A DNA stretch of 64,000 nucleotides from an uncultured bacterium (GCA_964385615.1 CAYLPP010000001.1:256484-320483), one strand, 5' to 3'. Positions 1 to 64,000 are shown, counted from the stretch's first letter. Notes: generated from the letters alone by a model not told the origin. Numbers and translations are program-made.

Positions 1-740
1 CACTGCTTCCAGGCCTGAGCTTTAAGAGTTTCCAACATTTCATTTTCTTCCTCAAGAATCACGGGAAGACGCGCCAAGGCCTGACGGACACGCGGATTAA
101 ATTCCCTAGCAAGCTGCGGCAGCAGAGAGTGGCGGATCCGGTTTCTTAAAAAACGAAGGGATTGGTTGCTTAAATCTTTACGAAACTCGATTTTTTCGGC
201 CCGTAAAAAACAAAGAAGCTCTTCCTTGCTGAAATCCAGAAGAGGCCGTACAAAACAGGCCCGGCCGTACTTAAAAGAACGGCGGATCCCTGCAAGCCCC
301 TGAGGTCCGGTTCCCTGAAGAACGCGCATCAGCACCGTTTCAGCCTGATCGTCCAGCGTATGAGCAGTTGCGATCTTTAAAATTTGATGCTTCTGAAACG
401 CTTGTTCAAAAAAAGCGTACCGCTCATGCCGGGCTGATTCTTCGGGAGATTTTCCGGTCTGTTCCTTACCCGTTTTTTCCGCGCGCCCGATAATGACCGG
501 AGCTTTTTCACGCCTTGCCAAACTGAGGACGAAACGCTCGTCAGCATCCGAAGCCTTGCCCCGCAAGCGGTGATTGAAATGAATCAAACCCAAACGAATT
601 CCAGGCGAGAGTGTTTTTTTGAGGAGAAAATAGAGGCTGACAGAATCAGGCCCGCCGGAACAGGCCACATAAACTTTTCCGCCGGGGCGAAAAAGTTTCT
701 GCGTCTCCAGGGACTGTTTAAAACGCTCTAGAAGATTCAT
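1..740 (-). CDS. tilS: tRNA(Ile)-lysidine synthetase, N-terminal part (gene continues beyond window start)
   Basis: Reverse-strand translation from ATG at 738-740 gives MNLLERFKQSLETQKLFRPGGKVYVACSGGPDSVSLYFLL... with the PP-loop SGGxDS motif typical of TilS. It is absent from the ORF track because it runs off the window edge. Confidence 0.8.
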   Translation of the reverse strand, partial: MNLLERFKQSLETQKLFRPGGKVYVACSGGPDSVSLYFLLKKTLSPGIRLGLIHFNHRLRGKASDADERFVLSLARREKAPVIIGRAEKTGKEQTGKSPEESARHERYAFFEQAFQKHQILKIATAHTLDDQAETVLMRVLQGTGPQGLAGIRRSFKYGRACFVRPLLDFSKEELLCFLRAEKIEFRKDLSNQSLRFLRNRIRHSLLPQLAREFNPRVRQALARLPVILEEENEMLETLKAQAWKQ

Positions 741-746
741 TAATTT

Positions 747-822
747 TGGTGGCGGGGAGCGGGATCGAACCGCTGACACGAGGCTTATGAGTCCTCTGCT
801 CTACCAACTGAGCTACCCCGCC
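747..822 (-). tRNA. tRNA with CAU anticodon (elongator tRNA-Met or tRNA-Ile2/lysidine type), CCA encoded
   Basis: The reverse complement folds as a cloverleaf: acceptor GGCGGGG/CCCCGCC, D-arm TAGCTCAGTTGGTAGAGC, anticodon loop CTCATAA, T-arm AGCGGTTCGATCCCGCT, ACCA 3' end. G1-C72 is paired, so it is not an initiator. There is one A/G mismatch at the base of the anticodon stem (31-39). Confidence 0.75.
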
Positions 823-825
823 CCG

Positions 826-873
826 ATAAAAAAATGCTGGGCCGGACACGTCCTTCTTTAGAAGTGCCGGCCC
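826..873 (-). terminator. putative intrinsic terminator (imperfect 14-bp hairpin GGGCCGG...CCGGCCC followed on the minus strand by AGCA-TTTTTTT)
   Basis: Inverted repeat 839-873 with a run of 7 A on the plus strand (T on the minus strand) at 828-834. It lies downstream of the spacer RNA region and 5 nt upstream of the tRNA-CAU 5' end. Confidence 0.4.
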
Positions 874-880
874 TGTACTG

Positions 881-1045
881 AATCGAAGGATTCAGTGAGC
901 CCGGATGCACCCGCGCCTTTGCGCGAGCACCTCTCGGCAGAACTTTGAAAGTTCTGCCCGAGACGGGCCCTTTGGCGAACCTGTGCGGCCGCCGCAGGCA
1001 GTCTTCCTTAAACTGCCGCGACGCCGTACTTGTTCTTAGGAACAA
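881..1045 (-). ncRNA. candidate small structured RNA or degenerate tRNA-like element in the tRNA-Lys/tRNA-CAU spacer
   Basis: The 220-nt spacer contains an 8-bp hairpin GGCAGAAC-UUUCAAA-GUUCUGCC (936-958) whose 7-nt loop has U33 and a UCA anticodon-like triplet. A second GC hairpin is CGCGC-AAAG-GCGCG. A 14-nt copy of the tRNA-Lys 3' end (AGTGAGCCCGGATG, 894-907) can pair with GGGCCCG to form an acceptor-like stem. No D-arm or canonical T-loop is present. Confidence 0.25.
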
Positions 1046-1046
1046 G

Positions 1047-1119
1047 TGAGCCCGGATGGATTCGAACCATCGACACCGTCCTTAAAAGGGACGTGCTCTG
1101 CCAACTGAGCTACGGGCTC
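1047..1119 (-). tRNA. tRNA-Lys (UUU)
   Basis: Reverse complement GAGCCCG-TA-GCTC-AGTTGGCA-GAGC-A-CGTCC-CTTTTAA-GGACG-GTGTC-GATGG-TTCGAAT-CCATC-CGGGCTC-A is a canonical 73-nt cloverleaf with anticodon UUU. CCA is not encoded. Confidence 0.85.
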
Positions 1120-1156
1120 TAAAATTAACTCTGCTCACATAGGGTTATCCGGCAGA

Positions 1157-1184
1157 AATATATCTTGCACGGCACTTATGTGAA
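1157..1184 (-). promoter_or_regulatory. putative sigma70-type promoter for the tRNA-Lys transcription unit
   Basis: Minus strand reads TTCACA-16 nt-TATATT about 40 nt upstream of the tRNA-Lys 5' end. A GC hairpin (1188-1203) downstream of the frr stop overlaps it. Confidence 0.3.
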
Positions 1185-1213
1185 CCGCCGGGCTTTAGCC
1201 CGGGCTCGCGAAA

Positions 1214-1789
1214 TCAGATCGCGTGGATCTCAGCCTCTTTGGCTTTCAAAGCTTCGTCCACCTGCGCGATAGAACTATCCGTGACCTTCTGAATTTCCTT
1301 CTGAGTCGCATGGGAAATATCTTCAGGTACGGTCTTGGCCTTTTCCATTTTCTTAACCGTTTCAATGCCTTCATGCCGGGCATTGCGCACGGAAATACGG
1401 CCTTCTTCAGCGACCTTGCGCACAAGCTTAGTCAATTCTTCACGGCGTTCATCCGTCAACGGGGGAATCTGCATACGCACAATTTTACCGTCATTGATCG
1501 GCGTCAGCCCCAAGCCGGATTTCATAATCCCCTTTTCGATTTCACCGATAAGAGAAATATCCCAAGGCTGAACAGCAATGGTCTTAGGGTCGGGGGTGGA
1601 AATATTCGCCACGCCTTTAAGCGGAGTCGGCGTATTATAATAATCCACCATGACCCCTTCAAGGAGGGCGATCGAAGCTCTTCCGGTACGGATGTTCTGA
1701 AACTCTTTTTTCGTCGCTTCAACCGATTTGAGCATTTTTTTCTTGGTTTCTTCAACGAGCTTCTTAACGTCTCCAGCAGTTTCAGCCAT
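1214..1789 (-). CDS. frr: ribosome recycling factor
   Basis: 191-aa ORF with full-length Frr-like sequence (…RTGRASIALLEGVMVDYYNTPTPLKGVANI…). It is the last gene of the rpsB-tsf-pyrH-frr arrangement. Confidence 0.95.
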   Translation of the reverse strand: MAETAGDVKKLVEETKKKMLKSVEATKKEFQNIRTGRASIALLEGVMVDYYNTPTPLKGVANISTPDPKTIAVQPWDISLIGEIEKGIMKSGLGLTPINDGKIVRMQIPPLTDERREELTKLVRKVAEEGRISVRNARHEGIETVKKMEKAKTVPEDISHATQKEIQKVTDSSIAQVDEALKAKEAEIHAI

Positions 1790-1802
1790 AAAAACCTCCC
1801 GG

Positions 1803-2516
1803 TTAGGAAACTTTTGTGCCGATGTTTTCGCCCATCATGACCTTACGGATATTTCCGTACTTAGTCATGTTGAAAACAATGATCGGAAGTTTGTTGTCCA
1901 TACAAAGTGAAATCGCGGTCGCGTCCATAACTTCAAGCCGTTTCCGGAGCACTTCCAAATAGCGGAGATGCGCGTACTTCTTGGCTTTTTTATCTTTCAT
2001 GGGGTCACTCGTGTAAACCCCGTCGACCTTGGTCGCTTTTAAAATCGCATCAGCACCGATCTCAACAGCGCGAAGCGCGGCGGCTGTGTCCGTCGTAAAA
2101 TAAGGATTTCCGGTGCCCGCGGCAAAAATAACAACCCGGCCTTTTTCAAAATGCCGGATGGCGCGCCGGCGGATATAAGGCTCCGCCAGTTCCTGAATCT
2201 CGATTGCTGAAAGAACCCGGGTTTGAACACCTTTTTTTTCAAGAGCGTCCTGAAGCACCATGGAATTCATCACGGTAGCAAGCATTCCCACATAGTCGGC
2301 CGTCGCGCGGTCCATACCCGCGCCTGAAGCTTTCAGCCCGCGGAAGATATTGCCGCCGCCGATCACAACCGCCAGTTCAATCCCCATGCCGTGAACCTCT
2401 TTAATCTGGTCCGCGATTTCAGAAGCAACTTTGGGATCAACGCCATACCCCAGCTTGCCTTGAAGGGCCTCGCCGGAAAGCTTCAAAACAACCCGCTTAA
2501 AGACAGGTTTATTCAC
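1803..2516 (-). CDS. pyrH: UMP kinase
   Basis: 237 aa with VLKLSGEAL…GGGNIFRG amino-acid-kinase motifs typical of PyrH. It sits between tsf and frr. Confidence 0.95.
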
Positions 2517-2628
2517 ACGATGCTCCTTGTAGGAAAAAGAGAAAGGGAACCATCCTTTTCAGAATGGAAAGTCAGGCAGGAAAAAACTGGCAGCGACTCG
2601 AAATCCATCGAGTCATTCCTTCATTTTT

Positions 2629-3234
2629 TTAGGCTCCGCCGAGTTCGAACCGAACAAAGCGGCGAATGACGATGTTCTCACCGATCCGGGCAATCACTTC
2701 ATTCAAATAATCCTGGATGGTTTTAGAATCATCTTTGATGAACTTCTGATTCATCAGGCAAATCTCTTCAAAACGTTTCGCGAGTTTGCCCTGAAGAATT
2801 TTTTCGGCAACCTGTTCCGGCTTGCCCTTAATCTCAGCCTGGAAATTGGCTTTTTCTTTTTCCAGATCCGCCGCGGGAATATTCTCAGAGGAAACATAGA
2901 GAGGGTATCCAGCCGCGACCTGCATGGCGATGTCTTTAGCAAAAGCCTGAAACTGCTCATTGCGGGCGACGAAATCGCTTTCGCAGTTGATTTCAAGCAT
3001 AACGCCAAGCTTACCATTACCGTGAATATAAGAAAGGATCAGACCTTCCTTAGCTTCACGCGTGGATTTCTTCTTGGCAATATCCAAACCTTTACGGCGG
3101 ATAATATCCTGCGCGGTTTTCAAATCACCCTTGGCTTCGACCATGGCGGCTTTGCAATCCATCATGCCGGCGCCAGTGAGTTCTCTGAGTTTAAGCAATG
3201 CGGTTTTATCGTCGTTTTGAGCAGTCATGTTCAT
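2629..3234 (-). CDS. tsf: elongation factor Ts (short form)
   Basis: 201 aa with the N-terminal UBA-like LRELTGAGMMDCKAAL motif of EF-Ts. It is immediately downstream of rpsB. Confidence 0.9.
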   Translation of the reverse strand: MNMTAQNDDKTALLKLRELTGAGMMDCKAAMVEAKGDLKTAQDIIRRKGLDIAKKKSTREAKEGLILSYIHGNGKLGVMLEINCESDFVARNEQFQAFAKDIAMQVAAGYPLYVSSENIPAADLEKEKANFQAEIKGKPEQVAEKILQGKLAKRFEEICLMNQKFIKDDSKTIQDYLNEVIARIGENIVIRRFVRFELGGA

Positions 3235-3243
3235 AACCAGACC

Positions 3244-4137
3244 TTATTTCCCGGCGCGGGTTTCTTTGCGGGGAGATTTTTTTACTTTGGATTTATCTTT
3301 TTCAACTTCAACGGCCTGTCCGGCAAAGCGGGCAGCCAGCTCTTCTTCAACGCGGTCCGTAGTCGGCGCATCTTCATCGCCTTCGGCGGCCGCCGTCTTA
3401 GCGGCTTCAGCTTCCGCGGCGGCTTCAGCAGCCTGCGCGGCCTGAGTATTCTTAAGCTGTTCACGGCCGTCAGTAATCGCCTGAGCGACCAGTTCACAGA
3501 AAAGTTTGACGGCGCGAATGGCGTCATCATTTCCAGGAATCGGGTAATTGACCAGATCCGGATCACAGTTAGTGTCCAGAACGGCAACCACGGGAATACC
3601 AAGCTTGATAGCTTCCTTGATGCCGATTTCTTCTTTCTTGGAATCAATTACAAAAAGAGCTCCGGGGAGACGGCGCATCTTGCGGATACCGCTGAGGTTC
3701 TTAACCAGTTTCTCGCGCTCTTTCTTGAGCATACCGACTTCTTTCTTGGTTACGAAAGAAAAGCTGCCGTCTTGCTCCATCTTATCGATCTGTTCAAGGC
3801 GAGACACAGATTTACGAATCGTTTCAAAGTTGGTCAGCATACCGCCGAGCCATCTCTGCTGAACATAAGGCATACCGCAGCGTTCCGCGGCTTCTTTCAA
3901 AGGCTCCTGGGCCTGGCGCTTGGTGCCGACCAGCAGAATTTCCTTACCTTCAGACGTGACTTGCTTAAGGTAAGCAAGGGCTTTTTCAAGACAGGAAAGG
4001 GTAATTTCCAGATTGATAATGTAAATGCCGTTTCTTTCCCCGAAAATGTACTTCTTCATCTTGGGGTTCCAGCGTTGCGTTTGGTGACCGAAGTGAACGC
4101 CCGCTTCTAAAAGTTGTTTGATTGTGACTTGAGCCAA
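3244..4137 (-). CDS. rpsB: 30S ribosomal protein S2 with Ala/Glu-rich C-terminal tail
   Basis: 297 aa; [27 protein letters not shown] is the canonical S2 N-terminus. A roughly 60-aa low-complexity AE-rich C-terminal extension follows. Confidence 0.95.
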
Positions 4138-4250
4138 AAAATCCTCCTGTTGAAAAACATCCCTTTTCTAGATTTCACGGGGAAATTCCGTGCAAACTGC
4201 TGCGGACTGGACCTGCCTTGATAGACGACCTGCACCGCGGAAATTGGGTA

Positions 4251-4292
4251 CCCATTATAACAAAAGACTTTACGCACACAAGTCTTTTTTAT
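4251..4292. terminator. bidirectional intrinsic terminator-like hairpin between bcp and rpsB
   Basis: Perfect 7-bp stem AAGACTT/AAGTCTT (4264-4286) with a 9-nt loop. It is followed by TTTTTTAT on the plus strand and by TTGTTATAATGG on the minus strand. The TATAAT in that minus-strand run could also serve as a -10 for rpsB. Confidence 0.5.
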
Positions 4293-4330
4293 AAAGGGCT
4301 TAATTATAACGGGAATCCGCTATAACCCAT

Positions 4331-4798
4331 TTAATCGCAAGGGGTTAACGACTTAATCACTTCGTCGATATGCCCAGTGACCTTCACCTTGGGGAAAATT
4401 TTAGCCACTTTCCCCTTCGGGGCAATGACCACAGTGGTTCTTTCAATACCCATGTACTTCTTACCATACATGCTTTTTTCTTTCCAAACACCATATTTTT
4501 TAATGATTTCCTTACTTTCATCGCTGAGAAGCGGAAAAGGAAGTTTATATTTTCCGGAAAATTTCTGATGCGCCGCGACGGAATCCGCGCTGATCCCTAA
4601 AATAACGGCTTTTTGTTTCTGGAATTTTTTAAACGAATCCCGGAAATCGCAGGCTTCCTGCGTGCACCCTGGAGTATCGTCCTTCGGATAGAAATATAAA
4701 ATGACGGTCTGATCTTCAAAATCCGAAAGGCTGATTTCTCTACCCTCAGAAGAGGGAAGTGAAAAAGCGGGGGCTTTGGAACCTTCTTTAATCGCCAT
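4331..4798 (-). CDS. bcp: thiol peroxidase / peroxiredoxin Bcp (thioredoxin-dependent)
   Basis: 155 aa with the PKDDTPGCT peroxidatic-cysteine motif of the AhpC/TSA-Bcp family. Confidence 0.9.
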   Translation of the reverse strand: MAIKEGSKAPAFSLPSSEGREISLSDFEDQTVILYFYPKDDTPGCTQEACDFRDSFKKFQKQKAVILGISADSVAAHQKFSGKYKLPFPLLSDESKEIIKKYGVWKEKSMYGKKYMGIERTTVVIAPKGKVAKIFPKVKVTGHIDEVIKSLTPCD

Positions 4799-4887
4799 TT
4801 GTTCCTTTCCTCAAGATTCAGACATCCTGTTACAGCACCGCTCGAACCGCGAAAGAATACTGGTTTGTGCGGTCCTCGCCTACTTGC

Positions 4888-4924
4888 GGGCTGGATTTTT
4901 CATTACCATTAAAAATCCTAGCCC
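4888..4924. promoter_or_regulatory. 13-bp inverted repeat (GGGCTGGATTTTT-N10-AAAAATCCTAGCCC) upstream of bcp
   Basis: Seen directly in the sequence. It lies about 90 nt upstream of the bcp start codon in the bcp/aspA intergenic region. It is a candidate operator or 5'-UTR hairpin of a peroxide-stress gene. Confidence 0.3.
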
Positions 4925-4968
4925 TTTAGTTGCTTTCACAGGAGTCTTCATCTCTCGTCAATTGAAAA

Positions 4969-6345
4969 TTAATTTTTAGGCTGTGTGAGCCGTACGGGAG
5001 AGAGGATTTTATCAATTTCGCGGGCGGAAAGATATTTTTTATCGAGAATCGTTTGGCGCAGCGTTTTTCCGGTCTTGGCTGAAAGCTTGACGCATTCAGC
5101 CGCTTTCTCATAACCGATAAACGGATTAAGCGCCGCGGCGATGCCGTAACTTTCTTCCGCGTATTTACGGCAGCGTTTGGTATCGGCCGTAATTCCGGAG
5201 ACACAGAATTTCGCGAAAAGCCGGGTGACGTTTTTTAGGATTTCCAGCGACTGCATTAAATTGTAGGCAATCACGGGGCGCATGACATTTAATTCCAACT
5301 GACCGTAAGTAGAAGCCAGTGCGATCGCTTGGTCGTTTCCGGTCACTTGAAAACCGGCCTGCATCGCGGCTTCGGGCATGACCGGATTAACCTTGCCCGG
5401 CATAATGGAAGACCCCGGCTGACGGGCGGGCAAATGAATTTCCCCCAGTCCCGTGTGCGGTCCTGAAGAAAGAAAACGCAGATCATTGGAAATTTGAATC
5501 AGTGAAAGCCCGTAATTTTTAAGACTGCTGGAAACCGCCGCGAAATCCGCGTCAGACTGCATGACCTCAAAAAGATTTTTGGCACTGCGGACTTTCAAAC
5601 CGCTCTGTACCGCCAGGGCTCGAACCACTTTCCGGCGGATGGAAATACTTGTGTTCAACCCGGTGCCGACAGCGGAACCGCCGATCCCCAGCTCACGCAA
5701 AAATTCTCCGGCCTTCTCAGCTTTGATCCTGCCCTTTTCAAGTTGGCGTGCCCAACCGCCGAATTCCTGCCCGAGCGTGATCGGCGCGGCGTCCTGTAAA
5801 TGCGTCCGGCCTGATTTCAGCACATAACGAAATTCGCGGGCTTTATCCTGAAATGCTTTTTCGAGAACTTTTGAAGACTCCAAAAATTCCCCCAGCAATT
5901 TAAGAGCGGCGAGACGCATGGCGGTTGGAATCACATCATTGGTGGACTGACCGCGGTTGACATGATCATGCGGATTCAGGAAAGCGTAGTCCCCTTTTTT
6001 ACGCCCTAAAATTTCCAATGCCCGGTTAGCCACGACTTCATTCATGTTCATGTGAAGTGAAACACCCGCGCCGGACTGAAGCGCGTCAGTCACAAACTGA
6101 TCGTGAAGTTTCCCCTGAAGAATTTCATCACAGGCGCGGATGATCGCCCGGGTTTTACCGGCGGGAATCAGCCCCATCGATTGGTGGACTTGCGCGTAAA
6201 CTTTTTTAACTAAGGCCAGACTACGCACCAATTCCGGATGAAACCTCCAGCCGGAAACCGGAAAATTCTCCACGGCGCGGAGAGTTTCGATACCGTAATA
6301 CACATGCGCTGGGACAGGCCTCTGCCCGAGCGAATCTTTCTCCAT
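4969..6345 (-). CDS. aspA: aspartate ammonia-lyase (class II fumarase/aspartase family)
   Basis: Contains the GSSIMPGKVNPVMPE signature. The NPV-type motif, N-terminus and length (about 460 aa) point to aspartase rather than fumarase. The start is taken at MEKDSLG; an in-frame ATG 7 codons upstream (6366) is also possible. Confidence 0.8.
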   Translation of the reverse strand: MEKDSLGQRPVPAHVYYGIETLRAVENFPVSGWRFHPELVRSLALVKKVYAQVHQSMGLIPAGKTRAIIRACDEILQGKLHDQFVTDALQSGAGVSLHMNMNEVVANRALEILGRKKGDYAFLNPHDHVNRGQSTNDVIPTAMRLAALKLLGEFLESSKVLEKAFQDKAREFRYVLKSGRTHLQDAAPITLGQEFGGWARQLEKGRIKAEKAGEFLRELGIGGSAVGTGLNTSISIRRKVVRALAVQSGLKVRSAKNLFEVMQSDADFAAVSSSLKNYGLSLIQISNDLRFLSSGPHTGLGEIHLPARQPGSSIMPGKVNPVMPEAAMQAGFQVTGNDQAIALASTYGQLELNVMRPVIAYNLMQSLEILKNVTRLFAKFCVSGITADTKRCRKYAEESYGIAAALNPFIGYEKAAECVKLSAKTGKTLRQTILDKKYLSAREIDKILSPVRLTQPKN

Positions 6346-6374
6346 GCGTGTGCGGTTTTTTTTCATGGCTAGCC

Positions 6375-6803
6375 TCAGGAAGGGTTGCCGGGGCCGAGAG
6401 GTTCCCGGGAAGTAAAACCTTTACCGACTTCGTGCCAGTAGCCCACCTGTTTCTCTCCCAATTTCCAGCAGAGATAAACCACGCGGTCCTGCACTTTGCC
6501 GTAAAAATCAATTAAACCTTCATCCAGATCTTTTAAAAAACAGCCGCTGGCGTGAATCTCTTCCATCAATACATAGAAATCGCCGACGGAGCGGGTGTAC
6601 TCATCCACTTTACGGCTCAGCCCGGGCGAAGACCCCCCGTCATCTTTTTCAGCAACCAGCTCAATGGAATCAATTTCGACTTCGAGGGAAAGGATATGGC
6701 GGCGTTTCTCCTGGAGATTCACGATAATCTCCGTCAGGCGCGGCAAAAGCGCGTTGGCCTCCTGAACGGTAAAAACCTTGAGTTTTTGATCTCCGGAATC
6801 CAT
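6375..6803 (-). CDS. DUF2203-family small protein (function unknown)
   Basis: 142 aa; the N-terminal KVFTVQEANALLPRL resembles the conserved start of DUF2203 proteins. The family assignment is from memory and tentative. Confidence 0.5.
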   Translation of the reverse strand: MDSGDQKLKVFTVQEANALLPRLTEIIVNLQEKRRHILSLEVEIDSIELVAEKDDGGSSPGLSRKVDEYTRSVGDFYVLMEEIHASGCFLKDLDEGLIDFYGKVQDRVVYLCWKLGEKQVGYWHEVGKGFTSREPLGPGNPS

Positions 6804-6840
6804 GTCAGAATTATAGCATAAAGGAAGGCGCGGGCCGGGA

Positions 6841-6900
6841 GGGTAAAAAAGAAAACCGGCGTAGGAAAAAGCCTCTAAAAAAAGCCCTTTTCTACGCCGG
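6841..6900 (-). terminator. intrinsic terminator downstream of the HU gene
   Basis: 9-bp stem CCGGCGTAG/CTACGCCGG (6856-6900) with a large A/T-rich loop. On the minus strand it is followed by TTTTCTTTTTT, corresponding to plus-strand 6841-6855. Confidence 0.5.
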
Positions 6901-6908
6901 AGTTCAGA

Positions 6909-7184
6909 TTACTTCTTCAAAGCTTTCTTAAGCTCGGCGCCTGCGGAAAAAGCAGGAACTTTGCGGGCTTTGATCTGGATGGTTTCCCCTGTTTTGGGAT
7001 TCCGGCCGGTACGCGCCTTTCTCTGACGGACGAGAAAGCTGCCGAAACCGATCAAGGAAACTTTCTGTCCCTTTTTAAGGGAACCCTTGATGGATTCGAA
7101 AATCGCGCTCACGGCTTCCCAGGCCTTAGCCTTGGAAAGCTGGGTCTTCTTGGCAACTTCAGCGGCCAATTCGGACTTGTTCAT
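6909..7184 (-). CDS. hup: DNA-binding protein HU
   Basis: 91 aa; MNKSELAAEVA…GFGSF…RKARTGRNPKTGE is the diagnostic HU/IHF fold sequence. Confidence 0.9.
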   Translation of the reverse strand: MNKSELAAEVAKKTQLSKAKAWEAVSAIFESIKGSLKKGQKVSLIGFGSFLVRQRKARTGRNPKTGETIQIKARKVPAFSAGAELKKALKK

Positions 7185-7298
7185 GGTTGAGTACTCCTTT
7201 CCTTCTGAATTACCTTTTTACCGAAAGGCTAAACGGCTGCCTGCTGAGTCATCTCTCCGGAACTCCCCAAGCCCCGGATTGAATTCACAGCGTGCGAA

Positions 7299-8318
7299 TC
7301 AGTACTGCTTCCACTCCTCATGGGCATCACGCTGAAGCAAATCCAACACCGCTTGGCGGGGATCCTTGCCCGTGAAAAGAATGTTATAAACTTCTCCGAT
7401 AATCGGAAGATCAACTTTCAAATTCTTGCAAAGTTCATGGAGGCTTTCGGCCGAATCGACACCCTCAGCCACCATCTCCATCCCGGCCAAAATCTCTTTA
7501 ATTTTTTTACCTTCCCCCAGTTCACGGCCGACACGAAGATTCCGGCCATGCTGAGAAAAAGAGGTCGTCACCAGATCACCCAACCCGGAAAGCCCAAAAA
7601 ATGTGCTCGGATTCGCACCCATCTTGGTGCCCAGCCGTGTCATTTCCAGTAAACCGCGCGAAATCAGACCAGCTTTGGTGTTATCACCGAACTTCAACCC
7701 GTCACAAACACCGGCCGCGATCGCGATCACATTTTTAAGAGCTCCGCCCAATTCCACACCAAGCATATCCGGCTGAACGTAAACGCGGAAATAGGTATCG
7801 ATAAAAGCTTCCTGTACGGCAACCGCGTCAGCCGAATTCAGTCCGGCAACCACCACAAGCGTCGGAATGTTACGGGCAACTTCTTCCGCGTGAGAAGGCC
7901 CTGAAAGCACGACCAGACGGACATTTTCACCCAGGATGGATTTAATGATCTCGGAAGGGCGCAGAAGGGTCTTCTTCTCAATACCTTTAGAGACCCCGAC
8001 AAAAATTTTCTGACTTAACCCAATCTCTTTGACCTTGAAAAGGACGTTGCGCAGAAACTGGGTTGGAATCGCCAGGACAATAATATCCGCGAATTCAACG
8101 GCTTCTTTGAGATCGGAGCTGATTTTAAGGTTGGAAGGCAGAGGAACGCCCGGAAGAAACTTGACGTTCTCTCGTTTTTGCTCGATGACTTTGGCGTAAT
8201 CCGGAAAAGCGGACCAAAGCATAACTTCATTATTCTTGCGCGCGTTAACAATCGCAAGAGCGGTTCCCCAACCGCCGTCCCCAAGGACTGTGACCCGGTA
8301 TTTTTTCATACTCTCCAC
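7299..8318 (-). CDS. gpsA: NAD(P)H-dependent glycerol-3-phosphate dehydrogenase
   Basis: 339 aa; the N-terminal VTVLGDGGWGTALA Rossmann motif and length are typical of GpsA. Confidence 0.9.
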   Translation of the reverse strand: MESMKKYRVTVLGDGGWGTALAIVNARKNNEVMLWSAFPDYAKVIEQKRENVKFLPGVPLPSNLKISSDLKEAVEFADIIVLAIPTQFLRNVLFKVKEIGLSQKIFVGVSKGIEKKTLLRPSEIIKSILGENVRLVVLSGPSHAEEVARNIPTLVVVAGLNSADAVAVQEAFIDTYFRVYVQPDMLGVELGGALKNVIAIAAGVCDGLKFGDNTKAGLISRGLLEMTRLGTKMGANPSTFFGLSGLGDLVTTSFSQHGRNLRVGRELGEGKKIKEILAGMEMVAEGVDSAESLHELCKNLKVDLPIIGEVYNILFTGKDPRQAVLDLLQRDAHEEWKQY

Positions 8319-8429
8319 TTTGAGAAATTAATCGGGTTTACTTCTGTCCAATCCCTTGTGGCACAAGGGCTCGACGGGGGCGTACTCTAACACGGAAAAA
8401 ATAGCGGGTCAAGAAGGGAAAAAAGAAAA

Positions 8430-8852
8430 TCAGATTTTTTTTTCGAGAAGAGAGTGTTCTTCGACTTTTTCCCGGATTTCATCCGGCATCCGGACCGGTT
8501 TAAGCGAAGTGTCAACGAAAGCATGTACCGAAAAACCAGTCGCGATCAATTTCTCGGAGCTTTTTTGAAAAACCCGGTACTCAAAATGAATTGAGGTCCC
8601 GCCCATCTGACTGACGCTGGTGCGGACTACAATCAAATCATCATAAGTGGAGGGCGAGTAGTACTGAGCGCCCGTTTTAATTACAGGGAGAAAGTAGCCT
8701 TTCTTCTCGCATTCCGTGTAAGGCATTCCCAGCGCGCGGAAATACTCCGTCCGCGCCGCTTCAAACCAGGTGAAATAGTTTCCGTAATAGCCGATTCCCA
8801 TTTTGTCGGTATCGCCGTAACGGACACGGTACTCAAAATCAAAATATTTCAC
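8430..8852 (-). CDS. acyl-CoA thioesterase, YbgC/4HBT hotdog family
   Basis: 140 aa; YRVRYGDTD…GYYGNYFTWFE matches the 4HBT/YbgC thioesterase signature. Confidence 0.8.
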   Translation of the reverse strand: MKYFDFEYRVRYGDTDKMGIGYYGNYFTWFEAARTEYFRALGMPYTECEKKGYFLPVIKTGAQYYSPSTYDDLIVVRTSVSQMGGTSIHFEYRVFQKSSEKLIATGFSVHAFVDTSLKPVRMPDEIREKVEEHSLLEKKI

Positions 8853-9268
8853 GCTGTTTCCTTTGTTTTAATAAAAACACGAGCCAGAACCAGGGCTAAC
8901 GCGGTGCCCGTCAAGTCGGCCAGCCAGTCATAGAAGTCACAGGATCTGCCGGGAACATAGAGTTGGCATACCTCCGTCACAACCCCCATGATACTGCCAT
9001 AAAAAAGGGCAAGCACAAAACTCTTACTGCGGAAGAAAGAAGGTTTTGCTTTGCGAAAAGCATGAACCGCGACGAGGGCCAAAATAAAATATTCCGTTCC
9101 GTGAATGACCTTGTCATTAAACTGGGCCAGGAAACCGGGGATTTTGCGCGGAGGCAGAATAGCACTTTGAAAAACGATTAAACTGACGGCGAAGAACGGC
9201 ACCCAGCCCAACAGCCAGCGTTCAAGAAATCCGGATACGGAATCAGAGGGATTCTTTGAGGTGGTCAA
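8849..9268 (-). CDS. VanZ-like membrane protein
   Basis: 139 aa with 4 predicted TM segments and a VanZ-like conserved core. It overlaps the dnaJ 3' end by 26 nt and ybgC by 4 nt. Confidence 0.65.
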
Positions 9269-10376
9269 AAAAACCTTTCTTGTGGCGGGTCTGATTTTTA
9301 CCGCCGCGCGACTTGGCGAATTCCTGCAGAAGCTTTTTTTGTTCTGGAGTTAAATCATCCGGCACTTCAATTTCAACACGCACGTACTGTTCCCCGCGGT
9401 GCTGACCGCGGCCGAGAACAGGAAGACCCTGCTCTTTGATTTTAAAAATTTTACCAGAAGGCGTTCCCGCCGGAATTTTCAGGGAAGTTTCCGCTTCCAG
9501 CGTAGGCACCGGAACATCTCCGCCTAGAGCGGCTGACGTAAAAGGAATCAGAATTTCGCAGTAAAGATCCGCACCGCGGCGCTCGAAAAAAGAATGCTCT
9601 TTCACGCGGACATAGACATAAAGGTCTCCGCGAGGACCGCCTTTGGCGCCGGCCTCACCTTCTCCGGTCACCTTCAGCCGGGTTTCATTCTCAATGCCGG
9701 CGGGCACCTTAATGCTCAGTTTCCGTACCTTTTTAACGCGTCCTTCCCCTCTACAGACGGAACATGGTTTTTCAATTTTCTCACCCTCCCCCTGACAGGT
9801 TGGGCAAGTCCGGCGCATCGTAAAAAATCCCTGGCTGACACGAACTTCTCCATGTCCCCCGCAATCCCGGCAAACGGTTTTCTTGGAACCTTTTTCGGCG
9901 CCTTCACCGGAACATTCAGTGCAGGTTTCACGCCGGGGAATTTCGATCGGAACTTCCTTACCTTTAAGAACTTCTTCCAGCGTCAGCTCAAGGCCCATCT
10001 CCATATCGGACCCTCGCCGGCCCCGGCCGCCCTGACGCCCACGGCCTCCTCCCACGCCGAAGAAATCTTCAAAAATATCGCCAAACACATCCCCAAAACC
10101 GCGGAAACTGTCTTCAAAACCTTCAAAGCCCTGAAAACCGCGCCCGCCTAAAGAATGGCCGAACTGGTCATATTGAGCTCTTTTGGAAGAATCGCTTAAA
10201 ACCGCGTAGGCTTCGGCGGCTTCCTTAAATTTTTCTTCAGCCTGTTTATCCCCCGGATTACGGTCGGGGTGATATTGCATGGCGATTTTGCGGTAGGCTT
10301 TCTTGATGTCGTCGGCGCCGGCGCTGCGGTCGACACCGATAATTTCATAATAATCACGTTTAGCGGCAGATGCCAT
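9243..10376 (-). CDS. dnaJ: chaperone DnaJ
   Basis: 377 aa: J-domain (YYEIIGV…HPDRN), G/F-rich linker, four CxxCxGxG zinc-finger repeats, C-terminal domain. Confidence 0.95.
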
Positions 10377-10392
10377 AATCGAAGCGGAACAA

Positions 10393-10956
10393 TCAGGTCA
10401 GATTGTCCTGCTTTTCCTCCTCTGCGTTCTGATTTTGCGGGGAGGCACCGCGCACGCGGACTTTGGCGGCACGAAGCAGGCGGTCGTGGAGAGAATAGCC
10501 GGGCTCGACTTCTTCGACCACGACGTTTTCTTTCCCCTTGTCATGGACATATCCCACCGCTTCATGTTTATGCGGGTCAAAGTCTTCCCCAATGCTGACA
10601 ATCCGTTTGAGGCCCTGGCTTTTTAAAATTTCCGTCATCTGTTTAAAAACCATCTGAACACCGGTCAGAACAGCTTTAGCGGGACCATCAGCGCCGGCGG
10701 GAATATGCGCCAGCGCGCGTTCAAAATTATCCAAAACCGGAAGCAAATCACGAAGTAACGTTTCCTGGCTGTATTTGACAAATTCTTCCTTGTCGCGCGC
10801 CAGCCTCTTTTTTGCATTCTCAAAATCCGCGGCGGAACGCACGAAACGCTCGCGCATACCTTCAAGTTCAGCAACTTTCGCGCGGAGCTGTTCCAGTTCT
10901 TGCTGAGATTCGGAATTCTCCGGAGAAGGTCCGGAAGTTTGCGGTTCGGAACTCAT
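10393..10956 (-). CDS. grpE: nucleotide exchange factor GrpE
   Basis: 187 aa with a GrpE-like coiled-coil and C-terminal beta domain. It lies directly between hrcA and dnaJ. Confidence 0.9.
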
Positions 10957-11723
10957 GAGAAAAAACGTCCTCCTTGAATCGCGGATTCAACCATCTGACT
11001 CATGCGGGAAATCAGCGGTAAAACGCGGGAATAACGCATCCGGCGAGGCCCGATCAGAGCCAAGGTTCCGGTTTTTCCGCCCTGCGTCTGGTAACGGCCG
11101 GTCACCACCGAACATCCGCGAAAAACAGGGTTCCCGTTTTCCTCGCCGATTTTAACCATAACAGGCTGAGGCGCTAAGGTTCCCTGAAAACATTGCTGGA
11201 GGCTTTGGCGGTCTTCGAAAATTTTCAAAAGCGGTTTAACGGCCGTCATATCCTGAAATTCAGGCTGATCAAGGAGCCGGCTGGATCCCTGCACGTAACA
11301 GCGGGATTTGGCTCCGCGGTCTTCGGGAAGCGTAACCACGCCAACCTGCTCAGATAACGCGGAAAGAACCGCTGAAACCTTTTCAGCTAAATCATCAAGC
11401 TCGCGCGCCGCTTCAAAAAGCTCACGGGCCACCTTGCGTAAGGTATCCGCCGGCAGACTTTCCTGCTGAAGGCTGTTATCCACGTAATAACGGTAACCTT
11501 GATCGGTTGGGACCCGGCCCGCGGAAGTATGGGGATGCGTCAAATAACCGGTTTCTTCCAAAACTCCCATTTCGTGCCTAACTGTGGCAGGAGAATAAGA
11601 CCGGCGGTAAATTTCATTGAAAAGCCCGGTAATCTGCAGGGAGCCTACAGGCTGGGCAGTTTCCACGTGCGTATCAATGACACGGGTCAAAATGGCTTGT
11701 TGTCTGGGAGAAAGCGGCTGCAT
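10953..11723 (-). CDS. hrcA: heat-inducible transcription repressor HrcA (compact, 256 aa)
   Basis: N-terminal wHTH LSPRQQAILTRVI…PVGS and C-terminal GTLALIGPRRMRYSRVLPLI are HrcA hallmarks. It is about 80 aa shorter than typical HrcA. Confidence 0.85.
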   Translation of the reverse strand: MQPLSPRQQAILTRVIDTHVETAQPVGSLQITGLFNEIYRRSYSPATVRHEMGVLEETGYLTHPHTSAGRVPTDQGYRYYVDNSLQQESLPADTLRKVARELFEAARELDDLAEKVSAVLSALSEQVGVVTLPEDRGAKSRCYVQGSSRLLDQPEFQDMTAVKPLLKIFEDRQSLQQCFQGTLAPQPVMVKIGEENGNPVFRGCSVVTGRYQTQGGKTGTLALIGPRRMRYSRVLPLISRMSQMVESAIQGGRFFS

Positions 11724-11772
11724 AGGGGCGTTATGATAGCAAAAAAGAAGGTATTCCTCAACCTGGAAGGAT

Positions 11773-13149
11773 TTAGACTTTGGACAGGGTCATCAAACCC
11801 TGGAGCATGACTTTTTTACGGCGGAAAAGCTCGAGATCATCCCGCCCGATCACCCAGGGCGCGGATTCCTGGGCCAAATTTAATTTCAGGTAGTCAAAAT
11901 TTGAAAATTGATAACTGCGGAGAAGATCCACGAACTCACGCGAAGCGAGGGTCAAAAGATAAATCATATCTTCATGAAGCGCCATCGACTGTTTGCGGTA
12001 ATTGTTTAAATCGCGAAGCACGGCTTCCGTTTCAAGTGAGAAGTAAGGAGTTTGCGGGTTCTCATCGTGATAAACGAAATCCATTTTAGCTTCACGGAAC
12101 GTGTTTTGGATCCGCTCATCCACGGCAATAATCCCCTGAAGGCGGCGCGTCAGCTGCTGGGCCAGAAAAGCTCCCATCTGAACGTCTTCAACCTGAAATT
12201 CCGTTTCCCACTGATCCAGGTTTTCCTGAATCTGAAGCTCTTTGGGAAAAGGGATTTTTTCCATCTGCCCCGAATCATTCTTATATTGAAACGGCACAAT
12301 ACGGGCGATTTTCCCTTCCTCCCCCTGCAGGACAAGGATAAAAAGATACTGAAGTTCCGCGGCTTCCTTCCGGCCGGGAATCGAAGCTTCCGTTTTCGCG
12401 TAGACCAGAACCTGGTTTCTGTTTACCGCCGCACTGCGCATATCAACCACATCCCAGACAGGCTTCTGACTTTCAGGAGCTCCCGCGGGCCGGGCCATGT
12501 CAAAAAAAAGTTTCTGAAGCGCTTCCGTGCTCATAGTGTCCCCAAAATAACGGGCCTGAATCTGAGCGACATCCAGATCTTCAAGATCTTTAAAAAATTT
12601 ATGGACGGGCTTATGCCAGATAACCGCGCGGTTCAGTCTCAGCTCATGGACCACGCGCTTGCGGTATTCATTGCGGGAAATATCCCAGACGCGCACGCGC
12701 TTGATATCATTGACGCATCCGGTCAGCACCAGCTGCATGCCGGTCTTTTCAGAATCCGTGGCTTCAAGCACGTAAAAATCCAGAGGGCGGTCAGTGCTGA
12801 GCAAAACGCGGGAAACAGAAAAGAGAACGTCTTCGACTTTCTCCAGAGCTTCCGGCGAGGGTTCGAAAAGAGTTTCAAGATTGCGGACTTTTCCGGTGAC
12901 CGCGGCTTCCTTGAAATCAGCGGCAAAAAGCTTCTTGAGCGGAAGGTAAACACCGATGGTCTTACCGTTGATTTTGACGTCAACGTCTTCAATGCCGTAT
13001 TCCTTACGGCAGATATCCCCAAGAGCTTCTTTCAGTTTGTCGGCAGGATAGGACTGCGTCATACAGCCGGAGCTCATGACTGAAAGCAAAAGACCGGCTA
13101 TCCAAAATATCCTCTTACCGGAACAAATCAACGACCTGCTTTGCTTCAC
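11773..13149 (-). CDS. lipoprotein of unknown function (458 aa), translationally coupled to the upstream FtsH paralog
   Basis: Signal peptide plus lipobox (LLSVMSSGC). No recognisable domain. The start overlaps the ftsH-like stop by 4 nt (13146-13149). Confidence 0.7.
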   Translation of the reverse strand: MKQSRSLICSGKRIFWIAGLLLSVMSSGCMTQSYPADKLKEALGDICRKEYGIEDVDVKINGKTIGVYLPLKKLFAADFKEAAVTGKVRNLETLFEPSPEALEKVEDVLFSVSRVLLSTDRPLDFYVLEATDSEKTGMQLVLTGCVNDIKRVRVWDISRNEYRKRVVHELRLNRAVIWHKPVHKFFKDLEDLDVAQIQARYFGDTMSTEALQKLFFDMARPAGAPESQKPVWDVVDMRSAAVNRNQVLVYAKTEASIPGRKEAAELQYLFILVLQGEEGKIARIVPFQYKNDSGQMEKIPFPKELQIQENLDQWETEFQVEDVQMGAFLAQQLTRRLQGIIAVDERIQNTFREAKMDFVYHDENPQTPYFSLETEAVLRDLNNYRKQSMALHEDMIYLLTLASREFVDLLRSYQFSNFDYLKLNLAQESAPWVIGRDDLELFRRKKVMLQGLMTLSKV

Positions 13150-14792
13150 TCTGGAGAAACATCCTTTTCCTTCTTGAGGCTGAAACGGCGGGGGTTCATC
13201 TTGCCGTACTCGGCAAAAATCGCTTCGATCTCGTCGTATTCCAGCTCGCCCTTGACCAGGAGTTCGTGGGCGAAGCGCTCAAAAAGCACATTTTCCTTCT
13301 TTAAAAGCTCTTCCACATCCGCCAGGCACTGCTTAAGAATCTTGTCAGTGTCCTGGTTCAGACGGTTTTTGGTTTCGGCTGAAAGCTCAGATTCAGGAAT
13401 GGAGCTGTAGTCCCCAACCAATCCTGAAGGCCCCATACCCAAACGCCAGACCATTGTATGAGCGATTCTCATGGCACCGCGGAAATCGCTGGAAACTCCG
13501 CTGGTGGTCGTGCCGTATTTCACTTTTTCGGCAACATAACCGGCCAGAAAAGATTTGATATCCGCCATCATGACTTCACGGTCCTGAGAAAACCACTCCT
13601 CAATCGCTTGAGGATGAACCACGCCCAGCGTTCCTTTGCGGGGAATGATGGAAGCTTTAAACACGTCATTACGCGGATGGATCAAATAACCGACAATCAA
13701 GTGGCCGGTTTCATGATAGGCCGTCATTTCTTTTTCTTTATCCGTCATGCGCACGCGGTTTTTCACGCCGAGTTCAATGCGCTCAATAGCTTCGGAAATT
13801 TCCTTGAGAGAAACGGTTTCCTTGCCGTTACGCGTGGCAATCAGCGCGGATTCCTTGACGATATTTTCAATTTCCGCGGGAGTTTTCCCAACCGCTTTAC
13901 GGGCGAGGCGGCCGATGTCAATCGACGCTTCGTGATTGACCTTCCCAAGATAAAATTTGAAGAGTGCTTCACGGCCTTCCAGACCAGGTTTGGTGATATA
14001 AACTTTGCGGTCAAACCGGCCGGGGCGAAGCAGCGCGTCATCCAGCACTTCTTCAGACGCGTTCGTCGCGCCGATTACGATCACGTTTTCAGCTTTACCG
14101 CCAAGACCATCCATTTCAACGAGAAGCTGGTTCTGTGTATTATTGCTTTCCGCGCCGCCGAACTGGTTGAAAGTTCTCTTATGGCCCATCGCGTCAAGTT
14201 CGTCGATGAAAATAATGCAGCCGCCGAAACCGTACGCGAGACTTCTAGCTTTCTGGAAAAGAGTGCGGATACGGCTGGAACCCACGCCGACGAAAACTTC
14301 GTTAAATTCGCTGGCCGCCATGGAAAGAAACGGCAGACCGGCTTCCGTCGCGATCGCTTTGGCGAGATAAGTTTTTCCGCAGCCCGGAGGTCCAATCATG
14401 AGAATGCCGCGCAGAATTTTTCCGCCGATTTTTTTAAGCTTAGCGTGATCTTTGATCAGTTGAACAACTTCCCAGCATTCTTCTTTCGCTTCATCAATGC
14501 CGATCACGTCGGAAAATTTAATGCTGACGTCTTTGGCTTTAACGCTTTTCTTGTCAATCTTCGTGAACCCGCCCTTGAGTACCAGCGCGTACATATAAAC
14601 GAAGACCAAGCTGTTGACGATGACAAGCAGAATGGAAATGGGCATCTGAGCGAGTGTGATATTGCGGTAATAGCTTTCCAACGACATCATGCCGTAGATG
14701 GAAAGAACGATCAGGAGAATAACGCCTGAGATCACCAGGATTTTAACCCGGTTATTCAGCCAGTGCATTTTCAAACGGCGTCCGTAATTCAT
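13146..14792 (-). CDS. ftsH: ATP-dependent zinc metalloprotease FtsH paralog with minimal periplasmic loop
   Basis: 548 aa: two N-terminal TM helices separated by only about 20 aa, AAA+ module (GPPGCGKT Walker A, DELD Walker B) and M41 peptidase with the HETGH zinc motif. Confidence 0.85.
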   Translation of the reverse strand: MNYGRRLKMHWLNNRVKILVISGVILLIVLSIYGMMSLESYYRNITLAQMPISILLVIVNSLVFVYMYALVLKGGFTKIDKKSVKAKDVSIKFSDVIGIDEAKEECWEVVQLIKDHAKLKKIGGKILRGILMIGPPGCGKTYLAKAIATEAGLPFLSMAASEFNEVFVGVGSSRIRTLFQKARSLAYGFGGCIIFIDELDAMGHKRTFNQFGGAESNNTQNQLLVEMDGLGGKAENVIVIGATNASEEVLDDALLRPGRFDRKVYITKPGLEGREALFKFYLGKVNHEASIDIGRLARKAVGKTPAEIENIVKESALIATRNGKETVSLKEISEAIERIELGVKNRVRMTDKEKEMTAYHETGHLIVGYLIHPRNDVFKASIIPRKGTLGVVHPQAIEEWFSQDREVMMADIKSFLAGYVAEKVKYGTTTSGVSSDFRGAMRIAHTMVWRLGMGPSGLVGDYSSIPESELSAETKNRLNQDTDKILKQCLADVEELLKKENVLFERFAHELLVKGELEYDEIEAIFAEYGKMNPRRFSLKKEKDVSPE

Positions 14793-14855
14793 TTCATGCT
14801 CCGATCTTATTAAAATACAATAACTTACAAAATGAAGACTGATAATTGTCCGGTA

Positions 14856-14885
14856 ATGATACTCTCTATTTTAAACCCTTGTCAA
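14856..14885 (-). promoter_or_regulatory. putative sigma70 promoter of the ftsH-lipoprotein-hrcA-grpE-dnaJ unit
   Basis: Minus strand reads TTGACA-18 nt-TATCAT about 60 nt upstream of the ftsH start. No CIRCE inverted repeat was found nearby. Confidence 0.35.
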
Positions 14886-14916
14886 CTGGCAGGCTTTGCT
14901 CAATATACGCCTGAAA

Positions 14917-15318
14917 TCAGGTCTTGGATGGGGTTGTTCCGGAGAAACTGTCTTCATCCTCTTCTGACCACCAGCTTTCCTCATCATCAACGGCTTTTTT
15001 GGCCGATTCTTGACCCGCTCCCCCCTGAGATTCCCAGAGTCCCTGCCCGGTTTCTTCGGGCGCTTCCGCCTGGGGCTCCGTCTTCTTATTGACGGGAGCT
15101 TTGACCATAAACTGGTTGCTTCCTCCTCCGTAAAATGTCATGGAAGGGCTGGGAGCTCCCTTTTTGCCGTCTTTTTCCTCTTCAAGCTTCTGCTGGAGAG
15201 AAATAGGGCTGGTCTGGGCCTCCGTCACCGTCAGCACATCTTCCTTCTTGCGAATACTCCCCATCGCCAGGAAAGCGATTAAAACAACCACCCCCAGCTT
15301 GAGAAACTTGCCGTTCAT
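14917..15318 (-). CDS. hypothetical membrane-anchored protein with acidic Glu/Asp/Trp-rich C-terminus
   Basis: ORF 14917..15357; the likely start is the internal MNGKFLKLGVVVLIAFLAMGS, which is a single TM or signal anchor. No recognisable domain. Confidence 0.5.
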   Translation of the reverse strand: MNGKFLKLGVVVLIAFLAMGSIRKKEDVLTVTEAQTSPISLQQKLEEEKDGKKGAPSPSMTFYGGGSNQFMVKAPVNKKTEPQAEAPEETGQGLWESQGGAGQESAKKAVDDEESWWSEEDEDSFSGTTPSKT

Positions 15319-15366
15319 AACCCCTCCAGGAAGGTATTCAAAAGATACATTCCTCACAGCAAAAGA

Positions 15367-18168
15367 TCAAACCACACCCGGTTTGACGGAAACTTCCTGT
15401 AGATGCTTCAATAAAAATTGCCCCGTATAAGACCCTTTAACTTTCAGAATCCCCTCTAAGTCTCCCGCGTAAATCAGTTCCCCGCCTTTGTCCCCGCCTT
15501 CCGGCCCCAGATCAACCACCGCATCCGCAGAGCGGATGACTTCCATATTGTGCTCAATGATGACCAGAGAATGGCCCCGGTTCAGGAGTTCATCAAAAGC
15601 TTCCATGAGGTAGTGAATATCGTGATAGTGAAGGCCCGTAGTCGGTTCATCAAAAAGGTAAAGAATATGTCCGTCTTTTTTTTCCGACATTTCAAAAGCC
15701 AGCTTCATGCGCTGAGCTTCCCCGCCGGAAAGAGTCGTCGCTGACTGACCAAGGCGTAAATAACCCAGCCCAACTTTTCTGAGAATGGAAAATTTCTGGA
15801 AAAGATTTTTTTCATTTTTAAAAAATTCGGACGCGTCATCAACCGTCATGGAGAGCACATCATCCACATTTCTGCCTTGATAGGTAACTTCCAGAATTTC
15901 CGGTTTAAATCTTTTCCCCCGGCATTGCTCGCAGGTCATGTAAATATCCGCCAGGAAATGCATTTCCACCTTGATCCGGCCGTCGCCTTTGCAGGCAGGA
16001 CACCGGCCTCCGTCCACGTTGAAAGAAAAATGGCCGGGCTCAAACCCTTCCCGCTTGGCCTGACCCGTCGCCGCGAAAAGTTTTCGAATGTCATCAAAAG
16101 CGTTCAGATACGTCGCGGGATTGGAACGGGGCGTGCGTCCGATCGGCGACTGATCCACGACGACCATTTCATCAATCTGCTCAAACCCTTCGATTTTTTT
16201 AACCTGCCCCAGATCCTGAACGGGGCGGCCGCGGTAGCGCAGGTACTGTTTATGAAGAATATCGTAAAGCAGTGTGCTTTTCCCTGAGCCGGAGACACCG
16301 GTAATCACGACGAAAGACTCCAGCGGAATAGAAACAGAAATATTTTTAAGATTATTCTGAACCGCGCCTTGGATCTTGATGAATTTCTGTTTTTTGGGTT
16401 TATTTCCGGAGCGTCTCTTGACCTCCATCCTCCCGGATAAATATTGGCCTGTCAAAGACTCCCGGCTTTTTTTAATCTGTGAAACGCTTCCCTGAAAAAG
16501 AATCCGCCCTCCGCCTTCACCGCCCGAAGGTCCCAGATCGATAATTTCATCCGCGGCTTCCATCATCGCGCGGTCATGTTCAACCACCACCACGGTGTTG
16601 CCAAGTTCACGAAGACGGTGAAGAAGGCTGATCAGAAGATGATTGTCCCGCTCGTGAAGACCCACACTGGGTTCGTCCAGAACATAAAGAGTATCGACAA
16701 GCGCTGAACCCAGCGAGGTCGCCAAATGAATCCGCTGAACTTCTCCGCCTGAAAGCGTGCGCGATAAACGGCCTAAGCTGAGATAACTGAGCCCGACATC
16801 ATTTAAGAACCGCACGCGGCGCTGGAGCTCCAGATAAACGGGTTCGGCTTTTTCTTTTTCAGCCGCGGAAAGCTTCATGCCGTCAAAAAAATCCCGGACG
16901 GCTTCCAGGCTCATCAGCTGAAGCTCATGGATGTTTTTCCCGCGCACCAAAACCCAAAGTGATTCGGGTTTTAACCGCGTTTCCGCGCAGGTTTTGCAGG
17001 GCTCAAAACAGCGGTACTTCGCCAGGAAAATACGGACATGCATTTTGTAGGTTTTCTTTTCGAGGTATTTAAAAAACTCCTGAACGCTGAAATAATCGCC
17101 TTCTTTCTGATAGGGTTTCCCGGGCTCCCCCGTAAGAATCCAGTCACGATGGGTTTTGGAAAGTTTTTTCCATGGAACATCCATGGGGATTTTCTTCTGC
17201 TTGCAGAATACGGCGAGCCTTTTAGCTTCCCACTCTGAACTGGGTTTGGTCCAGGGCTCAATCGCGCCTTCCGCCAAGGTTTTATTTTCGTCCGGAATGA
17301 CCAGGTTCCAGTCCAGGGTAATGACCCGTCCGAAGCCCTGGCAGACCGGGCAGGCTCCCAGCGGACTATTGAAAGAAAAGAGATTTGGGACAGGTTCCCG
17401 GAAAGTTTTTCCGCAAGAAAAACAGCCTAGTTTTTCAGAGAACTCAAGCAGTTTACCGCCCGCGAAAACCTGGGCTTCGCCTTTGCCGTAGCGGAAGGCC
17501 AGTTCTAACGAATCCATAAGGCGTTTGCGGGACGCAGGTGAAACCTCAACGCTGTCCACAACAACGCGCACATCTTTGATTTTTTTCAGAGAAAGCAGTT
17601 CTTCAGCCGTAAGAATTTTCCCGCCATTAAAAAATTCCGTGAAACCCTGGCGCTCGAGCTCCGGGAGAAATTCTTTAAGATGTTTGGCCGCTTTTTCGCC
17701 AACCGCGACCTTGTAAAGGATCAGGGTTTTCTGACCCGCGTATTTTTCCCGAAGAAATTCCGAAACGCTTTCAGGACGGCTGGCCCGGACTTCAACCTTG
17801 CAATCTGGGCAAAAGGTCAGGCCGATCCGGGCAAAGAAAACCCGGAGATAATCGTTAATTTCCGTTTGGGTTCCAACCGTGGAGCGGGCGTTGGTGATCA
17901 CGTTCTTGGCTTCAATCGCGATCGCGGGAGGGATGCCGGAAACGGAGTCCGCGTCCGGCTTTTCCATGCGCTCCAGAAACTGGCGCGCGTAAGAAGAAAG
18001 GGATTCCACATAGCGGCGCTGGCCCTCAGCATAAAGCGTGTCGAAAGCAAGCGAAGACTTACCTGAACCTGAGACACCAGTTACCACGTAAAGCTTCCGG
18101 TGAGGCAGAATCAGATCAAAATTCTTGAGATTATGGGTTTTGACACCCTGAAGAATAATCGCGTCCAT
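15367..18168 (-). CDS. uvrA: excinuclease ABC subunit A
   Basis: 933 aa with two ABC ATPase modules (GVSGSGKSS twice), zinc-finger insertions and a canonical N-terminus MDAIILQGVKTHNLKN. Confidence 0.95.
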   Translation of the reverse strand: MDAIILQGVKTHNLKNFDLILPHRKLYVVTGVSGSGKSSLAFDTLYAEGQRRYVESLSSYARQFLERMEKPDADSVSGIPPAIAIEAKNVITNARSTVGTQTEINDYLRVFFARIGLTFCPDCKVEVRASRPESVSEFLREKYAGQKTLILYKVAVGEKAAKHLKEFLPELERQGFTEFFNGGKILTAEELLSLKKIKDVRVVVDSVEVSPASRKRLMDSLELAFRYGKGEAQVFAGGKLLEFSEKLGCFSCGKTFREPVPNLFSFNSPLGACPVCQGFGRVITLDWNLVIPDENKTLAEGAIEPWTKPSSEWEAKRLAVFCKQKKIPMDVPWKKLSKTHRDWILTGEPGKPYQKEGDYFSVQEFFKYLEKKTYKMHVRIFLAKYRCFEPCKTCAETRLKPESLWVLVRGKNIHELQLMSLEAVRDFFDGMKLSAAEKEKAEPVYLELQRRVRFLNDVGLSYLSLGRLSRTLSGGEVQRIHLATSLGSALVDTLYVLDEPSVGLHERDNHLLISLLHRLRELGNTVVVVEHDRAMMEAADEIIDLGPSGGEGGGRILFQGSVSQIKKSRESLTGQYLSGRMEVKRRSGNKPKKQKFIKIQGAVQNNLKNISVSIPLESFVVITGVSGSGKSTLLYDILHKQYLRYRGRPVQDLGQVKKIEGFEQIDEMVVVDQSPIGRTPRSNPATYLNAFDDIRKLFAATGQAKREGFEPGHFSFNVDGGRCPACKGDGRIKVEMHFLADIYMTCEQCRGKRFKPEILEVTYQGRNVDDVLSMTVDDASEFFKNEKNLFQKFSILRKVGLGYLRLGQSATTLSGGEAQRMKLAFEMSEKKDGHILYLFDEPTTGLHYHDIHYLMEAFDELLNRGHSLVIIEHNMEVIRSADAVVDLGPEGGDKGGELIYAGDLEGILKVKGSYTGQFLLKHLQEVSVKPGVV

Positions 18169-18171
18169 AAA

Positions 18172-18206
18172 TAAAAAAGGGGCGGCGCTTGGTTTCGCGC
18201 CGCCCC
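18172..18206 (-). terminator. strong intrinsic terminator (10-bp GC stem GGGGCGGCGC/GCGCCGCCCC, 8-nt loop, then TTTTTTAT on minus strand)
   Basis: Seen directly. It is downstream of the OM-protein operon (lipoprotein stop at 18230) and ends 4 nt before the uvrA ATG. Confidence 0.65.
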
Positions 18207-18229
18207 TGCATTATACACCAAATTCCGGT

Positions 18230-18643
18230 TTAAAGTTCCGAACTGACGTACTTCTCGATTTTCTTGAGCATCGCGCCCCCGCCGAGAACATGGCGGGATT
18301 CCGGAGCAATCTCAACCGTTGTAATTTTCCGGGTAAGCCTTTTAACTACGAACGTCATCAACCGGCGGTCAGAATCATCCGGGCGCGTCCAATCCAGATT
18401 GCGGACCCTAATCGTTCCCTTTTCTTTTTCGGTAATATCAAGCTCCCAGCCTTCCATGTTACCCACCGCTTCAAGAGTGCGGAGGTAAACCAGGTCATAC
18501 GGAAGTTCATATTGAAGAACTTCATCATTCGCGGGATAAATAATGCTCTTCTGAATAGACGATTTACAGCCCGCGGTGAAAAACAGAATGCTCACGAGAG
18601 AATAAAAGAAAAATGCTTTCGACTTCATAAATAGTCTCCTCAC
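18230..18643 (-). CDS. small lipoprotein (137 aa), last gene of the OM-protein operon
   Basis: Signal peptide with lipobox FFTAGC. The start codon overlaps the stop of the 1555-aa protein (TAATG). No recognisable domain. Confidence 0.6.
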   Translation of the reverse strand: MRRLFMKSKAFFFYSLVSILFFTAGCKSSIQKSIIYPANDEVLQYELPYDLVYLRTLEAVGNMEGWELDITEKEKGTIRVRNLDWTRPDDSDRRLMTFVVKRLTRKITTVEIAPESRHVLGGGAMLKKIEKYVSSEL

Positions 18644-21600
18644 TAAATCTTCCCGGTCAAGCGGACAAAAGGGCCATGACTGTTGATATTACTGCTCTTA
18701 CGTAGATCATCGTCAAAATCCGTAAAATTATAACCCACCCCGAGGCGGACATAATCATAAAGTTCACGGTCAACCTCAACCAGGGCGCCGTGCTTGAGGG
18801 TCTGAGCCGCGTCAAACTGCCATAGCGCCCGGTATTCCAGAGCCACGTCCCACTTGCGGGTCACATGAAAATTGAACCGGTTGACCCACAGAAAATTATG
18901 CAGCACCAGCTGGTTGGTCAGACTGCCGTCAAGCAGGGAGCGCTTATAGGCCAGTTTCTCGACCAATCCCAAATTGCGGTGAATTTCGTAAGCCAGGTCA
19001 ATCGCCAGAATGTGAGCCGTCTCATCCACGTTGGCTCCCTGATAGATACCGCCGTAAAACTGCGCATCATTGGCAATATCTTTCAGGTAGGTATAACGGG
19101 TAAGGATATTCAGGCGGTCATTATCCACAGGCCGGTACGCGGCACCCATGCTCATCTCCGTAAAGCCCGCCTGTAAATTATCAGGATCTATAAAATCGGT
19201 TTTGCCGTAATCAAATTTTCCAAGCGCGCTGATATCCTGCGTTACTTTGTGTTCAACCAGATTACGGCTGACCCATTGAGAAAGACGGGGCGTATCCTGA
19301 TCGCGCCGGTACTCCAAAGAAACACGGGCTTTGGTTTTTTTGTAGTTATTGTAGGCGACACCGCCGGTAATTGTATTGAAACTGTTTGAGCGGATGTATC
19401 CAGCCTGCGCGGTATCATCCAGCAGGCGGGTCGTGGAATTTTTCAAATGCCGGCGCTCGCCTCTTAACTCGAAACTCCACTGATCATTGATCTGATTTTG
19501 ATAACCCATTGCGTCGGTCGCGTACCCGTCAACGGAAGAGTAAGAAGTGTACTGGCGTTCCGAATAGAGCCGGGATTTCTCAGTTAGAGAGAAAGAATCC
19601 CCGAGAGTCGTGGTTAAAAGCGGTAACCCGGTACCCAAATCAAGCATACGCATATTGGCATACGAACGGGTTGAACCGCGGTACTGTTCGATCCCGAACT
19701 GAGTCGAATCCCCGATATTGCCAAACATCTGTTCCACATAGGCGAACATATGGTTCACAAGCTCATAACGGACACCGGCGCCGTACTGGCGGTTAGGTTT
19801 ACCGTCAAAAGTCGTCTGCACTTTCACATAAGGCAGGATCCTGTCGTTAAAGCGCTTCCCGATTTTTCCGGTCAGAGCGTTTTTATTCTGATCTTCATAG
19901 AGAAGCGTCGGAAGAAGATTGACCGGAGGGAAAGCCGCTACGCTTCTGCGGTATTCAACTTCTCCCAGCCAGTTACCGTCATCGTAAACCAGCTCGCCGG
20001 TATGATTGCGGTAACTGCTGAACGGCGCCGAAAGCCCGGTCGTTTCAAGCGGAAGAGCGCGGTTTTCAGCCGCTGCATTATCAAAACGGTAGCGGGCATA
20101 AATCGAATCCGTGAATTTATATTTCGCGGCAAATCCGTATTTATGGGTTCCCGCCTGGCTTTGCGTGTTGCTGGTTGAAAATCCGGGATGAATCCCCTGA
20201 ATGTACCCGGAAGTTTCAAGATTCTTGACCGGTTTGGACTCCGCCTTCAAAAGATAAGCCTTATCGGGAACGGTCCTTCGCGCCTGCGGAAGCCGTGTAT
20301 CACCGAAAGTCAAACCGCCGTTATAAGAAACTCCCGACTCCGTCTGTTGGTTCTTGGATTCCGCGTATTCCATCGTCACTTTGGTGTTACGGCCCATTTT
20401 GATGGTGCCGTCAATTCCACGCACATCGTAATCCAGATTCTGACGCTTTTCTTTAACCGCGGTCGCGCCAATGCGGATATGATCGCCCATGTGCGTGTAA
20501 CCGCGAAGTCCGCCGTTATTGTTATCAAAAGCCGAAGGCCCCGCGTCATATTCGTAATCCACAATTAAATAAAGCGGGGCGCCGTCAAGAATATCGGTTG
20601 AACTCAAGGTGTCGGAAGCCGTTACGGAAGAAAGCGGACGGGACAAAAGAATACGGCCTTCCCGGTAATCAATCTCATAATCCTTCCCCTCAACGAGATC
20701 ATAGCTCTGAAGAACCATATCCTGGATTTTATCGCGTACTTCCACCCGGATTTTCTCGCTTCCTTCAATGATGTTGCGGAAACGGACATAGTAAAGCGAT
20801 CCGCCGGTTGCCGCGAACTCGTTATGATCCGGGAGGTTCTGCGTGCGCGCTCCGAAAAATTTAATTCCCCGCTTCGGATCACCGTAAGGCGTACTGTCGA
20901 GCGTTTCAAAACTCCCCTGAAGCCCCGTAAGTGTCCGGTTGTAAGTGGCTAATTCCGTATCGGTAAACCCGGTTTTAAAACTTCCGTATTTCAGATGAGC
21001 CTTGTCCTGTTCAACGACGAGAAAAAACCGGCTGGCCGTGTCGCGCGCCTCATAATCAATCGAGGAAGCATCTCCGTAAACCGGATAGTACTGATCGGGA
21101 TCCAGATTGGTAAAAAGAGCTGACCGGCGGTCATCGGTATCATAATGGGACTTAACAATAAACTTCCCTTTAATCTTCCCTTTCAAATAATAGGAAAGCC
21201 GTCCCTCTTCATAAAAACCGTCTTTAAAGGTATCTTCCTGAGCCACGGTCTGAAGGTTGCCGTCCGTGAAATTAATCCCCATTTGCTCTTCGCCTAAAGC
21301 TGTCATAAAAAACGTGCTGTCTTTGACCAGGATGGACTTCTGAACCGTTGTCGTTTCTCCTTCGGGGCTGGCCGTGCTGACTTGAATCTGCTTTTGGCCG
21401 GGCGCAGTGTAAATTTGCGTTTCAAAAAGACCGTCAGGCTGAACTTCAATTGTGTACGAATTCACGCGTACCTTGTTGCCCGGCTTGGTCCGGCCCTGAA
21501 CCCGGATCGTGGGCTTGGCGATCAAAGGAATACTGCGGCGCCCGTCTTTAAAAATATTAAAATCTCCGATGGGAGGAATTTCCTGGATTTTTTTCTCGGC

Positions 21601-23310
21601 GTCTTTATCAAGCTTGGAAATAACCCGGAAAAACTGAAGCGGGGTCCAATCCTGGTGCCCCTGGGCATCCGTCACTTTAAATTGATAAGAATAAACTCCC
21701 GGCTTCACCATAAGACCGTTTTCCGCTTTTCCGGGCCAAATGACTTCATCCGGCGGAGCGGAAACACCGAAACCAGTCCAAACTTCCGCGCCGGATTCAT
21801 CCCGAATTTCCAGGTACCATCCCTTGACCATATCAGGATAATTAATTTTGAATCTAAAAGAAGGCTCCTTTTCCAAGACTCCGATCCCTATCTTCAGCAG
21901 ATCCGGCTCGATCTGAACACCCAGAGTCGGCTGTGCCGTATCCAGGCCTTGAGTCACGGAAACCGACAAATCTTTTTCAAAAGCGGCGGGAAGCTGCGAC
22001 GGCGGAATCCAGACAGCGAAATTGGCTTTATTTAAAATACCCGGCGTTGTTTTAACGAGAAAGGATTCTTCCGTTACAAACTGAGACCCCTCCGGAAGAC
22101 TGTGACCGTCAACTTTAATCACGTGCCGGCCCGGCTTAACCGCGGGGATGTGATACATACCGTTTTCGTCTGTCGTGACAACAATTCCCTCTTCAGTCGC
22201 GATCTGCACGAAAGGAATTCCTTTTTCACCGCCGGTGCATTTTTCCGCTGTCCCGACAATCACGCAATCATCCTGAACTCCGTTTTTATTGAGGTCATTA
22301 AAAACCTTACCGATAATGGTTCCTTCGTCGAAAACAGGATCCAGTTCAGGCCGGACAATCACTTCAACAGGAGTTGTCACCCCGTTCGAGTGCCTTACGA
22401 AAATGGTCAGAACATAACTCTTGCCGGCAACGGCCGCGGATGAAAGCACAACCGGAATCCCGAAGACCACGTCTTCACCGGCGTTCAAATTGAGGCCGAA
22501 AATAACCGAACCTTCGCGATTGCCAAGCGGCCGGCCGTCAAACTTAGCTTGGTCAGCTTTGACAATCAGACCATCCTGAGGCTCAATGACCAAATCGCCG
22601 GATTGCGTAATGGAAGTCTGGTTGTGAAGCTGAACGGTGATTAATTTCAGCTGACCGGGTTTGGAGCTGGAATTCACCGGGGAAGCGTTGACGGTGATGG
22701 GATCGCTTGAAAAGGTTCCGATCATATTATCGAAATCCGCGATAAATGTTCCACCGACATCCCCTGCCGTGGACGGCTGAATACGAATCACGAAAGTCAC
22801 CTGCCCGGTACCGGCCGGAGCCGTACCGCTGACAGAGTATCTTGAGAAGGTTGAAGTCACCGCGGTCGGAAGTGAAAAGGTATCCGCGCTGATAAAAACG
22901 CCCGCGGCAGTCTGGTACTCCAGACGAATCTGCGCGACTTCAGCACCGTTATTGGCAACCACCCGGCCCAAACCGCTGAAAGTGACAACTTGGCCGACGC
23001 TGGCACCTGTGACCGTCTGAAAGGTGAAAACTCCGCCAAAACCGGCATTGAGCGTTGAAGGTTCTGAAAGACGCATATAGCTGGAACCTTCAGGCGCGTC
23101 GGAAGCCGTGCGCTGTGAAATACCGCGGTTGGATTCACTGTTCCAGTTCGTCTGCCCGTTGGTATTGCCCAAAGCATTTTCAAAGTTGGGGTTTTGAAGA
23201 ACGTTAGCCGCGGCATACGCTTCCACCGTGGAAAAGAAAATACCCGCAGCCAGCGTAAAAAATACGGCCGTCTTCACTGCCATTGGGTTTAACCGCGGTC
23301 TTTTATCCAT
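18643..23310 (-). CDS. giant secreted/outer-membrane multidomain protein (1555 aa): signal peptide, CBM4_9-like N-terminal module, SdrD-B/CarboxypepD_reg-like and Ig-like repeats, about 900-aa aromatic-rich beta-rich C-terminal region
   Basis: Cleavable signal peptide (…FSTVEAYAAAN). NPNFENALGNTNGQTNW resembles a carbohydrate-binding CBM4_9 start. GKVFNDLNKNGVQDD…TTDENGMYHI is an SdrD-B-type fold. The C-terminal two-thirds is Y/F/W/G-rich with alternating hydrophobicity but lacks a terminal Phe. Confidence 0.8.
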   Translation of the reverse strand: MDKRPRLNPMAVKTAVFFTLAAGIFFSTVEAYAAANVLQNPNFENALGNTNGQTNWNSESNRGISQRTASDAPEGSSYMRLSEPSTLNAGFGGVFTFQTVTGASVGQVVTFSGLGRVVANNGAEVAQIRLEYQTAAGVFISADTFSLPTAVTSTFSRYSVSGTAPAGTGQVTFVIRIQPSTAGDVGGTFIADFDNMIGTFSSDPITVNASPVNSSSKPGQLKLITVQLHNQTSITQSGDLVIEPQDGLIVKADQAKFDGRPLGNREGSVIFGLNLNAGEDVVFGIPVVLSSAAVAGKSYVLTIFVRHSNGVTTPVEVIVRPELDPVFDEGTIIGKVFNDLNKNGVQDDCVIVGTAEKCTGGEKGIPFVQIATEEGIVVTTDENGMYHIPAVKPGRHVIKVDGHSLPEGSQFVTEESFLVKTTPGILNKANFAVWIPPSQLPAAFEKDLSVSVTQGLDTAQPTLGVQIEPDLLKIGIGVLEKEPSFRFKINYPDMVKGWYLEIRDESGAEVWTGFGVSAPPDEVIWPGKAENGLMVKPGVYSYQFKVTDAQGHQDWTPLQFFRVISKLDKDAEKKIQEIPPIGDFNIFKDGRRSIPLIAKPTIRVQGRTKPGNKVRVNSYTIEVQPDGLFETQIYTAPGQKQIQVSTASPEGETTTVQKSILVKDSTFFMTALGEEQMGINFTDGNLQTVAQEDTFKDGFYEEGRLSYYLKGKIKGKFIVKSHYDTDDRRSALFTNLDPDQYYPVYGDASSIDYEARDTASRFFLVVEQDKAHLKYGSFKTGFTDTELATYNRTLTGLQGSFETLDSTPYGDPKRGIKFFGARTQNLPDHNEFAATGGSLYYVRFRNIIEGSEKIRVEVRDKIQDMVLQSYDLVEGKDYEIDYREGRILLSRPLSSVTASDTLSSTDILDGAPLYLIVDYEYDAGPSAFDNNNGGLRGYTHMGDHIRIGATAVKEKRQNLDYDVRGIDGTIKMGRNTKVTMEYAESKNQQTESGVSYNGGLTFGDTRLPQARRTVPDKAYLLKAESKPVKNLETSGYIQGIHPGFSTSNTQSQAGTHKYGFAAKYKFTDSIYARYRFDNAAAENRALPLETTGLSAPFSSYRNHTGELVYDDGNWLGEVEYRRSVAAFPPVNLLPTLLYEDQNKNALTGKIGKRFNDRILPYVKVQTTFDGKPNRQYGAGVRYELVNHMFAYVEQMFGNIGDSTQFGIEQYRGSTRSYANMRMLDLGTGLPLLTTTLGDSFSLTEKSRLYSERQYTSYSSVDGYATDAMGYQNQINDQWSFELRGERRHLKNSTTRLLDDTAQAGYIRSNSFNTITGGVAYNNYKKTKARVSLEYRRDQDTPRLSQWVSRNLVEHKVTQDISALGKFDYGKTDFIDPDNLQAGFTEMSMGAAYRPVDNDRLNILTRYTYLKDIANDAQFYGGIYQGANVDETAHILAIDLAYEIHRNLGLVEKLAYKRSLLDGSLTNQLVLHNFLWVNRFNFHVTRKWDVALEYRALWQFDAAQTLKHGALVEVDRELYDYVRLGVGYNFTDFDDDLRKSSNINSHGPFVRLTGKI

Positions 23311-23312
23311 AA

Positions 23313-24893
23313 TTAGAAGCGCCTGCTCGACCAGTTAACGCCGAATCTCAAATCCCAATCGGGATGCGTCTGGGAATCATTGACCCCTTGTTTGGTGCTG
23401 TAAGCTCCGCCCACACCGACATACTCAACAAAAAGTTTGGTCTTATACAGCCATTCATTATCGCGCCATTTATAAGTGCGGAAAGGCATCCAGCGAATAC
23501 CGCCGGCCAGGAACCAGCGGTTCTGGTAAGGAAAAGAAAATTCGCTGTTGTTGACGTGCTCCAGACGGGCATAAGGCATGGCAACGAATTCATCGTTAAT
23601 AGGGTTGGGGGGAAGCGGAATGCCCGGCATGGTCAACCCAAGCGTGATTGAAGAGTTAAAAATGAAAGCGTTAAAATCATCTTCGATTGAAAAGCCCGTA
23701 CGGTCAAACGTGTAACTGCCGAAATACTCACCCCAGGTGTAAAGACGCAGGTAATCCTGCCAGGTTGAAGGCGCGACAGCATCCGCGATCGCCGGCAAAT
23801 CCACTCCCCATTCATAGAAAATATTGACGCCGGCAATAAGGTTGTAGTTGCGGCTGCCCGTAATGTCATCGCGCAGGTTAATGCGGGTGCCATACTGGAC
23901 AAACATCCGGTAACTCTTAACAAAATCCAGGAGATGCAAACCGAAGGGCGCGTAATTGCTCAAAAAAGTATTATTAGCCAGAGGGCGGTATTCAAGACCC
24001 GTAAAGATCTGCATATTTTGTTTGAATCCAATGCTGTTGGACTCAAGCGCGGCGGTAATTTCAATATACGGGTCAATCGTATTTAACGGAGCGCGGATCC
24101 CCTTAAACACAAACCGGTTGGTCCAGAAACCTACCTGCGAATGGAATTTTTCAGATTCAAGGTTGGTTAAACGGTAGGAAGATTCCCCGAAAGACTGCCA
24201 TACGAATTTCTCGCCGACAGGCGTTCCCTGAAACGGCCCGAAAAGCTCGTTGCCGATATCCAGCTGATCCATGAATTTGAGCGCGATCTGCTCTTCCTTT
24301 TCAAACTGCTCGCGGGTCTGCGGAGTTTCAATCACGGTGTCAGAAACCGGAACAAAAACCTTGTCGGCTTCCTGAACCGATTTCATGAAATCACCGCCCT
24401 TGGATTCGATAACCGTGCGGGACATGGTCACTTGAGCTTCAGCGGCCTGACTGGAGTCAAAAGCTTTATGCCCGACCCAGTAAACCATTTTTTCATTACC
24501 AACACCCGATGGAATCGCAAGGCGCTTAATCATCACACCCTGAAAATCCGCCGTCTGAATTTTTTCCTTCACCCATTTCTGAACATCTTCAAGACTGTTC
24601 AAATTGGGGATGTAACGGCTCTTGACCGCGTTAGGTCCGAAATCGGTAACTACGGAATATTGGGTATTGAGTTCCCGGTCGGGAGTTTGGATGAAAACAA
24701 GACCGCCGACACTGGCTGTCTTATATTGAAGACGCTGATCGCTGGGAAGATAGAATTCCTGCGCGAATAAATTGGATTGGGGCGCGGCGGGTTCAGCAGC
24801 CGGAACCGCGGACGGCGCTTTAACCTTAACTTCTTCAGCAAAGGCACTGCCGGACATCAGCGCCAGACTGACTATTAAAACCCAGAAACGCAT
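23313..24893 (-). CDS. outer-membrane beta-barrel protein (about 526 aa mature), first gene of the OM operon
   Basis: Signal peptide MRFWVLIVSLALMSGSAFA. The C-terminal half has an amphipathic beta-strand pattern ending …VNWSSRRF (C-terminal Phe, the OMP sorting signal). The ORF extends to 24956, but the signal peptide starts at the internal Met. There is a 2-nt gap to the giant gene. Confidence 0.75.
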   Translation of the reverse strand: MRFWVLIVSLALMSGSAFAEEVKVKAPSAVPAAEPAAPQSNLFAQEFYLPSDQRLQYKTASVGGLVFIQTPDRELNTQYSVVTDFGPNAVKSRYIPNLNSLEDVQKWVKEKIQTADFQGVMIKRLAIPSGVGNEKMVYWVGHKAFDSSQAAEAQVTMSRTVIESKGGDFMKSVQEADKVFVPVSDTVIETPQTREQFEKEEQIALKFMDQLDIGNELFGPFQGTPVGEKFVWQSFGESSYRLTNLESEKFHSQVGFWTNRFVFKGIRAPLNTIDPYIEITAALESNSIGFKQNMQIFTGLEYRPLANNTFLSNYAPFGLHLLDFVKSYRMFVQYGTRINLRDDITGSRNYNLIAGVNIFYEWGVDLPAIADAVAPSTWQDYLRLYTWGEYFGSYTFDRTGFSIEDDFNAFIFNSSITLGLTMPGIPLPPNPINDEFVAMPYARLEHVNNSEFSFPYQNRWFLAGGIRWMPFRTYKWRDNEWLYKTKLFVEYVGVGGAYSTKQGVNDSQTHPDWDLRFGVNWSSRRF

Positions 24894-24981
24894 GCCGTTC
24901 CTTCCAGCGTTCGTCTTTCTAATGAGTTGAAAGAAGTTAACAAAAAAATTGAGCATTCATCATTGAACGCTCAACAACCTT

Positions 24982-25788
24982 TTAGACGAGACCCAGCACC
25001 TGCTGCATATTAAATAGCCCGTTCTTCTTTTTGGCAAGGAATTTGGCTGCGCGCAAAGCCCCGCCGGCGAAAGCCTCCCGGGAACTGGCCCGGTGACTGA
25101 GCTCAATACGCTCCCCGTCACCCAGGAAATAAACGGTATGATCTCCAACCACATCGCCTCCGCGCAGAGCCAGCACACCCAACTCTCCACGGGGACGGGC
25201 GCCGACTTCACCTTCACGGCCATACACGACGTCTTTTTTGAGATTTTTTTTACGGGCGGATGCTGCGGCTTCAAGAAGGCCCATAGCCGTTCCGCTTGGG
25301 GAATCTTTTTTCATGCGGTGATGGATTTCCGCGATTTCAATATCGTAACTTTCATCCAGGGCTCCGGCAGTCATCTCGGTCAGTTTAAAAAGCAGATTCA
25401 CGCCGATGCTCATATTCGGGGACTGAACAATCGCGATTTTTTTGGAAGCTTTCACGAGCAAAGCCTTGAGCTTGTCATCCAAGCCGGTGGTTCCGACCAC
25501 ATAACCCGCTCCGGTTTTAAGCGCGGCATCCAAATAAGCCGGAAGCGCGGAAGGATGCGTAAAATCAATCAGAACATCTGAACCCGCGAGCACCTTTTCA
25601 GGCTGAGCACTGATATCAACTCCCAGCGGCTCACCGCAGCCGATGATTTTAGAAACATCTTCACCCAGCAGTTCGCTTTCGGAATTCTCAAGCGCACCGG
25701 TGATTTTAAAAGCCTTATCACGCGAAGCAAGAGTCAGAATGGTTTTGCCCATTCTGCCGGAAGCGCCGGCAACCGAGAGACGAATCAT
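24982..25788 (-). CDS. dapB: 4-hydroxy-tetrahydrodipicolinate reductase
   Basis: 268 aa; the N-terminal VAGASGRMG NAD(P)-binding motif and overall DapB-like sequence. Confidence 0.9.
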   Translation of the reverse strand: MIRLSVAGASGRMGKTILTLASRDKAFKITGALENSESELLGEDVSKIIGCGEPLGVDISAQPEKVLAGSDVLIDFTHPSALPAYLDAALKTGAGYVVGTTGLDDKLKALLVKASKKIAIVQSPNMSIGVNLLFKLTEMTAGALDESYDIEIAEIHHRMKKDSPSGTAMGLLEAAASARKKNLKKDVVYGREGEVGARPRGELGVLALRGGDVVGDHTVYFLGDGERIELSHRASSREAFAGGALRAAKFLAKKKNGLFNMQQVLGLV

Positions 25789-26675
25789 GAACGTTTTCCG
25801 ATCAGGCCCACTTTTTTCAGAACAGCGGCCAGTTTGGCGCGGTTATCCGCGGACATTTCGCAAAGAGGCAGACGGAATTCGAGTTTAATTTTTCCCATAA
25901 GCGCCAGCGCGGTTTTCACCGGAATCGGATTTGTTTCAATAAACATAACTTTCGAAAGCTCCACAAGACCGCGGTGAATTTCGGCGGCTCCCTGCCAGTC
26001 ACCTTCCATGGCGCTATGAACAAGATCACGCACCTTCCCCGGCACGATATTGGCCGTCACGGAAATCACGCCTTTGGCGCCAAGGACCATCATTGGGACA
26101 GTCAGAGGATCATCGCCGGAAATAATCGTCAGGTCACAAAGATTCATAATCTGGTCGACCTGATCCAGACTTCCGCTGGCTTCTTTAATCGCGACGATAT
26201 TATCAATTTTTGAAAGCCGGGCCACGGTTGAAGGCGCCATCGAAACACCGGTTCTTCCGGGCACGTTGTAGAGAATAAACGGAATGTCCGCGCGTGAAGC
26301 CAGAAATTCATAGTGCCGGTAAAGGCCTTCCTGGGTCGGCTTGTTGTAATAAGGCGTGACGACCAGAACCCCGTCCGCGCCGATTTTTTTAGCGTGCTGA
26401 ACAAGCCCAAGAGCTTCCTGAGTGTTATTGGAACCCGCGCCGCAGACCACAGGCACACGTCCATCGACATAATCGACGACCAGCGACATGACCCGGCGAT
26501 GCTCATCATGCGAAAGCGTGGCAGACTCCCCTGTTGTTCCGCAAGGGACAATAACATCCGTTCCGTTCTCGAGATGGAAATCCAAAAGGCCTTTAAGGGC
26601 TTTCTCATCCACCTTGTTATTGCGGAGCGGAGTCACCAGCGCAACCATAGAACCCGAAAACTCGCGTTTTTTCAT
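25785..26675 (-). CDS. dapA: 4-hydroxy-tetrahydrodipicolinate synthase
   Basis: 296 aa; GSMVALVTP…GTTGES…Y…K active-site pattern of DapA. 4-nt overlaps with dapB and dapF. Confidence 0.95.
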   Translation of the reverse strand: MKKREFSGSMVALVTPLRNNKVDEKALKGLLDFHLENGTDVIVPCGTTGESATLSHDEHRRVMSLVVDYVDGRVPVVCGAGSNNTQEALGLVQHAKKIGADGVLVVTPYYNKPTQEGLYRHYEFLASRADIPFILYNVPGRTGVSMAPSTVARLSKIDNIVAIKEASGSLDQVDQIMNLCDLTIISGDDPLTVPMMVLGAKGVISVTANIVPGKVRDLVHSAMEGDWQGAAEIHRGLVELSKVMFIETNPIPVKTALALMGKIKLEFRLPLCEMSADNRAKLAAVLKKVGLIGKRS

Positions 26676-27478
26676 AAAAACAAATTCCCTTCAAACACAA
26701 ACTGCGCCTCGCCTTCAAGCGTCACATTTGTAATTTTTTCTTTTTCTTTTTTAAAATCGACGGACAAAATTTCGCCGCCCTTGGTTTTAACCTGCACCGG
26801 CGTTTTTACGTAACCCTGCAGGGTTGAAATAATCGCGGAAGCCGTGGAACCCGTACCGCAGGCCAGCGTTTCTTTTTCAACACCGCGCTCGTAGGTGCGA
26901 ACCTGAACCTGTCTGGAACCTTTGACTTCCACAAAGTTCACATTGGTTCCTTTCGGCTGAAAATCTTTATGAAACCGGATCGCGCGGCCTAAATTATCCA
27001 CATCGATTTTTTCAAGACCTTCGACAAAAATCACCGTGTGAGGAACTCCGGTGTTGATAAACGAGTAATGAAGCCGGTGACCTAAAGCCTGAAGCTCCGC
27101 TTTTTCACGAAGCCCCGACGGATTGACCAACTGGACTTTAATCCGGCTTCCCTTCACCTGAGCCTCAACAATCCCGGCCAATGATTCAAAACGAAACTTA
27201 GCGGGATATCCCATTTTTTCGCGGGCATACCGGGCGATACAGCGGAAACCGTTTCCGCAGGCTTCAGCCTCAGAACCGTCAGAATTAATAATCCGCATTT
27301 TAAAATCAGCTTTGCGGGATTTTTCAAAAAGAAGAACGCCGTCCGCGCCGACGCCGGTATGAAACTCACAAATGCGCGCCGTACGTTTGACGGGATCTTT
27401 GAAAACGCCTTTCCGGTTATCAATGACAATAAAGTCATTTCCGGAGGCAACCATCTTTACAAAAGGTATTGTCTTCAT
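26672..27478 (-). CDS. dapF: diaminopimelate epimerase
   Basis: 268 aa; KMVASGNDFIVID and CGNG active-site cysteine motifs. Confidence 0.9.
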   Translation of the reverse strand: MKTIPFVKMVASGNDFIVIDNRKGVFKDPVKRTARICEFHTGVGADGVLLFEKSRKADFKMRIINSDGSEAEACGNGFRCIARYAREKMGYPAKFRFESLAGIVEAQVKGSRIKVQLVNPSGLREKAELQALGHRLHYSFINTGVPHTVIFVEGLEKIDVDNLGRAIRFHKDFQPKGTNVNFVEVKGSRQVQVRTYERGVEKETLACGTGSTASAIISTLQGYVKTPVQVKTKGGEILSVDFKKEKEKITNVTLEGEAQFVFEGNLFL

Positions 27479-27562
27479 GGGAGGGCACCATTCTACCCGG
27501 AGTGGGCAAACCTGTCACATGGAAATTTCGGGGGCTAAATCAGCGGAAGTGAAGCCCGTAGC

Positions 27563-28309
27563 TCAGGATAGAGAGGCTTGAAAATAGGTGTTTCCGCCGC
27601 GTTCCAGAGCCTCAAGCCGGGCTATGCGCTCTGGAGTAGGCGGATGTGTGCTCAAAAAGGAAAAAGGGGCGGATCCTTGGGATGAAGCCTCGAGCCGTTT
27701 GAAAAACCGGATCAATCCCCCCGTCGGGGTACCGGAACGCTTCAGGAGCCCGTAGCCGATTTCATCCGCTTTAAATTCCTCATCCCGGCCGTAACGCAAA
27801 AGAACGCTCTGCTGAACCAACTGCCAGGTCATTTTCTTAAACTGTGTTTGATTTTCTTTAAAAAGCAGTTTCGCGAGAAAATCAGCTCCAAACTGACGCG
27901 ACAATCCTTTAGCCGGGTGATGGTCATACGCATGCCCGATCTCATGGGCAATGACTCCCGCGACTTCATCATCCCCCGCCGCGAATTTCAAAAGCCCTGT
28001 ATGAACATAAATAGACCCGCCTGGAATCGTAAAAGCGTTGGGCGTTGGATCTTCAACCAGAAAAAACTGATAATTGTAATCACGGTTCGGAAGCGCGGCC
28101 GTTAACCGGTTACCGATAGCGCTAACCCTCTGTGCGTCCGCTGTTCCCGTAATTACTTTCATATCTTTGGCAATTTGAGACTGCATCTGGACTCCGATGC
28201 CGGTTTCTTGGGAAGGAGAAATAATGTTGAAGCCCTCCACCAAAGGCTCGACATAAGCGCAGCCAGACAAACTCAAAACCAGGAGAATAGAGAGGATTTT
28301 TTTAGTCAT
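27563..28309 (-). CDS. M48-family zinc metallopeptidase lipoprotein
   Basis: Lipobox LSLSGC and HEIGHAYDHH (HExxH) zinc site. The BepA/LoiP-like architecture lacks a TPR tail. Confidence 0.85.
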   Translation of the reverse strand: MTKKILSILLVLSLSGCAYVEPLVEGFNIISPSQETGIGVQMQSQIAKDMKVITGTADAQRVSAIGNRLTAALPNRDYNYQFFLVEDPTPNAFTIPGGSIYVHTGLLKFAAGDDEVAGVIAHEIGHAYDHHPAKGLSRQFGADFLAKLLFKENQTQFKKMTWQLVQQSVLLRYGRDEEFKADEIGYGLLKRSGTPTGGLIRFFKRLEASSQGSAPFSFLSTHPPTPERIARLEALERGGNTYFQASLS

Positions 28310-28355
28310 AGGCTGTAATTATAATTCAGAGGAATAAGACGGGGCTAATTGTTTT

Positions 28356-28832
28356 TTATTCGTTGGGATAAGGGACAATAATTTTACGGACAGGGTCTCC
28401 GTAAGAACCGTAACCGCGAAGAACCGACTCGAGAATAAAAAAGCACTGCCCCCGGCCCAGCACGGTTCTAAAAATGCGGACACGCTGTCCGCCGTCAAGG
28501 CTCCAGATATCAACGTACCCCTGCTTTTTGGTCATCCCGCTGAGATTCTCTGTTTTCCATTTATCGATTTGGCTGATCTGAAGGCTTTTGGTGCCAAGAT
28601 CCGGCCCGGGTCCCCGCACCTCAGTTTCAGTGACCGTAATTGTAAAAATCTTACGGACCAAGGTGAACCAGATCAAAACTTCAAGAACGTTTAAAATAGC
28701 GGCAATCGCGAGAAAACCCGTAAAAAACGTGGTGGAAACCGCGTAGATCAGCAGAAAAAAAACATCTGTGACAAGAATAATATCGATCAGGAATCTTCCG
28801 CGAGGAAAATAGCTTTTACTGGCTTCTGTCAT
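28356..28832 (-). CDS. membrane protein with C-terminal bacterial PH-like (bPH_2/YdbS-like) domain
   Basis: Two N-terminal TM helices followed by a TITVTE…GYVDIWSLDGGQRVRIF beta-rich segment resembling bPH_2. Tentative. Confidence 0.5.
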   Translation of the reverse strand: MTEASKSYFPRGRFLIDIILVTDVFFLLIYAVSTTFFTGFLAIAAILNVLEVLIWFTLVRKIFTITVTETEVRGPGPDLGTKSLQISQIDKWKTENLSGMTKKQGYVDIWSLDGGQRVRIFRTVLGRGQCFFILESVLRGYGSYGDPVRKIIVPYPNE

Positions 28833-29500
28833 GATTTCCCGATTTTGTTTTCTTCAAAAACCATTGCGATTGCTTCTCCTATCTTACGGTAAGTTTCAAC
28901 ATCCGGGTGCAATTCATCCGGAGTTCCGGCTAACTTCCCCGGCTTATCAGGAGCTTCCGCGGCGCGGTAAGTATCGCAGAAAAGCATACCATGCTCCCGC
29001 GCGTATTCGCGGATCCACGCGTTAACACGCTGTACCCGCGCGGAAACCTCAGGAGTCATGAAATTATAGGGCAGAATGGAGCAAGCTAACACCGGAATTT
29101 TAGACTCCGAAGCTTTTCGGTAAATCATCTCCAAATTCTTCATGACAAAGTTCTCATCTCTGCCCTGATAAAGGTCGTTCACGCCGGCCATCACAATCAA
29201 AAATCCCGGCTTTTCAGCCAAAACGTCTTTGTCGAAACGCGCCAAAATCTGGTCCGACCTTTCCCCGCTAACCCCTTTATTTAAAATTCCCCAATCCGGA
29301 AACTTCTTATTCAGCCAGTATCCATATTGGCTTTCAGGATTCCCCTGTCCCCGCGGAGGCTTCATCACCGGCGAATCGAAACCCGGTGATCCGGCCGTAG
29401 TCGAGTCCCCCAGCGCGACAACCGTCATAGCGCGGGCAGGCGCGCAAAAACCCGCCGTCATCATAATTCCTCCTAAAAAAAAGAAAAGAAAATTCCGCAC
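28829..29500 (-). CDS. SGNH/GDSL-family hydrolase (secreted esterase/lipase-like)
   Basis: Signal peptide, then the block I motif VVALGDSTTAG and a C-terminal DxxH catalytic motif (DELHPD). Confidence 0.8.
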   Translation of the reverse strand: MRNFLFFFLGGIMMTAGFCAPARAMTVVALGDSTTAGSPGFDSPVMKPPRGQGNPESQYGYWLNKKFPDWGILNKGVSGERSDQILARFDKDVLAEKPGFLIVMAGVNDLYQGRDENFVMKNLEMIYRKASESKIPVLACSILPYNFMTPEVSARVQRVNAWIREYAREHGMLFCDTYRAAEAPDKPGKLAGTPDELHPDVETYRKIGEAIAMVFEENKIGKS

Positions 29501-29506
29501 TAAACC

Positions 29507-30421
29507 TCAGCTGATCTTTTTTAAAACCGTGGAATGTTTATGAACTTCGTGGCGAACGGCATTTCTTCCCGATTTTTTGGCGGTGTACATAAGACGGTCC
29601 GCGAGCTGGATCATTTTTTCAACGGAAGCCGGAGGAGAAGCACACGTAACAACCCCGATACTCACCGTCACGGGCCAGCGGTTCTGATCCATTTTCTGCC
29701 TTAAAATTTTCTGAATGCGCGCCACTGCAAGCCGCGAAGCCTCGTAATCCGCTTCAGGCATCAGCAGTCCGAATTCATCGCCGCCCAGCCGAACGGCAAT
29801 ATCGGTACTGCGGATATTCCCGGAAAGGGTTTCAGCGAAAATCTTCAGAAGTTTGTTGCCCGTGTGATGCCCCAGCGTGTCATTTACTTTTTTGAAACGA
29901 TCGCAGTCGAGAAAAGCGAAGCTGAGAGGCCGGCCGTAGCGCCGGGCACGGCTTAACTCGACTCCCGCCAACTCGAAGAAAGCCTGACGATTGGCAAGCC
30001 CCGTTAAATAGTCGCGTCTCGCGAATTTTTTTTCACGGTCCAGACTGTGAAGGATTCCCACGACACAGGCGAAAAAATAAAACCGGACCGCGGCACTCCC
30101 CGCGAAAACCCAGGGATGACTTCCGGGTAATTCAAACCAGGAATCCGCCCAAAGCCAGCTTCCGGTTCCCGCCAGCGAGGCCGCCAATCCCCAATAATTT
30201 CCGGCAGCGCGCGTGACCATAAAAATGGAAAGGAAATAGAAAAGAGAAAGACCCAATTGGCGCCGGGTCAGAATTTCAGCAAAAGTAATGACGGGTATCA
30301 GTAAAAAGCCAAGGGTTGTAAGGAAGGCCCGGGAATATTTTTTGCGGGCATCCCAAGGCCGGAAGACAGGCGTTTCCTTCGCCGCCTCCATAAGCCGGGC
30401 TTTTAAAAGGGCTTTGATCAT
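29507..30421 (-). CDS. membrane-anchored diguanylate cyclase (GGDEF domain)
   Basis: N-terminal TM segments and C-terminal GGDEF with intact RLGGDEFGLL active site and RxxD I-site. Confidence 0.85.
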   Translation of the reverse strand: MIKALLKARLMEAAKETPVFRPWDARKKYSRAFLTTLGFLLIPVITFAEILTRRQLGLSLFYFLSIFMVTRAAGNYWGLAASLAGTGSWLWADSWFELPGSHPWVFAGSAAVRFYFFACVVGILHSLDREKKFARRDYLTGLANRQAFFELAGVELSRARRYGRPLSFAFLDCDRFKKVNDTLGHHTGNKLLKIFAETLSGNIRSTDIAVRLGGDEFGLLMPEADYEASRLAVARIQKILRQKMDQNRWPVTVSIGVVTCASPPASVEKMIQLADRLMYTAKKSGRNAVRHEVHKHSTVLKKIS

Positions 30422-30476
30422 GCCTATTTTATCGGCTTTTTGGTTTTCGGGGTGAAGGGGGCTTTATTAAGGGCCC

Positions 30477-30716
30477 TTAGCTCCGAAAACGCGTCCAAAG
30501 TTCTAAAGCCCACTGTCCCAATGGGGTTTCCGCCGGATGATGATAAAAATCGAGGTACCGTTGAAGGTACTGAGAAGAAGTCTCACCTCCCAGCAAAACC
30601 CGAAAAATCCAGCCTAGGGCGAAAAGGGCAAAAACGGCAATCAGGATGGATAATAGGAAAGAAATAATTGCCCCAATAAAAGACACCGCGGCTCGAATCA
30701 GTTTCCACAGAAACAA
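30477..30716 (-). CDS. small hypothetical membrane protein (79 aa)
   Basis: Two predicted TM helices; no known domain. Coding status is uncertain. Confidence 0.4.
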   Translation of the reverse strand: MFLWKLIRAAVSFIGAIISFLLSILIAVFALFALGWIFRVLLGGETSSQYLQRYLDFYHHPAETPLGQWALELWTRFRS

Positions 30717-30745
30717 ATCCGCACCTCCGTTACAAAACGCTGTTC

Positions 30746-32008
30746 TTATTGAGTAACAAACGAAGGAATGGTCTCCCCTTCAAGGAGGCTTGCCACGGTT
30801 TCCCGCTTGCGGACTACGGCAAATTTATTTCCCTTAACCAGAACTTCCACGGGACGCGGATGGGAATTGTAGTTCGACGACATGACAAAACCATAAGCAC
30901 CGGCACTCATGAAAGCGACAAGATCTCCCGATTTCAATTCCTGAATGTGCCGTTCTTTGGCCAGAAAGTCGCCACTCTCGCAGATAGGCCCGACCACATC
31001 GTAAACCCACTTCGAGCTTTTCTCATTTTTAGTCAGCGGATAAACTTCATGATGCGCGCCGTAAAGCGTGGGGCGGATCAGGCTGTTCATACCCGTATCG
31101 ATAATCGCGAAATTCTTAACCTTGGTCTGTTTGATGTAAAGAACCTTGCTGACCAGGATACCGCCGTTAGCGGAAATAAACCGGCCGGGTTCAAAAATAA
31201 CCTGATATTTCCGCCCGCGGAAAAGAGGCAGTACATTTTTAGCGAATTCTTCAGCCGTTTGGGGATTTTCGGTACTGTAAATCACGCCCAGTCCGCCTCC
31301 AAGATTTAGAAACTTAATCTTAACCTTATCTTTCTCAAGTTCATCAATAAATGCCAGAACTTTCCAGAAAGCTTCAACAAACGGCTGACCGGTTACGATC
31401 TGAGAGCCGATATGCACGTGAATACCGCAGATTGAAAGGTTCGAATAATGCGCGCGGCGGTGAAAAACACCGCGGGCCGTGTCCAGATCCATGCCGAATT
31501 TGCTCTCCGCTTTTCCGGTCGCGATATGATCATGCGTCTTGGGGTCAACGCCGGGATTGATGCGGAGTGAAATGTTCGCGGTTTTTTTCAAACGCTTGGC
31601 GACGGCATTAATCGCATCCAGCTCAGGAACGGATTCAACGTTAAAAAGCAGAATCCCGTAACGGATCGCCTGCTCAATTTCATCCTCAGTTTTTCCCACG
31701 CCCGCGTAAACAATTTTCTCAGGCGGACAGCCTGCCTTTTTCGCGCGGTAAAGTTCACCGCCCGAAACAATGTCCAGCCCCGCGCCTTTGGCAACCAGAG
31801 ATTTCAGGATGGCCAGATTGGAATTGGCCTTCATGGAATAGCAGATCAGCGGCTTAACCGATTTAAACGCCTTTTGAATTTTAGCCAAATGCTCCGTGAA
31901 TGTTTTGTGGCTGTAAATATAAACGGGGGTTCCGACCTTTTCCGCGATATCACGGACGCGGACCTTTTCACAATAAAGTTCGTTTCCAGAATAAAAAAAA
32001 TCGTGCAT
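30746..32008 (-). CDS. lysA: diaminopimelate decarboxylase
   Basis: 420 aa; fold-III PLP decarboxylase with the CYSMKAN lysine motif and C-terminal ESGD region typical of LysA. Confidence 0.95.
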   Translation of the reverse strand: MHDFFYSGNELYCEKVRVRDIAEKVGTPVYIYSHKTFTEHLAKIQKAFKSVKPLICYSMKANSNLAILKSLVAKGAGLDIVSGGELYRAKKAGCPPEKIVYAGVGKTEDEIEQAIRYGILLFNVESVPELDAINAVAKRLKKTANISLRINPGVDPKTHDHIATGKAESKFGMDLDTARGVFHRRAHYSNLSICGIHVHIGSQIVTGQPFVEAFWKVLAFIDELEKDKVKIKFLNLGGGLGVIYSTENPQTAEEFAKNVLPLFRGRKYQVIFEPGRFISANGGILVSKVLYIKQTKVKNFAIIDTGMNSLIRPTLYGAHHEVYPLTKNEKSSKWVYDVVGPICESGDFLAKERHIQELKSGDLVAFMSAGAYGFVMSSNYNSHPRPVEVLVKGNKFAVVRKRETVASLLEGETIPSFVTQ

Positions 32009-32028
32009 GAACCAGCTCCTTCTTTCTT

Positions 32029-33411
32029 TTAACCGCGGAATTTTTTCTGCCAGCCGGCAATTTCCTGCTTAACCCGCGCGGGGTGAGTACTGCCGATGGT
32101 TTTTTTGGCATTCACCGAAACCTGCGGGTCGAAAAGTTCGTAAACCCGGGAATCGAAAAACTTCGAAAAGGTTTTCCATTCATTCATTGAAAGCTCACGA
32201 ATCTGTTTGTCGGCGTCCTGCGCGTAGCGGACAACTTTACCGACCGTTTCATGCGCTTCCGAAAAAGCCGCGCCCTTGCAAACCAGGTATTCCAGAATAT
32301 CCGTCGCGAAAAGCGTGTCATCCAAAACCGATTCGGCCAAAGCCCGCGGTTTAAAAGACACGGTTTCAACTGTCAGCGCGAGGAGTTCAAGCGCCATCAG
32401 AGTTTTCCGGGAAGCTTCAAATACCGCAGGTTTATCTTCCTGAAGATCCCGGTTGTACGCCAACGGCAGGCCTTTCTGCAGAGTCAAAATCGCCTGAAGA
32501 TTGGAGAACACCACGCCCGCCCGGCCGCGGACCAGTTCAAACACGTCCGGATTTTTTTTCTGAGGCATCAGGCTCGAGCCCGTCGCGAACGCGTCATCCA
32601 GCTCGATGTAGCCGAAAGCTTCTGAGTTCCACAAAATAAAATCTTCCGAAAGACGCGACAAATGAACCCAGAGAATCGAAACCGCGCTTAAAAATTCCGC
32701 GAGAAAACCACGGTCACTCGTCGCCGCCATGCTGTTGGAGGCAATTTTAGAAAAACCCAGTTCTTTGGCGACCGACTTTTGATCCAGAGGCAGCGCGGAA
32801 CCGGCCAGAGCGGCGGAGCCTAAAGGCATGACATTGACCCGTTTGAGCGCGTCCGCGAGACGTTCCCGGTCTTCTTCAATCATTTCAACATATGCCAGCA
32901 GGTGATGCGCGACAAGCACCGGCTGGGCTTTACGAAGGTGTGTCATACCGGCAAAAACCCGCTCTTCCGCCTTGACCGCGAGTTTCACAAGCGCCTTCTG
33001 CAGACCCCGGGTTCCGGCAAGAATCCCTTCCATTTTTTCACGCAGGCAAACCCGCGTGGAAGTCACCACAAGATCATTACGGCTCCGGCCTGTGTGAATC
33101 TTTTTAGCCACGGCACCGGCTTTTTTTTCGACAAAAGACTGCACCAGACTGTGCACGTCTTCATATTCCCTCATGTATTCACAAAGCGGTTTGCCTTTCA
33201 ATTCTTTCTCAACGGAATTCAGGGCGCGCACAATTTTCCCGGCTTCGCTTTTCTTGATAATCCCCGTCCGGCCGAGCATTTTCGCCCAGGCCCGGTTAAC
33301 CCGGAGCTCAGCGGACAAAAGCTCCCCGTCAACAGCCAGTGAATAACTGAAGCATTTTAAAGCAGGATGCATTTCTTTTTTGAAACGCCCGCCCCACATC
33401 CCTTTTTTCAT
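32029..33411 (-). CDS. argH: argininosuccinate lyase
   Basis: GSSLMPQKKNPDVFELVRG signature of the fumarate-lyase family, ArgH type. The start is placed at MKKGMWGGRF; the ORF extends to 33438. Confidence 0.9.
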   Translation of the reverse strand: MKKGMWGGRFKKEMHPALKCFSYSLAVDGELLSAELRVNRAWAKMLGRTGIIKKSEAGKIVRALNSVEKELKGKPLCEYMREYEDVHSLVQSFVEKKAGAVAKKIHTGRSRNDLVVTSTRVCLREKMEGILAGTRGLQKALVKLAVKAEERVFAGMTHLRKAQPVLVAHHLLAYVEMIEEDRERLADALKRVNVMPLGSAALAGSALPLDQKSVAKELGFSKIASNSMAATSDRGFLAEFLSAVSILWVHLSRLSEDFILWNSEAFGYIELDDAFATGSSLMPQKKNPDVFELVRGRAGVVFSNLQAILTLQKGLPLAYNRDLQEDKPAVFEASRKTLMALELLALTVETVSFKPRALAESVLDDTLFATDILEYLVCKGAAFSEAHETVGKVVRYAQDADKQIRELSMNEWKTFSKFFDSRVYELFDPQVSVNAKKTIGSTHPARVKQEIAGWQKKFRG

Positions 33412-33484
33412 ATGAGTATGTCCTTTGTTTAACTGCACCCGCGAATGTGCCCGCGTTAACCTGGCGCGCGCAGCGCGGCAGGCA

Positions 33485-34684
33485 TTAATGGGCTTTTGTT
33501 TTTCGGCTCCCGAGTCCCTCGTATGGGAGCCCCCAGATTTTCATAAACCCTTCCGCGGATTTACGGTCAAAAATATCGCCTTCGGAATAAGTCGCGAGTT
33601 TTTCGGAATAAAGCGAAAACGGAGACTTACGGCCCACGATAATCGCATGGCCTTTTTCAAGTCTCATCCGTATTTTTCCGGTCACGCGCTTCTGATTCGA
33701 CGCGAAGAAATGGTCGAGCGAATCTTTCAGAGGCGAAAACCACAGACCGAAATAAACCAGTTCCGCGTACTTTTCGGAAAGCAGTTTCTTGTAGTGGCTG
33801 TACTCCCGGTCCATGACCATGCCTTCAAGGTCTTCATGCGCCTTAATCAGCACATGCGCGGCCGGAGCTTCATAAACCTCACGGCTCTTGATGCCGACCA
33901 GCCGGTTTTCGATCTGGTCAAAACGGCCCACACCGTAAGCGCCCGCGATTTCATTCAGTTCCTCGATCAGCTTCACAAAACCTTTGGCTTTGCCATCAAG
34001 CTTGACCGGAACACCTTCTTCAAAATCAATCTCGATATAACGGGGCTTGTTTGGAACCTTGTCTAAACCGCGGGTCATGACGTAAGCGTCTTCGGGCGGT
34101 TCCTGCATGGGGTTCTCAAGAATACCGGCTTCAATCGCGATGCCCCAAATGTTCTTGTCGATCGAGTACGGAGTTTTCTTGGTCGCGTCCACAGGAATAT
34201 TATTCTTCTTCGCGTATTCAATTTCTTCTTCGCGGGTTTTAAATTCCCAGGTGCGCAGAGGCGCGATGATTTTCAATTTCGGATTCAGCGTGCGGACCCC
34301 GACTTCGATACGGACCTGATCGTTGCCTTTCCCCGTGCAGCCGTGGGCGATGTATTCCGCTTTTTCTTTTTCAGCAACCTGAACCAGATGCTTGGCAATC
34401 AGCGGACGGCCAAGCGCGGTCGCGAGAGGATAACCGCCTTCATAACGCGCGTGCGCCCAAAGCGCCGGCATGAGGAAATCCCGGGCAAACTCTTCCTTGA
34501 GATCTTCAATGTAAACCGTGGTGGAACCGGCCGCATTCGCGCGGGTGATCAGTTTTTTCTTATCGCTAACTTCTCCGATAAATGCTGAAAAACAGACGAC
34601 TTCAAAGCCGTACTGATCCTGAAGCCATTTAACCGCGCATGAGGTGTCGAGACCGCCCGAATAAGCCAAAACTACTTTCTTCAT
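33485..34684 (-). CDS. argG: argininosuccinate synthase
   Basis: MKKVVLAYSGGLDTS PP-loop start; 399 aa. The ORF track's 40-codon upstream extension is unlikely to be coding. Confidence 0.9.
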   Translation of the reverse strand: MKKVVLAYSGGLDTSCAVKWLQDQYGFEVVCFSAFIGEVSDKKKLITRANAAGSTTVYIEDLKEEFARDFLMPALWAHARYEGGYPLATALGRPLIAKHLVQVAEKEKAEYIAHGCTGKGNDQVRIEVGVRTLNPKLKIIAPLRTWEFKTREEEIEYAKKNNIPVDATKKTPYSIDKNIWGIAIEAGILENPMQEPPEDAYVMTRGLDKVPNKPRYIEIDFEEGVPVKLDGKAKGFVKLIEELNEIAGAYGVGRFDQIENRLVGIKSREVYEAPAAHVLIKAHEDLEGMVMDREYSHYKKLLSEKYAELVYFGLWFSPLKDSLDHFFASNQKRVTGKIRMRLEKGHAIIVGRKSPFSLYSEKLATYSEGDIFDRKSAEGFMKIWGLPYEGLGSRKTKAH

Positions 34685-34797
34685 TTTAAATCTCCTTAAT
34701 GAGCGCAAGATTTGCGGAGCCGAAGGCACCGCCAAATCTCCCGCGCGAATTAACCCCAGGAGCCCGCGGCCTAGCGGGCGACGTGGGATTTCAAATA

Positions 34798-35724
34798 TCA
34801 AATTCCGATAAGATGCAAAAGAATCGCTTTTTGAATGTGTAACCGGTTTTCCGCCTGATCAAAAACCACGGAATTCTTACTTTCCATGACTTCATCCGTG
34901 ATTTCTTCTCCGCGGTGCGCGGGCAGGCAGTGCATCACCAGAACATTTTTCTTGGCATGACTAAGCAGTTTACGGTTGATCTGCATCCCTGAAAACTCTC
35001 TCATTTTTCGCGCCCGAATTTTCTCCTCACCCATACTGACCCAGACATCGGTATAAATCACGTCGGCATTTTTTACCGCCTGAGCGGGATCCAGGAAGCC
35101 TTCAATAACGGCCCCCGTTTTCCTGGCAATTCCACGGGCCTCATTCAGCACAGCCGGAGAAGGTTTATATTTTGCCGGCGTCGCGTAACGGATATGCCCG
35201 CCGGTTTTAGCGGCAAGAAGCACGAGCGAATTAAAAACATTGTTGCCGTCGCCCACAAAAACCACAATAGGCTTTGATTTTGTTCCCAGTTTTTCACGGA
35301 TCGTCAGATAGTCCGCCAAAGCCTGACAAGGGTGCTCAAAATCAGACAAACCGTTGATCACCGGTTTATCAAAATATTTTTCAAACTCCGTGATGGTCTT
35401 ATGCGCGAAAGTCCGGAGAATCACGCCCGACAAGTAGCGGTTAAGTACGCGGGCAATGTCGCGCACTTCTTCACGCACTCCGAGCTTAATATCATCCGGG
35501 CCCAAATAAATCGCCGACCCGCCCATGGAAAAAATCCCGGTTTGAAAAGAAACCCAAGTCCGGGTTGATGGTTTTTCAAAGATCAGGCCGAATGTTTTCC
35601 CTTTAAGGGCCTCGCCGTATTTCCTGGGGGTTTTCTTTAGTTTCGAAGCCAGCGAAAAAATACTTTCGATTTCCTGGGCCGACAAATCATTAATTGAAAG
35701 AAGGTGTGCCCGGGAGGTTTTCAT
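34798..35724 (-). CDS. argF: ornithine carbamoyltransferase
   Basis: 308 aa; STRTW carbamoyl-phosphate motif and HCLP ornithine-binding motif. Confidence 0.9.
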   Translation of the reverse strand: MKTSRAHLLSINDLSAQEIESIFSLASKLKKTPRKYGEALKGKTFGLIFEKPSTRTWVSFQTGIFSMGGSAIYLGPDDIKLGVREEVRDIARVLNRYLSGVILRTFAHKTITEFEKYFDKPVINGLSDFEHPCQALADYLTIREKLGTKSKPIVVFVGDGNNVFNSLVLLAAKTGGHIRYATPAKYKPSPAVLNEARGIARKTGAVIEGFLDPAQAVKNADVIYTDVWVSMGEEKIRARKMREFSGMQINRKLLSHAKKNVLVMHCLPAHRGEEITDEVMESKNSVVFDQAENRLHIQKAILLHLIGI

Positions 35725-36911
35725 GACGCCTCCTGCAGTGTTTTTTCAAGAATAGCCATTCCTTTGTCGAGCAAAGTTTTAGTGACAGTCATCGCGGGCA
35801 TAATCCGCAAAACTTTTTCTTGGGTGCAGTTGATTAAAAGACCGTGGTCACGGGCCTTGTCCGCAATCGCGGCTCCAGGCACGGAAAGCTCAAGCGCCCG
35901 CATCAGCCCCATGCCTTTGACCTTCACGATCAAATTGGGAAATTTCTGACGGAGGGTTTCCATTTTTTTACCGAGGTAATCCCCCATCTTCACGGTATTG
36001 GCCAGAAGTTTTTCCTGCTTCACGGCTTTAAATACCGCGAGCGCGGCCGCGCAAACCAGCGGGTTACCGCCGTAAGTTGACGCGTGAGTACCTGGAGTAA
36101 AAACTTCTTTTTTGATTTTTTTATTGGCCACCAGCGCCCCGATCGGAACGCCATTGCCGAAAGATTTAGCCAGAGTCATCAGGTCGGGTTCAATACCGTA
36201 GTGCTGGTAAGCGAACATTTTCCCGGTCCGCCCCATGCCGGTCTGGACCTCATCCAGAATCAGAAGCATATCTTTTTCATCGCAAATCTTCCGCAGGGCC
36301 TTCATAAACTCCGGAGCGGCAACATTCACGCCGCCTTCCCCTTGAATGGGCTCCAGAAAAATCGCGATGGTTTTATCCGTTATCTGGCTTTTGACCGATT
36401 CCAGATCATTCAATTCCGCGTATTTAAAACCCGCGGGCAGCGGTTCGAACCCTTTTTTAACCTTATCCTGCCCCGTCGCGGCAATTGCCGCCAGCGTGCG
36501 CCCGTGAAAGGATTGTTTCATGGTGATAATTTCATACCGGCCGGAATCATGGCCGTACTTGCGGGCAAATTTCACGGCGGCTTCGGTCGCTTCGGCGCCG
36601 GAATTACAGAAAAAAGACCGGGCCGGAAAAGACGCTTTCGAAATGGCTTCCGCCAGCAGAGCCTGTTTGGGATTCAGAAAATTATTGGAGACATGAAACA
36701 TTTTCCGCGCCTGTTCTTTCACGGCATTCACAACCGCGGGGTGACAATGGCCGAGGCCGGAAACCGCCCATCCGGGGAAAAAATCGAGATATTCTCTACC
36801 TTCCAAATCCCAGACGCGCGAACCCTTGCCTTTAACCAGGCAGACGGAAACCTGCGTGTAGGTCGGAAGAACGTACTGCTGATAGAGAGCCTGAATGTCT
36901 TTAGTTTTCAT
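35721..36911 (-). CDS. argD: acetylornithine aminotransferase
   Basis: 396 aa class-III aminotransferase with a [17 protein letters not shown]-lysine region. Confidence 0.9.
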
Positions 36912-36919
36912 GGTAAAAG

Positions 36920-37780
36920 TTAAGACGGAAGGTAAATTTCAGTACCAATACCCTGATCGGTGAAAATTTCAAGAAGCAGGGAGTGCGGAATGCGTCCGTC
37001 GATAATATGGGCTTTTTTGACTCCGCCGCGCAAGGCGTTAATGCAGGAACGAACTTTCGGAATCATACCGCCTGAAATAACTTTTTTACGGATCATGTCT
37101 TCAGCTTCATCCGCGCTGACGGAAGAATAAAGAGAACTTTCCACCGCAGGATCACCCATGATCCCCCGGACATTGGTCAAAACAATCAATTTCTGCACGC
37201 CCATCGCGATCGCGATTTTAGCCGCGGCTTCATCGGCGTTCACGTTATAAGTCTCGCCTTTTTCATCAATCCCGACAGGATAAACCACAGGAATAATATT
37301 GAACTCTGTCAATTCTTTAAGCGGCATGAGATTCACGGAAGTCACATCGCCGACATAGCCGACATCGCCTTCAGCCGTATGCTTGATCACGTTTAGAATT
37401 TCCGCGTCGTGACCCGAAAGACCGATTGCCCGCGCGCCAAACCGGTTGATATCGTGAACAATATTCATGTTCAATTCCGCAAGCGTGTCCACAACCACAT
37501 CAATGGTTTCCTTGGTGGTTACGCGCAGACCGTTAACAAACTCAGACTGCACGCCGCGTTTTTTCAAGTTTTCGGTGATAAAAATTCCGCCGCCGTGGAT
37601 CAGGATAGGCTTGATTCCGACATAGTTCAGAAACACCAGGTCCTGAAGAACATTGTTGCGGATATCTTCAAAGGTGAGAGCCGCGCCTCCGTACTTAATG
37701 AGGACTTCCTTGCCGCGGAATTTCTTAATGTACGGCAGGGCTTCAATCAGGATGCTGGCTTTTTCGACGAGTTCCTGCAT
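36920..37780 (-). CDS. argB: acetylglutamate kinase
   Basis: 286 aa amino-acid kinase with KYGGAA / IHGGG motifs. Confidence 0.9.
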   Translation of the reverse strand: MQELVEKASILIEALPYIKKFRGKEVLIKYGGAALTFEDIRNNVLQDLVFLNYVGIKPILIHGGGIFITENLKKRGVQSEFVNGLRVTTKETIDVVVDTLAELNMNIVHDINRFGARAIGLSGHDAEILNVIKHTAEGDVGYVGDVTSVNLMPLKELTEFNIIPVVYPVGIDEKGETYNVNADEAAAKIAIAMGVQKLIVLTNVRGIMGDPAVESSLYSSVSADEAEDMIRKKVISGGMIPKVRSCINALRGGVKKAHIIDGRIPHSLLLEIFTDQGIGTEIYLPS

Positions 37781-37781
37781 T

Positions 37782-39002
37782 TCAGGAGTAAGACGAATTG
37801 ATCAACACGTATTTCGTGGTCAAATCGGAGGTCACAAATTGCGCCCTCCCTCTTCCTTTCCCGATAGTCACGTCAATCGTATATTCTTTTTTCATCAAAA
37901 TCCGCCGGGCCTTGGGAAGGTTCAAAACTCTCAGCCGGCCATGGTGCACTACCATAGCATTTCCAATTGAAATATTCAAATGATCGGGATTGAAACCGAC
38001 CCCGCTGGCACCGATCGCCGCCACAATACGCCCCCAGTTGGCATCCGCGCCGGCAAGCATGGTCTTGAACAGCATCGAGTTGGCGATTTGGCGGGCCGCT
38101 TTTTCGGCTTCAGTCGGGTTCTTCGCTCCCGCGATCCGCAGTGTGCAGACATGGGTCACGCCTTCGCCGTCCTTGATCAATTCATAAGCAATAATCCGGC
38201 AAACCTCTTCAAGCGCTTCCCGGAAAAGCCGGTAATCTTTATCAACTTTCTGGATCGGCGTGTTTTTAGCTTCACCGCTGGCAAGAATCAGTACCGTATC
38301 GTTGGTGCTCATATCATTGTCAATCGCGATGGTATTAAAAGTATCATCAACGGCGTGGCGAATAGCCCGGCGCAGAAGAGGCTTCGTGATGGCGCAATCG
38401 GTGGTAATGAAGCATAGCATGGTGGCCATGTTCGGGTGGACCATCCCCGCGCCCTTCGCGCAGGCGCCGATCGTGACTTTCTTGTCGCCGATAAAAAAGG
38501 AAAGCGCGACTTCTTTGACGGAAAGATCCGTAGTTAAAATCCCCTTGCCGGCCATATACCCGCCGTCCGGAGAAAGTTTGCGTACGAGTTTAGGAATAGC
38601 TTTCTTGAAGCGCGTCACGGGAAACGGCACGCCGATCAGCCCGGTCTGAGCAATCAGAATTTCTTCTTCCCGAATCGCGAGTTCACGGGCCAGCTCCGCA
38701 ATACATTCAGAAACAGCCTGTTTGCCGTTGGGACCGTTCATACAGTTGGCATTACCGCTGGAAGCCAGAATGGCGTGGTGGCGAGCCGCCTGGATATTCC
38801 TCATAGACTGCTGGACCGGCCAGGCTTTCACCTTATTAATGGTAAACGTACCGGCCGCAATGCAGGGAATCCGGCTGAAAATCAGTGAGCAATCCGGGCG
38901 TTTTTTCTTCTTTTTAATGCCGGAATGCATCCCGCTGGCCAAAAATCCGAGCGGAGTGGTAACTCCTCCCCGCCGCCTTTTTTCCCAAAAAGGTTTTACC
39001 AT
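37782..39002 (-). CDS. argJ: bifunctional glutamate N-acetyltransferase / amino-acid acetyltransferase
   Basis: 406 aa with the ATMLCFITTD autoproteolysis/active-site motif of ArgJ. Confidence 0.9.
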   Translation of the reverse strand: MVKPFWEKRRRGGVTTPLGFLASGMHSGIKKKKKRPDCSLIFSRIPCIAAGTFTINKVKAWPVQQSMRNIQAARHHAILASSGNANCMNGPNGKQAVSECIAELARELAIREEEILIAQTGLIGVPFPVTRFKKAIPKLVRKLSPDGGYMAGKGILTTDLSVKEVALSFFIGDKKVTIGACAKGAGMVHPNMATMLCFITTDCAITKPLLRRAIRHAVDDTFNTIAIDNDMSTNDTVLILASGEAKNTPIQKVDKDYRLFREALEEVCRIIAYELIKDGEGVTHVCTLRIAGAKNPTEAEKAARQIANSMLFKTMLAGADANWGRIVAAIGASGVGFNPDHLNISIGNAMVVHHGRLRVLNLPKARRILMKKEYTIDVTIGKGRGRAQFVTSDLTTKYVLINSSYS

Positions 39003-40030
39003 GTCTTCAATCCCTCGTCTTCCCCAAATCCGGCCCGGATATTCATATTCTGGACCGCCTGCCCGGAGGCTCCCTTGAGCAGATTATCAATGGCTGAAAT
39101 CACGATCAGCCGGTCGCTGCCGCTTTCGGCGAAAAATCCAATATCACAATAGTTGGTACGCTGAACATCTTTAAGAGCCGGATACGCGCCGTCTTCCTTT
39201 AAACGGATAAACGGCTCACTGCCGTACCATTTTTCAAACGCTTCCCGGACCTTTTCTCCCGTCACGCCCTTTTTACGCTTCAAATAAACCGTGGTCAGGA
39301 TTCCCCGGTCGAGCGGAAGCAGGTGCGGGACAAAGGTAACGTGAATTTTTTTATCTGAGACATCCGACAACGCCTGTTCAATTTCCGGCGTGTGCTGATG
39401 CCTGCCCACTTTATAGGCGTAAAAATTTCCATCCAGCTCCGCGAACTGCGTTGCTGAAGTAAGCTTTTTCCCCGCGCCGCTGACTCCGGATTTGGAATCA
39501 ATCGCGATCGAGTCAAACTCCGCCAGTTTCTCGTGAAGCAGCGGAGCAATGGCCAAAATCGCGCTGGTCGGATAACACCCGGGATTAGCGATTAAATCCG
39601 CCTGCTTGATTTCCTCACGAAACCATTCAGGCAGTCCATAAACCGCTTCTTTCAGTAAAAGTTTATTGGTATGTTTTTTGTCATACCATTTTTCGTAAAC
39701 CGCCGCTTCTCTCAGCCGGAAATCAGCGGAAAGATCAATCACAATTTTTCCGGCCTTGCGAAACTCACCGGCCGTTTCCATGGCTTCCGTGTGAGGCAGA
39801 CACAAAAAAACCAGATCCGCCTTCTTTTTAACATCTGAGAAAGAATAAGTTTCAATTCTCAGATTTACATCCGGAGGAAGATTCGGAATCAGCTTCGAAA
39901 CCGGAATAAATTCCTTTTGCCGGGTTGTTAACGCGGCAATCCGGACATGAGGATGCCTCAGCAGAATTTTGATGAGCTCAATCCCGGTGTAACCGGTCGC
40001 ACCTACAACGGCAACGTTTATCATGGTCAA
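38996..40030 (-). CDS. argC: N-acetyl-gamma-glutamyl-phosphate reductase
   Basis: 344 aa; N-terminal VAVVGATGYTG and active-site Cys region (PGCYPT). Confidence 0.9.
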   Translation of the reverse strand: MTMINVAVVGATGYTGIELIKILLRHPHVRIAALTTRQKEFIPVSKLIPNLPPDVNLRIETYSFSDVKKKADLVFLCLPHTEAMETAGEFRKAGKIVIDLSADFRLREAAVYEKWYDKKHTNKLLLKEAVYGLPEWFREEIKQADLIANPGCYPTSAILAIAPLLHEKLAEFDSIAIDSKSGVSGAGKKLTSATQFAELDGNFYAYKVGRHQHTPEIEQALSDVSDKKIHVTFVPHLLPLDRGILTTVYLKRKKGVTGEKVREAFEKWYGSEPFIRLKEDGAYPALKDVQRTNYCDIGFFAESGSDRLIVISAIDNLLKGASGQAVQNMNIRAGFGEDEGLKTW

Positions 40031-40082
40031 AGGGCGTTTATTATAAGAAACACCCTCTCAATACGCAAGAAAAGATGCGGAA

Positions 40083-40886
40083 TTGCCGTTAATTACCCCT
40101 ATGAAAAGGCCTTTTGGACGTAAAAAACCGGTAAAACGCCTTAAAACCGCCGGGAAATCCGCCGCGGGTCCCGGCAAACTCTTTGGTATCCGCTTCCGCC
40201 GGAAAGCGTTGCTTCAGGCCGCGCTTTACCACCCCTCCTACCGGAATGAAACCAGCCTCGGCCGAAATTTTGAAAATTTTGACCGGATGGAATTTTTCGG
40301 CGATGCTATTTTAAATTTTGTCGTCTGCAAAAAACTTTATTCGGTTTTCCCTGAAGCTGACGAAGGCATGCTGTCAAAACTCCGCTCCATTCTGGTTTCA
40401 CGCAAAATTCTTTCCAGAATCGCCAAAGAACTGAAACTTCCCAAACATATGCGCCTGGGGAAAAGTCTTCAGAAACAGCAGCTTTACATGAAATCAAAAT
40501 TATTCGCGGATGTTTTTGAAGCTTTGATTGCCGCGCTCTATTTTGATCAAGGGTTCCCAAAAACGAGCGAATTCATTCTTAAACATTTCAAATCCTACTT
40601 TGACGCAAAAAAACTTTTCAGATTAGACCCGAATCCTAAAAGCACGCTTCAGGAACTCGTTCAAAAACACTGGCAGAAACTTCCGCAATATGACAGCAAG
40701 CTGGAAGAAGACAGGGTTGAAACCACAGTATCAATTACTCGCGGACGAAAAGCGACCGCCACCGCGAGGACGCGCCGGGAATCTGAGGAAAAAGCGGCAA
40801 GAGTTCTTTTAAAACAACTGCGTCAGGAATTGCTGGGGCGCTTAAGCAAAAAATCTTCGGGCAGGAAACTGTTAAAAACTTTGTAG
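40083..40886 (+). CDS. rnc: ribonuclease III
   Basis: RNase III signature ERMEFFGDAILNFVV and a C-terminal dsRBD; there is a basic N-terminal extension. The 3' end overlaps the AsmA-family gene by 64 nt in convergent orientation. Confidence 0.85.
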   Translation: MPLITPMKRPFGRKKPVKRLKTAGKSAAGPGKLFGIRFRRKALLQAALYHPSYRNETSLGRNFENFDRMEFFGDAILNFVVCKKLYSVFPEADEGMLSKLRSILVSRKILSRIAKELKLPKHMRLGKSLQKQQLYMKSKLFADVFEALIAALYFDQGFPKTSEFILKHFKSYFDAKKLFRLDPNPKSTLQELVQKHWQKLPQYDSKLEEDRVETTVSITRGRKATATARTRRESEEKAARVLLKQLRQELLGRLSKKSSGRKLLKTL

Positions 40887-43327
40887 GATTTTTTCTTCTG
40901 AAGGTCTTCCTGAAAATCCGCGATCCGCTTAGGATCCGCTTTAAGCTGCAAATTCTCGAAATCTCCCGCGAGCAGGAAAGAAATCGGCCCTAACTGCTTT
41001 TTTTCCGGGCCGGCCGGAACCTGGATTTTCAATTCGTTCAGTACCGTTTCTGATAAAACCTGAGACAAAAATGCGTCCAGCCGGTAATTAAAGGCCCCGT
41101 CGGAGAGCGAGATATTGCCGTCAGCTTTGGCGCTGACATCCGCCCCGATCAAGTCCACCTTCTCCGTATAGACCTTTCCATCCTCAACTTTAAATGAAGA
41201 CCTAAGATCGTCGAAACGCGTCTGCCCCGACGCGTAAGACGTCAGAGGCTTGAGTTCCGGGATCGCGCCGATTCCGCCGATCAAATCCACTTGAGAAAAG
41301 GCTCCCGCCGTCACGGAAAAAATGCCTTCCCCCGCAAGGTCTTTCTGCCACCCTTCATCCGAAGCCGTCCCCTGGCCTTCAAAAGTCATAAATAAATTAC
41401 CGTCGAGTAAAGGCCTTTCCCTTCCTTTTTGAAAACCGAGACGCCCCAGTGCAAGATGATCCAGCTGCCCGTTTAAATGATAAACGCTGGAACTCTTTTG
41501 GTAATCCATTTTAAGTTTCAAATCTCCGTCTAAGACCTGGCCTTGCAAATCCTTCACGGTCCAGACATCCGATTGATAATTCAGGTCAAGCACCAGATTT
41601 TTAATATCCTCGTCTCCCAGGAAAAAAGAAACCGATTGGCTGACATAGTCGAGTCTTTTGGAAAGCTCTCCGCCCTTGAAAAACTTCTCGGAAATTTTTC
41701 GATACAGCCCGACTAGATCAGGAAAATAAACCGACGGGGAATTAAGCTTTAGCTGAATTTCCGGATCTTTCAGAGGATGAAACGCGGTCATAGACCCCGC
41801 CACAAGGGAACGCCCGGTTTCAAAGCTGAATTTCCGGACCTCAAACGAAACCGGAGCAAAATCGAGACTGAGGGAAATATTCTTGAGACCCCACGAATCC
41901 GGAAAAACCAAACTCGCATTATCCAGAGTAAAATTCACCATGGTTTTAATCTGGTCGGCCTGTGGCTGGCGAAGAAGATTACCCTGATAATTGGCCAGCA
42001 ATTTAATCTCTCCCCCAAGCAAAGCATTTTCAAACGGAAGGAGCATTTTTTCCCAACCCGCCAGGTTAAATTTATTGCTGATAATATTCACCTCAGCATC
42101 CCCTGTCCTTAAATTGAGCCGGGGCAAAGCGCCTTTAAAAACAGCTTCTTTAAAAATTAATGAGAAATTACCGGAAAGAGATTCGCGGTTCTCCAGCTGA
42201 AAGTCAAAAACAAGATTCGCCGGAATTTGTTTAGGCTTTGAAAAATACCGGGCATAGCTGAGAAGCATTCCCGTCATGTCCCAATCCGTGTGGAGAGAAA
42301 GCTTTTCAAGAATACCTTCAATGGAAATTTCAGCCCGGCTAGGCCCGGAAAATCCAAAATTAAACGGAATCGCGCCGGCCAACGGCGGATAATAAAGCGA
42401 AACACCGTCGAGGCTGAAGTCGATCAGACTCAGATGCATTCCTTTAAAAGTCCGGCTTCGTGAAAAAAAACTTCCGTAAAGCTCCGCCTGACCAAAAGGC
42501 AGCTGAAGTGTGTTTCTGCGGAAAACCCATTCTCCGGTCGTAAAATTCCATAAAAAATTAATCAGCATATCCGCCTGGACGGGAGGCGACTGAAATCCGC
42601 TTGAAGAATTTTTTGAATGATAAACGAAATCGCGTGCCTGCGATTTACCTTCAAACGTAAGATACGTTTCGCCTGATTTTTTATAAAACTTCAGCGTGCC
42701 TCCTGCTGTTCCCGATTCAATATCCCAAGGGCGGTTTTCGCCAAAATACTCCTCAAATGGTTTCAGATTTAAATCTTTAATCTGAAGATTGCCGTTAACC
42801 ATCATATTCTGCAGATTCAATCCGCCGGACCGGGCGATGCGGAAGTTTCCTTTAGAAACCAAAGACCTGGAAGACCCTTCAATATCTCCGCGAACTTCAA
42901 ACCGCATATTCTGGGAATATCCAATATTTTTCAACCCTGCTGAAAAATTCCGAATTTCCAGCGGTTTCGCAAAGGCCTCGGAAAATTTGATTTTAAAATT
43001 TCCGTTTTCCGCCTTAAGGAAAGACGGAACCGCTTTCCCTTTCCAAAAAAACGGGAAAGTCAAACCTACGCTGATTTTCGGCGCGCTAAGCTTTAAGTGT
43101 CTTGAAGGAAGTTCGAATTCCGCGTTTTTCAGGACCAGCGCTAAAGAAGGGAAAGCCTGAAGCTCAGCGCTTTCAAACTGAAGATCTCCGCCGGTTTGGA
43201 CGGCAAATTCTCTTAAGGAAGATTCAAGCAGAGGTTTTTTGAGGAGTTTCGGCGTCACAGTCTGAAAAGCCAGCCACATACAGACCAGAACGAACCCAAC
43301 GATCGCGAGAATTTTTTTATCTAACAT
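40823..43327 (-). CDS. AsmA-family outer-membrane biogenesis protein
   Basis: 834 aa; an N-terminal signal-anchor TM then long beta-rich repetitive sequence typical of the AsmA/TamB-like family. Confidence 0.7.
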   Translation of the reverse strand: MLDKKILAIVGFVLVCMWLAFQTVTPKLLKKPLLESSLREFAVQTGGDLQFESAELQAFPSLALVLKNAEFELPSRHLKLSAPKISVGLTFPFFWKGKAVPSFLKAENGNFKIKFSEAFAKPLEIRNFSAGLKNIGYSQNMRFEVRGDIEGSSRSLVSKGNFRIARSGGLNLQNMMVNGNLQIKDLNLKPFEEYFGENRPWDIESGTAGGTLKFYKKSGETYLTFEGKSQARDFVYHSKNSSSGFQSPPVQADMLINFLWNFTTGEWVFRRNTLQLPFGQAELYGSFFSRSRTFKGMHLSLIDFSLDGVSLYYPPLAGAIPFNFGFSGPSRAEISIEGILEKLSLHTDWDMTGMLLSYARYFSKPKQIPANLVFDFQLENRESLSGNFSLIFKEAVFKGALPRLNLRTGDAEVNIISNKFNLAGWEKMLLPFENALLGGEIKLLANYQGNLLRQPQADQIKTMVNFTLDNASLVFPDSWGLKNISLSLDFAPVSFEVRKFSFETGRSLVAGSMTAFHPLKDPEIQLKLNSPSVYFPDLVGLYRKISEKFFKGGELSKRLDYVSQSVSFFLGDEDIKNLVLDLNYQSDVWTVKDLQGQVLDGDLKLKMDYQKSSSVYHLNGQLDHLALGRLGFQKGRERPLLDGNLFMTFEGQGTASDEGWQKDLAGEGIFSVTAGAFSQVDLIGGIGAIPELKPLTSYASGQTRFDDLRSSFKVEDGKVYTEKVDLIGADVSAKADGNISLSDGAFNYRLDAFLSQVLSETVLNELKIQVPAGPEKKQLGPISFLLAGDFENLQLKADPKRIADFQEDLQKKKSYKVFNSFLPEDFLLKRPSNS

Positions 43328-43417
43328 AAAAAAAGGCGCTACCTGACCGTCCGGCTAAACCTTTAAAAAGATCAGCCTGGCACATCAGGTAACGCCTCCG
43401 TGAATATTTGCGGGTTT

Positions 43418-43546
43418 TTAATAACCGTTACTGCTGTAACCCGAACCGCTGACAGGGCTATAGCCGTAATCGTCAAAAAAACCCTGGCAGGACGAAAGTG
43501 TTAAACAAGAAAAAAGCAGAAATAGAACCGCTAAAAGTTTTTTCAT
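43418..43546 (-). CDS. possible 42-aa lipoprotein (unannotated small ORF)
   Basis: Manual translation: MKKLLAVLFLLFSCLTLSSCQGFFDDYGYSPVSGSGYSSNGY, a signal peptide plus lipobox followed by a Gly/Tyr/Ser tail. It is below the ORF-track length cutoff and lies in the rpsI-asmA intergenic region. Confidence 0.3.
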   Translation of the reverse strand: MKKLLAVLFLLFSCLTLSSCQGFFDDYGYSPVSGSGYSSNGY

Positions 43547-43577
43547 GGCCTGCTTGAAATGAAAAACTAAGGGAAAA

Positions 43578-43973
43578 TTAACGCTTGGTGTACTGGAAGC
43601 GTTTGCGGGCGCCTTTGCGTCCGAACTTCTTACGTTCCTTCTTACGGGGATCGCGCGTCATTAAACCCGAGGCACGCATGGAAGTGCGGAGCTTTTCATC
43701 ATAAGCCACAAGCGCGCGCGCAACGCCAAGACGGATCGCTCCGGCCTGACCAGCCATTCCGCCGCCGTGCACTTCAGCGCGGACGCGGAAGTTATCGGAA
43801 GCATTCGCCGCTTTCAGGGGCTGCTCAACAATCATCTCAAGGTTAGGACGCTGAAGGTAGGCGTGAGTGTCCTGACCGTTAACCGTAAAACCCTTTTGTC
43901 CGGGAAAAATCCAGACGCGGGCGATAGCATTTTTTCTTCTTCCAGTTGCGTAAAAGGAGGTATCTTGAGCCAT
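43578..43973 (-). CDS. rpsI: 30S ribosomal protein S9
   Basis: 131 aa; YATGRRKNAIARV and a C-terminal basic tail ending in R. Confidence 0.95.
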   Translation of the reverse strand: MAQDTSFYATGRRKNAIARVWIFPGQKGFTVNGQDTHAYLQRPNLEMIVEQPLKAANASDNFRVRAEVHGGGMAGQAGAIRLGVARALVAYDEKLRTSMRASGLMTRDPRKKERKKFGRKGARKRFQYTKR

Positions 43974-43975
43974 TT

Positions 43976-44404
43976 TTAAACTTCCAGTGCGACAGGTTTT
44001 TGGGCTTGATGATTATGCTCAGCGCCGGCGTAAACACGAAGGCGGCGCAGCATTTCACGGCCGAGTTTATTTTTGGGAAGCATGCGGGAAACCGCGCGCT
44101 CGATAATTTCTTCAGGCTTTTTGGCCATCAACTCTTCAAAAGAATAGGTCTTGAGGCCGCCCGGATAACCGCTGTAGTGCTTGTAGATTTTCTGTTCTTT
44201 CTTTTTGCCGGTCACGTGAACTTCAGTGGCATTGATCACAATGACCTGATCGCCGGAAAGCTGATCCGGAGCAAAAACGGCTTTTCTCTTGCCGATCAAA
44301 ACGGTGGCAACTTTGCTTGCAAGGCGGCCGAGCGTTTTGCCGGACGCATTGACGAGATAAGTTTTTCTATCAAAATCTTTTTCAGTGGGTAAAAACGTTT
44401 TCAT
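43976..44404 (-). CDS. rplM: 50S ribosomal protein L13
   Basis: 142 aa, uL13-like sequence. It is immediately upstream of rpsI in the conserved rplM-rpsI order. Confidence 0.95.
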   Translation of the reverse strand: MKTFLPTEKDFDRKTYLVNASGKTLGRLASKVATVLIGKRKAVFAPDQLSGDQVIVINATEVHVTGKKKEQKIYKHYSGYPGGLKTYSFEELMAKKPEEIIERAVSRMLPKNKLGREMLRRLRVYAGAEHNHQAQKPVALEV

Positions 44405-44488
44405 TAGATTTAGCTCCTGGGAAAAATGAGCACGAAGTATAACAATTTACCCCATGCGTGTCAAACCATTTATTTAAGTCGTTTATAA

Positions 44489-45268
44489 TCAATAAGTTAC
44501 GTCAACCAGATACAGGCCTTGAGCCGGGGCTCCCTGCCCCACGGAACGGCGGTCCCTGGCCTTCAAAATTCCGGGCAATTCATTAAAGTCCAGCCGTCCC
44601 CGGCCTATTTCCACCAAAGCTCCGGTCAAATTCCTGACCATCCGGTAGAGAAATCCGTCCGCCGTCACGCGAATCCGGACCACATCCCCTTCCCTTTTAA
44701 CCTCAAACTTTTTAATCGTCCGCACCGCGTTGTTCCCGCGCCGGTCCGGGTCTGTGGTACAAAAAGACCGGAAATCATGCTTCCCGGTCAAAATTTTCGC
44801 AGCCTTGCGCATTTTGGAAAGATTCAGGCGGTCGCGTACGTGCCAGGCCCGCTGAGCGTAAAAAGGCGACCGTGCCTCGTGATTCCAAATCAGATATTCA
44901 TACGTTTTTTCTTTGGTATGAAACCGCGAATGGAATTCATCCGGTACATCCAGCGCTTCCCGCACCGCGACGGAGGGCGGTAAAATCGCGTTCAAGGCTT
45001 TGCGGATTTCCCACGGCGTCAGCAGACTTTGTGTTTTGAAATGCACCACTTGAGAAGAAGCGTGAACTCCCGCGTCCGTGCGCCCGCTCGCGGCACCGAT
45101 CTTCACCGCGGATCCGGTCAATTTTTGAAGAGCCTCTTCGAGAGCGGCCTGCACCGTCGGGCGCGAAGGCTGTCTTTGGAATCCATGAAAGCCGGTGCCG
45201 TCGTACTGAAGCACCAGTTTTATATTTCTATTTTTTAGAGGCCCAGATTTCGGCGATTTGGACGGCAT
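44489..45268 (-). CDS. truA: tRNA pseudouridine(38-40) synthase
   Basis: 259 aa; LVLQYDGTGFHGFQRQ N-terminal motif and catalytic Asp region of TruA. Confidence 0.9.
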   Translation of the reverse strand: MPSKSPKSGPLKNRNIKLVLQYDGTGFHGFQRQPSRPTVQAALEEALQKLTGSAVKIGAASGRTDAGVHASSQVVHFKTQSLLTPWEIRKALNAILPPSVAVREALDVPDEFHSRFHTKEKTYEYLIWNHEARSPFYAQRAWHVRDRLNLSKMRKAAKILTGKHDFRSFCTTDPDRRGNNAVRTIKKFEVKREGDVVRIRVTADGFLYRMVRNLTGALVEIGRGRLDFNELPGILKARDRRSVGQGAPAQGLYLVDVTY

Positions 45269-46241
45269 TGAGAGCGGCCCCCTTCCAGAGCTGATCTCCC
45301 GCGACCATCAGGGCGAGGCCGTTTTCAGAAGACAGATCTTTGCGGATTCTGCCGACCAGCACATTTTCCCGGCCGCTGGCTTCAATGGGCATGGGGAAAT
45401 GATTCGCTTTCGAATCATCCTGAATATCGACTCCCGGGGCCTGCCTGAGGATTTCTTTCGCCTGCTCAGGCGTCATGGGCTTTTCGAATTCAAGATAAAG
45501 AACTTCTGTGTGAGCGCGCAAAACGGGGACCCGGATGCACGTCGTGACAATTCTCACCGAATCATCATGCAGAATTTTATGCGCTTCCTGAATCATCTTG
45601 AGTTCTTCCCCGTTGTAACCGCCGTCTTCAACCGCGGCGTTATGAGAAAACAAATTAAACGCGATCTGATGCGGAAAAACCTTCTTGGTCGCGGGCTTCC
45701 CTTCCAGAACTTCCCGAGTCTGGTTTTTTAATTCTTCCATCGCGACCGCTCCCGCGCCGCTAACCGCCTGATACGTGGAAACCAAAATCCGGCGAACCCG
45801 GTTCTTGCGGTGAAGCGGAGCTACCGCCATCAGCATAATAATCGCGGAACAATTCGGGTTAGCGATAATGCCTTTGTTTTTAAAAATATCATCCCCGTTA
45901 ATTTCAGGCACCACGAGCGGAACATCCGGGTTCATACGGAAAGCACTCGTGTTATCAATAATCAAAGCGCCGTCCTTGATCGCGTGCGGTACGAACTGTT
46001 TACTGACCGAAGCGCCCGGGCTGGATAAGACGACGTCGATTCCTTTAAATTCTCCGGGCTGGGACTTCAATTCCAGAATCGGGTACTCCGCGCCGTTGAA
46101 ACGGACCTTCTGGCCGGCGGACCGGGCGGAGCCGAACGGGCGGAATTCCCCCACCGGAAATTTGCGCTTTTCAAGTAATGTGATAATTTCGTGACCGACC
46201 GCGCCTTTGGCGCCGACAACCGCAATATTAAATGTCTTCAT
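45228..46241 (-). CDS. asd: aspartate-semialdehyde dehydrogenase
   Basis: 337 aa; N-terminal VGAKGAVG NAD(P)-binding motif and active-site Cys (NPNCS). Confidence 0.95.
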   Translation of the reverse strand: MKTFNIAVVGAKGAVGHEIITLLEKRKFPVGEFRPFGSARSAGQKVRFNGAEYPILELKSQPGEFKGIDVVLSSPGASVSKQFVPHAIKDGALIIDNTSAFRMNPDVPLVVPEINGDDIFKNKGIIANPNCSAIIMLMAVAPLHRKNRVRRILVSTYQAVSGAGAVAMEELKNQTREVLEGKPATKKVFPHQIAFNLFSHNAAVEDGGYNGEELKMIQEAHKILHDDSVRIVTTCIRVPVLRAHTEVLYLEFEKPMTPEQAKEILRQAPGVDIQDDSKANHFPMPIEASGRENVLVGRIRKDLSSENGLALMVAGDQLWKGAALNAVQIAEIWASKK

Positions 46242-46284
46242 CTCTTTAAAATTTCCTTTTCACCCCTCAGTAATCAGGCTGGTC

Positions 46285-46396
46285 CTGCGGCACCGTCGGT
46301 CCGGCATTTCTCATGCCGTCCGTCTACACCCTCGGCGTTTGGTACCGCCCCAAACGCCTGCGGGAGTTGCCTCCGAACCACCTGCTTGCTTCGGTC
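46285..46396. repeat. copy 1 of a ~112-nt conserved structured element (leuB-asd intergenic)
   Basis: About 85% identical to 63324-63434. The shared core GGCACCGTCGGTCCG…CGTCCGTCTACAC…GGCGTTTGG-TNCCGCC-CCAAAC…GAGTTGCC…TGCTTGCTTC has compensatory substitutions in two hairpins. Confidence 0.6.
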
Positions 46397-46398
46397 TT

Positions 46399-47469
46399 TT
46401 ATTTAATGCGGTCAATAACAAGCTGTCCCATTTGAACACAGCCGACTTTGGTATTGCCTTCCGAATAAATATCTGCGGTGCGGTAACCTTCAGCCAGCAC
46501 CTGCTCCACAGCCTTTTCGATCGACTGCGCGAGTTCGTACAAGTTGAAGGAATGTTCCATCATCATCGCGACGGAAATAATCGCCGCCAGCGGATTGGCC
46601 AGATCTTTACCCGCGATATCCGGCGCGGAACCATGCACCGGTTCATAGAGAGCGTGATTCATGCCGATTGAAGCCGACGGCAGCATCCCGATAGAACCCG
46701 CGACCATAGCGCCTTCGTCACTCAAAATATCGCCGAACAGGTTCGTGGTAACCATAACATCAAATTGACCGGGATTTTTAATCAACTGCATCGCGCAATC
46801 ATCCACATAACGGTGATCAAGCTGAATATCCGGAAACCGTTTATGAACTTCGGTCACGACTTTGCGCCACAGCTGACTGGACTCCAGCACATTAGCTTTG
46901 TCCACGGAAGTCACCTTCCGCCGGCGCTTGCGCGCGAATTCAAAAGCTTTGACCGCGATACGTTCAATCTGCGGTGTGGTGTAGTATTCCGTGTTGATAC
47001 CTTCTTCAGAACCATCCGCGAGCTTCTTAACACCTCTTGGCTGACCGAAATAAATCCCGCTGACCAGCTCGCGAAAAATAATCATATCCACGCCTTTGAC
47101 CACTTCCGGTTTCAGCGGAGAATTCGCGACAAGCTGAGGGAACATTTTCACAGGCCGCAGGTTCGCGAACACATCCAAACCTTTACGCAAAGCGAGCAGC
47201 GCCTTTTCGGGCCGTTTCGCGGTTTCAACATGGTCCCACTTGGGGCCGCCGACCGCGCCCAGAAAAACAGCGTCGGCATTTTTGGCTTTTTCCAGATTCT
47301 CAGGCGTAATCGGCTCACCGAACTTATCAATAGAAGCCCCGCCGATAATCCCTTCCTCGATCTCAAAAACCAGATGGAACTTTTTGCCCAGATGCTGAAT
47401 CAGCTTTACCGCCTGCTGAGTGACTTCCACACCGATCCCGTCACCGGGGAATGCCGTAATCTTGTACAT
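46399..47469 (-). CDS. leuB: 3-isopropylmalate dehydrogenase
   Basis: 356 aa; typical isocitrate/isopropylmalate dehydrogenase motifs (NLFGDILSD). Confidence 0.95.
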   Translation of the reverse strand: MYKITAFPGDGIGVEVTQQAVKLIQHLGKKFHLVFEIEEGIIGGASIDKFGEPITPENLEKAKNADAVFLGAVGGPKWDHVETAKRPEKALLALRKGLDVFANLRPVKMFPQLVANSPLKPEVVKGVDMIIFRELVSGIYFGQPRGVKKLADGSEEGINTEYYTTPQIERIAVKAFEFARKRRRKVTSVDKANVLESSQLWRKVVTEVHKRFPDIQLDHRYVDDCAMQLIKNPGQFDVMVTTNLFGDILSDEGAMVAGSIGMLPSASIGMNHALYEPVHGSAPDIAGKDLANPLAAIISVAMMMEHSFNLYELAQSIEKAVEQVLAEGYRTADIYSEGNTKVGCVQMGQLVIDRIK

Positions 47470-47480
47470 AATCTTCTTCC

Positions 47481-48041
47481 TTATTTCATCATTCCCGAAG
47501 CTTTGGCGTATTTAAAAACGTCGCCGGCTTCGATGATCGGGAGAACATCGCCGATCGGTTTCAAATTGTAGGTTTTTCCGGTCGTTAAATTTTTCAGGCT
47601 GTGATTTTTAACATCCAGCTCGACTTCCTCGCCCGTTTTCAAAATCGTCGAAAGGCGCTCATCGGTTTCAAACGGAATCAAATAACCGCCGTTGACCGAA
47701 TTACGGAAGAAGATGCGCGAATAAAATTCCGCGACTACGGCCGTACAGCCCGCTTCACGCATACAAAACGAGGCATGCTCACGGGAGGAACCGCAGCCGA
47801 AGTTCTTACCGCCGATCACGATTTTATAGTCAGACACAAAACTGTCTGATGAGACAAACGGAATTTTCCCGTAAGGAAGGCCCTGACCGTTTTCCGGAAC
47901 GCCCGAAAGCGCGTAACGCGCGTACATCTTGCGCTCTTCAGGAAGACTCAGGCTGTAGCTGAGATACTGAGCCGGAATAATCTGGTCCGTATCCACATCG
48001 TCACCCACCACATAGCATTTTCCGCGAATGATATTTTCCAT
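47481..48041 (-). CDS. leuD: 3-isopropylmalate dehydratase small subunit
   Basis: 186 aa aconitase swivel domain; adjacent to leuC. Confidence 0.9.
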   Translation of the reverse strand: MENIIRGKCYVVGDDVDTDQIIPAQYLSYSLSLPEERKMYARYALSGVPENGQGLPYGKIPFVSSDSFVSDYKIVIGGKNFGCGSSREHASFCMREAGCTAVVAEFYSRIFFRNSVNGGYLIPFETDERLSTILKTGEEVELDVKNHSLKNLTTGKTYNLKPIGDVLPIIEAGDVFKYAKASGMMK

Positions 48042-48043
48042 GA

Positions 48044-49342
48044 TTACACCAAAAACTTTCTAGGGTCTGTGATTTTCCCCTCAACGGCCGAAGCCGCGAC
48101 CGTGTACGGCGAGGCCAGATAGACTGAAGACTGTTTTGAACCCATACGGCCCGGGAAATTCCGGTTCGTGGTGGAGATACAGACTTCCGCCTTGTTCAGA
48201 CGGCCGAAAGTGTCCGTGGGACCGCCCAGACACGCGGCACAAGAAGCGTCGCCCATCTTGGCGCCGGCTTCGATAAAAATCTGGCGAAGGCTTTTCCCGC
48301 CGATTTTTTCCGTGTCCAGCACGCGGCTGACTTCCGTCGTCGCGGGAACAATATAAAGATCCGTTTTCGCTTTACGGCCGTTCAAAATTTTAGCCGCGGC
48401 AATAAAGTCCGTGATCTTTCCGCCCGTGCAGGAACCCACGTACGCACGGTCAATGGCCGTGCCTTCAACTTCACGCACCAGGGCTTTGTTATCCGGTGAA
48501 TGCGGTTTTGCCACAACCGGTTCAAGGTCTTTAGTCTTGTAAACTTTCTCGACGAAATATTTCGCGTCGGAATCATTCTGCACCGCATTGAAGGGCATTT
48601 TGGTTTTAGATTTCACAAAATCAATCGTGACCTGGTCGGGCGCGATAATGCCGTTTTTGCCGCCGGCTTCAATGACCATATTGCAAAGCGTCATGCGCTC
48701 TTCAATATTTAAAGAAAACACACCATCGCCCGCGAATTCCATGGCGCGGTAAATGGCGCCGTCCACACCGATATCACCGATGATATGCAGAATCAAATCC
48801 TTGGCCATCAGGTAAGGCGGAAGAGGGCCGTCAAAAACGAACCGCATGGTGGGCGGAACCTTGACCCAGAGTTTTCCAGTCCCCAAGATAAAACCCGCGT
48901 CGGTATTACCAATGCCGGTGGCGAATTCGCCAAAAGCGCCGGCCGTGCAGGTGTGAGAATCCGTACCGAACAGCACTTCGCCCGGGCGCGTGTGGCCTTC
49001 TTCCGGAAGCGCGATATGACAAACCCCTTTATAGCGTTCGGAATTCACGTCATAAAAATGCGGGATATTCTGCTCTTTCACGAAATCACGAAGAATGTCC
49101 ACGTTGCGGTGGCATTTTTCGTCGGCCGTGAAAATATAATGATCCGGGATAATCACGACCTTGTTCCGGTCCCAGACTTTCGCCTGCTTGCCGAAGTGAT
49201 CCTTGAAAACGCCGATCGTGCCGGGACCGCACACGTCATGCGTCATGAGTACGTCAACATCAATCCAGATATTGTCGCCGGGTTTCACCGCGTTTTTTCC
49301 GGCGTGTTTGGCTAAAATTTTATCAGTAATCGTCATTCCCAT
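48044..49342 (-). CDS. leuC: 3-isopropylmalate dehydratase large subunit (short/archaeal-type)
   Basis: 432 aa aconitase catalytic domain with Fe-S cysteine ligands (…GSCTGG…). Confidence 0.9.
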   Translation of the reverse strand: MGMTITDKILAKHAGKNAVKPGDNIWIDVDVLMTHDVCGPGTIGVFKDHFGKQAKVWDRNKVVIIPDHYIFTADEKCHRNVDILRDFVKEQNIPHFYDVNSERYKGVCHIALPEEGHTRPGEVLFGTDSHTCTAGAFGEFATGIGNTDAGFILGTGKLWVKVPPTMRFVFDGPLPPYLMAKDLILHIIGDIGVDGAIYRAMEFAGDGVFSLNIEERMTLCNMVIEAGGKNGIIAPDQVTIDFVKSKTKMPFNAVQNDSDAKYFVEKVYKTKDLEPVVAKPHSPDNKALVREVEGTAIDRAYVGSCTGGKITDFIAAAKILNGRKAKTDLYIVPATTEVSRVLDTEKIGGKSLRQIFIEAGAKMGDASCAACLGGPTDTFGRLNKAEVCISTTNRNFPGRMGSKQSSVYLASPYTVAASAVEGKITDPRKFLV

Positions 49343-49368
49343 AAATTTCTCTTTTCCTTAGAATTTTT

Positions 49369-50157
49369 TCAGGACTTGATTAACTTCAGACCTTCCTGAG
49401 GGCTTGAAGCGGAAGCGTATTCTTTCACGGGCATCCGGCCCGCTAGGAATGCCTTACGGCCTGCTAGAACAGCGTCTCTCATGGCTTCAGCCATAAGGAC
49501 CGGATCTTTGGCTTCGGCAATCGCGGTATTCATCAGAATCCCGTCCGCGCCGAGCTCCATACAAACCGCGGCATCGGAAGCCGTGCCCACGCCCGCGTCG
49601 ACAATCACGGGGCATGAAACCGCTTCCATGACAAACTTTAAATTCAGCGGGTTTTGAATTCCCCGGCCTGAACCAATCGGCGAAGCCAACGGCATGACAC
49701 AGGCAGCGCCCGCGTCTTCCAGCTTTTTAGCCATGACCGGATCATCCGTCGTATAAGGCATGACGGTGAACCCTTCTTTTACCAGAACCTGCGTGGCTTC
49801 CAGCAGACCCACCACATCCGGCATGAGGGTTTTTTTATCCCCGATCACTTCAACTTTAACCAAGTCGCCGCAGCCGGCTTCGCGCGCGAGACGGGCAATG
49901 CGAATCGCGTCCTGCGCCGTGTAAGCCCCGGCCGTGTTGGGCAAAAGCGTGTACTTTTTGCGGTCGATAAAATCCAGAATGTTTTTCTGGGAACGGTCGG
50001 CAAGATTCACCCGTCCGATCGCGACCGTAATCATCTGTGAGCCGGAAATCTCAAGCGCTTCGGCCATCAGCTCAAGCGTCTTGTATTTGCCCGTGCCTAA
50101 AATCAGGCGTGAACTCAATTCATATTTTCCGATTTTTAAAGTTCCCAGGTCCGCCAT
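49369..50157 (-). CDS. thiG: thiazole synthase
   Basis: 262 aa; [20 protein letters not shown]-terminus and Schiff-base Lys region typical of ThiG. No thiS/thiE or TPP riboswitch is adjacent. Confidence 0.9.
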
Positions 50158-51618
50158 TTAAACCGACAAAGTCCTTTTTTTAGTCATTTCGTAAATTTTT
50201 TCATACTGCTTCGCGGAAGCACCCCACGAAAAATCACACGCCATCGCGTTTTCAATCAGCGTCATCCAGGCTTTGGAGTCCTTATAAACTCCCGCGGCCC
50301 TTTGAATCGTGTCCTTCAAAACTTCAGCCTTGTAATCTTTAAAGACAAACCCGTTTCCCTTACCGGTTTTCGGATCAAACTCAGTCACCGTATCCGCGAG
50401 ACCGCCCGTGTAGCGGACGACGGGTATCGTGCCGAACCTCAGGCCGATCATCTGCGCCAAACCGCAAGGCTCATAATAGGACGGAAGCAAAAGCATATCG
50501 CAGCCGGCGTAAATCTGTTTCGCCAGCTTGGCGTCAAAGGTCACCCGCACGCTGATCCGGCCCTTATTACGCTTGGCAAGATCGCGCAAAGCATGGTGGT
50601 ATTTCTCTTCCCCCGTGCCCAGCACGATAAACTGGTACCCGGAAGCGCCCAAAGCTTCCATGGCGGGAATCAGAATATCAATCCCCTTCTGCTCCACTAA
50701 GCGCGAAACCACTCCAAAAACCGGGGCCTTGGTGTCAACATTCAGCCCGTTCTCTTTCTGGAGACCGGTTTTGTTCGCGGCTTTCTTTTCGATTTTTTTA
50801 AAATCGTATTTTTCGTAAATATCCGAATCCGTCGCGGGATTCCAATCTTTCAGATCAATCCCGTTGAGAACCCCGTAAAGATTCTCACGCCGGCGCACCA
50901 AAACACCTTCCAGACCGGCGCCGAATTCCTTGCTTTGAATTTCCTGCGCGTAGCGTTCACTAACCGTCGTCACGCTGTCCGCGTCTAAAATTCCGCCCTT
51001 TAAAAAACTGAACTTGCCGTAAAACTCCAGGCGTTCCATGCGGAAATGCTCCCAACCCAGCCCCGTCATAGGCATGGAATCCGGGGGGAAATTCCCCTGG
51101 TAAGCCAAGTTGTGAATCGTAAAAATCGATTTGGTTTTAGCGAAAAACGGGTCATTCGCGTAAACCGTTTTCAGATAAACCGGAATCAAGCCGGTCTGCC
51201 AGTCGTGACAGTGAATCACATCCGGTTTAAACGGGATACGCTTCAGGCTCTCCAGAACCGCGCGCTGGAAAAACGTGAAGCGCCGGTCATTGTCCGGATA
51301 ATCGCCTGAAGCATTTCCGTAAAAGGAATCCCGCACGAAAAATTCAGGCTGATCAATAAAATAGACCGTGACGCCGTTTTTTGCCGTCAGGCCTAAAACC
51401 GTGCTTTTGATTTTTTCCGCGCCCAGCTGAATTTCAAGATTTTCAACGACCGTCTGGAGGCCTTTTTTGCCCGGATCAATATTTTTGTAGCGGGGCAGAA
51501 AAGCGATCACTTCATGGCCAAGCGCCTTGATCTCACCGGTCAAAGAACCGAGGACATCCGCCAAACCGCCTGTTTTTGCGAAAGGCTCCATTTCGGAAGC
51601 CGCGAACACAATTTTCAT
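50158..51618 (-). CDS. glgA: glycogen synthase (ADP-glucose type, GT5)
   Basis: 486 aa; N-terminal KIVFAASEMEPFAKTGGLADV motif diagnostic of GlgA. Confidence 0.9.
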   Translation of the reverse strand: MKIVFAASEMEPFAKTGGLADVLGSLTGEIKALGHEVIAFLPRYKNIDPGKKGLQTVVENLEIQLGAEKIKSTVLGLTAKNGVTVYFIDQPEFFVRDSFYGNASGDYPDNDRRFTFFQRAVLESLKRIPFKPDVIHCHDWQTGLIPVYLKTVYANDPFFAKTKSIFTIHNLAYQGNFPPDSMPMTGLGWEHFRMERLEFYGKFSFLKGGILDADSVTTVSERYAQEIQSKEFGAGLEGVLVRRRENLYGVLNGIDLKDWNPATDSDIYEKYDFKKIEKKAANKTGLQKENGLNVDTKAPVFGVVSRLVEQKGIDILIPAMEALGASGYQFIVLGTGEEKYHHALRDLAKRNKGRISVRVTFDAKLAKQIYAGCDMLLLPSYYEPCGLAQMIGLRFGTIPVVRYTGGLADTVTEFDPKTGKGNGFVFKDYKAEVLKDTIQRAAGVYKDSKAWMTLIENAMACDFSWGASAKQYEKIYEMTKKRTLSV

Positions 51619-51638
51619 AAGGGTTTTATTTCTTCAGG

Positions 51639-51899
51639 TTATTGAAGTTCAAGAATGCAATTCCAACTCCCGAAAGGGTTCGGAATGCACTCAACCGGCT
51701 TTTGATCGTTCTGCCAGGTCCCGTCCACGAGGAAACGGTATTCATAGCGGCCCGACGGCAGCGAAAGCTCTACCTTCCACTTACCGTTACGGTCTTTTTT
51801 GAGGGAGGTATGATCGGCCTGCCAGTTGTTAAAATTCCCGGCGAGCCCGACTTTCTCAGCTTGCGGTGCGTAAAACTCAAAAATCACTTTCTTTTTCAA
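51639..51899 (-). CDS. stand-alone CBM48 glycogen-binding domain protein
   Basis: 86 aa; FEFYAPQAEKVGLAGNFNNW…W…YEYRFLVDGTW matches the AMPK-beta/isoamylase N-terminal glycogen-binding module. TTG start with an AAGGAGG Shine-Dalgarno (SD) sequence 7 nt upstream. Confidence 0.7.
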   Translation of the reverse strand: MKKKVIFEFYAPQAEKVGLAGNFNNWQADHTSLKKDRNGKWKVELSLPSGRYEYRFLVDGTWQNDQKPVECIPNPFGSWNCILELQ

Positions 51900-51981
51900 G
51901 GGTATGCCTCCTTAAAACGGCAGCCCCTCGCGGGGAATGTCCTCGAAACGAACGAGCGTGAGTATATAACAGAAAAAACCC

Positions 51982-52010
51982 CTTGCCAAGACGGTTCTCT
52001 TTGCATAGAA
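51982..52010 (+). promoter_or_regulatory. sigma70 promoter of rpmB (TTGCCA-17 nt-TAGAAT), probably producing a leaderless transcript
   Basis: Near-consensus hexamers seen directly. The -10 ends about 8-9 nt before the rpmB ATG, with no SD. Confidence 0.45.
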
Positions 52011-52019
52011 TTCCCCGCT

Positions 52020-52292
52020 ATGCAACATTGTGCCGTTTGTGACAAAAAACCTATTGTAGGCCGCTCAATCGCCCGCCGCGGTTTGGCCAAGAAGTCAGGC
52101 GGTATCGGTAAGAAGATCACCGGTATCACGCGCCGCCGCTTCTTCCCGAACCTTCAGCGCGTCAAAGCCCGCTTCCCCAATGGAACCGTTCGCCGGATTA
52201 ACGTCTGTGCGTCCTGCCTCCAGGCCGGGAAAGTCGTCAAGGCCGTCTCTTACAAACTCCAGCGCAAGAAAGAAGCCTCCGCTTCAAAGTAG
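52020..52292 (+). CDS. rpmB: 50S ribosomal protein L28
   Basis: Taken from the internal Met of ORF 51642-52292: MQHCAVCDKKP…RRRFFPNLQRVKARFPNGTVRRINVCASCLQAGKV matches the bL28 core (RRxxxPNLQ…R…VC..CL..GKV). The ORF's upstream 126 codons are antisense to the CBM48 gene and not coding. The start coordinate is +/-1. Confidence 0.75.
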   Translation: MQHCAVCDKKPIVGRSIARRGLAKKSGGIGKKITGITRRRFFPNLQRVKARFPNGTVRRINVCASCLQAGKVVKAVSYKLQRKKEASASK

Positions 52293-52300
52293 TTTTTCCC

Positions 52301-53953
52301 CTAAACCGGGTTTGCCGCTTTGATTTCGAGCTGCATGTTTTCCATGCCGTTCCAGGCTTTCATCTTGACCGTGTAGGAGATGTCTAGGGTCATCCCCTTT
52401 TCAATCCAAAGGTATTCGTCCGCGTTGCGCCCTGAGATCAGGGCCTCGTAGATCGCCCCTTCCTGGGAGAGCCAGAATTTCAGCCCGTCGCCGAAACGTT
52501 CCGGCTTGGCTTTAACCAAAACTCCTGAAGTTTGAAAGACCGGCCGCGGATTGCCCATCCCGTGAGGCTCCAACATTTGCAGTTCATCCAGAAACAGCGT
52601 ATTAAAATCCGTGAATTTCATCGGCAGATCCACTTTCACTTTACGGACAAAATCCTCAGGCTGATAAAGCTCAAGGGCGTGCTGATTGATTTTAGCCCGG
52701 AAAGCCGCGAGATTTTCTTTAAGAATACTCAGGCCCGCGGCCTGCTCGTGCCCGCCGAACTGCACAAAAAGATCTTTGCAGGCGTCAAGCGCGTTAAAAA
52801 GATGAAACCCTTTAATCGACCGGCCGGAACCTTTTCCTTTCCCGTCCTGAAAAGCAATCACAACCGCCGGGCGGTTGTATTTATCTACCAGCCTCGAGGC
52901 CACAATACCGATTACTCCCTGATGCCAGCCTTCACGGCCCACGACAATGACCCGGTCGCGGTTGAAATTCATAACCCGCTCCGTTTCTTCAATCGCTTCT
53001 TTAATCATCTGGCGCTCTTCCTTCTGGCGCGTTTTATTTTCTTCTTCAACCACAGCCGCCAGGCTCTCCGCTTCCTTCGCGTTTTCCGTCATGAGAAGAC
53101 GGAGCGCGATTTCAGGCGAGCTCATCCGTCCGGCAGCATTAATTCTCGGCCCCAGCATAAAACCGACATGCCCGACATTCAGCGCCCGGGTTTTAATACC
53201 CGCGGATTGCGCCATCGCTTTCACGCCTTGGTTTTTCCGCTGAGCCAAAATTTCGAGACCCTTCTTGACGATAATCCGATTTTCAAGCTCAAGAGGGGCA
53301 ACATCACAAATCGTAGAGAGCGCGGCTAAATCGAGGAACTCATAGGCTTTATCCCCCAGAAGCGCCTGAGCTAGTTTAAACGCAAGACCGCCCGCGGAAA
53401 GCTCTTTGAATTCATAAGGACAGTCCTGCTGGCGCGGGTTTAAAACCGCGTTGGCATTCGGAACACCTTCTTCGGGAACCCGGTGGTGATCAATAATAAT
53501 GACGTCCATTCCAAGAGAACGGGCCGCCTTGATTTTTTCTCCGGCGGTAATGCCGCAATCCACGGTGATCAGCATTTTCATACCTTCACCATGCGCCGTA
53601 CGGATCGCGTTTTCACTGACGCCATAACCGTCCTCGACACGGTCCGGAAGAAAAATCCGGAAATCCGCGCCCAGAGCCGCCAATGTCCGGCCGACAATCG
53701 CGGCGCCGGTCACCCCGTCTACGTCATAATCGCCGTGAATTAGAATTTTGCTTTTCCGTTCCGCGCAGGAGCGGATCAGCTCCACGGCTTTTTTCATACC
53801 TTTCATGCGGAAAGGATCGCTCAAACTTTCAAGACCGGAAAAAAGAAAACTTTCGATATCCTGAGAAGAAAAAAGCCCCCTTTTCTCCAAAAGTCTGGAA
53901 AAAAGAGGGCTGAACGAAACCTTACCGGCAAAACCCGCGGCCGGCTGCTGCAT
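52301..53953 (-). CDS. recJ: single-stranded-DNA-specific exonuclease RecJ
   Basis: DHH (ILIHGDYDVDGVTG…DHH) and DHHA1 domains plus a C-terminal OB fold. The start is placed at MQQPAAG (ATG 53951-53953), which overlaps the secDF stop as TAATG; the ORF track extends it to 54091 inside secDF. Confidence 0.8.
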   Translation of the reverse strand: MQQPAAGFAGKVSFSPLFSRLLEKRGLFSSQDIESFLFSGLESLSDPFRMKGMKKAVELIRSCAERKSKILIHGDYDVDGVTGAAIVGRTLAALGADFRIFLPDRVEDGYGVSENAIRTAHGEGMKMLITVDCGITAGEKIKAARSLGMDVIIIDHHRVPEEGVPNANAVLNPRQQDCPYEFKELSAGGLAFKLAQALLGDKAYEFLDLAALSTICDVAPLELENRIIVKKGLEILAQRKNQGVKAMAQSAGIKTRALNVGHVGFMLGPRINAAGRMSSPEIALRLLMTENAKEAESLAAVVEEENKTRQKEERQMIKEAIEETERVMNFNRDRVIVVGREGWHQGVIGIVASRLVDKYNRPAVVIAFQDGKGKGSGRSIKGFHLFNALDACKDLFVQFGGHEQAAGLSILKENLAAFRAKINQHALELYQPEDFVRKVKVDLPMKFTDFNTLFLDELQMLEPHGMGNPRPVFQTSGVLVKAKPERFGDGLKFWLSQEGAIYEALISGRNADEYLWIEKGMTLDISYTVKMKAWNGMENMQLEIKAANPV

Positions 53954-56343
53954 TATTTTCTTTTGACTGCCATCTCCGGCTTTCCGGATTTGACCGGCAC
54001 GGCAGGCGCCGTGCGGCGGCCGCTCCAGTCCACCAGAAGCGCGGAAGCCACAAACACTGTGGAATAAATACCAATCGTGAAACCGATACAAAGCGTGAAC
54101 GCAAAATCATTAATACCGCTTCCGCCGAACAGAAACAGCGCAACCGCGCAGAAAAGCACGGTCAAGCTGGTCAGAATCGTACGCCCCAGCGTCTGGTTAA
54201 TCGAAAGCTCAACGATTTCGGAAAAACTTTTCTTACGGACTGTTTTCATGTTTTCCCGGACACGGTCAAACGTGATGATCGTATCGTTGATTGAATAACC
54301 CATGATCGTCAGAATCGCGGCCACGATCGGAAGGTTAATTTCACGCCCGCTAAGCGCGTAAACACCTGCGGTAAAAAGCGTGTCATGCAGAAGCGCGACC
54401 ACGGCGGCAAAAGCAAAGCGCATTTCGAACCGCACGGCCAGATAAATCAGGATTCCGATCACCGACCAGAAAACGGCCCACAGCGCTTTGGTTTTCAAAT
54501 CACCGCTCACGGAAGGCCCGACCTGATCGACCTTTAAAGTCTGATAAGAAGCATCTATTTCTTTCCCGGCTTTTTCAATTTTCTGGACACTGGATTCACG
54601 CGTCTTGACCAAAAACTGGGAAGCCGCGCCGGTCGTAGTCTGCCCCACAATCTGAATGGACGGCTCAACAATACCTTCTTTGGTCAGAGCCTTGCGCAAT
54701 TCAGATGTTTCAACGGGTTTCTGAAATTGCATTTGAATCATGGTGCCGCCGGTGAATTCGACGCCGAAATTCTCATGCCCGCGCAGGAAGAAACTGCCCA
54801 CGCCGACCACAAGCGTCAGCACCGAAAAGCCGTAAGCAAAAAACCGGCCTTTCAAGAAACGGATATTGGTGGTTCCGATCAAGTGGAGCATATTGAATTT
54901 AATATTCGGGTTGCGGGAAGCCAGAAAATCCAGCACCACGCGAGTCACCGTCAGTGAAGAAAACATACTGGCGATCAGACCGAAAGAAAGCGTCACGGCA
55001 AAACCTTTGATCGGTCCCGTGCCGAATAAAAACAAAAGCAGAGACGTGATCAGCGTCGTGATATTAGAGTCTAAAATCGCGGCAAAAGCCCGATGATAGC
55101 CGGCGGAAATCGCCGCGCGCGCGGTTTTCCCCGTTGAAATTTCTTCGCGCATACGTTCGTAAATCAGCACGTTCGCGTCAACCGCCATACCGATGGAAAG
55201 AATAAAACCTGCAATACCCGGCAAGGTCAGTGAAGAATGGAAAATAGCAAGAGACCCCATAACCATGATGACATAAACGATCAAACCGACGTTAGCCACC
55301 AATCCGCAGAGCATGTAATAAATAGGCATAAACAAAAACACCAGCCCGGCACCCAAAAGACCCGACTTCACGCCTTTTTCAATGGAGTCACGGCCGAGAG
55401 TCGGTCCCACGGTGCGCTCTTCAATGACATGAACCGGAGCCGGCAAAGCACCGGCGCGAAGCACGAGAGAAAGATCACTGGCTTCATCCGAAGTAAAACT
55501 GCCTGATATCTGGGCCTGACCATTCGGAATACGGTCACGAATGACCGGCGCGGAATGAACCCGGCCGTCCAGCACAATGGCCAGCTGTTTGCCGACATTT
55601 TGAAATGTCACACGGTCAAAAATTTTCGCGCCCTCAGTGTCAAACTGAAGCTGAACGATCGGCTGACCATACTGGTCAAAGCCAACGGAAGCGTTCGTCA
55701 GATGATCCCCGGAGAGAACGGATTCTTTGGAAAGAAGAAGTTTGGCACCGGCACCTTGATTCTTGACGCTGTCCACAAACTCATAGCCTTCCGGCATTTT
55801 GGCATTCGCAAGCTTGGAAGCGGCCAGTTTTGCCATAGACTCTGAGGTTGTTTCAACCGCCTTTGGAACCGCTTCGCCGGCCGTCGCAACAGCCGCCGGG
55901 GCTTCAACTTTTGGAACTTCAGGAACTGGCGGAGGGGGAAGAGCGGCTTTCGCGGCCGCATCCGCTTGAGCGATAACATCAGGATTATCCGCGACAAAAC
56001 GGAATTCCAAGTGCGCGGTTTTCCCGACAATTTCTTTCGCGCGGTCGCGGTCTGTTACGCCTGGAAGCTGAACCACTACCTGCTCTTTACCCTGCTTGGT
56101 GATCACAGGTTCACGCACGCCGAATTCGTCAATACGGTTACGGATAATTTCCACCACGCGGTCCGTCGCGTCCTGACGGTGCTCTGCCGGAACCTTGTCC
56201 AGATCAACCTGAAGCAGAAGCTGCATACCACCCTGCAAGTCGAGACCTAAATTGATTTTTTGATCAATAGGATGAACTTTCCAGATGGAAAAAACGACAA
56301 TTGCGATAATCAGCAGTACTTTCCATTTATAGTAACGGTCCAT
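53953..56343 (-). CDS. secDF: fused protein-export membrane protein SecDF
   Basis: 796 aa; SecD-like N-terminal half with a large periplasmic domain and SecF-like C-terminal half, 12 TM in total. Confidence 0.9.
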   Translation of the reverse strand: MDRYYKWKVLLIIAIVVFSIWKVHPIDQKINLGLDLQGGMQLLLQVDLDKVPAEHRQDATDRVVEIIRNRIDEFGVREPVITKQGKEQVVVQLPGVTDRDRAKEIVGKTAHLEFRFVADNPDVIAQADAAAKAALPPPPVPEVPKVEAPAAVATAGEAVPKAVETTSESMAKLAASKLANAKMPEGYEFVDSVKNQGAGAKLLLSKESVLSGDHLTNASVGFDQYGQPIVQLQFDTEGAKIFDRVTFQNVGKQLAIVLDGRVHSAPVIRDRIPNGQAQISGSFTSDEASDLSLVLRAGALPAPVHVIEERTVGPTLGRDSIEKGVKSGLLGAGLVFLFMPIYYMLCGLVANVGLIVYVIMVMGSLAIFHSSLTLPGIAGFILSIGMAVDANVLIYERMREEISTGKTARAAISAGYHRAFAAILDSNITTLITSLLLFLFGTGPIKGFAVTLSFGLIASMFSSLTVTRVVLDFLASRNPNIKFNMLHLIGTTNIRFLKGRFFAYGFSVLTLVVGVGSFFLRGHENFGVEFTGGTMIQMQFQKPVETSELRKALTKEGIVEPSIQIVGQTTTGAASQFLVKTRESSVQKIEKAGKEIDASYQTLKVDQVGPSVSGDLKTKALWAVFWSVIGILIYLAVRFEMRFAFAAVVALLHDTLFTAGVYALSGREINLPIVAAILTIMGYSINDTIITFDRVRENMKTVRKKSFSEIVELSINQTLGRTILTSLTVLFCAVALFLFGGSGINDFAFTLCIGFTIGIYSTVFVASALLVDWSGRRTAPAVPVKSGKPEMAVKRK

Positions 56344-56351
56344 GGCTCCCC

Positions 56352-56672
56352 TCAGGATTCCCGCAGGCCGGAAACGGCGCTTTTCAGGACTTCCATTTTA
56401 GTGTTGTCATTGTCACCCGTTTTAATCACAAGATAATCGTTCTGGATGCCTGTAACGGTTCCGATAATCCCGCCAATCGTCACCACCCGGTCGCCCTTTT
56501 TCAGGTTGGCGATGGTTTTCTGGACTTCCTGCTGTTTCTTCTGCTGGGGGCGGATCATAAAGAAGTAAAAAACCACCATAACCAGCGACATCATGACAAA
56601 GAAATGCATGGGGTTAGTGGTGCCTTCGGCGGTGCCGGCGGCAGGTGCTGCGTATGCTAATTTCTCAAACAT
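56352..56672 (-). CDS. yajC: preprotein translocase subunit YajC
   Basis: 106 aa; single TM then QQKKQQEVQKTIANLKKGDRVVTIGGIIGTV, the YajC signature. Conserved position upstream of secDF. Confidence 0.85.
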   Translation of the reverse strand: MFEKLAYAAPAAGTAEGTTNPMHFFVMMSLVMVVFYFFMIRPQQKKQQEVQKTIANLKKGDRVVTIGGIIGTVTGIQNDYLVIKTGDNDNTKMEVLKSAVSGLRES

Positions 56673-56751
56673 TGAAATCTCCCTTTTTGGAATGTTCCCC
56701 GCCGCAAGCTTGGCTTACTCAGGGGAACAGACGCTTTATTGCTGTGTACGA

Positions 56752-57894
56752 TTATCGGCTGTCTGGGTCAAATTGATTGACAAAATTTTTCTTAAATTCC
56801 CGGAAGGTTCCCGCCCGGATATGCTGGCGGATGCCCTTCACGAACTGCACGAAAAAGTAAATATTGTGGATCGAAATCAGCTGTCCGCCCAGCATTTCGC
56901 CGGCATTCATCAGGTGGCGGATATAACCCCGTGAAAAATTCCGGCAGCAGTAGCACTCACAGCCTTCTTCAATCGGTCTTTCGTCTTTCGTGTATTTCGA
57001 ATTACGCGCGATCACCATGCCGGTATGCGTAAACGCACCGCCGTTGCGCCCATAACGCGTCGGATTAACGCAGTCAAACATATCGGCACCGCGCTCGATC
57101 GACTCTACAAAATCCAAGGGCGTTCCGATACCCATCATGTAGCGCGGCTTGTCCTTGGGCATTTTCGGAATCACGGCATCAAAAATCGTGATCGTGTCCG
57201 GCTTGGCTTCCCCGACGCAAAGACCGCCGAGCGCGTAACCGTCAAAACCGATTTCCACCGTGCGTTCCAGCGATTCCAGCCTCAGGTCAGGAAAAAATCC
57301 GCCCTGCACAATTCCGAAAAGCGCCTGAGACTCCAGCTTGTGATGCTTTTTACATCTTGCGGCCCACCGCAGTGTCAGCTCCAGCGACTTGCGGATACGC
57401 TCCTTATCGGGAGTCGGCGGAGGGCATTCATCAAAAATCATCGCAATGTCACTGCCCAGAATTTCCTGGATTTCCATGACATTTTCGGGAGAGAGAAAAA
57501 CTTCCCGCCCGTCAAAATGAGAACGGAACCTGGCGCCCTCTTCGGTAATCTCCCTCATTTTGCTCAGGGAAAAAACCTGAAACCCCCCGCTATCCGTCAG
57601 GACAGGGCCGGGCCAACTCATGAAGCGGTGTATCCCGCCGAAGTGTTTGATTATATCAGTACCGGGTCTTATGTAAAGGTGGTAGGTATTGGAGAGAATG
57701 ATCTCAGAGCCTGCCTCCTTCAAGTCCCGGGGCGTCACGGCTTTAACCGTGCCCTGAGTGCCGACCGGCATGAAAACGGGGGTTTCAAAAACGCCGTGCG
57801 CCGTGCGGACTTTCCCCACGCGGGCGTGCGTATGCTTGTCCTCGTGAAGAACTTCAAACCCGAAAATCGCGGGATCCGCGCAATGACTTTTCAC
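56752..57894 (-). CDS. tgt: queuine tRNA-ribosyltransferase
   Basis: 380 aa; TIM-barrel Tgt with a C-terminal zinc site CxCxxC…H (CECYCC). Confidence 0.95.
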   Translation of the reverse strand: MKSHCADPAIFGFEVLHEDKHTHARVGKVRTAHGVFETPVFMPVGTQGTVKAVTPRDLKEAGSEIILSNTYHLYIRPGTDIIKHFGGIHRFMSWPGPVLTDSGGFQVFSLSKMREITEEGARFRSHFDGREVFLSPENVMEIQEILGSDIAMIFDECPPPTPDKERIRKSLELTLRWAARCKKHHKLESQALFGIVQGGFFPDLRLESLERTVEIGFDGYALGGLCVGEAKPDTITIFDAVIPKMPKDKPRYMMGIGTPLDFVESIERGADMFDCVNPTRYGRNGGAFTHTGMVIARNSKYTKDERPIEEGCECYCCRNFSRGYIRHLMNAGEMLGGQLISIHNIYFFVQFVKGIRQHIRAGTFREFKKNFVNQFDPDSR

Positions 57895-57909
57895 GAAATC
57901 ACCCTGGCA

Positions 57910-58950
57910 TCACAGAATAACCATGGCGTCGCCGTAGCTGTAAAAATGATATTTTTCACGAATCGCTTCCTTATAAGCATCAAGCAGTTTTTCCCGGCTT
58001 TCCAGAAAAGCCGCGACCAACAGCATCAGCGAACTTTTGGGTAAATGAAAATTAGTAATCAAACCGCGCACCATTTTAAAGGAATATGGCGGATAAATGA
58101 AAATATTTGTCGAGGCCCTGCCCGGCCGAAGAATCCCGTCTTTTTGAACAGCAGACTCGAGGGTGCGGACGGAAGTCGTCCCGCAGGCAATAATCCTGCG
58201 CTTTTCTTTCTGAGCTTTGTTCAGAGCCTCCGCGGCTTCAGGCGAAATTTCATAGTCCTCTTCAAACAGCTTGTTCTTTTCGACCTCTTCATGGTCCAAC
58301 GGCTGAAACGTTCCATAACTCGTATGAAGCGTGACTTCCACAATTTCCACCCCCTTGGCCCGAACACGGTCCAACAGCGGTTGATTGAAATGCAGGCCCG
58401 CGGTCGGCGCCGCGACCGCGCCTTCCTGACTGGCAAAAACAGTTTGATAGAGATTCCGGTCAACGGCAGTGTCCGGACGGTCAATATAAGGAGGCAGAGG
58501 GATATGCCCGATCCGGGCTAAAACCTGCAGAGTGTCGGCATTGATAAAACTCAAAAGGCGCTCAGCGGAATCGGGCTGAGGATCATCCAGAACACGGGCA
58601 TCAAAACTGACGCCATTTTCACCCAAAGTAATCACAGCGTCTTTTTTGATTCTACCGCCGGGACGGAGCAGGACCCGCCAGGCATTTTTCTCCGCGCGCT
58701 TCAAAAAAAGCGCTTCGACCTTCCCCCCGCTCTGACGCACCCCAAACACCCGGGCGGGAATAACTTTGGTGTTGTTAAGCACCAGCACATCGCCGGGATT
58801 TAAAAAATCCGGAATATCCCGAAAGGTATCATTCGAAAATTTTCCAGACCTCCTGTCGATTTTCAGTAAGCGGGCACTGGCACGGTCTTCAGGCGGAAAA
58901 GCCGCGATTAATTCAGAGGGCAGTTCGTAATTAAAATCGGAAAGCTTCAT
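57910..58950 (-). CDS. queA: S-adenosylmethionine:tRNA ribosyltransferase-isomerase
   Basis: 346 aa; MKLSDFNYELPSELIA canonical QueA N-terminus. Confidence 0.95.
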   Translation of the reverse strand: MKLSDFNYELPSELIAAFPPEDRASARLLKIDRRSGKFSNDTFRDIPDFLNPGDVLVLNNTKVIPARVFGVRQSGGKVEALFLKRAEKNAWRVLLRPGGRIKKDAVITLGENGVSFDARVLDDPQPDSAERLLSFINADTLQVLARIGHIPLPPYIDRPDTAVDRNLYQTVFASQEGAVAAPTAGLHFNQPLLDRVRAKGVEIVEVTLHTSYGTFQPLDHEEVEKNKLFEEDYEISPEAAEALNKAQKEKRRIIACGTTSVRTLESAVQKDGILRPGRASTNIFIYPPYSFKMVRGLITNFHLPKSSLMLLVAAFLESREKLLDAYKEAIREKYHFYSYGDAMVIL

Positions 58951-59468
58951 TGACGCAGAGCGGATTTCAAGGCGCGGACGGCGGCTTCACAGGACAAAGC
59001 CGTTTGAATCCAGGGGCTTGTGACCATTCCTTCTTTCTGGCTGACATAGTGAAAAAAAGCCTGAATACTTTCCCCTGTCAGGATGATAGGTTTTGAAAAA
59101 ATTTTTTTATTCGCCATTTCCCAAACTGTAAAAAATTCAACCAGCGTTCCCGTCGCGCCGTCAAGCACGACATACCCTTTCCCCGCGTCAATTAAAGCCG
59201 AAAGTCTTTCACGCCAGGTCGGCGCGACGCGCACTTCATCCATCCAGGGATTGGCAACACCGCCAAGCTGAGAAGAAATAATACCGAGGGTTCTGCCTCC
59301 CGCTTCTTTGGCGCCATGAGCGGAAGCTTCCATAACGCCGGCGTAACCGCCGTTGCAGACATCAAAACCCGCCTGCGCCAGCGCGTAGCCGGTCTGATAG
59401 GCAAGTTCATAGGCAGACGTTTCAGACTTAACTTGCCCGCTGCCGAAAACCGTGATAACCGGCCTCAT
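58947..59468 (-). CDS. LOG-family (TIGR00725-type) Rossmann-fold nucleotide-binding protein
   Basis: 173 aa; the GSG…GGYAGVMEA…PGGxGTxxE pattern resembles LOG/YvdD-like SLOG proteins. Confidence 0.7.
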   Translation of the reverse strand: MRPVITVFGSGQVKSETSAYELAYQTGYALAQAGFDVCNGGYAGVMEASAHGAKEAGGRTLGIISSQLGGVANPWMDEVRVAPTWRERLSALIDAGKGYVVLDGATGTLVEFFTVWEMANKKIFSKPIILTGESIQAFFHYVSQKEGMVTSPWIQTALSCEAAVRALKSALRQ

Positions 59469-60145
59469 GACACCTGCTCCCCTTTTAAAATTTCAGGAAC
59501 CGGGCGCGTATCGATTCGAAATCCGCCGTCATGCTCAATTTTTAAAGTGTAAATTGTGCCGGGCAGGAACATAGACCCAGGGGCTTCGATCTGAGCGTTC
59601 TTGATTCCTGACCGCTCACGCTCTTTAGGGTCCAGCGCGTATTTCCAGAATTTTTCCCAGAGGGCGGTTTCAAATTTAGATTTTTCGCCGGGGATTTTAT
59701 ATCCAGCGGGAATGGAATGAAGCGGGGTAATTTCAAATTCCTGAGTGCGCGGACCATCGAGCACAAACGCCTTGGTAAAGAGATAAGCGCTTTTTCCGCG
59801 CAGTTTGTCACCGCCCAGCACAAACTTGTCTTCGAACCGAATGACCAGCGCCTGAAACTGAATGATATTGCCTTCGAAGGTGAAATAATTGGGAGAAACC
59901 GGCCGGCCTCCCGCGTCGTACTCCAGAAATTTGATCGTCGTTTTAATTTTTCCGCTGGCTTCATCAAGTTCCGTGCGGGTCACCAGAACCTCCGCCGCGC
60001 GAGAGTCGGCGGAAAGACGCTGAACCATTTTCTTGAGCACCCGCACCTGGTCAAAATAATTAAACGCCTTGTGCCCCAGCCAGCCAAGCGCGGCCAACAG
60101 CAAGCAAAAAAACGTGACGCGAATACCCCAAGGTAAGTTTTTCAT
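59465..60145 (-). CDS. hypothetical membrane-anchored protein
   Basis: ORF 59465..60247; the probable start is the internal MKNLPWGIRVTFFCLLLAALGWLG (single TM). No recognisable domain. Confidence 0.5.
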   Translation of the reverse strand: MKNLPWGIRVTFFCLLLAALGWLGHKAFNYFDQVRVLKKMVQRLSADSRAAEVLVTRTELDEASGKIKTTIKFLEYDAGGRPVSPNYFTFEGNIIQFQALVIRFEDKFVLGGDKLRGKSAYLFTKAFVLDGPRTQEFEITPLHSIPAGYKIPGEKSKFETALWEKFWKYALDPKERERSGIKNAQIEAPGSMFLPGTIYTLKIEHDGGFRIDTRPVPEILKGEQVS

Positions 60146-60203
60146 ATGTCTAGGGTTATCATCATACCAACTTGGAGCGGATTCTGAAAGCCCGTTTAAA
60201 AAA

Positions 60204-62120
60204 TCAGGCGGGGGGCAGGTTCCCGCGGGGTTTCTTGTCCAAAACATCCCGCAGGGTTAAAAGAAATTCTCCGTAAGTATAGGGTTTCTGAATGAACTTA
60301 CAGCCTTGTTGGATCCATTTATTAACCGCCGTATGATCCGTATAACCGGACGTAAAAACAATTTCAGCGTTCGGGCAGACGGCTGAAAATTTTTCTGCCA
60401 ATTCCCCGCCCCCCATGTACGGCATCACGATATCCGTGATCAACGCGTCAATGCTGTCTCTCTGTTTGCGGGCAATGTTCAACGCGTCCAGCCCGTTACG
60501 CGCTTCAAGCACATGAAACCCCTGCTTGGAAAGCACCTGCACCGCCAGCCCGCGGACTAAATCTTCATCTTCGGCAACAAGAATCGTTTCGGTTCCCCGG
60601 GGCAGTTCAAGCGGAGCAGCAGCCAAATGAGCGGGTGATAACTCCGCATCAAGGACGGGAGGGAAATAAATTGAGAAAGCCGCACCTTTGCCGGGCTCAC
60701 TGTCTACATAAACATAACCATGCGACTGTTTAACAATGCCGTAAATCGTGGCAAGCCCGAGGCCTGTTCCCTTGCCTTTCTCCTTCGTGGTAAAAAAAGG
60801 CTCAAACAAATGAACCTTGATTTCTTCGCTGATACCGCAGCCGGTGTCCTGAACCTTGAGCTTCACGTATTCCCCGGGAACAAACCCCGGGTAGCGGGAA
60901 GCTTCCGCGGCGCTGACTTGAACGAGAGAAGTTTCGACAATGATTTTACCGCCCTTCGGCATGGCATCCCGGGCATTCACAGCAAGGTTCATAATAACCT
61001 GCTCAATCTGGGAAGTATCCACCCTGATTTTTTTCATCCCTGTCCCGAAGATAGTCACAAATTCAATATCCTCGCCCAACAGACGGCGGATCATTTTATC
61101 GCAGCCCAGTACAATCTCATTAAGATCAACCACTTTCGTCTGCAGAATTTGTTTCCGGCTGAAAGCGAGCAGCTGCCGCGTAAGACTCGCCGCTCTCATT
61201 CCCGCGATTCGAATTTCCGATACGGAGTCCCGGTTCTTATCAGAAGGGCTGAGCCTGTTCATTAAGAGATCACACTGCCCGAGAATGACTGTCAAAAGGT
61301 TGTTAAAATCATGAGCGACTCCGCCCGAAAGCCTTCCGACAGCTTCCATCTTCTGGGCCTGGCGAAACTGCGCTTCCAGTTTTTTGTCGGAAGAAATATC
61401 TTCCATGATCGCGATGAAATTCGTGATTTGCCCCTCAGAATTTTTAACGGGAGTTATTTTTTTTCTTTCAAAATAAAGCGTCGAATCCTTCCGGCGGTTG
61501 ATCAATTCGCCGGTCCAGGGCTCTCCCGAAAGGATAGTTCGCCAAAGTTCTTCATAAAGGGAGGGGGTTTGCTCTCCGGATTTTAAAATACGGGGGGTTT
61601 TCCCAACCGCTTCCTGCAAAGCATAACCGGTCATTTTCGAAAAAGCCTCGTTGACCCATAAGATAAGCCCGCTGACATCCGTAATCATAATTCCGTTGGC
61701 AGTAGCCTCAAGCGCGGCCGCTTGCAGACGCATCCGTCCCTCAGAGGCTCGCCTTTCCGTAATGTCACGTGAACAAACAACCACTCCCCGCACAACCGAA
61801 TCGAAAAGAAGATTTCTGCCCAAACATTCGAGGTATTTCCAGCTGCCATCCTTGTGGCGAAACCGCATTTCAACCTTTTCAACCGCCTCCTTGCGCAGAA
61901 TCGCCTTCATAAAAACGGAGAAAACTTTTTTATAATCCGATGGATGGATGAAATCGAAGGCGCTTTTCCCAATCATCTCAGAAGGTAAGTAGCCGAGCAC
62001 GGCTGTGATGGAAGAGCTCTCGTAGCGGATTTTACCATCCACTTCGAGGATGGTAATAATATCCGTGATATTCTCAATAATCGACTCCAGATAATGGAGT
62101 TTACCGTCTTGACTATCCAT
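60204..62120 (-). CDS. cytoplasmic hybrid sensor histidine kinase (2 PAS, HisKA, HATPase_c, C-terminal REC)
   Basis: 638 aa; H-box GGVAHDFNNLL, N/G1/G2 boxes, then a receiver domain (ILVAEDEDLVR…DALITDIVMP…K). Confidence 0.85.
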   Translation of the reverse strand: MDSQDGKLHYLESIIENITDIITILEVDGKIRYESSSITAVLGYLPSEMIGKSAFDFIHPSDYKKVFSVFMKAILRKEAVEKVEMRFRHKDGSWKYLECLGRNLLFDSVVRGVVVCSRDITERRASEGRMRLQAAALEATANGIMITDVSGLILWVNEAFSKMTGYALQEAVGKTPRILKSGEQTPSLYEELWRTILSGEPWTGELINRRKDSTLYFERKKITPVKNSEGQITNFIAIMEDISSDKKLEAQFRQAQKMEAVGRLSGGVAHDFNNLLTVILGQCDLLMNRLSPSDKNRDSVSEIRIAGMRAASLTRQLLAFSRKQILQTKVVDLNEIVLGCDKMIRRLLGEDIEFVTIFGTGMKKIRVDTSQIEQVIMNLAVNARDAMPKGGKIIVETSLVQVSAAEASRYPGFVPGEYVKLKVQDTGCGISEEIKVHLFEPFFTTKEKGKGTGLGLATIYGIVKQSHGYVYVDSEPGKGAAFSIYFPPVLDAELSPAHLAAAPLELPRGTETILVAEDEDLVRGLAVQVLSKQGFHVLEARNGLDALNIARKQRDSIDALITDIVMPYMGGGELAEKFSAVCPNAEIVFTSGYTDHTAVNKWIQQGCKFIQKPYTYGEFLLTLRDVLDKKPRGNLPPA

Positions 62121-62162
62121 AGCTAAAGACCGCCGTCGGTTAGAAAACCAGAACAGACTTTT

Positions 62163-62939
62163 TCAGCAAGAGCGAATAGGCATTTGTCCGTTGAGCGCCG
62201 CTTTAATGACTGATTTAACCGAATCGGAAAAATCAGACTTCAGCACCCAAGCCAGGTAATTGTAGTCGGATTTAATAATTTCATCCAGGGGCATTTTTCG
62301 GGCGTATTTGCCGAAGGTCAGATAGAGTTTTCCATTCCACCAGCAGAACTTTCTTTCAGAGTCATAAAAATCGCCGTGAGCCATATACTCAAATTTCTCA
62401 AGCACGTCGATATCTTCACGGCCTTCGCCGTATTTTTTCACCTGATTGCGTAGAATTTCAAAGACAGCTTCCGTGTCGGCCATGGCGGAGTGCGCGCCGA
62501 TCAGTTCCTTTTCACAGTAAAAACGGTAGGCAGCGGAAAGGTCCCTTTTCTCGTTCAGGTGATAAACTTTCTGGGCATCATAAATCTTCCGCGATTTCCA
62601 TTCGAATTTAATGCCGGCCTCGCCAAATTCCCTTTCAAGCAGAGGTAGATCAAAACGCTCAATATTGAAACCGCCCAAATCGGATTCTCCGATAAATTCC
62701 ATGATTTCCTGGGCCAGATGGCGGAAATTAGGCGCGCCCTTCACATCCTGGTCAAAAATCCCGGTTAATTCGCTTACAGTCTTAGGAATCGGCATCCCCG
62801 GATTGATTCTCTTATGGTAGGTTTCCTGCCCGCCTCCCGGCAGGCTTTTGATCATGGCAATTTCAATGATCTTGTCCTTTTCAATCCAGACGCCGGTCGT
62901 TTCAAGGTCGAGTACAATCAAGGGGCTCTTTAATTTCAT
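62163..62939 (-). CDS. DEDDh 3'-5' exonuclease (DnaQ/PolIII-epsilon-like) with about 80-aa C-terminal extension
   Basis: 258 aa; Exo I VLDLETTG, Exo II and Exo III HSAMADTEA motifs. Confidence 0.8.
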   Translation of the reverse strand: MKLKSPLIVLDLETTGVWIEKDKIIEIAMIKSLPGGGQETYHKRINPGMPIPKTVSELTGIFDQDVKGAPNFRHLAQEIMEFIGESDLGGFNIERFDLPLLEREFGEAGIKFEWKSRKIYDAQKVYHLNEKRDLSAAYRFYCEKELIGAHSAMADTEAVFEILRNQVKKYGEGREDIDVLEKFEYMAHGDFYDSERKFCWWNGKLYLTFGKYARKMPLDEIIKSDYNYLAWVLKSDFSDSVKSVIKAALNGQMPIRSC

Positions 62940-63216
62940 TCCATCCTGCTTTCCATCTGAGTCGGCTGAAGAACAAATCGAAGGCTTATTCTAAACCAAG
63001 ACCGCGGTCTTGGAAACAGACTTGTGCCCTGGAACCGCCGGGTAGGCCCTATTTTTTTTTGCGGTATTCGAGGAAAAATCAGGTAAAATGCTTTTCTTTC
63101 GCGCCGTACTTGCGCGGCCGCCCTTTAGGGCAGCTGGCAGTAATGATAAATTCGCGCCCGCACTTGCACTCATGTGCAAGTACAGCGCTCGCACGGCTTA
63201 AAGAAAGCCGTGTCTC

Positions 63217-63290
<74 letters not shown>

Positions 63291-63323
63291 TTCCTTCTTT
63301 CATCCTCCATCAAACATAGGTTC

Positions 63324-63434
63324 TTCGGCACCGTCGGTCCGCGCCAGCCGGCGCGTCCGTCTACACTCTCGGCGTTTGGTTCCGCCCCAAACACCTGCGA
63401 GAGTTGCCTTCGAATCCTATGTTTGCTTCAGTCT
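63324..63434. repeat. copy 2 of the ~112-nt conserved structured element (between tRNA-Arg and amt)
   Basis: See 46285-46396. Same orientation on the plus strand; the hairpin GCGCC-AGCC-GGCGC here replaces GGCAT-TTCTC-ATGCC in copy 1. Confidence 0.6.
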
Positions 63435-63638
63435 GAAATCATCCAATTAAATTAAAAAACGGGTCGATTTCGTGAAAAAAAATCAGTACAATGCCGGCCA
63501 GCGGTCAACCCGAATCCGGGGTAATGATGCTCCGGCAGCCGGCTCACGGTTCATGATCGGCCCGCGATCGGCAGGGACCCGCGCCTAACCGCGTTCTTTA
63601 CCAAAAGACGCCAACAATGACGTTGGAGGTTTTCAGCA

Positions 63639-64000
63639 ATGAAGAAAACAAAGGGGTTTCTTTTCATTTTTCTGGCAGGGCTTCTCTTCCTGTCGAGTGC
63701 TCATCCGGCTTTCGCCGCGGACGGAATTGATACCGGCGACACGGCTTGGGTTCTCATCGCTTCCGCATTAGTCCTTCTCATGACCCCCGGACTCGCCTTT
63801 TTCTACGGCGGTCTGGTCCGCAAGAAAAACTTTCTTTCGATTTTAATGCAGTGTTTCATGCTCATGTGTCTGATCACGATTCAGTGGGTCGTGTTCGGCT
63901 ACAGCCTTTCTTTCGGCCCTGATATTAAAGGCCTGATCGGCAGCCTGGACTGGGCCGGGCTTAAGAACGTCGGCCTTGAACCCAATGCTGATTACTCCGC
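63639..64000 (+). CDS. amt: ammonium transporter (N-terminal part, continues beyond window end)
   Basis: Signal peptide then TGDTAWVLIASALVLLMTPGLAFFYGGLVRKKN, the Amt/MEP signature. GGAGG SD 8 nt upstream. Confidence 0.85.
   Translation, partial: MKKTKGFLFIFLAGLLFLSSAHPAFAADGIDTGDTAWVLIASALVLLMTPGLAFFYGGLVRKKNFLSILMQCFMLMCLITIQWVVFGYSLSFGPDIKGLIGSLDWAGLKNVGLEPNADYS

Follow-up and report, generated by a model that had tools for sequence, protein, structure and literature searches.

A candidate family of structured, MITE-like repeats at short gene junctions of an uncultured Omnitrophota-like lineage

The window, which is the whole stretch of 64,000 nucleotides analyzed here, carries leuB and asd as neighbors on the minus strand, with leuD, leuC, and thiG upstream of the pair and truA downstream. 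The 157-nt spacer between leuB and asd (46242-46398) holds one copy of a non-coding element of about 135-140 nt, and a second copy lies in the same orientation between the gene for tRNA-Arg(CCG), which ends 10 nt before it, and the ammonium-transporter gene amt, which starts about 200 nt beyond it (Table 1). When the element is read from the minus strand, the gene downstream of copy 2 is a minus-strand gene for an RNase T-like exonuclease. The flanking proteins have their best named homologues in MAGs of Candidatus Omnitrophica/Omnitrophota, at about 60-72% identity. The genome is compact, with most spacers in the window shorter than 50 nt, and about 50 of 59 ORFs are on the minus strand according to a simple longest-ORF call in which some of the plus-strand calls look spurious.

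A first-pass annotation of this DNA had described two segments of about 112 nt with roughly 85% identity, one in the leuB-asd spacer and the other between tRNA-Arg and amt. Both segments lie where it placed them, in those gene contexts and in the same orientation, and their mean column identity is 85% in an alignment of 155 columns that takes in some 20 nt of flank at either end. The copies are homologous, as described, but their true length is about 135-140 nt when the outer closing stem is included. Likewise, the element was said to fill the leuB-asd spacer from the leuB stop codon onward; it does begin directly after that codon, but the stretch of about 20 nt just ahead of the asd ATG is not common to the copy in a related genome (L001), with which the final 15-20 nt or so cannot be aligned by eye.

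Table 1. Positions of the repeat copies, their structural parts, the same-shape candidate, and the neighboring genes, counted from the first nucleotide of the window
Feature	Coordinates	Strand	Description
Peroxiredoxin gene, AhpC/Bcp	4331-4798		flanks the divergent candidate
Divergent candidate of the same shape, homology unproven	4805-4965	-	R1 21.2 bits, E ~0.005, with filters off only
Lyase gene, fumarase/aspartase type	4969-6366		flanks the divergent candidate
asd	45228-46241	-	flanks copy 1
Copy 1	46262-46398		fills the leuB-asd spacer; minus reading is the operon sense strand; covariance model R1 157 bits, E 1.5e-35; nhmmer E 2.9e-38
Copy 1, P1 second strand	46269-46285		partner of 46375-46390
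Copy 1, junction strand	46289-46296		invariant ACGG, then P2 strand TGCC (minus reading)
Copy 1, short hairpin P4 ("hairpin A")	46297-46322		base CGG/CCG invariant; upper stem GGCAT/ATGCC variable
Copy 1, second invariant junction strand	46323-46325		AGA
Copy 1, long central hairpin P3	46329-46364		P3a CCC/GGG and P3b GGCGTTTGG/CCAAACGCC; 7-nt loop
Copy 1, P1 first strand	46375-46390		AGCAA.CAGGTGGTTC on the minus reading; pairs with 46269-46285
leuB	46399-47469	-	flanks copy 1
tRNA-Arg(CCG)	63217-63290	+	precedes copy 2
Copy 2	63302-63435		between tRNA-Arg(CCG) and amt; plus reading is sense for both flanking genes; covariance model R1 152.8 bits
Copy 2, short hairpin P4	63335-63359		base CGG/CCG; upper stem GCGCC/GGCGC
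Copy 2, long central hairpin	63366-63401		P3a CTC/GAG, P3b GGTGTTTGG/CCAAACGCC; one U.G on the minus reading
amt	from 63639	+	follows copy 2

Beyond the edges of the element, copy 1 and copy 2 are no longer similar and their flanks do not align, so the element is no part of a larger duplication, a possibility that the annotation had itself raised. It is the only long repeat within the 64-kb window, and a sequence-profile search of the window (nhmmer) gave E values of about 1e-38 for both copies and no other sequence-level match. The finding of only two copies in the window would suit an explanation by chance similarity or as a by-product of a larger recent segmental duplication; however, E values of that size, flanks that cannot be aligned, independent copies in another genome, and substitutions that are compensatory make this explanation extremely improbable. 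Two plus-strand reading frames are open in both copies, offset by a 1-nt indel. A coding reading was rejected because this indel shifts the frame between copies and because the substitutions show neither codon periodicity nor third-position bias.

The annotation had considered that only these two copies might exist; this is not so, and further copies are present in a second genome. A covariance model (R1) was built from the three copies then known. Searched against about 149 kb of the window and its relatives, R1 matched only those three building copies, and with filters off it found no more copies in about 98 kb of the relatives' DNA. A strict pattern for the core, GGCACCGTCGGTCC N{6,30} GTCCGTCTACAC, had no matches in genome, metagenome, and viral collections; the pattern was too strict, because even the sister copy differs from it at two positions. 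A relaxed core pattern had 57 matches in the genome collection, two of them real and both in GCA_964553835.1: the L001 copy at leuB-asd and a new copy at L093:1660-1800 (116 bits). The new locus is not within the window. On one side of it is a ribonucleotide-reductase gene with its terminator and on the other an unrelated plus-strand gene, and the copy is antisense to both. For the site of copy 2, the RNase T-like neighbor led to a 1.5-kb contig that stops short of the tRNA and to a contig that is not syntenic, and the truncated amt fragment matched partial proteins, with no close relative among them. The 35 matches to the relaxed pattern in metagenomes are all within long ORFs of high-GC organisms and score at most 22 bits with R1, and were therefore attributed to chance, while the one viral match failed the covariance model. 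The JGI metagenome, viral, plasmid, and phage collections yielded no copies. Four copies can be counted as secure, located at three loci in two genomes, and the family is very narrowly distributed in the data searched.

No described RNA family matches the element. Only three tRNAs pass the Rfam 15 gathering thresholds in the window, nothing relevant was found at E <= 10 around copies 1 and 2, and no match was found at E <= 1 around the L093 copy. The loop sequence GGGGCGGTACC presumably resembles part of the T-box motif; this likeness was rejected, as the loop varies between copies and has no Rfam match. A search of the literature on repeats and non-coding RNAs in Omnitrophota found nothing specific.

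The fold of the element consists of a long closing stem (P1), a short helix (P2, GGCA/TGCC), and a three-way junction with a long hairpin (P3) and a short hairpin (P4). P1 has about 15-17 pairs, and its sequence differs between the copies while pairing is kept in both. The same fold is obtained for either strand of either copy and is far better than that of shuffled sequence, with RNA z-scores from -4.4 to -7.3 over both copies and both strands (-4.4 for the minus and -4.6 for the plus reading of copy 1; -7.3 and -6.9 for copy 2). Single-stranded DNA folds alike, with z-scores from -3.9 to -6.6.

In an alignment of the four copies that was fitted to the covariance model, and which favors the structure for that reason, 97.1% of cells are standard pairs and 15 of the 44 pairs are changed in both partners. 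In 500 shuffles, none of the five measures was equaled, and sliding the 3' partners by one to three columns reduces pairing to 29-44% and double changes to between one and three. RNAalifold applied to a plain MAFFT alignment of three copies found nine compensated pairs. The changes on both sides affect 7/17 pairs of P1 and 4/9 pairs of P4, and at the tip of P3b the two window copies have GC pairs where the two copies of the related MAG have UA. The individual substitutions singled out in the annotation are all present: the stem that it called hairpin A, which is the upper part of P4, pairs GGCAT with ATGCC in copy 1 and GCGCC with GGCGC in copy 2; the change from C:G to T:A in the extension of the central hairpin corresponds to alignment pair 41/74; and the single C-to-T change corresponds to pair 48/68, which becomes U.G when the minus strand is read and C.A when the plus strand is read. 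Its conclusion that covariation here means selection on structure also stands, since the compensatory differences are far beyond those in the controls. The pattern of substitution shows a fold that is evidently maintained by purifying selection.

Of the core junction and internal-loop columns, none of 17 varies, compared with 18 of 54 paired columns (three copies found without the use of junction motifs; Fisher p = 0.004, post hoc partition); when all unpaired columns are compared with the stems, the junctions are not more conserved (p about 0.6). An invariant three-way-junction core with varying stems looks more like the core of a functional RNA than a transposase substrate. It has been considered that the element could be a gene family for a structured RNA with an activity of its own, such as protein binding, self-cleavage as a ribozyme, or guiding or priming of its own spread, with the junction core as the active part. 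Covarying stems around 17 invariant core nucleotides (three copies, with the same post hoc p value) are the typical pattern of functional RNAs, the fold is kept by every copy in any genomic context, and conservation is well above the neutral level. Against this, there is no Rfam match even at E <= 10, including all the described ribozyme classes in Rfam; scans with promoter and terminator consensus sequences (sigma-70-type signals only) found none adjoining any copy; copy 1 lies inside an operon; scans of the large collections did not find the family; and the candidate at 4805-4965, described below, is without the core nucleotides. We regard an RNA gene family of this kind as quite unlikely.

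The evidence on the functional strand is not decisive. The annotation had taken the minus strand to be the functional one on the basis of a wobble pair, but the wobbles are too few to carry that call: the four copies have four G.U cells on the minus reading against two A.C cells, and these two would be G.U on the plus reading. Two further apparent G.U cells are artefacts of the alignment, in which the true pairing partner is a neighboring A. RNAs of the minus reading are more stable by 7-12 kcal/mol, and the shuffle z-scores are alike on both strands. The orientation of the element relative to genes is mixed: the minus reading is sense at leuB-asd, but at copy 2 and at L093 it runs antisense to both neighbors and the plus reading is sense. 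Every 4-kb bin has a negative GC skew, which places the whole window on one replichore with the minus strand leading; the window elements (the two secure copies and the candidate at 4805-4965) share one orientation relative to the replication strand, a number that is not significant (n = 3).

The leuB-asd region was compared in seven relatives, retrieved through asd homologues. In L001 (MAG GCA_964553835.1), with asd 90% identical to that of the window, a 148-nt spacer holds the element with many further compensatory changes. The two genes overlap in L002 (asd 88% identical) and abut in L006 (82%) and L102 (90%), while the spacer is 14 nt in L003 (86%) and 43 nt in L005 (86-87%, with 87% in one comparison and 85.8% in another). 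In L103 (asd 89% identical) a 118-nt spacer contains a different small hairpin repeat. The junction is filled by the element in the window and L001, and the element is absent in L002, L003, L005, L006, and L102; its absence from the same junction in close relatives identifies it as an insertion. In the asd tree, which is star-like, the two carrier genomes are not clearly united, and one gain with later losses is not distinguished from two gains at the same junction.

The order thiG-(leuC-leuD)-leuB-asd-truA-rplM-rpsI-AsmA-like is otherwise largely kept between the window (43500-50200) and L001, L002, L003, L005, L006, and L102; L003 and L006 have no leuC-leuD between thiG and leuB, and L006 leaves the common order after truA. 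The hairpin repeat seen in L103 belongs to a second small repeat family in the relatives, about 85-95 nt in length, with copies at L103:251-345 and L093:1565-1650. The ends of this second family are conserved (TTTTTCrGGGCCTGTCAC ... CCACCCGAAAA), and the internal stem differs between the copies yet pairs in both. One copy fills the L103 leuB-asd junction, and the other directly adjoins the L093 copy of the main element. No copy of the second family is in the window, and it has no Rfam match.

The divergence of the two carrier genomes provides a measure of constraint. Four-fold degenerate sites of the window and L001 are 48% identical in asd and 54% in leuB, which is near saturation, and the two copies of the element at this same junction are 72% identical (p ~6e-6 against 54%); the element at leuB-asd would therefore seem to be either constrained or younger than the split of the two genomes. 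Copies within a genome are more alike than copies at the same locus, with 15 genome-specific columns versus 8 locus-specific columns in the four copies, and an interior identity of 91% between L001 and L093 versus 75% between copy 1 and L001. The simplest account of these column counts would be that daughter copies were made in each lineage after the split, with gene conversion as an alternative.

A further structure resembling the element is found at 4805-4965, where it fills the 170 nt that separate a fumarase/aspartase-type lyase gene from an AhpC/Bcp peroxiredoxin gene. Its independent minimum-free-energy fold is a long stem and a three-way junction (z -5.2), and 36 of 44 model pairs are Watson-Crick, with both members of 18 of these changed relative to copy 1. 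Identity to copy 1 at unpaired positions is 18/47 (38%), the core junction nucleotides are not kept, no match was found with the nhmmer profile of the family, and MAFFT gave no sensible alignment with the family. R1 gives the reverse complement of copy 1 an equally high score (24 bits), which indicates that the score of the candidate reflects shape. The three window copies, when this one is included, share a purine-rich, Shine-Dalgarno-like 3' tail on the minus reading. As judged from the model and the predicted fold, 4805-4965 has the same shape as the element and is a candidate homologue, with homology unproven.

Several other structured sites occur in the window. A repeat pair at 868-907 and 1019-1058 (minus strand) consists of the last 12 nt of tRNA-Lys (CATCCGGGCTCA) and a following hairpin, which recur some 150 nt farther along, between the genes for tRNA-Lys and tRNA-Met. 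Both hairpins pair although their stems have different sequences, and the intervening 130 nt or so are GC-rich and palindromic. This repeat could be a tRNA-derived pseudo-element or the remnant of an attachment site. At 6804-6908 (minus), downstream of the HU gene, a long hairpin is followed by a U-run, and at 43328-43577 (minus) a 250-nt spacer with an apparent short ORF ends in a 16-bp hairpin and a U-run. Both of these strongly structured spacers seem ordinary and look like intrinsic terminators.

The main rival to a mobile repeat is a cis-acting intercistronic RNA, domesticated or original, which would serve as a processing site, a stability barrier, or a module that uncouples translation, with the copies outside operons as by-products. 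Copy 1 and the L001 copy are sense and lie exactly between the stop codon and the ribosome-binding region of the next gene, and the similarly shaped candidate at 4805-4965 is likewise located between two co-directional genes. The purine-rich 3' tail in the three window copies, the greater stability of the minus reading by 7-12 kcal/mol, and conservation of the leuB-asd element far above that of neutral sites are also consistent with such a role. However, in the five relatives without the element, leuB and asd overlap, abut, or lie close together; copy 2 and the L093 copy are antisense to their neighbors and keep the fold equally well; the wobble counts do not favor the minus strand; and 4805-4965 shares the shape without demonstrable sequence homology. 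A cis-acting role is considered unlikely as the main explanation; such a role could coexist with mobility.

The first-pass annotation had offered three options, namely a cis-acting RNA such as an attenuator or processing site, a small RNA, or a structured repeat of the REP/BIME type. A structured repeat fits best, given the absence of the element from the same junction in close relatives and its occurrence at unrelated loci in both orientations. Neither an attenuator nor a discrete sRNA gene is supported: the flanking genes are functionally unrelated, the element occurs in both orientations, and the consensus scans for sigma-70-type signals revealed no promoter or terminator alongside it. Similar considerations apply to a metabolite-sensing riboswitch or attenuator that controls the downstream gene, which would be asd for copy 1. 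A three-way junction with a variable closing stem and conserved junctions is what such an RNA might look like, and copy 1 is directly upstream of asd; yet the downstream genes are unrelated (asd; the RNase T-like exonuclease or amt; a different gene at L093), the orientation is inconsistent, there is neither a terminator nor a platform that sequesters the Shine-Dalgarno sequence, the element is an insertion without counterpart in close relatives, and it has no match in Rfam. A riboswitch is very improbable on these grounds.

The best-supported explanation, and one that we consider somewhat probable, is a new family of structured, MITE-like interspersed repeats whose fold is under selection. 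The element has inserted, in either orientation relative to its neighbors, in short gene junctions and intergenic gaps of a narrow uncultured Omnitrophota-like lineage. The repeat would be copied to new sites by an enzyme encoded elsewhere, and where it landed within an operon it would be a passive passenger in the transcript, as copy 1 would be in the leuB-asd mRNA. The fold might matter for copying, as folded single-stranded DNA or RNA, or it might matter for being harmless or useful inside mRNAs. In the second case, possible roles would be those of a stable intercistronic structure without a terminator tail or of a determinant of stability or RNase III processing.

The evidence for a mobile repeat consists of insertion polymorphism, dispersal to unrelated loci, mixed orientation, constraint on the fold, resemblance of copies within a genome, and the lack of coding capacity. 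The evidence against it is that terminal inverted repeats are not conserved, target duplication is not consistent, a transposase domain is absent from the ten otherwise unexplained window ORFs that were examined, only four copies are secure, and the collections scanned gave no more. The invariant junction core and an asd tree that leaves the two carriers not clearly united also count against it. In place of terminal inverted repeats conserved in sequence, the ends of the element pair, with 7/17 pairs differing on both sides, and the copies have in common only short end motifs, namely GAC... and, at the opposite end, ...TGA(T/G)GG. No target-site duplication is consistent among the copies; direct repeats occur at single copies (AAAAG at copy 1 and GGATGA at copy 2), but these have no common length or position and are within chance, and filled and unfilled sites are too diverged for the exact ends to be fixed. 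A more unusual reading is that the element is no passive MITE but a small structured nucleic acid that is self-propagating, catalytic, or ligand-active, such as a new ribozyme-like RNA or the folded single-strand substrate of a new mobility system, and that the junction core is recognized in place of terminal repeats. Recognition of the core would explain why the fold and the 17 core nucleotides are kept in every context and orientation while the stems turn over; this reading is rated as low as the RNA gene family with its own activity.

Among known systems, bcr1 from the Bacillus cereus group is the closest analogue of the MITE-like repeat described here. It is about 155 bp in length, has a non-conserved genomic distribution, and is transcribed (PMC3184786), with a cruciform-like stem of two independent hairpins that is kept by compensatory changes (PMC3184786). 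Elements bcr1-3 are often located in UTRs and operon spacers (PMC3446304). The two have in common a similar size, the absence of coding capacity, non-conserved distribution, UTR or operon-spacer sites, and a compensated stem with two hairpins. The comparison is by description and the likeness is in the way of working, not in membership: the phylum is different, no sequence relationship is shown, and bcr1 is specific to the B. cereus group according to the title of a reference in PMC3184786. In addition, bcr1 has 5-bp flanking direct repeats and many copies, whereas the element has no consistent direct repeat and four secure copies, and the junction core of the element is invariant. What was found in the present family that corresponds to bcr1 is the two-hairpin stem with compensatory changes, a non-conserved distribution, and a site inside an operon, where transcription is predicted.

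The MITEs ERIC, Correia (NEMIS), and RUP resemble the element in their non-coding size of 100-160 bp, their intergenic or intercistronic sites, their presence in either orientation, and their long stems. They are co-transcribed with neighboring genes and differ in presence or absence between related genomes (PMC3184786). The element is similar to MITEs generally in being small, non-coding, and dispersed in several copies, with presence/absence polymorphism at the same site. However, classical MITEs have terminal inverted repeats that are conserved in sequence, as the transposase binds them, together with target-site duplications such as TA, and the terminal stem of the element is conserved as pairing only. 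The fold of ERIC, Correia, and RUP is one long imperfect hairpin, whereas that of the element is a three-way junction with an invariant core.

The REP/BIME palindromes with RAYT, and those derived from IS200/IS605, are extragenic repeats recognized as folded single strands, in which structure can be the conserved part. The element is like them in folding also as single-stranded DNA, and in the window it has one orientation relative to the replication strand (n = 3, not significant). The assignment to the REP/BIME type proposed in the annotation does not hold, as the element is a 135-nt three-way junction and not a 20-40-nt palindrome. REPs are simple palindromes of 20-40 nt with a conserved GTAG head, usually in hundreds of copies, whereas the 64-kb window and the sister MAG each have two secure copies of the element. 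The available 64-kb part of the genome showed no RAYT or Y1 transposase. Riboswitch-like RNAs with three-way junctions share with the element a variable closing helix, covarying stems, and invariant junction nucleotides, but the element has no Rfam match, no consistent gene association or orientation, and no expression platform, and it is an insertion that relatives lack.

A MITE-like repeat with a selected fold would add a structured repeat family to a phylum known almost only from metagenomes. It also provides a clean small case of compensatory evolution, in which neutral sites are about 50% identical and 97% of pairs are kept. The leuB-asd junction, which is overlapping, abutting, or 14-43 nt in length in five relatives, has been colonized by at least two different small repeats, and such colonization matters for the annotation of operons and for avoiding false calls of riboswitches in genomes of this kind. 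If the junction core were truly an active RNA or the substrate of a new form of transposition, then the interest of the family would be much higher.
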